From a virus (lineage: Duplodnaviria > Heunggongvirae > Uroviricota > Caudoviricetes), in IMG/VR virus record IMGVR_UViG_3300025769_000070: a stretch of DNA of 26,120 bases, one strand, 5' to 3'. Shown here piece after piece: positions 1 to 26,120 of the stretch; positions within the stretch are counted from its first letter, which is position 1; every line of letters starts with the position of its first letter. The translations under genes and the position numbers were made by a program. Below the pieces are notes generated by a model. The model saw only the letters and a list, made by a program, of their open reading frames with translations. It searched no databases and had not been told where the DNA came from.

Positions 1-2
1 AA

Positions 3-170
3 ATGAGTGACGACAGATGGATAACTCTTTATGACAAAGAAAAGAATCCAACCTTGTATGTAAGACTTACAGAAGATGGATATGAAAAATATAAAGCAGG
101 AGAGAAATGGGATCACCGCTGGATTGATATTATGATGGATATTAACAGTATAAAACTCGCAGAGTTTTGA
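3..170 (+). CDS. small hypothetical protein (55 aa, below ORF-track cutoff; may start upstream of the window)
   Basis: ATG at 3, open frame MSDDRWITLYDKEKNPTLYVRL...KLAEF to TGA 168-170, followed directly by the AGGAG ribosome-binding site of the next gene. Confidence 0.55.
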   Translation: MSDDRWITLYDKEKNPTLYVRLTEDGYEKYKAGEKWDHRWIDIMMDINSIKLAEF

Positions 171-182
171 AGGAGTTGACAA

Positions 183-548
183 ATGACTGATAAATCAGAG
201 AGTAGAGAAGGTTGGTACGGTTATGCTACTTTCGGATACAGCGATCAAGATAAAGAAAATAGAATCAAGAAAAAATTACAAGACTTATTAGACTCATTGA
301 AATGGAATACTTGGAATAGATGGAGTGATCCAGACTTAAACGACGTATACAGCAATGGAATGACCGGAGAGGTTGCGTCTTTTCATGACTGCGTTTATGA
401 AGCAATCAATCAGTCATACGAGATTGAGCAACTGCGGGATATCTTCTTTTCTTTACCAGAAGATCTTATTCTAATTGCCAATGAATGGGGCTTGTCAGAT
501 ACAGAATTTAGAGAGGCGGTATATTCACACTTATGTCAGAATTCATAA
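183..548 (+). CDS. hypothetical phage protein
   Basis: 121-aa ORF, AGGAG at 171-175, tightly packed with neighbours. Confidence 0.7.
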   Translation: MTDKSESREGWYGYATFGYSDQDKENRIKKKLQDLLDSLKWNTWNRWSDPDLNDVYSNGMTGEVASFHDCVYEAINQSYEIEQLRDIFFSLPEDLILIANEWGLSDTEFREAVYSHLCQNS

Positions 549-871
549 TCGACACTGGTAAAACCAGAACAGAACCAATTGATTATAGCTGGAGAAACCA
601 ACCCGGAGCGGGATGCCTCGGAGCTATTGATTGTAAAGAATGTGGATGTATCATGGCTGCTCAGGGTAGTCACTGTTTCTGTATGGGTATTTATACCTGC
701 CCAAGATGTGGTTATGAGTCTAAAGGATGGGTTCATAATATTCGTGGGTTCAAGAATGGTAGTCCAATTTATGATGATCCCGTTGATATTGATTCAGCGA
801 CCTTTGAGAAAATCAAAACTGGATTTAAAGTTGTTGACTTTGCTCCAACAGGTGTTCGGAAATATCTTTGA
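533..871 (+). CDS. hypothetical protein with CxxC zinc-binding motifs
   Basis: CKECGC and CPRCG motifs; overlaps the upstream stop. Confidence 0.65.
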   Translation: MSEFIIDTGKTRTEPIDYSWRNQPGAGCLGAIDCKECGCIMAAQGSHCFCMGIYTCPRCGYESKGWVHNIRGFKNGSPIYDDPVDIDSATFEKIKTGFKVVDFAPTGVRKYL

Positions 872-883
872 AGGAGTTTACAA

Positions 884-1090
884 ATGAGTTCTGACGAACA
901 AATCGAAAACGCAGTAGATCAAATAGGCAAATCATTTAGTTTAACCGTTACTGAGAGAATCAATACTCAGCCAGGGTTTAGAAGAGAAATTCTAAGGCAG
1001 GTTATTGAATGTGTTGAATCTGACGATCTTTTAGTTGCTAAAAAAATGCTTGACCAAGTTCTTGAAGCTGATGAAGGAATTGATAGATGA
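884..1090 (+). CDS. hypothetical protein
   Basis: 68 aa, AGGAG upstream, ATGA overlap with next ORF. Confidence 0.65.
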   Translation: MSSDEQIENAVDQIGKSFSLTVTERINTQPGFRREILRQVIECVESDDLLVAKKMLDQVLEADEGIDR

Positions 1091-1428
1091 GCCGTGAGAT
1101 TAAATTTAGGGCATATTGCGGATTTGATAAAACTTGGCACTACTGGGATGTCTATGGCGAGTACCCACAGGGTATTTATGGTGGACTGAGCGAGCCGCAA
1201 CAATACACCGGCATTAAAGACAGAAACGGTAAAGAGATCTATGAGGGCGATATAGTTAAATGTGAGCCAGCTTGGTTTTATCAGTTTGAACATAGTGGAG
1301 AGATATATTTCTCAGAAGAACGTTCTGGCTTTTTTTATAAAAATGATGAGAAGAATATAAATTGGAATATAAATAATACTTTTGAGTGTGAAGTGATCGG
1401 GAATATATATGAGAAAGGGGTATCATGA
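1087..1428 (+). CDS. YopX-family phage protein
   Basis: N-terminal MSREIKFRAY, QYTGIKDRNGKEIYEGDIV and C-terminal EVIGNIYE, all characteristic of YopX. Confidence 0.9.
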   Translation: MSREIKFRAYCGFDKTWHYWDVYGEYPQGIYGGLSEPQQYTGIKDRNGKEIYEGDIVKCEPAWFYQFEHSGEIYFSEERSGFFYKNDEKNINWNINNTFECEVIGNIYEKGVS

Positions 1429-2054
1429 GAGTATTAGTTGGATGTGAATTTTCCGGAATAGTCCGCAACGCCTTTTCTGCCCGTGGTCATGACGCTTGGT
1501 CTTGTGATATATTGCCCACAGAGAGTGAAGGCAATCATTATCAAATGGACATATTCGAATTGTTAGAGCAAACTTCTGGCGATTGGGATTTGGCTGTGTT
1601 CCATCCTACCTGCACGTTTCTCACAAATGCGGGGGTCCGATGGCTCTATAAAAAAGGAGTTAAGACAAATGGTAGAGACGAAACCCGATGGGAGAATATG
1701 AGAAAAGGCGGGGAGTTTTTTCAGAAATTAAGAGACTGCGGAATTCCCCGTATTGCTCTTGAAAATCCCGTCCCACACTCCTATGCTTTAGAATACATGG
1801 GTCCGTACTCTCAGATAATCCAACCTTGGCAATTCGGACACACAGAGAATAAGAAAACTGCCCTTTGGTTGTTTGGCCTTCCTCTTTTACGAGAAACCAA
1901 CAATGTTAAGTATCTTATGAAAAATATGTTAAAAAAAGATACTGATAAAACACATTATATGAGTCCTGGTAAAGATAGGGGGAAAAGACGATCTATTTTT
2001 TTTAAGGGTATTGGTGAAGCAATGGCGGATCAGTGGGGCAGGACTAATGAATAG
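1425..2054 (+). CDS. phage DNA cytosine-5 methyltransferase-like protein
   Basis: MRVLVGCEFSG (motif I-like), AWSCDI, FHPTC (motif IV-like catalytic Cys), ALENPV (motif VI-like). Confidence 0.65.
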   Translation: MRVLVGCEFSGIVRNAFSARGHDAWSCDILPTESEGNHYQMDIFELLEQTSGDWDLAVFHPTCTFLTNAGVRWLYKKGVKTNGRDETRWENMRKGGEFFQKLRDCGIPRIALENPVPHSYALEYMGPYSQIIQPWQFGHTENKKTALWLFGLPLLRETNNVKYLMKNMLKKDTDKTHYMSPGKDRGKRRSIFFKGIGEAMADQWGRTNE

Positions 2055-2226
2055 CTTACAGTTACGCGAACAGTTAGTCTTGCAGTTACACTCGCAGTTA
2101 TACTGGCAGTTACTCTGGCAGTTGAACTCGCAGTTACACTCGCAGTTACACTCGCAGTTATACCGGCGGTTATACTCGCAGTTACACTCGCAGTTATACT
2201 CGCAGTTGGATAGAGATAGTGAATAG
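2047..2226 (+). CDS. 59-aa tetrapeptide-repeat (S/W-Q-L-x) microprotein, copy 1
   Basis: ATG 2047 overlaps the upstream stop; MNSLQL...SQLDRDSE; Leu every 4th residue from 6 to 54. Confidence 0.55.
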   Translation: MNSLQLREQLVLQLHSQLYWQLLWQLNSQLHSQLHSQLYRRLYSQLHSQLYSQLDRDSE

Positions 2227-2398
2227 CTCGCACTTAAACTCGCAGTTTCACTCGCAGTTATACTCGCAGTTTCACTCGCAGTTAGACTTGAAGTTATACT
2301 CGCATTTAAGCTCGCAGTTACACTGGCAGTTACACTGGCAGTTATACTTGCAGCTAAACTCGCAGCTAAACTCGCAGTTGGAGAAAGGTAGTGAATAG
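2219..2398 (+). CDS. 59-aa tetrapeptide-repeat microprotein, copy 2 (not in ORF track)
   Basis: GTG 2219, open to TAG 2396-2398; MNSSHLNSQFHSQL...SQLEKGSE; same length and same GTGAATAG start/stop overlap geometry as copy 1. Confidence 0.55.
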   Translation: MNSSHLNSQFHSQLYSQFHSQLDLKLYSHLSSQLHWQLHWQLYLQLNSQLNSQLEKGSE

Positions 2399-2594
2399 TC
2401 GGCAGTTAGAATCGTATTTATACATTTATTTTCACTGGCAGTTATATCCGTCGTTATGCTTATGTTTAGACTCTGAATTAAACTGGCGGTTAAGATCTAA
2501 GTTATACTCCTATATGCCCTCTCAGTTACAATCGCAGTTACGCTTGCGATTGGAGAGATTATATGATTTAGACCTTCCTATTCAAGATAAATGA
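2391..2594 (+). CDS. 67-aa diverged tetrapeptide-repeat microprotein, copy 3
   Basis: GTG 2391, MNSRQL..., hydrophobic residue every 4th position largely retained. Confidence 0.55.
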   Translation: MNSRQLESYLYIYFHWQLYPSLCLCLDSELNWRLRSKLYSYMPSQLQSQLRLRLERLYDLDLPIQDK

Positions 2595-2603
2595 AAGTAA
2601 CTT

Positions 2604-2711
2604 ATGTCATCTATATATAAAATTGAGTATCTAGGTCGTGAAAATACTATAGATATTGAAATAGATTCAAAAGATCATATTTTTTACGCTAATGGAATAC
2701 CTACATCTAAT
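2604..2711 (+). mobile_element. split intein C-terminal fragment (IntC, 36 aa)
   Basis: MSSIYKIEYLGRENTIDIEIDSKDHIFYANGIPTSN|S matches intein blocks F/G with terminal Asn and +1 Ser; in-frame TAA at 2598-2600 excludes a contiguous N part. Confidence 0.88.
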
Positions 2712-3719
2712 TCTCATGCAGTAAGTTATGCTTACATGGCCTATTGGTCAGCTTACTTAAAAGCAAACCATCCATTAAGCTTCTATCTCAACTGGCTGGT
2801 AAACGCTAAGGAGAAAATGGATTCTGACCGTGAGACATATGAATTAGTAGAAAGTGCTAAACTTGATAATATCCCGATAAGAATTCCATCTATTGAATAT
2901 ATGAATGAGACCTATTCGATTCAAAATAGTGCTATTTATTTTGGGGTTACCAATGTAAAGAATGTGGGGCAGAATGAATTCAGAAAAATGGATAGGCTGA
3001 TAAAAGAACAAGGCCAGGAAGTGACGCAAAATTGGATGTCTATTCTAGTTCGTGTATTATCGAAAGTAAACAAGCGTTCGGTAAATAATCTAATTTCAGT
3101 TGGAATGTTTTCTAAATATAAGAAAAGTCGATCTGAAATGCTTCATGAATATTCTTGTATTAAAGAGTTAACAGCAAAAGAGTTAGAGAAGCTGACTGAG
3201 ACATATGATTCTGAGTTATCATTAAAGCAAAACCTTCTAAAAATTAATCAACTAAAAAAGAATGGCGGTGCGATTTCAAGTGAGAAGAGACAAGTTGTAT
3301 TTAATAGTATCATTGATAGGTTAGATAATCCTGGGCGAGATTTAAAAGATACACCATTAACAATTTGTTTAGCTGAAGAAAATCTTTTAGGCGTACCTCT
3401 TACATATTCAAAGACAGACGCATGTCGTGATGCGTCCAGTGCCAACGCTCGCTGTAAAGATATTGCGGATGGCAAATTAGGACGCAGCATATTGGCTGTA
3501 GAAATAGTAAAATATAATGAGCATAAAACAAAAAATGAAACTTTAATGGCTTTTCTCACAGTAAGGGACGAATCTATGGAATTAGAGAATGTTGTTGTTT
3601 TCCCTGACATTTATGAAGAATACGGGGATATAATCTATGAAGCGGCCACTGTACTCCTGTTTGGCGAAAAGGCTAAAGATAGAGATTCCTTTATTGTGAG
3701 TGAGATTATTCAAATATGA
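2604..3719 (+). CDS. dnaE: DNA polymerase III alpha subunit, C-terminal half, fused to a split-intein C fragment
   Basis: extein begins SHAVSYAYMAYWSAYLKANHP (DnaE FNKSH...AYLKxHYP region); IYFGVTNVKNVG helix-hairpin-helix; C-terminal OB fold MAFLTVRD...VVFPDIY; PHP and catalytic palm domains absent. Confidence 0.92.
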   Translation: MSSIYKIEYLGRENTIDIEIDSKDHIFYANGIPTSNSHAVSYAYMAYWSAYLKANHPLSFYLNWLVNAKEKMDSDRETYELVESAKLDNIPIRIPSIEYMNETYSIQNSAIYFGVTNVKNVGQNEFRKMDRLIKEQGQEVTQNWMSILVRVLSKVNKRSVNNLISVGMFSKYKKSRSEMLHEYSCIKELTAKELEKLTETYDSELSLKQNLLKINQLKKNGGAISSEKRQVVFNSIIDRLDNPGRDLKDTPLTICLAEENLLGVPLTYSKTDACRDASSANARCKDIADGKLGRSILAVEIVKYNEHKTKNETLMAFLTVRDESMELENVVVFPDIYEEYGDIIYEAATVLLFGEKAKDRDSFIVSEIIQI

Positions 3720-3988
3720 GCGAAACATTTGCGGAATACTTAGAAGTTGGACTGTTAAAAGAATCAGATTGTTATAAAAAAATTCTTTTAGATGGCTGTA
3801 TAGTGAAAAAAGGGGATGCAGAGATTAGTGATCTACGTTTTTTTATGAAAAAATATAGAAATGAGACATCTCCGAAACTTCAAGTATATAAGTCCAATTT
3901 GAATGGAAAGGAATTCATTAAGGACTTTTATAACTTCGATGAAGCTATTAATTGCTTTCGTAGCCTGATAAATGGGGTGGTTGCATGA
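3716..3988 (+). CDS. hypothetical protein
   Basis: 90 aa, ATGA overlaps at both ends. Confidence 0.7.
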   Translation: MSETFAEYLEVGLLKESDCYKKILLDGCIVKKGDAEISDLRFFMKKYRNETSPKLQVYKSNLNGKEFIKDFYNFDEAINCFRSLINGVVA

Positions 3989-4287
3989 ACGTTTGTACTT
4001 TTATTGGGAAAATTACTGATCCTTTATCCTTAGAAGAGGAACAAAATACTCAAGTTTTAAGATTTAAGATGATGGTTGAGCAGACAAGAAATATTCGAGG
4101 TGGTCGAAAAATAACTGATAAAAACATATTATTTTTTGAGGCTTGGGACTCTGGAGCTAAAACAATATTTGATAATTGTCACATAGGTGATGAACTTGTA
4201 GTAGAGACTACTGCTAGGAGTAATGCGGGAAAAATAATTTTTCGTATTAATCAATTCAGGGCTATTAATAAAGGTCAGACTGTATGA
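3985..4287 (+). CDS. single-stranded DNA-binding (SSB/OB-fold)-like protein
   Basis: MNVCTFIGKIT..., FEAWDSGAKTI...IGDELVVE resemble the SSB OB fold; no acidic tail. Confidence 0.65.
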   Translation: MNVCTFIGKITDPLSLEEEQNTQVLRFKMMVEQTRNIRGGRKITDKNILFFEAWDSGAKTIFDNCHIGDELVVETTARSNAGKIIFRINQFRAINKGQTV

Positions 4288-4736
4288 TAAAATCAGAAGA
4301 AGACCTGATAAAAGAAAATTACGGACTTGCCATATCTTTAGCTAAAAAGTTCTACAAAAAGAATAGCCTTTATTCTTTTGAAGATTTAGTTCAAATTGGT
4401 TTAATAGCTATGGTAAAAGCTCACAGACAATATAATTCTGACAAAAGCGTCTTTTCAACTTTTGCTACATATTGCATAAGAAACGATTTGATAAAGTTTG
4501 TTAAGAGAAATAGGAATGATTTAAATGTAGATCTTGTTAATTCTCCTATTGAAGAAAAATTTGATTTAGATGAAATTACTCCTGCTAACTTAACAGTTTT
4601 AGAAGCCGGAGTTTTTTATTATAAAAAGTCTGGTTATAAGGATGTAGAGATCCGTAGGATTCTAGACTTAACGCCTAATGATTTCAAAAATATCACAAAA
4701 TCCTGCTTTAAGAAAATAGTTAGAGCCAATGCGTAG
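4284..4736 (+). CDS. sigma-70-family RNA polymerase sigma factor (small, phage type)
   Basis: region 2 motifs ENYGLAISLAKKF, EDLVQIGLIAMVKA, FSTFATYCIRN; C-terminal HTH-like segment. Confidence 0.85.
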   Translation: MIKSEEDLIKENYGLAISLAKKFYKKNSLYSFEDLVQIGLIAMVKAHRQYNSDKSVFSTFATYCIRNDLIKFVKRNRNDLNVDLVNSPIEEKFDLDEITPANLTVLEAGVFYYKKSGYKDVEIRRILDLTPNDFKNITKSCFKKIVRANA

Positions 4737-6369
4737 AAAAAGAATTTTATTTGTCTCCGAAGCTAGTTACTTAAATACTGGCTATGCTACATATAGTCGA
4801 GAAGTTATATCAAGGTTGCAAGCAACTGGAAAATATGACCTTGCAGAATTTTCTATTTATGGTACTGAGGATCATAAAGAGAGGAGTTCTATCCCCTGGA
4901 AGAACTACCCGAATATGCCAAATGGTAGTTCACAGGAACAGCAAGAAGATTATAAGAGCGATGGAGCTAATCAGTTCGGAAAATGGCGTTTCGAAAGAGT
5001 TTGTATAGATTTCAAACCTGATCATATTTGTTCAATAAGAGATTGGTGGATGGATTCTTATATTCAGCATTCACCTTTAAGAAAGTACTTTAACTGGATC
5101 TATATGCCTACTGTAGATGCCAGCCCTCAAAATGAAGAATGGATTGATACATTTTCTAGTGCTGACACTGTTCTAACATATTCTGATTGGGCTGTAGATG
5201 TTCTAAAAAATGCAAATCCTAATATGAACGTTAAACGTTCCGCCACACCATCTGCTTCTGAAGAATTCAAACCAGTGCTCGATAAGAATGCCCATAAAGT
5301 CAAAATGGGTATTAACCCGGATTGGAAAATTATTGGCACAGTCATGAGGAATCAACGTCGGAAATTATTCCCCGAATTATTTGAAGCTTTCGGTAAGTAC
5401 TTAAAAGAGACAGGTGAAAAAAATACCTATCTTTACTGCCATACTTCTTACCCTGATAATGGTTGGGATATTCCTAAGTACCTAATTGATAGTGAGATTA
5501 TATCAAGGGTATTATTTACGTATGTTTGTGGAAATTGTAATAATGTGTCGTATAGTCATTTTGCAGATACGGTCCAGCCTTGTCCTACTTGTGGACAGTT
5601 CTCATCTAAATTAAGTAGCGTATCTTCTGGTGTTAGCAGAAGTGTATTATCTAATATTTACAATATCTTTGATGTTTATATCCAGCCAGCATCATCTGAA
5701 GGATTTGGTATTCCTGTCGTAGAGGCAGCAGCCTGCGGAATTCCAGTCATGGGAACAGACTATTCGGCAATGGAGACCGAGATTAGAAAACTTAATGGAT
5801 ATCCTATCAAAGTTAGATCTAAACATTTAGAAATGGAGACGGGATGTGACAGGGCTTTACTTGACTTAGATCATACTGTAGAAATATGGAAAGAGCTATT
5901 AAATAAGCCTCAGTCTCTACGTATTCAAGATAGCTTAAAAACCAGGGAATCTTTCGAGAAGCACTATGGCTGGGACAAAACGGCAAAAGTCTGGGAAGAA
6001 GAAATAGACCTTTTAGATTTCTCTGACTGGACAGTAGAACCTATGATGGCAAATCCTACCGCTTTGCCTAATAAAGAAATGAATAATAAAGACTTTCTTG
6101 ATTTTTTGATTAATGTGACTCTGAACGAACCATCATTAGTTAATACATATCCTTTTAATAAACTTCTTAGAGATTTGAACTTTGGTATGTTCCGTAATAA
6201 TCCGGGAGGATTTTTCTATGGTGAACTTTCTATTTTTAATAGAGAAGAGTATAGACCTTTAAGTCGTGATCAAATTGTGGCGATGTTTACTGAAAAGGCC
6301 AAAAATAAAAACTTCTGGGAACAAGCCCGTTTAGGATTAATAAATTTTAAAACAGAAAGTTGGCTATGA
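4729..6369 (+). CDS. GT-B glycosyltransferase (GT4-like) with internal CxxC...CxxC insert
   Basis: DVYIQPASSEGFGIPVVEAAACGIPV signature; CGNC...CPTC insert. Confidence 0.85.
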   Translation: MRRKRILFVSEASYLNTGYATYSREVISRLQATGKYDLAEFSIYGTEDHKERSSIPWKNYPNMPNGSSQEQQEDYKSDGANQFGKWRFERVCIDFKPDHICSIRDWWMDSYIQHSPLRKYFNWIYMPTVDASPQNEEWIDTFSSADTVLTYSDWAVDVLKNANPNMNVKRSATPSASEEFKPVLDKNAHKVKMGINPDWKIIGTVMRNQRRKLFPELFEAFGKYLKETGEKNTYLYCHTSYPDNGWDIPKYLIDSEIISRVLFTYVCGNCNNVSYSHFADTVQPCPTCGQFSSKLSSVSSGVSRSVLSNIYNIFDVYIQPASSEGFGIPVVEAAACGIPVMGTDYSAMETEIRKLNGYPIKVRSKHLEMETGCDRALLDLDHTVEIWKELLNKPQSLRIQDSLKTRESFEKHYGWDKTAKVWEEEIDLLDFSDWTVEPMMANPTALPNKEMNNKDFLDFLINVTLNEPSLVNTYPFNKLLRDLNFGMFRNNPGGFFYGELSIFNREEYRPLSRDQIVAMFTEKAKNKNFWEQARLGLINFKTESWL

Positions 6370-7055
6370 AAAGTTTTGGGATGTCTTGTAATGGCTGCTC
6401 TTTTGAAAATGGGACAGATTGTTCTATTGGAATTCTAGATAATATAAAGTTAGAATCAAATATTTGTCAAATAGTTGACGGTCATTATCAATTTGACAGA
6501 ATTTGCCCTCATAAAAACAGTGAGAATCTAACTAAAGAGCAGTCTCTAGAAAAGAATAAGCTCCCCATTTCATTCATTATACTGGATAATGATCTAGAAA
6601 AGACAGAAGTCATTATTAATAACGTCCTCTCTTTTACAAAAGGAGAGAAGGTTTACAGTATTTGCGTCGTGACATTAGATAACTTTCAAAAATTGAAAGT
6701 TTTTTCTGACAAATATCATAATTTTTATGTATTAAGAAGTTTTAGCGAAAATAGAGAAGAACAGATTAGGGATGCATTTCTAAAAGTAAAAAATGGATAC
6801 TCAATTATTTTAGGTTCTGATGAGAATGTAGAACAGAAGCACTTAGAGTCTATTAATTGTTTTGTTAACGAAAAAATGAAAAGACTTGGGTTAATTTTAG
6901 ATTCTCCTATGGTCATTAATAACTCATTATTTCAATACCTCAAAGGAGATAAGGTTGTATCTTATCAAGAAAAGTTATCTCAAATGTGCGAAGAACAGAA
7001 AACAGTAAAAATGGTTCATAGCTGGGAGGATGTTAATGAAGCTGTCGGTATCTAA
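6360..7055 (+). CDS. hypothetical protein, Cys-rich N-terminus, possibly GT-A-fold derived
   Basis: CNGC..C..C..C N-terminus; ISFIIL beta strand; located in the glyco cluster. Confidence 0.6.
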   Translation: MAMKSFGMSCNGCSFENGTDCSIGILDNIKLESNICQIVDGHYQFDRICPHKNSENLTKEQSLEKNKLPISFIILDNDLEKTEVIINNVLSFTKGEKVYSICVVTLDNFQKLKVFSDKYHNFYVLRSFSENREEQIRDAFLKVKNGYSIILGSDENVEQKHLESINCFVNEKMKRLGLILDSPMVINNSLFQYLKGDKVVSYQEKLSQMCEEQKTVKMVHSWEDVNEAVGI

Positions 7056-7509
7056 AGAGTTGTCAGAAGATGAAGACGTAGACGAACTACTTAACATTCT
7101 AAATCCTAAAAAATCGGATGAAGTATTTATTAGTTTATTTAATACTTCTCTAGGTAATAAATTTGATGAAAAAGGTGTGATAAATGTAGGATTTGAAGAT
7201 AGGTTAAATGTAAAAAGTTTAGCTATCCAAGAGGCTATAAATAATCAATGTCATGCGTTTTTGTTTATCCCAAAAAATTGCGTTCCTATTCAAGGTATGG
7301 TAAATGCTTTGGTAGAACCAATGGATAAAGACGACAATGTATCTGTTACTTACAGCGACTTCTGTGTTGATGGTGTAGTCATGATACAAAGTATGCCTAT
7401 TTGCTTTTGTAGAAGATTAGAACCTAATATAGATGATCTATATGATATTTCAAAAACAAAAGGGATTATTAAGTATATACCAATAAGTTTGTATAATGTC
7501 AAACGATAA
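7030..7509 (+). CDS. hypothetical protein, possible GT2 remnant
   Basis: 159 aa; VSVTYSDF resembles a GT2 segment; start position uncertain. Confidence 0.55.
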   Translation: MLMKLSVSKELSEDEDVDELLNILNPKKSDEVFISLFNTSLGNKFDEKGVINVGFEDRLNVKSLAIQEAINNQCHAFLFIPKNCVPIQGMVNALVEPMDKDDNVSVTYSDFCVDGVVMIQSMPICFCRRLEPNIDDLYDISKTKGIIKYIPISLYNVKR

Positions 7510-8194
7510 GAATATTAGGTTTATAAAAAAAATAAAAGACAATAATCCATTAAATACTTTTATTCTACTTAATGCAGGTTGTGGACGTAGAACTAAAAAT
7601 TATGGAAATAAATGTCTAATGAATTATCGTGGGAAAAGAATAATCGATTCCCAAATAGATACTATTAATAAAGTATATGGAGATAAAGTAGATATTATTA
7701 ATGTCACTGGATATCTATCAGACAAAGTTATCAATGAAACGAGGAATATAAGGTCTGTTGAAAACTTAAGATACGATTCTACAAATATTGTAGAAAGCAT
7801 GAGAGTTGGTTTAAATGCCTCACTAGAAGGTAATGTATTTTTTATACATGGAGATATAGTATTTTCACCTTCTTTTATCAAACCTATAGACTACATTAAA
7901 ATTTCTGTGCCTATAGATAATAAGAATAAAATCAATAAAGACGAAGTCGGAGTAGCAATTCAGCAAGGAAAAGTCTGTAATTTCTCTTACGGGCTTAACG
8001 ATAAGTGGTGCCAAATAGTATTTTTCCCTAATAATTTTTTCTATGAATTAAGATCAATACTAAGCTCTGTAGACAAAAATATGACCACTTTTGAGTTTCT
8101 AAACTATTTAATAAATAGAGGATCTGATATAGTGCCTTTTACGCCAATTAGAGGTAATATAAAAGAAATAGATTCAATGAAAGACACTAAATGA
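7496..8194 (+). CDS. nucleotidyltransferase (NTP_transferase, LicC/MobA-like)
   Basis: FILLNAGCGRRTKNYGNKCL signature; FIHGDIVF. Confidence 0.8.
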   Translation: MSNDKNIRFIKKIKDNNPLNTFILLNAGCGRRTKNYGNKCLMNYRGKRIIDSQIDTINKVYGDKVDIINVTGYLSDKVINETRNIRSVENLRYDSTNIVESMRVGLNASLEGNVFFIHGDIVFSPSFIKPIDYIKISVPIDNKNKINKDEVGVAIQQGKVCNFSYGLNDKWCQIVFFPNNFFYELRSILSSVDKNMTTFEFLNYLINRGSDIVPFTPIRGNIKEIDSMKDTK

Positions 8195-8970
8195 AATTTA
8201 ATATAGTATCTCAAAATCAAAGATTCATACAGTTCTGTAAATATCTAAAAGAAGATGAGCATCAAGTCGTCATCGTAAATGGAGAATTTTCCGAATGTGA
8301 CGTTATGATATATGATACGCATTTTAAACAGCAATTAGCTGGAGTAAGAGACTGTCTTCGTATTGAATTAACAGATGCTCAAAAAGGTGAAGATTTTTGT
8401 CTGTCATTTAATCAGGTTCCTAGTGCCTATCAAATACAAGATAGTTGTCTTTTACTAGGGCAAGGACAAAAATTAGAAGAACTTGTTTGCGATATTGTTG
8501 CTGTTGATCAAGATTTGAATAAAGTCAAATATATCGACAGATATATGAATATGAATTACAAGGTAAGATTCTTTGGCAATCAGTCAATAAATACATATAA
8601 CTATTGTGGAGTAATTAGAGGTAAGCAAATTTCTAATGCCTACGCTTCTGCAAAAGTTAGTATATGTTTAAATAAACAGTCTGTTTTAATGGCGTTGGAG
8701 TCAGGTGGAAATGTTATCACAGATTCTGACTATGGATTAGGATTACTTTCTGAGCAGGTTTTCTACGATGAAGAAGACTTTTACGAGAAGGTAGATGCTG
8801 TATTAAATGGGAATTATCAAGATGCAACTGAACTAAGAAATAGGCTATTAAAAGATAGAAGCCCATTTAGTATATGGGCCGACATCTTTAAGCAAATAGG
8901 GCTAGAGAAGGCATCACAAAGAATAGGCAAAAAAGGTGAGTCGGTACTCAATGCTCTATATTTCAAATAA
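8191..8970 (+). CDS. hypothetical protein, possible GT-B C-terminal-like domain
   Basis: AYASAKVSI...ALESGGNVI resembles a degenerate glycosyltransferase motif. Confidence 0.55.
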   Translation: MKFNIVSQNQRFIQFCKYLKEDEHQVVIVNGEFSECDVMIYDTHFKQQLAGVRDCLRIELTDAQKGEDFCLSFNQVPSAYQIQDSCLLLGQGQKLEELVCDIVAVDQDLNKVKYIDRYMNMNYKVRFFGNQSINTYNYCGVIRGKQISNAYASAKVSICLNKQSVLMALESGGNVITDSDYGLGLLSEQVFYDEEDFYEKVDAVLNGNYQDATELRNRLLKDRSPFSIWADIFKQIGLEKASQRIGKKGESVLNALYFK

Positions 8971-9379
8971 GGGAAATATCTCTGGAAGAGATCCTAAAAA
9001 AGAAAATACCGTAGAGTACTTACTTCAAGCAGTACAGGATGGATACTGTATTAAAACTGACTTATGGGTTATCAAAGGTAGGCTTGTTACAGGAAACGAT
9101 TTTCCCGCCAATGGTATTATACTTGATAGATTCGAAAAAGACAAATTGTTGATTCAGGCTAGGAATCTTCCTGCCCTTCTGTTTTTACTAGAAAACGGAT
9201 ATCATTGCTTCTGGAGAGAGTCAGATGATATCGTCTTAACTAATAAGAATTTTGTACTGTCTTTTAATAATTCTCTTATACCTAAATGTATAGTAATGAA
9301 TCCAGAAAAGAATATTATTTCTGACTGGAGTAATTATTTAGGTCTTTGTAGTGATTTTATTTCAGGATATGTACAATGA
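8936..9379 (+). CDS. glycerophosphodiester phosphodiesterase (GDPD/PLC-like) homolog, catalytic motifs altered
   Basis: YISNKGN...ENT..Y...A...GY..KTDLW parallels the GDPD HRG...ENT...ExD pattern; true start may be 8954 (MLYIS). Confidence 0.65.
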   Translation: MSRYSMLYISNKGNISGRDPKKENTVEYLLQAVQDGYCIKTDLWVIKGRLVTGNDFPANGIILDRFEKDKLLIQARNLPALLFLLENGYHCFWRESDDIVLTNKNFVLSFNNSLIPKCIVMNPEKNIISDWSNYLGLCSDFISGYVQ

Positions 9380-9834
9380 AAATAGGTGTTTTGTTTGATG
9401 ATTTTTTAAAGAGTGATAAAAATTATTACATAATGAAAGCTATGAATGAATATGTAGCAGTAGAAACAGACAATGTATGTGCTTTTGTTTGTAACATGAG
9501 TAATAAAATTATACCATCACTTTTTGGATATATGGGCATCAGTGATATTTCTCATTTTGAGAACGGGGTTTTAGTAGCCACAACTTTAAATACAGCGGAT
9601 GCTTTAAATAAGTCTTCTTCTAATTCGAAAAAAGTGTTCTATTTATGGAACTTTGAGTGGGTTGATAAGACTTTTAATTTTTACGGGGTTCAAAAAATCC
9701 TAAACAATAAAGACTTACATATAGTAGTAAGATCTCAATTACAAGCAGACATTTTGAAAAATAACTTTAATATTGAGGTGGATGCAATACAAGAAGATTT
9801 TAATCTGGAGAAGTTAAATGAACTTTGCAATTGA
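9376..9834 (+). CDS. hypothetical protein (possible glycosyltransferase N-domain-like)
   Basis: 152 aa, ATGA overlap; LVATT..TA and FYLWNFEW segments. Confidence 0.6.
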   Translation: MKIGVLFDDFLKSDKNYYIMKAMNEYVAVETDNVCAFVCNMSNKIIPSLFGYMGISDISHFENGVLVATTLNTADALNKSSSNSKKVFYLWNFEWVDKTFNFYGVQKILNNKDLHIVVRSQLQADILKNNFNIEVDAIQEDFNLEKLNELCN

Positions 9835-10600
9835 ACATGAACAAATTATTCGTAGTATGTATAAAAAAGGATGCAGTAGTTATGAGATTGCTGAACATCT
9901 AAATACTTATTCTACAAAAATTTTAAGGGCTTTAAAGTATCTTGACATTGAGGCTCGTGACTATGAGACGGCACAGAAAATTGCTATTAAAAAAGGACGG
10001 AGTAAAGTTCCAATAGAAAAAGGAGCGACTCTTACTGAGGCACACAAGATCGCCGTTTCTGAGGGCAGGGCTAAGGCGTGGTCTGAAGTATCGGATGAAG
10101 AACGTGCGAGACTGTCAGAGATCAGCAAGGCCCAATGGGCAGCAATGAGTGAAGAAGAGAAGCAAAATCTCCGCTCATTAGCCGCCGCTGCCGTCCGCGA
10201 AGCGGCTGTAGATGGCAGCAAAACTGAAAGATACCTCAGAAAAACCTTGACAGAAGCGGGTTGGTCTGTTAGATTTCACGAGAAAAATTTACTTCCTGGA
10301 CAAACCTTGGAAATCGATCTTTTTGTGGCTGACTTGAAGACAGCGATTGAAATTGACGGACCTTCTCACTTTTTACCAATTTGGGGGGAGCAAAAATTAC
10401 AAAAGCACCAGAAAGCTGACAATAGAAAAGCAGGTCTTTTGATGTCAGCCGGATATGTATTAATTAGAGTTAAACAGATGACGAAAACACTCTCCCAGCA
10501 CAAACTTAGATTAGTGTCTGAGAGAGTATTGGAGGAACTTCAAAAAGTTCACCAGAAATTTCCCGACCCCGCAAATAGACTTATAGAAATCGAGGTTTGA
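9818..10600 (+). CDS. Vsr/DUF559-like endonuclease with N-terminal HTH and helical repeats; putative homing endonuclease
   Basis: SKTERYL...EIDLFV...AIEIDGPSHF...KADNRK..LL..GY.LIRV; GC visibly higher than the flanking genes. Confidence 0.75.
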   Translation: MNFAIEHEQIIRSMYKKGCSSYEIAEHLNTYSTKILRALKYLDIEARDYETAQKIAIKKGRSKVPIEKGATLTEAHKIAVSEGRAKAWSEVSDEERARLSEISKAQWAAMSEEEKQNLRSLAAAAVREAAVDGSKTERYLRKTLTEAGWSVRFHEKNLLPGQTLEIDLFVADLKTAIEIDGPSHFLPIWGEQKLQKHQKADNRKAGLLMSAGYVLIRVKQMTKTLSQHKLRLVSERVLEELQKVHQKFPDPANRLIEIEV

Positions 10601-11412
10601 TTTTGGCTAAAGCAAGTATAGGATTTAGTATTGATAATACTATCGAAAAAGAGATGAAATCATCACTAGAAAGCTTTATAGCTTCTGTTGAAGATAACGA
10701 TACGTATTCTTTTGATGATCTAAGTAATAAAGATAAAAAGGCCGCATATTTGTCTACTCATTGGGACTCTTTTGTTATGTCCCAATTTGATGAATCAGAA
10801 TTGACTGATGGATATCCAAGAGTAAATGGGCTACGACGTGTAGCTGAATTACTTCTAGGTGATATTATTAAGAGTTGTCCGACTGAAGTTTATCCTGTGG
10901 CTCAACGCGATGAGACTCAGCGTTCTACCGTTGTGCATTCTATTACTTTCTTATGGTTTGATAAAACGGAGAGGACTTATGCTGAAGTAGCTGATTGTTA
11001 TTCCGGTAATCAAGATCCTGACTTTTTGGTTTATTCTCCATCTACAGCTTCGACCAGAGCAGAAGCCAGAGCACTTAGAAAAGCTTTAAAACTTAAGAAG
11101 TGTTCTTTTGAAGAAATCAGCCATGTAGAGAATAATCATAGAACATTAGAGAAAAAGAATAAAGCTGGGAGTGGTGCTTCTAGACCTGATCCTATTTCTT
11201 CTTCTCAAATAAGGTTTTTAGATAAAAGATGCAAAGATCTTGATGTGGATGTAATGAAACTAATTAATCAAGGGCAGGGGAGATTCGATGCTATAGAAAA
11301 TATGACAAAAGTTGAAGCTAAGGAATTGATTGATTTCTTAGCTAAAGTTTCTGCTGGAAAAGAAGAAATAGACAGTTTTATTAAAGGTTATAACCCAAAT
11401 TGGAGAGATTAA
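10597..11412 (+). CDS. hypothetical protein, possibly ssDNA-annealing (Rad52/Sak-like) recombination protein
   Basis: TTG start; ASTRAEARALRKAL and C-terminal ISSSQIRFL...MTKVEAKELIDFL resemble phage annealing proteins; the function call is tentative. Confidence 0.45.
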   Translation: MILAKASIGFSIDNTIEKEMKSSLESFIASVEDNDTYSFDDLSNKDKKAAYLSTHWDSFVMSQFDESELTDGYPRVNGLRRVAELLLGDIIKSCPTEVYPVAQRDETQRSTVVHSITFLWFDKTERTYAEVADCYSGNQDPDFLVYSPSTASTRAEARALRKALKLKKCSFEEISHVENNHRTLEKKNKAGSGASRPDPISSSQIRFLDKRCKDLDVDVMKLINQGQGRFDAIENMTKVEAKELIDFLAKVSAGKEEIDSFIKGYNPNWRD

Positions 11413-11413
11413 T

Positions 11414-11749
11414 ATGCACGTAGTTTTTACAGTAAACCCAAAAGATAGTCACGTTGAAACTTTTCAGGCTTTAGCGGCGGCAGATGAAATTTTTACAAAT
11501 GAAGTCTGCGGAAAATGTGGACATGAGCATACTACGTATGTAGTTCGTGAAGTAAACGGAGATAAGTATTATGAAAAGCAATGTCTAAATCAAAAATGTC
11601 GGGCTAAAAAGCCTTTCAGCCTTCATAAACAGGGGAATACAATGTATTTCCAGAAAAAGAAGAAGGATGCAGATGGAAAACTTACGGATGAGTATTGGGG
11701 TAATAATGGATGGCGTGTTTGGAACAAAGATACAGGTCAGGAAGAATAA
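11414..11749 (+). CDS. zinc-ribbon hypothetical protein
   Basis: CGKCG...CLNQKC motifs. Confidence 0.7.
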   Translation: MHVVFTVNPKDSHVETFQALAAADEIFTNEVCGKCGHEHTTYVVREVNGDKYYEKQCLNQKCRAKKPFSLHKQGNTMYFQKKKKDADGKLTDEYWGNNGWRVWNKDTGQEE

Positions 11750-11779
11750 GTAAAGTTTTAAACCCCGCAGGTTAATGTA

Positions 11780-11808
11780 TAGCAAGTTAGTCTTAAGACT
11801 AATATAAT
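11780..11808 (+). promoter_or_regulatory. possible sigma70-like promoter for the RNA cluster with a palindromic operator in the spacer
   Basis: TAGCAA (11780-85, 3/6 match to -35), 17-nt spacer containing the perfect palindrome TTAGTCTTAAGACTAA (11787-11802), then TATAAT (11803-08). Confidence 0.4.
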
Positions 11809-11911
11809 CCGTTGCCGTATTGCTAGTCATATGAGTCATATGATTCTGTATAAAAGGGGTTTTTAAAAGAAAAAGGTGTAATAAGTTTAAGATTTTGGCA
11901 ATTAGGTGGAT

Positions 11912-11985
11912 GGTCTTGTAGCATAACTGGATAATGCAGTGGTTTTCTACACCACCGATTGGGAGTTCGAATCTCTCCAGGACTA
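11912..11985 (+). tRNA. tRNA-Arg (anticodon TCT)
   Basis: acceptor GGTCTTG/CAGGACT, D stem GCAT/ATGC, anticodon arm GTGGT-TTTCTAC-ACCAC, T arm GGGAG-TTCGAAT-CTCTC; CCA not encoded. Confidence 0.93.
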
Positions 11986-12097
11986 CTAAGTTGGCAACTG
12001 GCTGTTAAATAGTTGTCGGGATCGGACGCCTTATGGTGGTGATAACCTGAGCGGTAACCCCGAAAGCGTTACGCTGGATTCGTAACCAGCACTTTAA

Positions 12098-12168
12098 AGG
12101 CGATTAGTTTAATGGTAGAACGGTGGTTTTACATACCACAAGAGAAGGTTCGATTCCTTCATTGCCTA
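12098..12168 (+). tRNA. tRNA-Val (anticodon TAC)
   Basis: acceptor AGGCGAT/ATTGCCT, anticodon arm GTGGT-TTTACAT-ACCAC, T arm GAAGG-TTCGATT-CCTTC, A73. Confidence 0.92.
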
Positions 12169-12170
12169 CT

Positions 12171-12507
12171 GGTTGCCAGACCTTAAAACTGGATAAGCAT
12201 GTAGAAGTTATTAAATTAGCAAAACAGGACGCGGGGGGCAGAACCCCGCTACCTCCACCAAAGGCACAGACGAGATAGGAGACGACGGGTAGTAGTGACT
12301 GATCACCACACTTGACGCAGGAATCCCGTACTGCTGTGTCTCTGGCGGGGGTAAAATAGAATCGACTGGTTGTATAAGTTAATAGCTGCATGTCGTAGTT
12401 GGACCAAGGCTACGTTAAAATGGTCTAAACAATAATTGCAACTCGTAATTATGCGTTGTCTGCGTAAGCAGACGGGGGTTTGCCAGCACCTTCTAACCCA
12501 AGCTGGC
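12171..12507 (+). ncRNA. ssrA: permuted (two-piece) tmRNA gene: acceptor piece ~12171-12260, intervening segment 12261-12346, coding piece 12347-~12507
   Basis: 3' end ...TACCTCCACCA (12250-60) pairs with downstream GGGGGTA (12347-53) with G3-U70; T arm GCGGGG-GGCAGAA-CCCCGC; cross-piece P2 helices; pk1; tag GCA...TAA 12438-67 = ATRNYALSA; stop-codon hairpin GTCTGC/GCAGAC. Confidence 0.93.
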
Positions 12508-12532
12508 ATTTTTCTCTAAAAAAGGAAGAATA

Positions 12533-12631
12533 ATGAAAACATTAAAGGTTTTTAATTTTGGAGATAAGGTTGAACTAGTAAAGAAAGAAGATAATGGAAA
12601 ATGCTCAATCCAATCCCAGACTACCCATTAG
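12533..12631 (+). CDS. possible 32-aa small protein
   Basis: AAGGAAG upstream of ATG; MKTLKVFNFGDKVELVKKEDNGKCSIQSQTTH. Confidence 0.35.
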   Translation: MKTLKVFNFGDKVELVKKEDNGKCSIQSQTTH

Positions 12632-12635
12632 GTCT

Positions 12636-12709
12636 TGTCGCAGTAGCATAATTGATAATGCGGCGAACTGTTAATTCGTAAGATACAGGTTTGAGTCCTG
12701 TCTTCGCAG
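12636..12709 (+). tRNA. tRNA-Asn (anticodon GTT), irregular acceptor stem
   Basis: D arm GCAT/ATGC, anticodon arm GCGAA-CTGTTAA-TTCGT, T arm ACAGG-TTTGAGT-CCTGT, G73; acceptor TGTCGCAG vs CTTCGCA needs a bulge and has a C-U mismatch. Confidence 0.75.
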
Positions 12710-12726
12710 CTTATAGGAGATAAAAC

Positions 12727-12942
12727 GTGTGGGATTACTTCTGGAACGAACATAAAACAGAGGAGAAAATGGTGGAAGTAAGTTTTAGAGAAGATTGTGT
12801 TTGGATAAGTAAACCGTACGTGGGTGGATACCATCTTTCTTACACTGAGGCCAGACATCTGCTTGAAAAACTAAAGAGCCTTGACTCTGAACGACTAAAA
12901 GCAATCGATAAAAAAATAAAAGAGCTTGAGGCAACAAAATAA
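12727..12942 (+). CDS. small hypothetical protein (alternative start 12769)
   Basis: AGGAG upstream of both GTG 12727 and ATG 12769; helical C-terminus. Confidence 0.6.
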   Translation: MWDYFWNEHKTEEKMVEVSFREDCVWISKPYVGGYHLSYTEARHLLEKLKSLDSERLKAIDKKIKELEATK

Positions 12943-12946
12943 CTGG

Positions 12947-13019
12947 GCGGGATTAGTTTTAATTGGCAAAACGTGGGGCTTCCACCCTCAAGTTAAGAGT
13001 TCAAATCTCTTATTCCGCA
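12947..13019 (+). tRNA. tRNA-Gly (anticodon TCC)
   Basis: acceptor GCGGGAT/ATTCCGC, anticodon arm TGGGG-CTTCCAC-CCTCA, T arm AAGAG-TTCAAAT-CTCTT. Confidence 0.92.
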
Positions 13020-13053
13020 CTATTAGAAGAATCAATAAATTTAGGATAAATCT

Positions 13054-13503
13054 ATGCACCCCGACGAATATCAAACAATAATGGATTATGAAGACAGAAT
13101 CGCAGAACTCGACTACAAACTCAACAAAAAGAGAGATGTGGTAGAAAGACCCTGGGGCCACTATAAAGTGCTACATAAAGGTGATGGGTATACTGTTAAA
13201 GAGCTAACTATTTTGCCCGGAAAATCACTGTCGGATCAGAGACATTTTAAGCGGGACGAGCACTGGCTAGTGATTAAAGGCACCTTAATGGTTGAATTAC
13301 AACACGAAAAACATTTTGGCGGAAAGCGTTATACAGCTTTATTAACTGACGAAAGTTTAGATCAGACTAGAGATTTATCTTATTACATCATCCCAAAAGA
13401 AACTTGGCACCGACCCCACAACGAAGGAACTGAGCCAGTAGTTGTTGTTGAAACGTGGCTTGGAAATAGCTCTGAAGATGATATAGAGAGGCGTAATGTT
13501 TGA
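13054..13503 (+). CDS. cupin, mannose-6-phosphate isomerase type II C-terminal-like
   Basis: ERPWGHYKVL...VKELTILPGKSLSDQRHFKRDEHW and EDDIER motifs. Confidence 0.85.
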   Translation: MHPDEYQTIMDYEDRIAELDYKLNKKRDVVERPWGHYKVLHKGDGYTVKELTILPGKSLSDQRHFKRDEHWLVIKGTLMVELQHEKHFGGKRYTALLTDESLDQTRDLSYYIIPKETWHRPHNEGTEPVVVVETWLGNSSEDDIERRNV

Positions 13504-13729
13504 ATTTGATAGACTTATGGAAGGACAGGGACATCTAACAGACAAGGTAAAATGTCCTCAGTGTCAGCATGAATATTTTTCAGTAATTATCCGCACTGAT
13601 ATGTCGGGCTTTTTTGCTGCATGTAAAAACTGTTCATATACTACCGCTGGAATTGGTGGGTTACAAGGTATGTTAGAAGACAGACTAAGAGCGGTAATAA
13701 AAGTGGATATGGGGAGACGAAACGTCTAA
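13496..13729 (+). CDS. small zinc-ribbon hypothetical protein
   Basis: CPQC...CKNC. Confidence 0.6.
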   Translation: MFEFDRLMEGQGHLTDKVKCPQCQHEYFSVIIRTDMSGFFAACKNCSYTTAGIGGLQGMLEDRLRAVIKVDMGRRNV

Positions 13730-13760
13730 TTTTAGAAACTTTTAAACAGAAAGCATAAAT

Positions 13761-14963
13761 ATGTTACGTAGAACATTTCTTAAATCAGTAGCTCTTGGTG
13801 CAGGAGCGACATATTGCACCCCATCAATGGCGGCAAAACCAGATAATGAAAAGTCCGTTATCTCTATCCATCTTCAGGGCGGAATTTCTGCCGTTGATTT
13901 CATTAATCCTATTCCAGATGCACCACCCGAATTCAGATCTTCTAGAGGGTCTGTTGACGCCGGTGGTTTTTTATTGGGTGGTGACTTTAGACAGATGGCA
14001 ACGCTGGGCGATAATATGACTATTGTCCGATCAATGAAATTTAAGGATGCTAATCATCAAACCGCAACAATGGCTCACATGACCTCTCATTTTCACGTTC
14101 CTAACGCTGGACAACGTGAACCCAGCTTCGGTTCTCTTATAGCTAGAGAGTATCTGCCAAACAGCCCAAAGTCAGGCATTCCACATTATGTAAAGCTAAG
14201 AAACATTGATGGCGATGATGCCGCATGGCTAGGTATCCGATATAACGGATATGACGCCGATGACGAGGGCGTTAAAAATATGAGTCTTCATAACGGAGTA
14301 GACTCGAAACGATTTGATACTCGCCTAAAAATGATGTCAATCATAGATGACACAGCTAATCTCCCCGGACTGGGCACTGACTGGACAGATTTAAAAAATA
14401 TGGCTGTCAACATTATTAGGGGAGATGCAGCCGAAGCTTTCGACCTAAGTCAAGAGCCTAACTCAATTTACGGCGATTCTCGATTTGGTAAAGATCTTCT
14501 TCTTGCTAGACGATTGGTTGAGCGTGGCACTAAGTATGTTAGCTTGAATAGTAATGCGGGCTGGGATAATCACAGCAATATAGATGCCGCATTTGCTCAA
14601 AACGCTCCCGGATTAGATAATGGTATCTCCACACTTATCACGGATCTTAAACAAAGAGGATTGTTAGACAATACATTGGTAATTCTCTGGAGCGAATTTT
14701 CTCGGACAAAAATCAATATGAATGGCGGAAGAGACCATAATCCAAACACTAACACTCTTGTGTTATTTGGGAAGCATGGTAAAGGTGTGATTGGACAGAC
14801 TGATGATCATGGGTTGGTCAGTATGGGGGACACCTATTCACCATCGGACCTGGCATGGACTATTGGTGACCATATGGGGCTTGACAAACGCTTGACAATC
14901 AAGGATAATAGCGATAGACCACGTCACGTTTTTAAAGATGACGCTAGAAACATACTTTCTTAA
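13761..14963 (+). CDS. DUF1501-family protein with twin-arginine (Tat) signal
   Basis: MLRRTFLK; SVISIHLQGGISAVD; FGKDLLLARRLVERG; GWDNH; LITDLKQRGLLDNTLVILWSEFSRT; GRDH. Confidence 0.9.
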   Translation: MLRRTFLKSVALGAGATYCTPSMAAKPDNEKSVISIHLQGGISAVDFINPIPDAPPEFRSSRGSVDAGGFLLGGDFRQMATLGDNMTIVRSMKFKDANHQTATMAHMTSHFHVPNAGQREPSFGSLIAREYLPNSPKSGIPHYVKLRNIDGDDAAWLGIRYNGYDADDEGVKNMSLHNGVDSKRFDTRLKMMSIIDDTANLPGLGTDWTDLKNMAVNIIRGDAAEAFDLSQEPNSIYGDSRFGKDLLLARRLVERGTKYVSLNSNAGWDNHSNIDAAFAQNAPGLDNGISTLITDLKQRGLLDNTLVILWSEFSRTKINMNGGRDHNPNTNTLVLFGKHGKGVIGQTDDHGLVSMGDTYSPSDLAWTIGDHMGLDKRLTIKDNSDRPRHVFKDDARNILS

Positions 14964-15058
14964 AGTGATCTGAGCTATTCCGTATGGACACCTAGTGCTA
15001 TAAAAACATACAGGCAATGTGTAGCTGAAGGGCTAAAAAATGTTGGAGGTGAGGGTAT

Positions 15059-15307
15059 ATGACAAACGGCCATAAAGAAATAGAACCGCCATTTAAACCA
15101 GGAACTCAAGTAAAATGTATAAAAGAATCTACAGATGTATGGGTGGATGGAAAAGATATGTTCAATAGTGAATGTATAAAAGATGAAATTTATGATGTAG
15201 AATATTGTATTTTTAGTCCTATTGGATGGCTGATCGCGACACCCCCACCGCATAAAAGTTCTTGTGAAGAATTTTACAAAGCTGAAGATTTTACATCAAA
15301 CTATTAA
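15059..15307 (+). CDS. hypothetical phage protein
   Basis: 82 aa, GGAGG/GAGG upstream; FKPGTQVKCI SH3-like start. Confidence 0.65.
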   Translation: MTNGHKEIEPPFKPGTQVKCIKESTDVWVDGKDMFNSECIKDEIYDVEYCIFSPIGWLIATPPPHKSSCEEFYKAEDFTSNY

Positions 15308-15351
15308 CATAAGACATTGGATAATTTATGGCTTATAAAAAGGAAGGAAAT

Positions 15352-15504
15352 ATGAGTTTCATACCATTTTTTGGAATTTTTTTTGAATGTCGTAAATATC
15401 CGAATATTATAAAGAATAATACACTATACTTGTGGTATAGTCTTTACCACATTGTCTCGGCGGCAATAATCATAACTATAGTTTTAAGGATATCCAATGC
15501 TTAG
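15352..15504 (+). CDS. small membrane protein (50 aa, not in ORF track)
   Basis: AGGAAGGA upstream; MSFIPFFGIFFECRKY...LYHIVSAAIIITIVLRISNA; stop overlaps the next start region. Confidence 0.5.
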   Translation: MSFIPFFGIFFECRKYPNIIKNNTLYLWYSLYHIVSAAIIITIVLRISNA

Positions 15505-15847
15505 ACGAACTTTTCTACACACAGCCGCTTCCGCTTTTGCCGCAGCAACAGTAATGTTTGGTAGTGGAGTAAAGTTCCACAGATCAACACTGGAAACTAA
15601 GATTGTAAATTGGTATGATTTTCTAAAATTTACACCAAAACACACAAAAGACAATGAGACTTTCATTGTTCCTTTAATGTACCGTTCTGAAGAAGATTTT
15701 GAAGAAGTTATTATTAGTATGCATGAGGTCGCTAAAAAGCAATACCCGGAGACTAAAGAATTCTGGACTTACACTATTCTTAATAGTGATGGACGTGTTG
15801 GATTTATTACCAGTAATTTAGAGCTAACAGAGATGATTTTTGCATGA
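15497..15847 (+). CDS. hypothetical protein with Tat-like signal
   Basis: MLRRTFLHTAASAFAAA. Confidence 0.65.
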   Translation: MLRRTFLHTAASAFAAATVMFGSGVKFHRSTLETKIVNWYDFLKFTPKHTKDNETFIVPLMYRSEEDFEEVIISMHEVAKKQYPETKEFWTYTILNSDGRVGFITSNLELTEMIFA

Positions 15848-15868
15848 ACAAAAAATAATGAGTTATAG

Positions 15869-16309
15869 TTAGATAAGCAACAGACAAAATAGAATAAGCC
15901 ACTTTCCTACTGGACATTTCGCAGATTTCCAAGCGGATTTACTTTTTAGATAGCAGCCACATTTTCCGCACCTATCCTGTTCTGGGATATAGAATTCACA
16001 TCCTTTACAGATATCTAACCTCTGTTGTTGAAGCTCATCTTTAGCTTGAGCCATTCCCGTCTTCACATGATCTTTGGCGGCACTAGCCAAGTTTTTTGCC
16101 ATTTCTATTTTAGAAGGCAGAGCTTGTTTATTTCGGCATTCGCCAGAGCATCCATTCTGATTACAAAACATACATTTCTTTACTTCTATAATTTGAGACT
16201 GTTCTACTTCTTTTTCTGTCTTTACTTGTTTTTGATAACAATCAATAAAGTTTTGTCTAGGGTCGAGACCCTCTAAAAGGCACTTATATCCGGTCTCTTT
16301 TTCTTCCAT
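15869..16309 (-). CDS. Cys-rich hypothetical phage protein (RxxICxxC...CxxCGC...CPxGKW)
   Basis: RLDICKGCEFY...RCGKCGCYL...KCPVGKW, a motif common in phage ORFs. Confidence 0.75.
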   Translation of the reverse strand: MEEKETGYKCLLEGLDPRQNFIDCYQKQVKTEKEVEQSQIIEVKKCMFCNQNGCSGECRNKQALPSKIEMAKNLASAAKDHVKTGMAQAKDELQQQRLDICKGCEFYIPEQDRCGKCGCYLKSKSAWKSAKCPVGKWLILFCLLLI

Positions 16310-16360
16310 TTTAAATGCTTTCTGTAATATTTTTAATTATCAATAACACTTTAAGTCTGA

Positions 16361-16903
16361 TTAGGTAAATGTTGCTTTTTCAGTTACTCCAGAACCACTC
16401 CATGACCACCAGAACAACGATAACGTATATCGGTTACCTTGTATTACTTGGTTTACTTTATGTCCTAAGTTTGCTTCAAAGGTTACTAGTCTTCCGGGTT
16501 TTGGTTTGATTGGTTCATGTCCATCAATAGCTAACTCTCCCCCTAGACAATCTGATAAAAATAGAATAGAGCTTGCTTTTCTATACCATCCCGTCATTGG
16601 ATGGACCTCTCCGTCTTTGTGATGTCTTAAGTTTCCCCTCTCAGGAATCCAGTGTAGTCCTGCTCCATACAAGTCAAGATCAGGAAACAGAGTACCTGCT
16701 ATCTCAACGTTTAAACACATTAACTGCAAAAGAATCTTGCAAGGTTCTGAAAGTCTAGAAGCATCTTTTGTAGCATACTTTGTAGAGTTTTCATCTGAAT
16801 ATTTATGCCAGTGAGGCCAGTTAGAAGACGGCATAACCGCCGTCGCTGATCTGATTAACGGCAGCCATTCAGGGAATTCTTTAACAATCAATTGCTTATT
16901 CAT
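16361..16903 (-). CDS. 2OG-Fe(II) oxygenase (prolyl-hydroxylase-like)
   Basis: HxD (HKD), GGEL, H(K)V...R (GHKVNQVIQGNRYTL). Confidence 0.85.
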   Translation of the reverse strand: MNKQLIVKEFPEWLPLIRSATAVMPSSNWPHWHKYSDENSTKYATKDASRLSEPCKILLQLMCLNVEIAGTLFPDLDLYGAGLHWIPERGNLRHHKDGEVHPMTGWYRKASSILFLSDCLGGELAIDGHEPIKPKPGRLVTFEANLGHKVNQVIQGNRYTLSLFWWSWSGSGVTEKATFT

Positions 16904-16915
16904 ATTATCACTTTG

Positions 16916-17464
16916 CTAAGGTTTTTGAGCACAGATAGAAACGCCAAGAAAGCTGGTGGCAATCTTGTTCCAGACTAAGACTGACTCAGGACTGTCAGGT
17001 GTAATGGTGCAAGGTCCATCATAAGCAGTACAAAGAACATTGAGGCCAGAGTCTTTACACATGACACTCAGAGCTTCTGTTGAAAATCTGAAGTAGTCAT
17101 TCGGGTATCCATGAAGAGGGAAAGTTTGATGAGTACCAATGCACAAGACTCCACCGGCCTTTAATGACCTTGCCATTTCATGGATAGCAAGCCAGGGTCT
17201 TTCAATGTGTTCTAGAGTGGCTTGTGAATAGATACCATTAAAGTAATTGCTGAAACTCTTTGGAATTGTTTGCAAGTCAAAGACCTGATCAACTCCTTCA
17301 CCCTTTTCAATATCAGTTGTAATCCATTGAGCATGAGGAACATGAAGCTGATGATTCGGTTGAACAGAACCTTCCCACACTTTTGCTCCTGTCAATAGAA
17401 TCTTAGGGGATTCAATTGTTGACATGACTCTTTTGAACTCATCGACTGGATGTATCTTAGACAC
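16916..17464 (-). CDS. class I SAM-dependent methyltransferase-like protein
   Basis: WITTDIEKGEGVD..., ATLEHIERPWLAIHEMARSLKAGG, HGYPNDYFRF. Confidence 0.8.
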   Translation of the reverse strand: MSKIHPVDEFKRVMSTIESPKILLTGAKVWEGSVQPNHQLHVPHAQWITTDIEKGEGVDQVFDLQTIPKSFSNYFNGIYSQATLEHIERPWLAIHEMARSLKAGGVLCIGTHQTFPLHGYPNDYFRFSTEALSVMCKDSGLNVLCTAYDGPCTITPDSPESVLVWNKIATSFLGVSICAQKP

Positions 17465-18734
17465 TGGCTTCTTCTACTTTCTTTAAGTGAGATTTTTCCC
17501 ATTCAAGAAAAGCATCTCGTGGTTGATTTTCTAGTTTATACATATCGTCAACATTGTCACCAAAAATACAATATGATTTGTTAAGTGGAATCACATCTCC
17601 TGGAAGAGATTCAGTCCCCCAGTACCTATCTTTAATTTTTGGGATACCTTGTTTGAAAAACTCAGAAGCTCTCAAAGAATAGAATGTGCCTGAGTAGTGG
17701 TAGCGATATTTACATCCAAAGTGTTTACCAAGTCTTCTGAAGCTTCCTGCAACTATATAGCCTTTAGAAAGAGCATCTTCAATTTCTTGAGGATTGCCTA
17801 CAACAGTAGCATACATTGCTTCCGTCCACCAGTTAATAACTTCACTTTCTCTTGTATGTTGTTGAGCACCTTTCGCATGAGCACACGTAATAATTGTGTT
17901 TTCGCCTTCATTGGCAACCATTGGAAACATTTTCCTGTATCCAACAACTTCCCTTAACTTAGGATCATTCTTGACACTGATATGCTCCCAGCCATCATCA
18001 AAGATACTCTTAACATCTGGATGGTTACCTTCAGTGTTGTAGGCACAACACATGATCTTTCGGTCATACCCAGTTGCATACTTTTTCAAGAGTTCTTTGT
18101 GTCGTTGAATGTCACAATTTTCCCATAGATAAAATAACAGGATTCTTTTTACTGGTCCTATGAATGGCTGAGGTTCTAAGTCAGAATTCTTTGATTCTAG
18201 TAAAGACTTAGAATCAGACTTTGTGAATGAAACAGATTTTCTTGATTCAATGAAGTCTTCAAATGCTTCCTCTCCACCAAATTGACAGGAAGAACACTTA
18301 GCCGCTCCCGCTACAGTCAAAGCTAATGAGCATTCTTTTCGGTTTGTCTCTGGATGCTTACACTCAAAAACTGGAATGACAAATGAACCTCTGCATGGAA
18401 CACATTTATGGTCTCTTAGTTTTTCCCCTCGATATTCACAAGGAATATCATCAGAAGTTATGCTTGCCAAAATTGACTTAGGTTGATTGGATTTGGCGGT
18501 TGTTCTTTCAGTGAATTTAACACCAGTCCCCGAAGTGATTGTGACTACTGAATCACCTGAAGCATCTTTCAGGTCAGACTCTTGGCGTTCCTTGAGCCAG
18601 CCTTTCTGATAGACACTTGTCACAGACAAAGGACAATTTACTCCTTGGCATATTTGTTTTTCCCGCTTTGACATTTCACGTTTGAATTGTTCGCACCATC
18701 CAGACGCACTATCACATTTACAAGGCTTATTCAT
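17457..18734 (-). CDS. hypothetical protein: Cys-rich N-terminal half plus HAKG-motif C-terminal domain
   Basis: multiple CxxC/CxC motifs; TCAHAKG...HYSGTFYSLR. Confidence 0.7.
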   Translation of the reverse strand: MNKPCKCDSASGWCEQFKREMSKREKQICQGVNCPLSVTSVYQKGWLKERQESDLKDASGDSVVTITSGTGVKFTERTTAKSNQPKSILASITSDDIPCEYRGEKLRDHKCVPCRGSFVIPVFECKHPETNRKECSLALTVAGAAKCSSCQFGGEEAFEDFIESRKSVSFTKSDSKSLLESKNSDLEPQPFIGPVKRILLFYLWENCDIQRHKELLKKYATGYDRKIMCCAYNTEGNHPDVKSIFDDGWEHISVKNDPKLREVVGYRKMFPMVANEGENTIITCAHAKGAQQHTRESEVINWWTEAMYATVVGNPQEIEDALSKGYIVAGSFRRLGKHFGCKYRYHYSGTFYSLRASEFFKQGIPKIKDRYWGTESLPGDVIPLNKSYCIFGDNVDDMYKLENQPRDAFLEWEKSHLKKVEEASV

Positions 18735-20320
18735 AAAGTCACCCTGATTGTTATATTCTCAGAACAGTAGCAGATGTCAGACATGTTCCCCGGAGCGGGA
18801 ATTACAAAGTCTAACTGAAAGGGATTGCAAGATGCAGTGGTGACTTGATGCACGAAATCCCACTGCCCTTCAAACGAAACGAATCTACCGTAGATGTAGT
18901 AGTTACCAGGCAGAGATTCATCAGGTGGGTCTTCTCCACAGTCCGGGGTAACGTAAAAGATCCCCAAAGTGTCAAACTCGAAGGCTCTTGTAGTGTTTAA
19001 GCATGATCCATTTAACAGATTGGTGATAGAGCTTCCTGGTCCGAAATATCTGTACGCGATCCAATTTTGACAGTATAGAGGATAGCCGAAGTCGCTAGGA
19101 GTCACTGATGCAGAAACACTGTATCCCCAAGTTGTCGGTCCCATAGTGTAGATTTCACTGGCACAGTCCGAGATGATTTCAGCGTATAGCGTTGGCGGAA
19201 TACACTGAGTAAATCCGGTAATTGGTGAAATCTTCGCCGCGAGACACGCCCCCGGGCAAAGACTGTCTGGCGGATCAAGACATAGACAGTCTTCGCTTAT
19301 TGAAAATACGTCCAACAGTCCTTCAATGTACGTGTCAGTGTCTGGAACCTCTGTGTCACCGAGAGTTACATCGCACCTCTTGACGTAGTTTCTGGGTGGT
19401 CCACCATTCAGTTCTATTCGAGTCAATGCCAGTGTAGTCTCAAACGTGCCTGCGTCAGACTCTACTCGCCAGATTATCTCGCATTGGTTATTTAGAACAC
19501 CAATGACGGTCACTTCGTCTGCCCCGTATGGGTCACCGCGGTCCACCTCAAAGACCTCTGGGCCATACACACAATCTACAAGAGTTAGTTTATACCTTCG
19601 GGTGGAGTATCCGTCGCACACGTTATAGGCAGTGTATGTCAGGCATACTTCTTCGGGGATGCACTGGCAAGGTGACAAGTACCAACAAAATTCATCTGCC
19701 TCCAAATCACCATCAGCCACTTGTGAAGCGAAGTCAGCCCCGAAAGTCCTTATTGCTGTTTCGCTTGCAACCGACAATTCTGGGCGATCACAATTTTCAA
19801 TAGGTAAATCTGGCGGATCGCTTCTTGGGTTCATTTTTATCAGAGAGCACGGCGGCGGCTCCCCAAGAGAAAGATCGCCTCGTTGCCCGCTGTTTGAAAT
19901 GCCGCCACGAGCAGACACTGTCAAAAGGCCAGTCACTTCGACTGGTGGATAGTCGTCAGTGAACAGGGAGAATGCCTGGTTTGTGAACCCAACTTCAAAA
20001 TTATCACCACATTTCGAGAAGGACACCGAGTCTTCGCCAAGCACAACGTTCATTGTGAAGCAGCACTCGTCATCAACGATGTGAAGATCAAACGAAATTG
20101 CTAGTGTAACATCACCGCAAGTCAGGTTCACAGACTGGTAACCATCTTCACGGCAAAGATAAAACGAGTTAGCTGAAGCGAACTGGCAGCACTCAACACC
20201 GCCTGTGAATTCAACCTTGACACACAGCAGCTCTGGCAGGCATTTCGTGCAGCCGACAACGTTATGCTTTACGAAGCAATCACAACAGCAGCAACTGCCT
20301 ACTGGTTTAAGTTTAGCCAT
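18731..20320 (-). CDS. large Cys-rich protein, putative tail-fibre/virion appendage (start revised to 20320)
   Basis: MAKLKPVGSCCCCDC start overlaps the upstream TAA (TAATG); beta-rich, acidic; GC around 50% or more in the lines counted. Confidence 0.7.
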   Translation of the reverse strand: MAKLKPVGSCCCCDCFVKHNVVGCTKCLPELLCVKVEFTGGVECCQFASANSFYLCREDGYQSVNLTCGDVTLAISFDLHIVDDECCFTMNVVLGEDSVSFSKCGDNFEVGFTNQAFSLFTDDYPPVEVTGLLTVSARGGISNSGQRGDLSLGEPPPCSLIKMNPRSDPPDLPIENCDRPELSVASETAIRTFGADFASQVADGDLEADEFCWYLSPCQCIPEEVCLTYTAYNVCDGYSTRRYKLTLVDCVYGPEVFEVDRGDPYGADEVTVIGVLNNQCEIIWRVESDAGTFETTLALTRIELNGGPPRNYVKRCDVTLGDTEVPDTDTYIEGLLDVFSISEDCLCLDPPDSLCPGACLAAKISPITGFTQCIPPTLYAEIISDCASEIYTMGPTTWGYSVSASVTPSDFGYPLYCQNWIAYRYFGPGSSITNLLNGSCLNTTRAFEFDTLGIFYVTPDCGEDPPDESLPGNYYIYGRFVSFEGQWDFVHQVTTASCNPFQLDFVIPAPGNMSDICYCSENITIRVTL

Positions 20321-21297
20321 TATGGACACCCTGCCTGACAGCACATATACAAGACGACCCACTGACATTCTTCTGTGTCGTATGGATCACACATTGAAGT
20401 TGTTTTCATCTTCGTGGCGAAGCCGTATGCACCAAGAAGAAGAATAGGGTCAATGTTGAATTGACAGCCTGCTTCATCTTGAACGATAATTTCATCACCA
20501 ACATTAACACCAGCTCCACCGCAAGGTATTAGTTTAACAGTAGCAGTAACACAGCCCGTGCCAGCTTCATCAGAGTCAGTAACTTCAAACATAATAATTG
20601 ATCCACCACCACCAGCAGACCAAACCTTTCTTTCATCATCCCATCTTAAGTCTACGGGTCCAGTTTTCCATATATTAGGATTCCTAAAAGCTCCACTTGC
20701 AAATATATTAGGATTTTTTGTATCTGCCGGTACTGGTTTTTGGTCAGTGTCATAGCCCCAACCAGAAAGAACCATCGGTGCTCTTAGTCCAATAGATTTG
20801 ACTCCATCATAAGTAAAAGTCCCATTTTCATAAAGATCTTTTACAAAAGAAGCGTCTCCTGTTGTGCCATTACCGGCAGCTTGCCAAGTATTTGCAATTT
20901 GAATATTATGACCGCTACGAGCAAACCTATCATTATTTATTGTTTGAGAAACACCAGCATCAAAAATATTATTTGGATTAAATGGGTCTAATGTATAAGA
21001 ATTAGGTTCTGTAAGATTTGTAGGATCTTCAAAGTGGGGTAGTTCAGAATGCCAAGAAGCTGTAGTATACGGAGAAAAGATTGTATCAAATCCAGCCAGA
21101 CCTTTATTATCTACATCAGTACCAACATCTTGAATTGCGGCAGGAATAGACATTGCAGCAACTTCAATAGATTGGATATTACCACTTGAAGACCCACCAT
21201 TTTGTATATAAACAGGAGTAGATCTTCCAACAAAAGCAAAAGATGCAGTGCCTAAAGAATCCGTAAGTCCATTATTTAATTCTACTCTATCTGTCAT
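20320..21297 (-). CDS. putative virion/tail protein
   Basis: 325 aa in the - strand block; WKTGPVDLRWD motif then GGGG linker and a Cys-rich tail. Confidence 0.6.
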   Translation of the reverse strand: MTDRVELNNGLTDSLGTASFAFVGRSTPVYIQNGGSSSGNIQSIEVAAMSIPAAIQDVGTDVDNKGLAGFDTIFSPYTTASWHSELPHFEDPTNLTEPNSYTLDPFNPNNIFDAGVSQTINNDRFARSGHNIQIANTWQAAGNGTTGDASFVKDLYENGTFTYDGVKSIGLRAPMVLSGWGYDTDQKPVPADTKNPNIFASGAFRNPNIWKTGPVDLRWDDERKVWSAGGGGSIIMFEVTDSDEAGTGCVTATVKLIPCGGAGVNVGDEIIVQDEAGCQFNIDPILLLGAYGFATKMKTTSMCDPYDTEECQWVVLYMCCQAGCP

Positions 21298-21305
21298 TTT
21301 ATATC

Positions 21306-24300
21306 CTATTTTACCAAATTAGCTATTGATTTGATTTTGTTGCCTAATTTTGAGATATTATCAATAAACCGTTTATTTGTTCTTCCTAATCTAGGAGCAA
21401 AAGTTTTCATATTGTATGTAGTTTTTATATCTGTCGCACTAATATTTACAGATATATCTGAAACCAAAGGTCCATTAGTTACTAAAGAAGCTCCTAAATT
21501 TGTCACTGAAGGAAGACCCGGAGATGTGACAGATCCTTGTTCTGTAAATAAGAAGTTAAAATTGTCTACAGTATTAGCTTTTGCTTGACCAACAAGATTC
21601 AAACCAGCTAAACCAGAAGTCAAAGTATAACTAGTTCCTCCAATGGTTATTGTCGCTGGAATAATATAATTTTCTGGTACTAAATTAAGATCTTGTTCAT
21701 ATTCAATTTTTGCAGAATAATCTAAAGTTATATTATCTGTTACCCAAGGACCATAAATAAATCTGTTTGACTGTTGAGGTATACCAAATGATCTAGGTGC
21801 TACTATAGCAGGAAATGGACCTTTGAAGTTTACATCTCCTCCTTGTATATTCTTATTAGACTGTTCATTATTAGAAGAACTAAACCCAGCAGAGGCTATA
21901 AGACTACTATTAGAACCAGCAGAATCTCCACCTGCACTTTCAGTATACAAAGGTCTATAGACCCTTTCTGTTTGACATATAGCATAAGGTATCATACCTA
22001 CTCCATTTTCTGATATAACCGACCCAGCACCAGTTAAATAATTAATCGCAGAAGTGACATTCGCTGTATCAATTCCTACAGCTAGAGGTTTGTTATTCAT
22101 TATGCCACTGCCCGAAAGAAGATTGGTGAAATTAGCCCTGTCATAGTTAGTGAAATAGGTTGAAGGCAAAAAGAGATAATCTTTATCTAATTCTAATGGA
22201 AAAGAAAAGATATAATCGGAAGCGATTTGAGTTTGGGCAAATTTCTGACCTTTATACTCTGAAAAATCATTGTTTACAGATACGCTATTATATATATTCG
22301 ACGATGTAAAATTAGAATTAAAATTGACATAAGAAGAAAGTCTTCCGTCTTTAACGAAGTAGGGACTTTGAGGTGCTTCGTATGCGGCAAAATTAGCTGG
22401 TTCTAAGTATGCAGAATCTGATAAGTCCCAAGACCTAACGAAATCAGCAATCACCGATTCTTCATTTTCATCGACTTTGGTTGTAAATGCAGGCTGTTTA
22501 ACTACCCAGCTTTTGCCGTAATGATCTTTTCCAATAGTTGAAATCTTGCCATGAAGCATCTGTAAAAACCTTTGAGCCTGTACATTAGCCTGAGCATTAA
22601 TAGGGTCACTTGGATCAATATTCGTAGTAACGGCATTAGAGGATGAAGTAGAATATTTTTGAATAGTAGAGAGAGCACTTGCTTGATAAGCCGCTCCTGC
22701 CCAAGTATAACCACCAGCGGAAGTTAAGAATGGTTGATATGGTGTTCTTAAGGGTTGAGCAAAATGAGTTTGCATACTATTTAATTTTGCTGGTTTGATA
22801 TGAGTTAGAAAATGAATCCAAGTATCAAAAGAATTCATTGCGTATCTCATTTCCTTAAGGCTACATGCATATATTCCAGTTAAAATAGCTCCTGTCATAT
22901 CTCCAGTGCCCACAATATCTTGACAGTCAATCATTATACAATCGACTATATCATTTGGATCTAAAATTTTAGTAACAACAGGTATGCCTCGTTTAGCCGT
23001 ATCAGATGCAGTAGCACTAGCTCCGTAATTATTCAGTCTTTTAATTTCCCCCCAATACTGGTATACATCACTACCATTATTTTCAATAAAGCCAATTCTT
23101 GACTGAAAACCCCCTGTTATCATTTTTCCAGCTACGGCACCTTCATTAAGCGACACACTTAATTGGGTAGAAGTATATCTCTCTAGTTCATCAGTTGATA
23201 TATCCTCAAAAGTAGCTACTCCACCAAATGGAGAAGATGCAATAGCTGGTCCACCAGGATGTACAACTCCAGTTGTCCAAGCAAAATCTAAAGGTAAATC
23301 AGCACCGCCAAATCCATTAGAAAAGGCAGCACTAAACGAACTTGGAATATATCCTCCATTCTTGTCAGAAATTTCTCTTTGGACAATAAACTTTGAAAGT
23401 GGAAATTTGTTTGAACCATATTGATTTCTGTTTTGTGTAATTATATGAATTTCGCCACCAAAAGTTCCAATCTCAGAATTACTAGGTGGTGAAGCGACCC
23501 CATATGGGCCAGTAATAGTAGGATCTCCTAAACCTACAGGCTTTTTAAGATCTACCATATAAACATGATTTATCTCAGTACATAATTCATCTACAAAATC
23601 CATTAGAGTTGTAGATTTTACTCTATAGTCATATGGTATAAAAGAAGAGACTTGGCTGATAAATCCATTTATATCAAAAGTATAATAATAAGGCTGTGGT
23701 GCTGTGGGAGAATTAGTCCATTGATCAGCACCATAAATTATAGGACGACCAAGTTCTGGATTAGAGGTTGTATTATTGACGTTGATTAATTCGTCAATAG
23801 CAGCTACAAATCGATCTAACCTCATCCCGTCTTCATTAACTTGAGAGGCACCAAAACCTTTAGGTGTAGATAATCCATAATCGTCGTTTTCAAATACTCC
23901 AAAAGGATTTAAGACATTATAAACATTGTTAAAATTGACTAATGGGTTTATATGTCCAAAATCTAAACTACTAGAAGTATTGGGTGCTACAGCTTCTGTA
24001 GCATTGCCAGCACCAGCATAATCTTCCGTAATAATAGAACAAGAGCTTAACAAAACTGTAGGAGTTTGAAGTACTGCGGAATAAGTTCTATCTCCATTCG
24101 AAGAAACGTTTCTTGATATATCCTTCAATATACCATAAAAACAAAATACTAAATCCCCGCTATTATCTACAATCTCAAAATATTGAGGAGACCCAATAAC
24201 AGAGGTTGTGCTAATTCTTTCTCCTTCGTCTTCTATCAAATTAATACTACATACGCCGCCTTGAGAGTCCCAACTAGAATTACAACTAAAATCTATAACG

Positions 24301-24380
24301 GTGGCACCTAAAAAAGTTTGAGTACCAATATCAGGATTAGCTACTGCTGTATCTGTTCCAATTACAATTCTATCCGTCAT
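21306..24380 (-). CDS. large putative virion structural (tail/baseplate hub-like) protein
   Basis: 1024 aa, S/T/G/N-rich beta-type composition; position downstream of a tape-measure-like C-terminus. Confidence 0.6.
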   Translation of the reverse strand: MTDRIVIGTDTAVANPDIGTQTFLGATVIDFSCNSSWDSQGGVCSINLIEDEGERISTTSVIGSPQYFEIVDNSGDLVFCFYGILKDISRNVSSNGDRTYSAVLQTPTVLLSSCSIITEDYAGAGNATEAVAPNTSSSLDFGHINPLVNFNNVYNVLNPFGVFENDDYGLSTPKGFGASQVNEDGMRLDRFVAAIDELINVNNTTSNPELGRPIIYGADQWTNSPTAPQPYYYTFDINGFISQVSSFIPYDYRVKSTTLMDFVDELCTEINHVYMVDLKKPVGLGDPTITGPYGVASPPSNSEIGTFGGEIHIITQNRNQYGSNKFPLSKFIVQREISDKNGGYIPSSFSAAFSNGFGGADLPLDFAWTTGVVHPGGPAIASSPFGGVATFEDISTDELERYTSTQLSVSLNEGAVAGKMITGGFQSRIGFIENNGSDVYQYWGEIKRLNNYGASATASDTAKRGIPVVTKILDPNDIVDCIMIDCQDIVGTGDMTGAILTGIYACSLKEMRYAMNSFDTWIHFLTHIKPAKLNSMQTHFAQPLRTPYQPFLTSAGGYTWAGAAYQASALSTIQKYSTSSSNAVTTNIDPSDPINAQANVQAQRFLQMLHGKISTIGKDHYGKSWVVKQPAFTTKVDENEESVIADFVRSWDLSDSAYLEPANFAAYEAPQSPYFVKDGRLSSYVNFNSNFTSSNIYNSVSVNNDFSEYKGQKFAQTQIASDYIFSFPLELDKDYLFLPSTYFTNYDRANFTNLLSGSGIMNNKPLAVGIDTANVTSAINYLTGAGSVISENGVGMIPYAICQTERVYRPLYTESAGGDSAGSNSSLIASAGFSSSNNEQSNKNIQGGDVNFKGPFPAIVAPRSFGIPQQSNRFIYGPWVTDNITLDYSAKIEYEQDLNLVPENYIIPATITIGGTSYTLTSGLAGLNLVGQAKANTVDNFNFLFTEQGSVTSPGLPSVTNLGASLVTNGPLVSDISVNISATDIKTTYNMKTFAPRLGRTNKRFIDNISKLGNKIKSIANLVK

Positions 24381-24383
24381 ATT

Positions 24384-25910
24384 TTAAGCCCCTTCATAGG
24401 TCCATTCAACGGAGAAAGAATATTGTCCAGTTTTAGGATTCCAAGACTCTTGTGGAGGTCCATAAAATACTCTTCCTGCTACAGCTACGCTGGAAGGATT
24501 ATATGTATTGTAAATAGCCTGTATTTCTCCAGTTCCAGGTTGGGTAAAAGTACAGCCAGATTGTGCCATTTGTGCTGTAATCTGAAGAGTCTTTTTAAAT
24601 TCGCTTCTTGAGTTTACATACTGAATTATTGGCTGACTTCGCCCAATCACTGGAGTAATACTAATTAATTGACCTGGATAGATATTACTAACTTGTATAT
24701 CTTCAGTAAGTGCATTTGCAATTGTATTACCGGGACGTGTATCAAAAGAAAGAGAATAGCTTATTGTGCCAGCGTTTGGGTTATGCCCTATCGCTTTAGA
24801 AGATGATGCGGAATTTAAACAAGTACTAGCATAAACCCCACTAGCTCTTTGATAAAGTTGACTATCGGAACAATTGCTGGAAAAAAAGGAAAGGGCATTG
24901 GCGTACTTATCTGTATTTTCATACATAGACCCGCTTTCAGCCAATCCTTGAATAGTCCCATTAATTGAAACCTTATTGAATCCGCTGAGATCATTATCTA
25001 TAGAGAAGGAAACTTCTTCAGTGGCGGGAATTGCCCCAGATTCATAAAGCGTCCATTCTTCTGAGATGGAATAATTGCCAGCATTCTGGTCAATATTTTC
25101 GGTAAATTTATGATTATAGTAGTTATAGCCCATATCCCCATAAGGGTCCAACCAACTACTAGGGGCATTTGCTGTTCCTATACCAATTACATTATGGACA
25201 TATCCACTAGCTTGCTGCCAAGCATCTAATCCATTAATGAATTCACCGCTTGCGGAATAAGCTCTTTGCCCCACAGCACTGACGTTATGAGTCAAGGTAT
25301 ATAGTCTTTTAATAGTATCAATTGATCCACCAGAAAATGTAGTGGAAAACTGATCTGATTCATTAATAGACCAAGTCTCATCTGCTGTACTTATATAATA
25401 TGTAAAGGCATCTTCTGAAGATTCATTAGAAAAGATACCATTTGAAGACTCAGTAAATGAAGTAGTTTTAAGAGTAATAGTATAGCCGCAACGATTTGTC
25501 CACCTAGATTGATCGTCGAAATCAATGGATTCTACATCGCAATAAGCTTTTATACCGGAAGATTCATTGAATCCGGTTATATGTAAAAGAATCTTATTTC
25601 CCGTAATTAATATACTACGCAATAACTCTTGCTTTTTCATGATTGACGTTAACATATTAGTTTCGTCAATACTTGAATTAATAGGATCATCGTTTGGGGT
25701 TTGAGTAGAATAAGCGGGGTCACCACTAAAGGCTACTGTGGGACTACTGCCTGTAGATGTAGGACTGCCCTTGTTATCCATTAACAGGCCAGTTAACGTA
25801 ATTGTATAATCTGCCCCTATTACTTTACCAGACCCTGTTTTTAAATAAGCCTTAGAAAAAGTAGCAGTAGGGGCCGGGACTATTAAATTAGAATCAATTG
25901 AGACTGGCAT
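24384..25910 (-). CDS. putative tail (distal-tail-like) structural protein
   Basis: 508 aa, S/T-rich beta-type composition; gene order. Confidence 0.55.
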   Translation of the reverse strand: MPVSIDSNLIVPAPTATFSKAYLKTGSGKVIGADYTITLTGLLMDNKGSPTSTGSSPTVAFSGDPAYSTQTPNDDPINSSIDETNMLTSIMKKQELLRSILITGNKILLHITGFNESSGIKAYCDVESIDFDDQSRWTNRCGYTITLKTTSFTESSNGIFSNESSEDAFTYYISTADETWSINESDQFSTTFSGGSIDTIKRLYTLTHNVSAVGQRAYSASGEFINGLDAWQQASGYVHNVIGIGTANAPSSWLDPYGDMGYNYYNHKFTENIDQNAGNYSISEEWTLYESGAIPATEEVSFSIDNDLSGFNKVSINGTIQGLAESGSMYENTDKYANALSFFSSNCSDSQLYQRASGVYASTCLNSASSSKAIGHNPNAGTISYSLSFDTRPGNTIANALTEDIQVSNIYPGQLISITPVIGRSQPIIQYVNSRSEFKKTLQITAQMAQSGCTFTQPGTGEIQAIYNTYNPSSVAVAGRVFYGPPQESWNPKTGQYSFSVEWTYEGA

Positions 25911-26120
25911 TATACAATATTCCCTGATTTAAGATCTTCTTTTAATTTATTAATTTCAGAAGTAATCCCTTCAAAAATTTGTGATTTTATCATCGGGGTC
26001 ATTCTTGATAAGAGTTCAGCACCATTTAATGTCACGGTAACTTGAGTAGGAGCTACTGTTAATGTTAGTTCTTTAGGTATAGAGTTAAATTGATCTACAG
26101 ACTCTTTAAACATGGCAAAA
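25910..26120 (-). CDS. C-terminal end of a gene running off the window, possibly tape measure protein
   Basis: frame stays open upstream of ATG 26113 to the window edge; one-base stop/start overlap with the next gene. Confidence 0.45.
   Translation of the reverse strand, partial: FAMFKESVDQFNSIPKELTLTVAPTQVTVTLNGAELLSRMTPMIKSQIFEGITSEINKLKEDLKSGNIV

Follow-up and report, generated by a model that had tools for sequence, protein, structure and literature searches.

Covariation supports a circularly permuted tmRNA gene in a lineage of uncultured tailed phages

Does an uncultured estuarine/marine tailed phage carry a circularly permuted tmRNA, and is this RNA likely to function? The question is raised by a stretch of 26,120 nucleotides (IMG/VR record IMGVR_UViG_3300025769_000070; hereafter "the window"), in which an initial annotation made from the sequence alone proposed a two-piece tmRNA whose CCA-ending 3' domain lies upstream of its 5' domain. 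A sequence check found every string quoted in that annotation where it had been placed. We consider it highly likely that positions 12171-12513 are a functional circularly permuted ssrA gene of a ~140-kb uncultured tailed phage and that the gene operates by the mechanism predicted below. The relevant features, with the evidence for each, are as follows.

11912..11986, + strand: tRNA-Arg(TCT), first of the tRNA/tmRNA cluster (ARAGORN; Rfam tRNA, 61.2 bits)
12098..12169, + strand: tRNA-Val(TAC), CCA not encoded (ARAGORN; Rfam tRNA, 67.6 bits; sequence)
12171..12260, + strand: tmRNA acceptor piece, the 3' half of the tRNA-like domain (Rfam, cofold, helix table, covariation)
GGT 12171-73/ACC 12180-82 and CCAG 12176-79/CTGG 12189-92, + strand: small 5' pseudoknot of the acceptor piece (covariation)
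12197-12227, + strand: helix-2 strand of the acceptor piece (cofold)
12231-49, + strand: T arm, loop GGCAGAA (Rfam, cofold)
12250-56, + strand: acceptor 3' strand TACCTCC, followed by discriminator A12257 and the encoded CCA at 12258-60
12261..12346, + strand: intervening spacer of 86 nt, expected to be excised on maturation (alignments, folds, BLAST)
12347..12393, + strand: start of the coding piece (Rfam, cofold, covariation)
12347-53, + strand: acceptor 5' strand GGGGGTA, in which G3 is 12349
12354-65, + strand: D-loop analogue
12366-93, + strand: helix-2 strand that pairs with the acceptor piece
12394..12425, + strand: pseudoknot PK1, with stem 1 CGTAGT 12394-99/GCTACG 12409-14 and stem 2 GACCA 12402-06/TGGTC 12421-25
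12438..12467, + strand: tag reading frame GCA...TAA, encoding ATRNYALSA* (translation; Rfam resume codon; ARAGORN in relatives)
12458..12473, + strand: stop-codon hairpin GTCTGC-GTAA-GCAGAC, TAA in the loop (cofold; covariation at 5 of 7 pairs)
12474..12513, + strand: 3' pseudoknot, the probable end of the coding piece, then a T run (helix table, pair counts)
GGGGG 12474-78/CCTTC 12489-93 and GCCAGC 12482-87/GCTGGC 12502-07, + strand: stems of the 3' pseudoknot

Two models of Rfam release 15 match this locus above their curated gathering cut-offs. The alpha_tmRNA model (RF01849; cut-off 50 bits) matches 12175-12471 with 77.3 bits, over model positions 40-274 of 355 only, and the tmRNA_permuted model (RF04321; cut-off 47 bits) matches 12197-12467 with 75.3 bits, covering the full model (1-213). 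The order of parts is permuted, with the acceptor 3' strand (12250-56) upstream of the acceptor 5' strand (12347-53) and the tag frame. A better-scoring one-piece model would have counted against the two-piece reading; in a search of 11800-13100 at E<=10, no one-piece, beta-type or cyano-type tmRNA was the best match in the clan. The tmRNA finders proposed as checks gave a divided result, since both Rfam models match and ARAGORN makes no tmRNA call in the window, even with lowered thresholds, reporting only tRNA-Arg(TCT), tRNA-Val(TAC) and tRNA-Gly(TCC). Among the 12 members of the family described below, ARAGORN finds five, each as a permuted tmRNA whose tag frame is the same, and misses the other seven. 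Scores of the relatives with RF04321 range from 65.6 to 79.5 bits. With alpha_tmRNA, relative L024 scores 53.9 bits (cut-off 50), and the same scan reports no match at the cut-off in L016, L018, L019-L021 or L025. The alpha subtype label thus appears to fit the tRNA-like cassette of the window, not the phage family as a whole.

When the two proposed mature pieces (12171-12260 and 12347-12510) were folded together by RNAcofold without constraints, the predicted structure agreed with a two-piece tmRNA. The 7-bp acceptor stem with its G3.U70 pair, as originally proposed, is recovered (12347-53/12250-56, including G12349.U12254), as are a T stem of 6 bp with the 7-nt loop GGCAGAA, PK1 stem 1, the stop-codon hairpin and the last hairpin. 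Helix 2 forms between the pieces and accounts for 33 of the 40 intermolecular pairs. It comprises both cross-piece helices that had been noticed previously (12197-12202/12388-93 and 12206-14/12379-87) and extends them by two more (12216-22/12370-77 and 12225-27/12366-68).

Relatives of the locus allow these pairings to be evaluated by covariation. Syntenic relatives were located through homologues of a 271-aa protein encoded at 10597-11412 of the window, and those at 70%, 64% and 62% identity in this protein have an RF04321 match in the same slot. The protein itself has ~900 homologues, many of them ~306 aa long with a HeH/LEM domain (PF12949) and encoded on long marine (TARA) contigs. With a 21-nt probe consisting of the invariant start of the tag, 12 further metagenome loci were identified as true matches besides a single IMG/VR contig, and 2 matches were due to chance. 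The resulting alignment (A4) contains 12 distinct natural sequences that either occupy the same syntenic slot or were found with the tag probe. No tmRNA copy was found within 5 kb in the most distant of the syntenic relatives examined, whose neighbouring protein is 49% identical; the wider phage group can thus do without the gene.

RNAalifold predicts 65 nested pairs for the 12 sequences, and 34 of these exhibit compensatory double changes. We compared these values with 300 shuffled alignments and with a control in which partner columns were slid by 1-3 columns. The proportion of nested-pair cells that are paired is 96.0%, versus a mean of 82.7% in shuffles and 30-46% with slid partners; the 34 pairs with a double change compare with a mean of 20.1 in shuffles and 4-13 with slid partners. 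None of the 300 shuffles (0/300) reached the observed value for pairing or that for double changes. Several helix-2 pairs are among those with double changes, and the stop hairpin of the initial annotation, besides appearing in the cofold, covaries at five of its seven pairs. Both PK1 stems are supported: in stem 1, which lies outside the nested set, 98.6% of cells are paired and three pairs covary, and covariation is heavy in stem 2. Mature parts of the RNA are conserved among relatives, while the spacer diverges freely. Purifying selection has acted on the structure and, as described below, on the tag, and the comparisons support structural selection on the tmRNA gene across the related phages.

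Two pseudoknots in the initial annotation required partial revision. In the pseudoknot downstream of the tag, the GCCAGC/GCTGGC stem stands, with covariation support. The proposed partner stem GGGTT/AACCC fares worse, with only 73% of its cells paired and no covariation. This first stem is better read as GGGGG 12474-78/CCTTC 12489-93. Here 100% of cells pair, a double change from G-C to U-A occurs once and G.U changes to A-U four times, and the loop lengths are ordinary for an H-type pseudoknot. In the small pseudoknot at the 5' end of the acceptor piece, CCAG/CTGG covaries (GTCAG/CTGAC and CTGA/TCAG in relatives), whereas GGT/ACC is reduced to a GG/CC core. That core shifts register, and the whole element is replaced in 4 of the 12 relatives. 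A conserved 7-bp hairpin (12433-39/12445-51) places the resume codon at its top and has one compensatory change, in L025. RNAalifold with six sequences also suggested a long-range helix in which the acceptor piece would pair through its 5' end with the 3' end of the coding piece. We rejected this helix because L025 and L024 break its pairing, whereas the two local hairpins covary.

The nature of the sequence changes is also informative. Six acceptor-stem sequences occur (GGGGGTA, GGGGATG, GGGCTCG, GGGCTGG, GGGGTCG and GGGCTAT). Across all 12 variants, G1-C72, G2-C71, G3.U70 and A73 are invariant, and pairs 4-7 covary. Relative L004, at 91% overall identity to the window, has the same acceptor piece and tag and a replaced spacer, and five double compensatory changes rebuild both of its PK1 stems.

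The tag predicted at 12438-67 is confirmed by translation: the frame GCA ACT CGT AAT TAT GCG TTG TCT GCG TAA encodes ATRNYALSA*, its resume codon aligns to that of the Rfam consensus, and ARAGORN finds the same frame in the five relatives that it detects. Tags in the family are ATRNYALSA, ATRNYTVAA, ATRNYAVAA, ATRNYSVAA, ANRNYAMVA and ATRNYAVAV, giving the consensus A(T/N)RNY(A/T/S)(L/V/M)(S/A/V)(A/V). The C-terminus is mostly Ala, as is typical of ssrA tags. The tag in the window ends in LSA and not in the usual (L/V)AA, and most relatives end in VAA.

The DNA surrounding the gene belongs to a phage, as can be concluded from the adjoining gene for a 2318-aa PhageMin_Tail tape-measure protein, into which a series of large minus-strand genes runs on. 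The window also encodes a DnaE fragment, a DNA methyltransferase, a sigma factor, glycosyltransferases and an HNH endonuclease, with PHROG matches, and one relative is an IMG/VR viral contig of 64.8 kb that is estimated to be 42% complete. The concern that the contig might be cellular or chimeric is not borne out by these neighbours, PHROG matches and viral relative. Nor is the junction between 12260 and 12347 mis-assembled, because over 11900-13100, and hence across it, six assemblies made independently agree with the window at 100% identity.

No cultured relative of this phage type was found. By blastn, no nucleotide similarity was found among 50,697 GenBank phage records; the 1024-aa protein has no tblastn match in GenBank phages; and the exact pattern of the tRNA-like domain has no match in viral contigs. 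Scans for related loci with the 545-aa and DUF1501 proteins found nothing, and relatives of the 425-aa protein are either on contigs that stop short of the tRNA cluster or are cellular and unrelated. The T arm and acceptor sequence, searched exactly, occurs in 0 of 185,579 cellular species genomes. A relaxed pattern for the GGCAGAA T loop matches 89 cellular loci, many in alphaproteobacteria (Rickettsiales, Holosporales, Acetobacter) and the rest across other phyla, and none of the 89 is usefully similar to the window tmRNA.

Clues to the host diverge. The alpha-like cassette and the tRNA-Val, which weakly resembles those of alphaproteobacterial phages, may point, though not strongly, toward an alphaproteobacterial host. 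The DUF1501 gene points weakly toward Verrucomicrobiota or Planctomycetota, and we make no host call. Most relatives have retained the DUF1501 protein, whose gene (13761-14963) follows the tmRNA at 1.2 kb and is present on at least 24 contigs in JGI, ENA and Logan assemblies. Neighbours of the protein in the atlas are a viral cluster, then Verrucomicrobiota and Planctomycetota, and one Roseibacillus (Verrucomicrobiota) genome contains 81 matches with identities of up to 35%.

How would such an RNA work? Most likely, the tmRNA would be transcribed with the neighbouring tRNA genes as one precursor, to be cut by tRNA-processing enzymes of the host, with RNase P presumably cutting 5' of G12347. 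Because tRNA-Val stops 2 nt short of the acceptor piece, the 5' end of that piece, at ~12171, would be set by 3' processing of the tRNA. The 86-nt spacer with the CCA folds as a stem-closed hairpin (-27.2 kcal/mol; another long spacer, -24.5 kcal/mol), and by inspection it contains no credible ORF, start codon or ribosome-binding site; it would be trimmed back to the encoded CCA at 12260. Free divergence of the spacer beside conserved mature parts lends such maturation indirect support. The two resulting RNAs would stay joined through the 7-bp acceptor stem and the extended helix 2. Host AlaRS is expected to charge the acceptor piece via G3.U70 and A73, and host SmpB would then bring the complex to ribosomes stalled on broken messages. 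Translation would resume at GCA 12438 and add (A)ATRNYALSA, releasing the ribosome and marking the peptide. Relatives that lack an encoded CCA would need the CCA-adding enzyme of the host, as would the CCA-less tRNA-Val of this phage. Reliance on host SmpB is presumed because Pfam scans of the window ORFs revealed no SmpB domain and smpB was not found in the 64.8-kb relative (42% complete). The gene was likewise not found in the complete genomes of two cultured phages that carry permuted tmRNAs. From its tmRNA the phage might gain additional rescue capacity or control over tagging during infection.

Other roles can be imagined for a phage-borne tmRNA. The active RNA might act mainly by displacing host tmRNA, so that rescued peptides receive the short phage tag; adaptors and proteases of the host may treat this tag differently, which would alter the set of proteins degraded during infection. 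Selective tagging has been raised as a possible role of phage tmRNAs (PMC9004378). The tag is indeed short, an adaptor-binding part is not obvious in it, and strains differ in the three final residues (LSA, VAA, MVA, VAV). However, most relatives have the ordinary VAA ending, and sequence does not separate this role from plain rescue; we regard it as improbable. Considerably less probable is a decoy that titrates SmpB and thereby blocks host trans-translation, as proposed for the RNA of mycobacteriophage DS6A (PMC4131195). This precedent and the lack of a detected smpB gene in the window or 64.8-kb relative are in its favor, but a tRNA-like domain would suffice for a decoy, and yet conservation with covariation extends to PK1, the resume-codon region, the tag frame and both the stop hairpin and 3' pseudoknot.

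Least of all do we expect a non-working gene, whether a captured fragment of host ssrA left at an att site, a decaying pseudogene or an assembly chimera. Phages do integrate at ssrA and can carry ssrA fragments (PMC9004378), and ARAGORN makes no call here. Nevertheless, the gene is complete, is agreed on by the six assemblies, has phage genes as neighbours, retains its structure through many compensatory changes in 12 variants and has a T arm and acceptor sequence that is absent from the cellular genomes searched. The conserved tag region and covariation contradict the decoy and the relic or chimera alike. A phage-supplied RNA for ribosome rescue and tagging, as the initial annotation had suggested, is the best reading given the permuted type, the phage location, the intact tag and Ala identity elements, and structural selection.

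Variants in the family differ most in their tRNA-like part, for which two designs are found. The window-like design has an alpha-like T loop, GGCAG(A/T)A; CCA is encoded in the window, L004 and L125 but not in L024; and the spacers are 86, 68 and 68 nt, with 38 nt in L024. The other design has an ordinary TTCGAA-type T loop, no encoded CCA and spacers of 11-16 nt. These designs do not follow the message-like part. L004 and L123 are 96% identical in the message part and 27% in the tRNA-like cassette, whereas L004 and L125 are 82% identical in the cassette (98.6% in the spacer) and 67% in the message part. This mosaic pattern of similarity is plain in the alignments. The contiguous tRNA-like stretch comprises the T arm, both acceptor strands, the CCA or none, the spacer and the D-loop analogue, and one exchange can replace the whole domain because permutation makes it contiguous in the DNA. 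As a tentative explanation, which we think possible but rather doubtful, co-circulating strains exchange this stretch as a cassette that moves separately from the message-like part, maybe tracking host enzymes or escaping nucleases. We speculate that exchange might follow differences among hosts in charging, CCA-adding or processing enzymes, or that it might help the RNA to evade host nucleases that target phage tRNA-like RNAs. A related observation is that the 69-nt spacer of L004 (8564-8634) and L125 (3390-3460) is 98.6% identical despite 62-67% identity in helix 2 and the message part, which suggests that the spacer moves between genes or is itself selected.

The initial annotation knew of no permuted tmRNA in a phage, but such genes are on record. 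Buchholz et al. (2022) described a two-piece tmRNA in Methylophilales phage Melnitz and others in pelagimyophages and cyanophages; of 133 unique phage tmRNAs, ARAGORN classed 53 as two-piece, 50 of these being marine or aquatic (PMC9004378). A 2025 tmRNA database lists 79 bacteriophage tmRNA sequences and introduced RF04321 (PMC11915505). In addition, two cultured phages, the only ones tested and chosen because their tRNA-Val resembles that of the window, both carry a permuted tmRNA. Caulobacter phage CcrBL10 scores 82.2 bits with RF04321 and, like the window, has an encoded CCA and a long structured spacer. Its match (L119; MH588544.1, 101295-101613) is missed by ARAGORN. Rhizobium phage RHph_I1_18 scores 60.1 bits and has an alpha-like T loop, GGCAGUA, akin to that of the window. 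The match (L120) lies at 15520-15713 of MN988519.1, a record whose SsrA note is on a neighbouring tRNA-Ile feature and not on the tmRNA.

The locus is therefore a new lineage of already documented phage two-piece tmRNAs. It shares with them a permuted ssrA gene beside or within tRNA genes of a large virulent-type phage. It differs in its shorter tag, its lack of blastn similarity, its very long tape-measure gene and its lack of a cultured relative. A glutamine riboswitch such as that of Melnitz was also considered, but the glnA riboswitch was not found near the tmRNA in an Rfam scan of 11800-13100 at E<=10.

Compared with the alphaproteobacterial two-piece tmRNA (RF01849), known from Caulobacter (Keiler et al. 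2000, as cited in PMC9004378), the window gene has in common its gene order, alpha-like T loop (GGCNGNA), encoded CCA, layout of helix 2 and PK1, and position of the resume codon. In contrast, both of its outer ends are shorter and different, five relatives (four with ordinary TTCGAA T loops among them) fall below the alpha cut-off, its T arm and acceptor occur in no cellular genome searched, and its host is not known to be an alphaproteobacterium. One-piece tmRNAs of the mycobacteriophage Bxz1 group and Bacillus phage G (PMC4131195) are likewise phage-borne and rely on host SmpB and AlaRS, as the window gene presumably does, but they are colinear, whereas the permuted gene would need cleavage into two RNAs. 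The DS6A RNA (PMC4131195, PMC11915505) also has the tRNA-like domain of tmRNA in a phage; unlike the window gene, which keeps the tag frame and pseudoknots, it lacks a tag frame and is thought to inhibit host tmRNA.

Permuted tmRNAs in phages being already known, the general picture is unchanged, and the interest of the new lineage is modest: an ARAGORN blind spot, a seemingly swappable tRNA-like cassette and a CCA encoded in some relatives only. What is added is a phage two-piece tmRNA lineage backed by covariation, in a phage type without cultured relatives. Surveys based on ARAGORN miss part of the diversity, and, given its failure on seven of 12 family members and on CcrBL10, phage tmRNAs are probably undercounted in the literature. 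The variants differ in acceptor stem (six sequences), T-loop design (two), presence of an encoded CCA and spacer length (11-86 nt), and they provide compact natural data on which parts of a two-piece tmRNA are indispensable and which can be exchanged.

Several minor observations concern the neighbourhood of the gene. Rfam reports a fourth tRNA at 12637-12708 (49.2 bits) that ARAGORN does not; its anticodon loop CTGTTAA would give GTT (Asn), and its acceptor stem is imperfect by eye. Directly 3' of the tmRNA, at 12533-12631, is a 32-codon ORF, MKTLKVFNFGDKVELVKKEDNGKCSIQSQTTH, preceded by AAGGAAG, a strong ribosome-binding site. L004 and L123 retain this site and the first codons, and the later sequence is divergent. 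The content of the downstream tRNA cluster (12544-13041) differs between near-identical strains, with no match in L004, and in relatives other tRNAs and small genes (Pyr_excise, Hydrolase_2) flank the tmRNA. Finally, the 70%-identity relative (L016, 1-1768) encodes a 934-aa glycosyltransferase with an intein (Intein_splicing, with a faint LAGLIDADG match), and the glycosyltransferase in the window (4729-6369; 546 aa) is without the intein.
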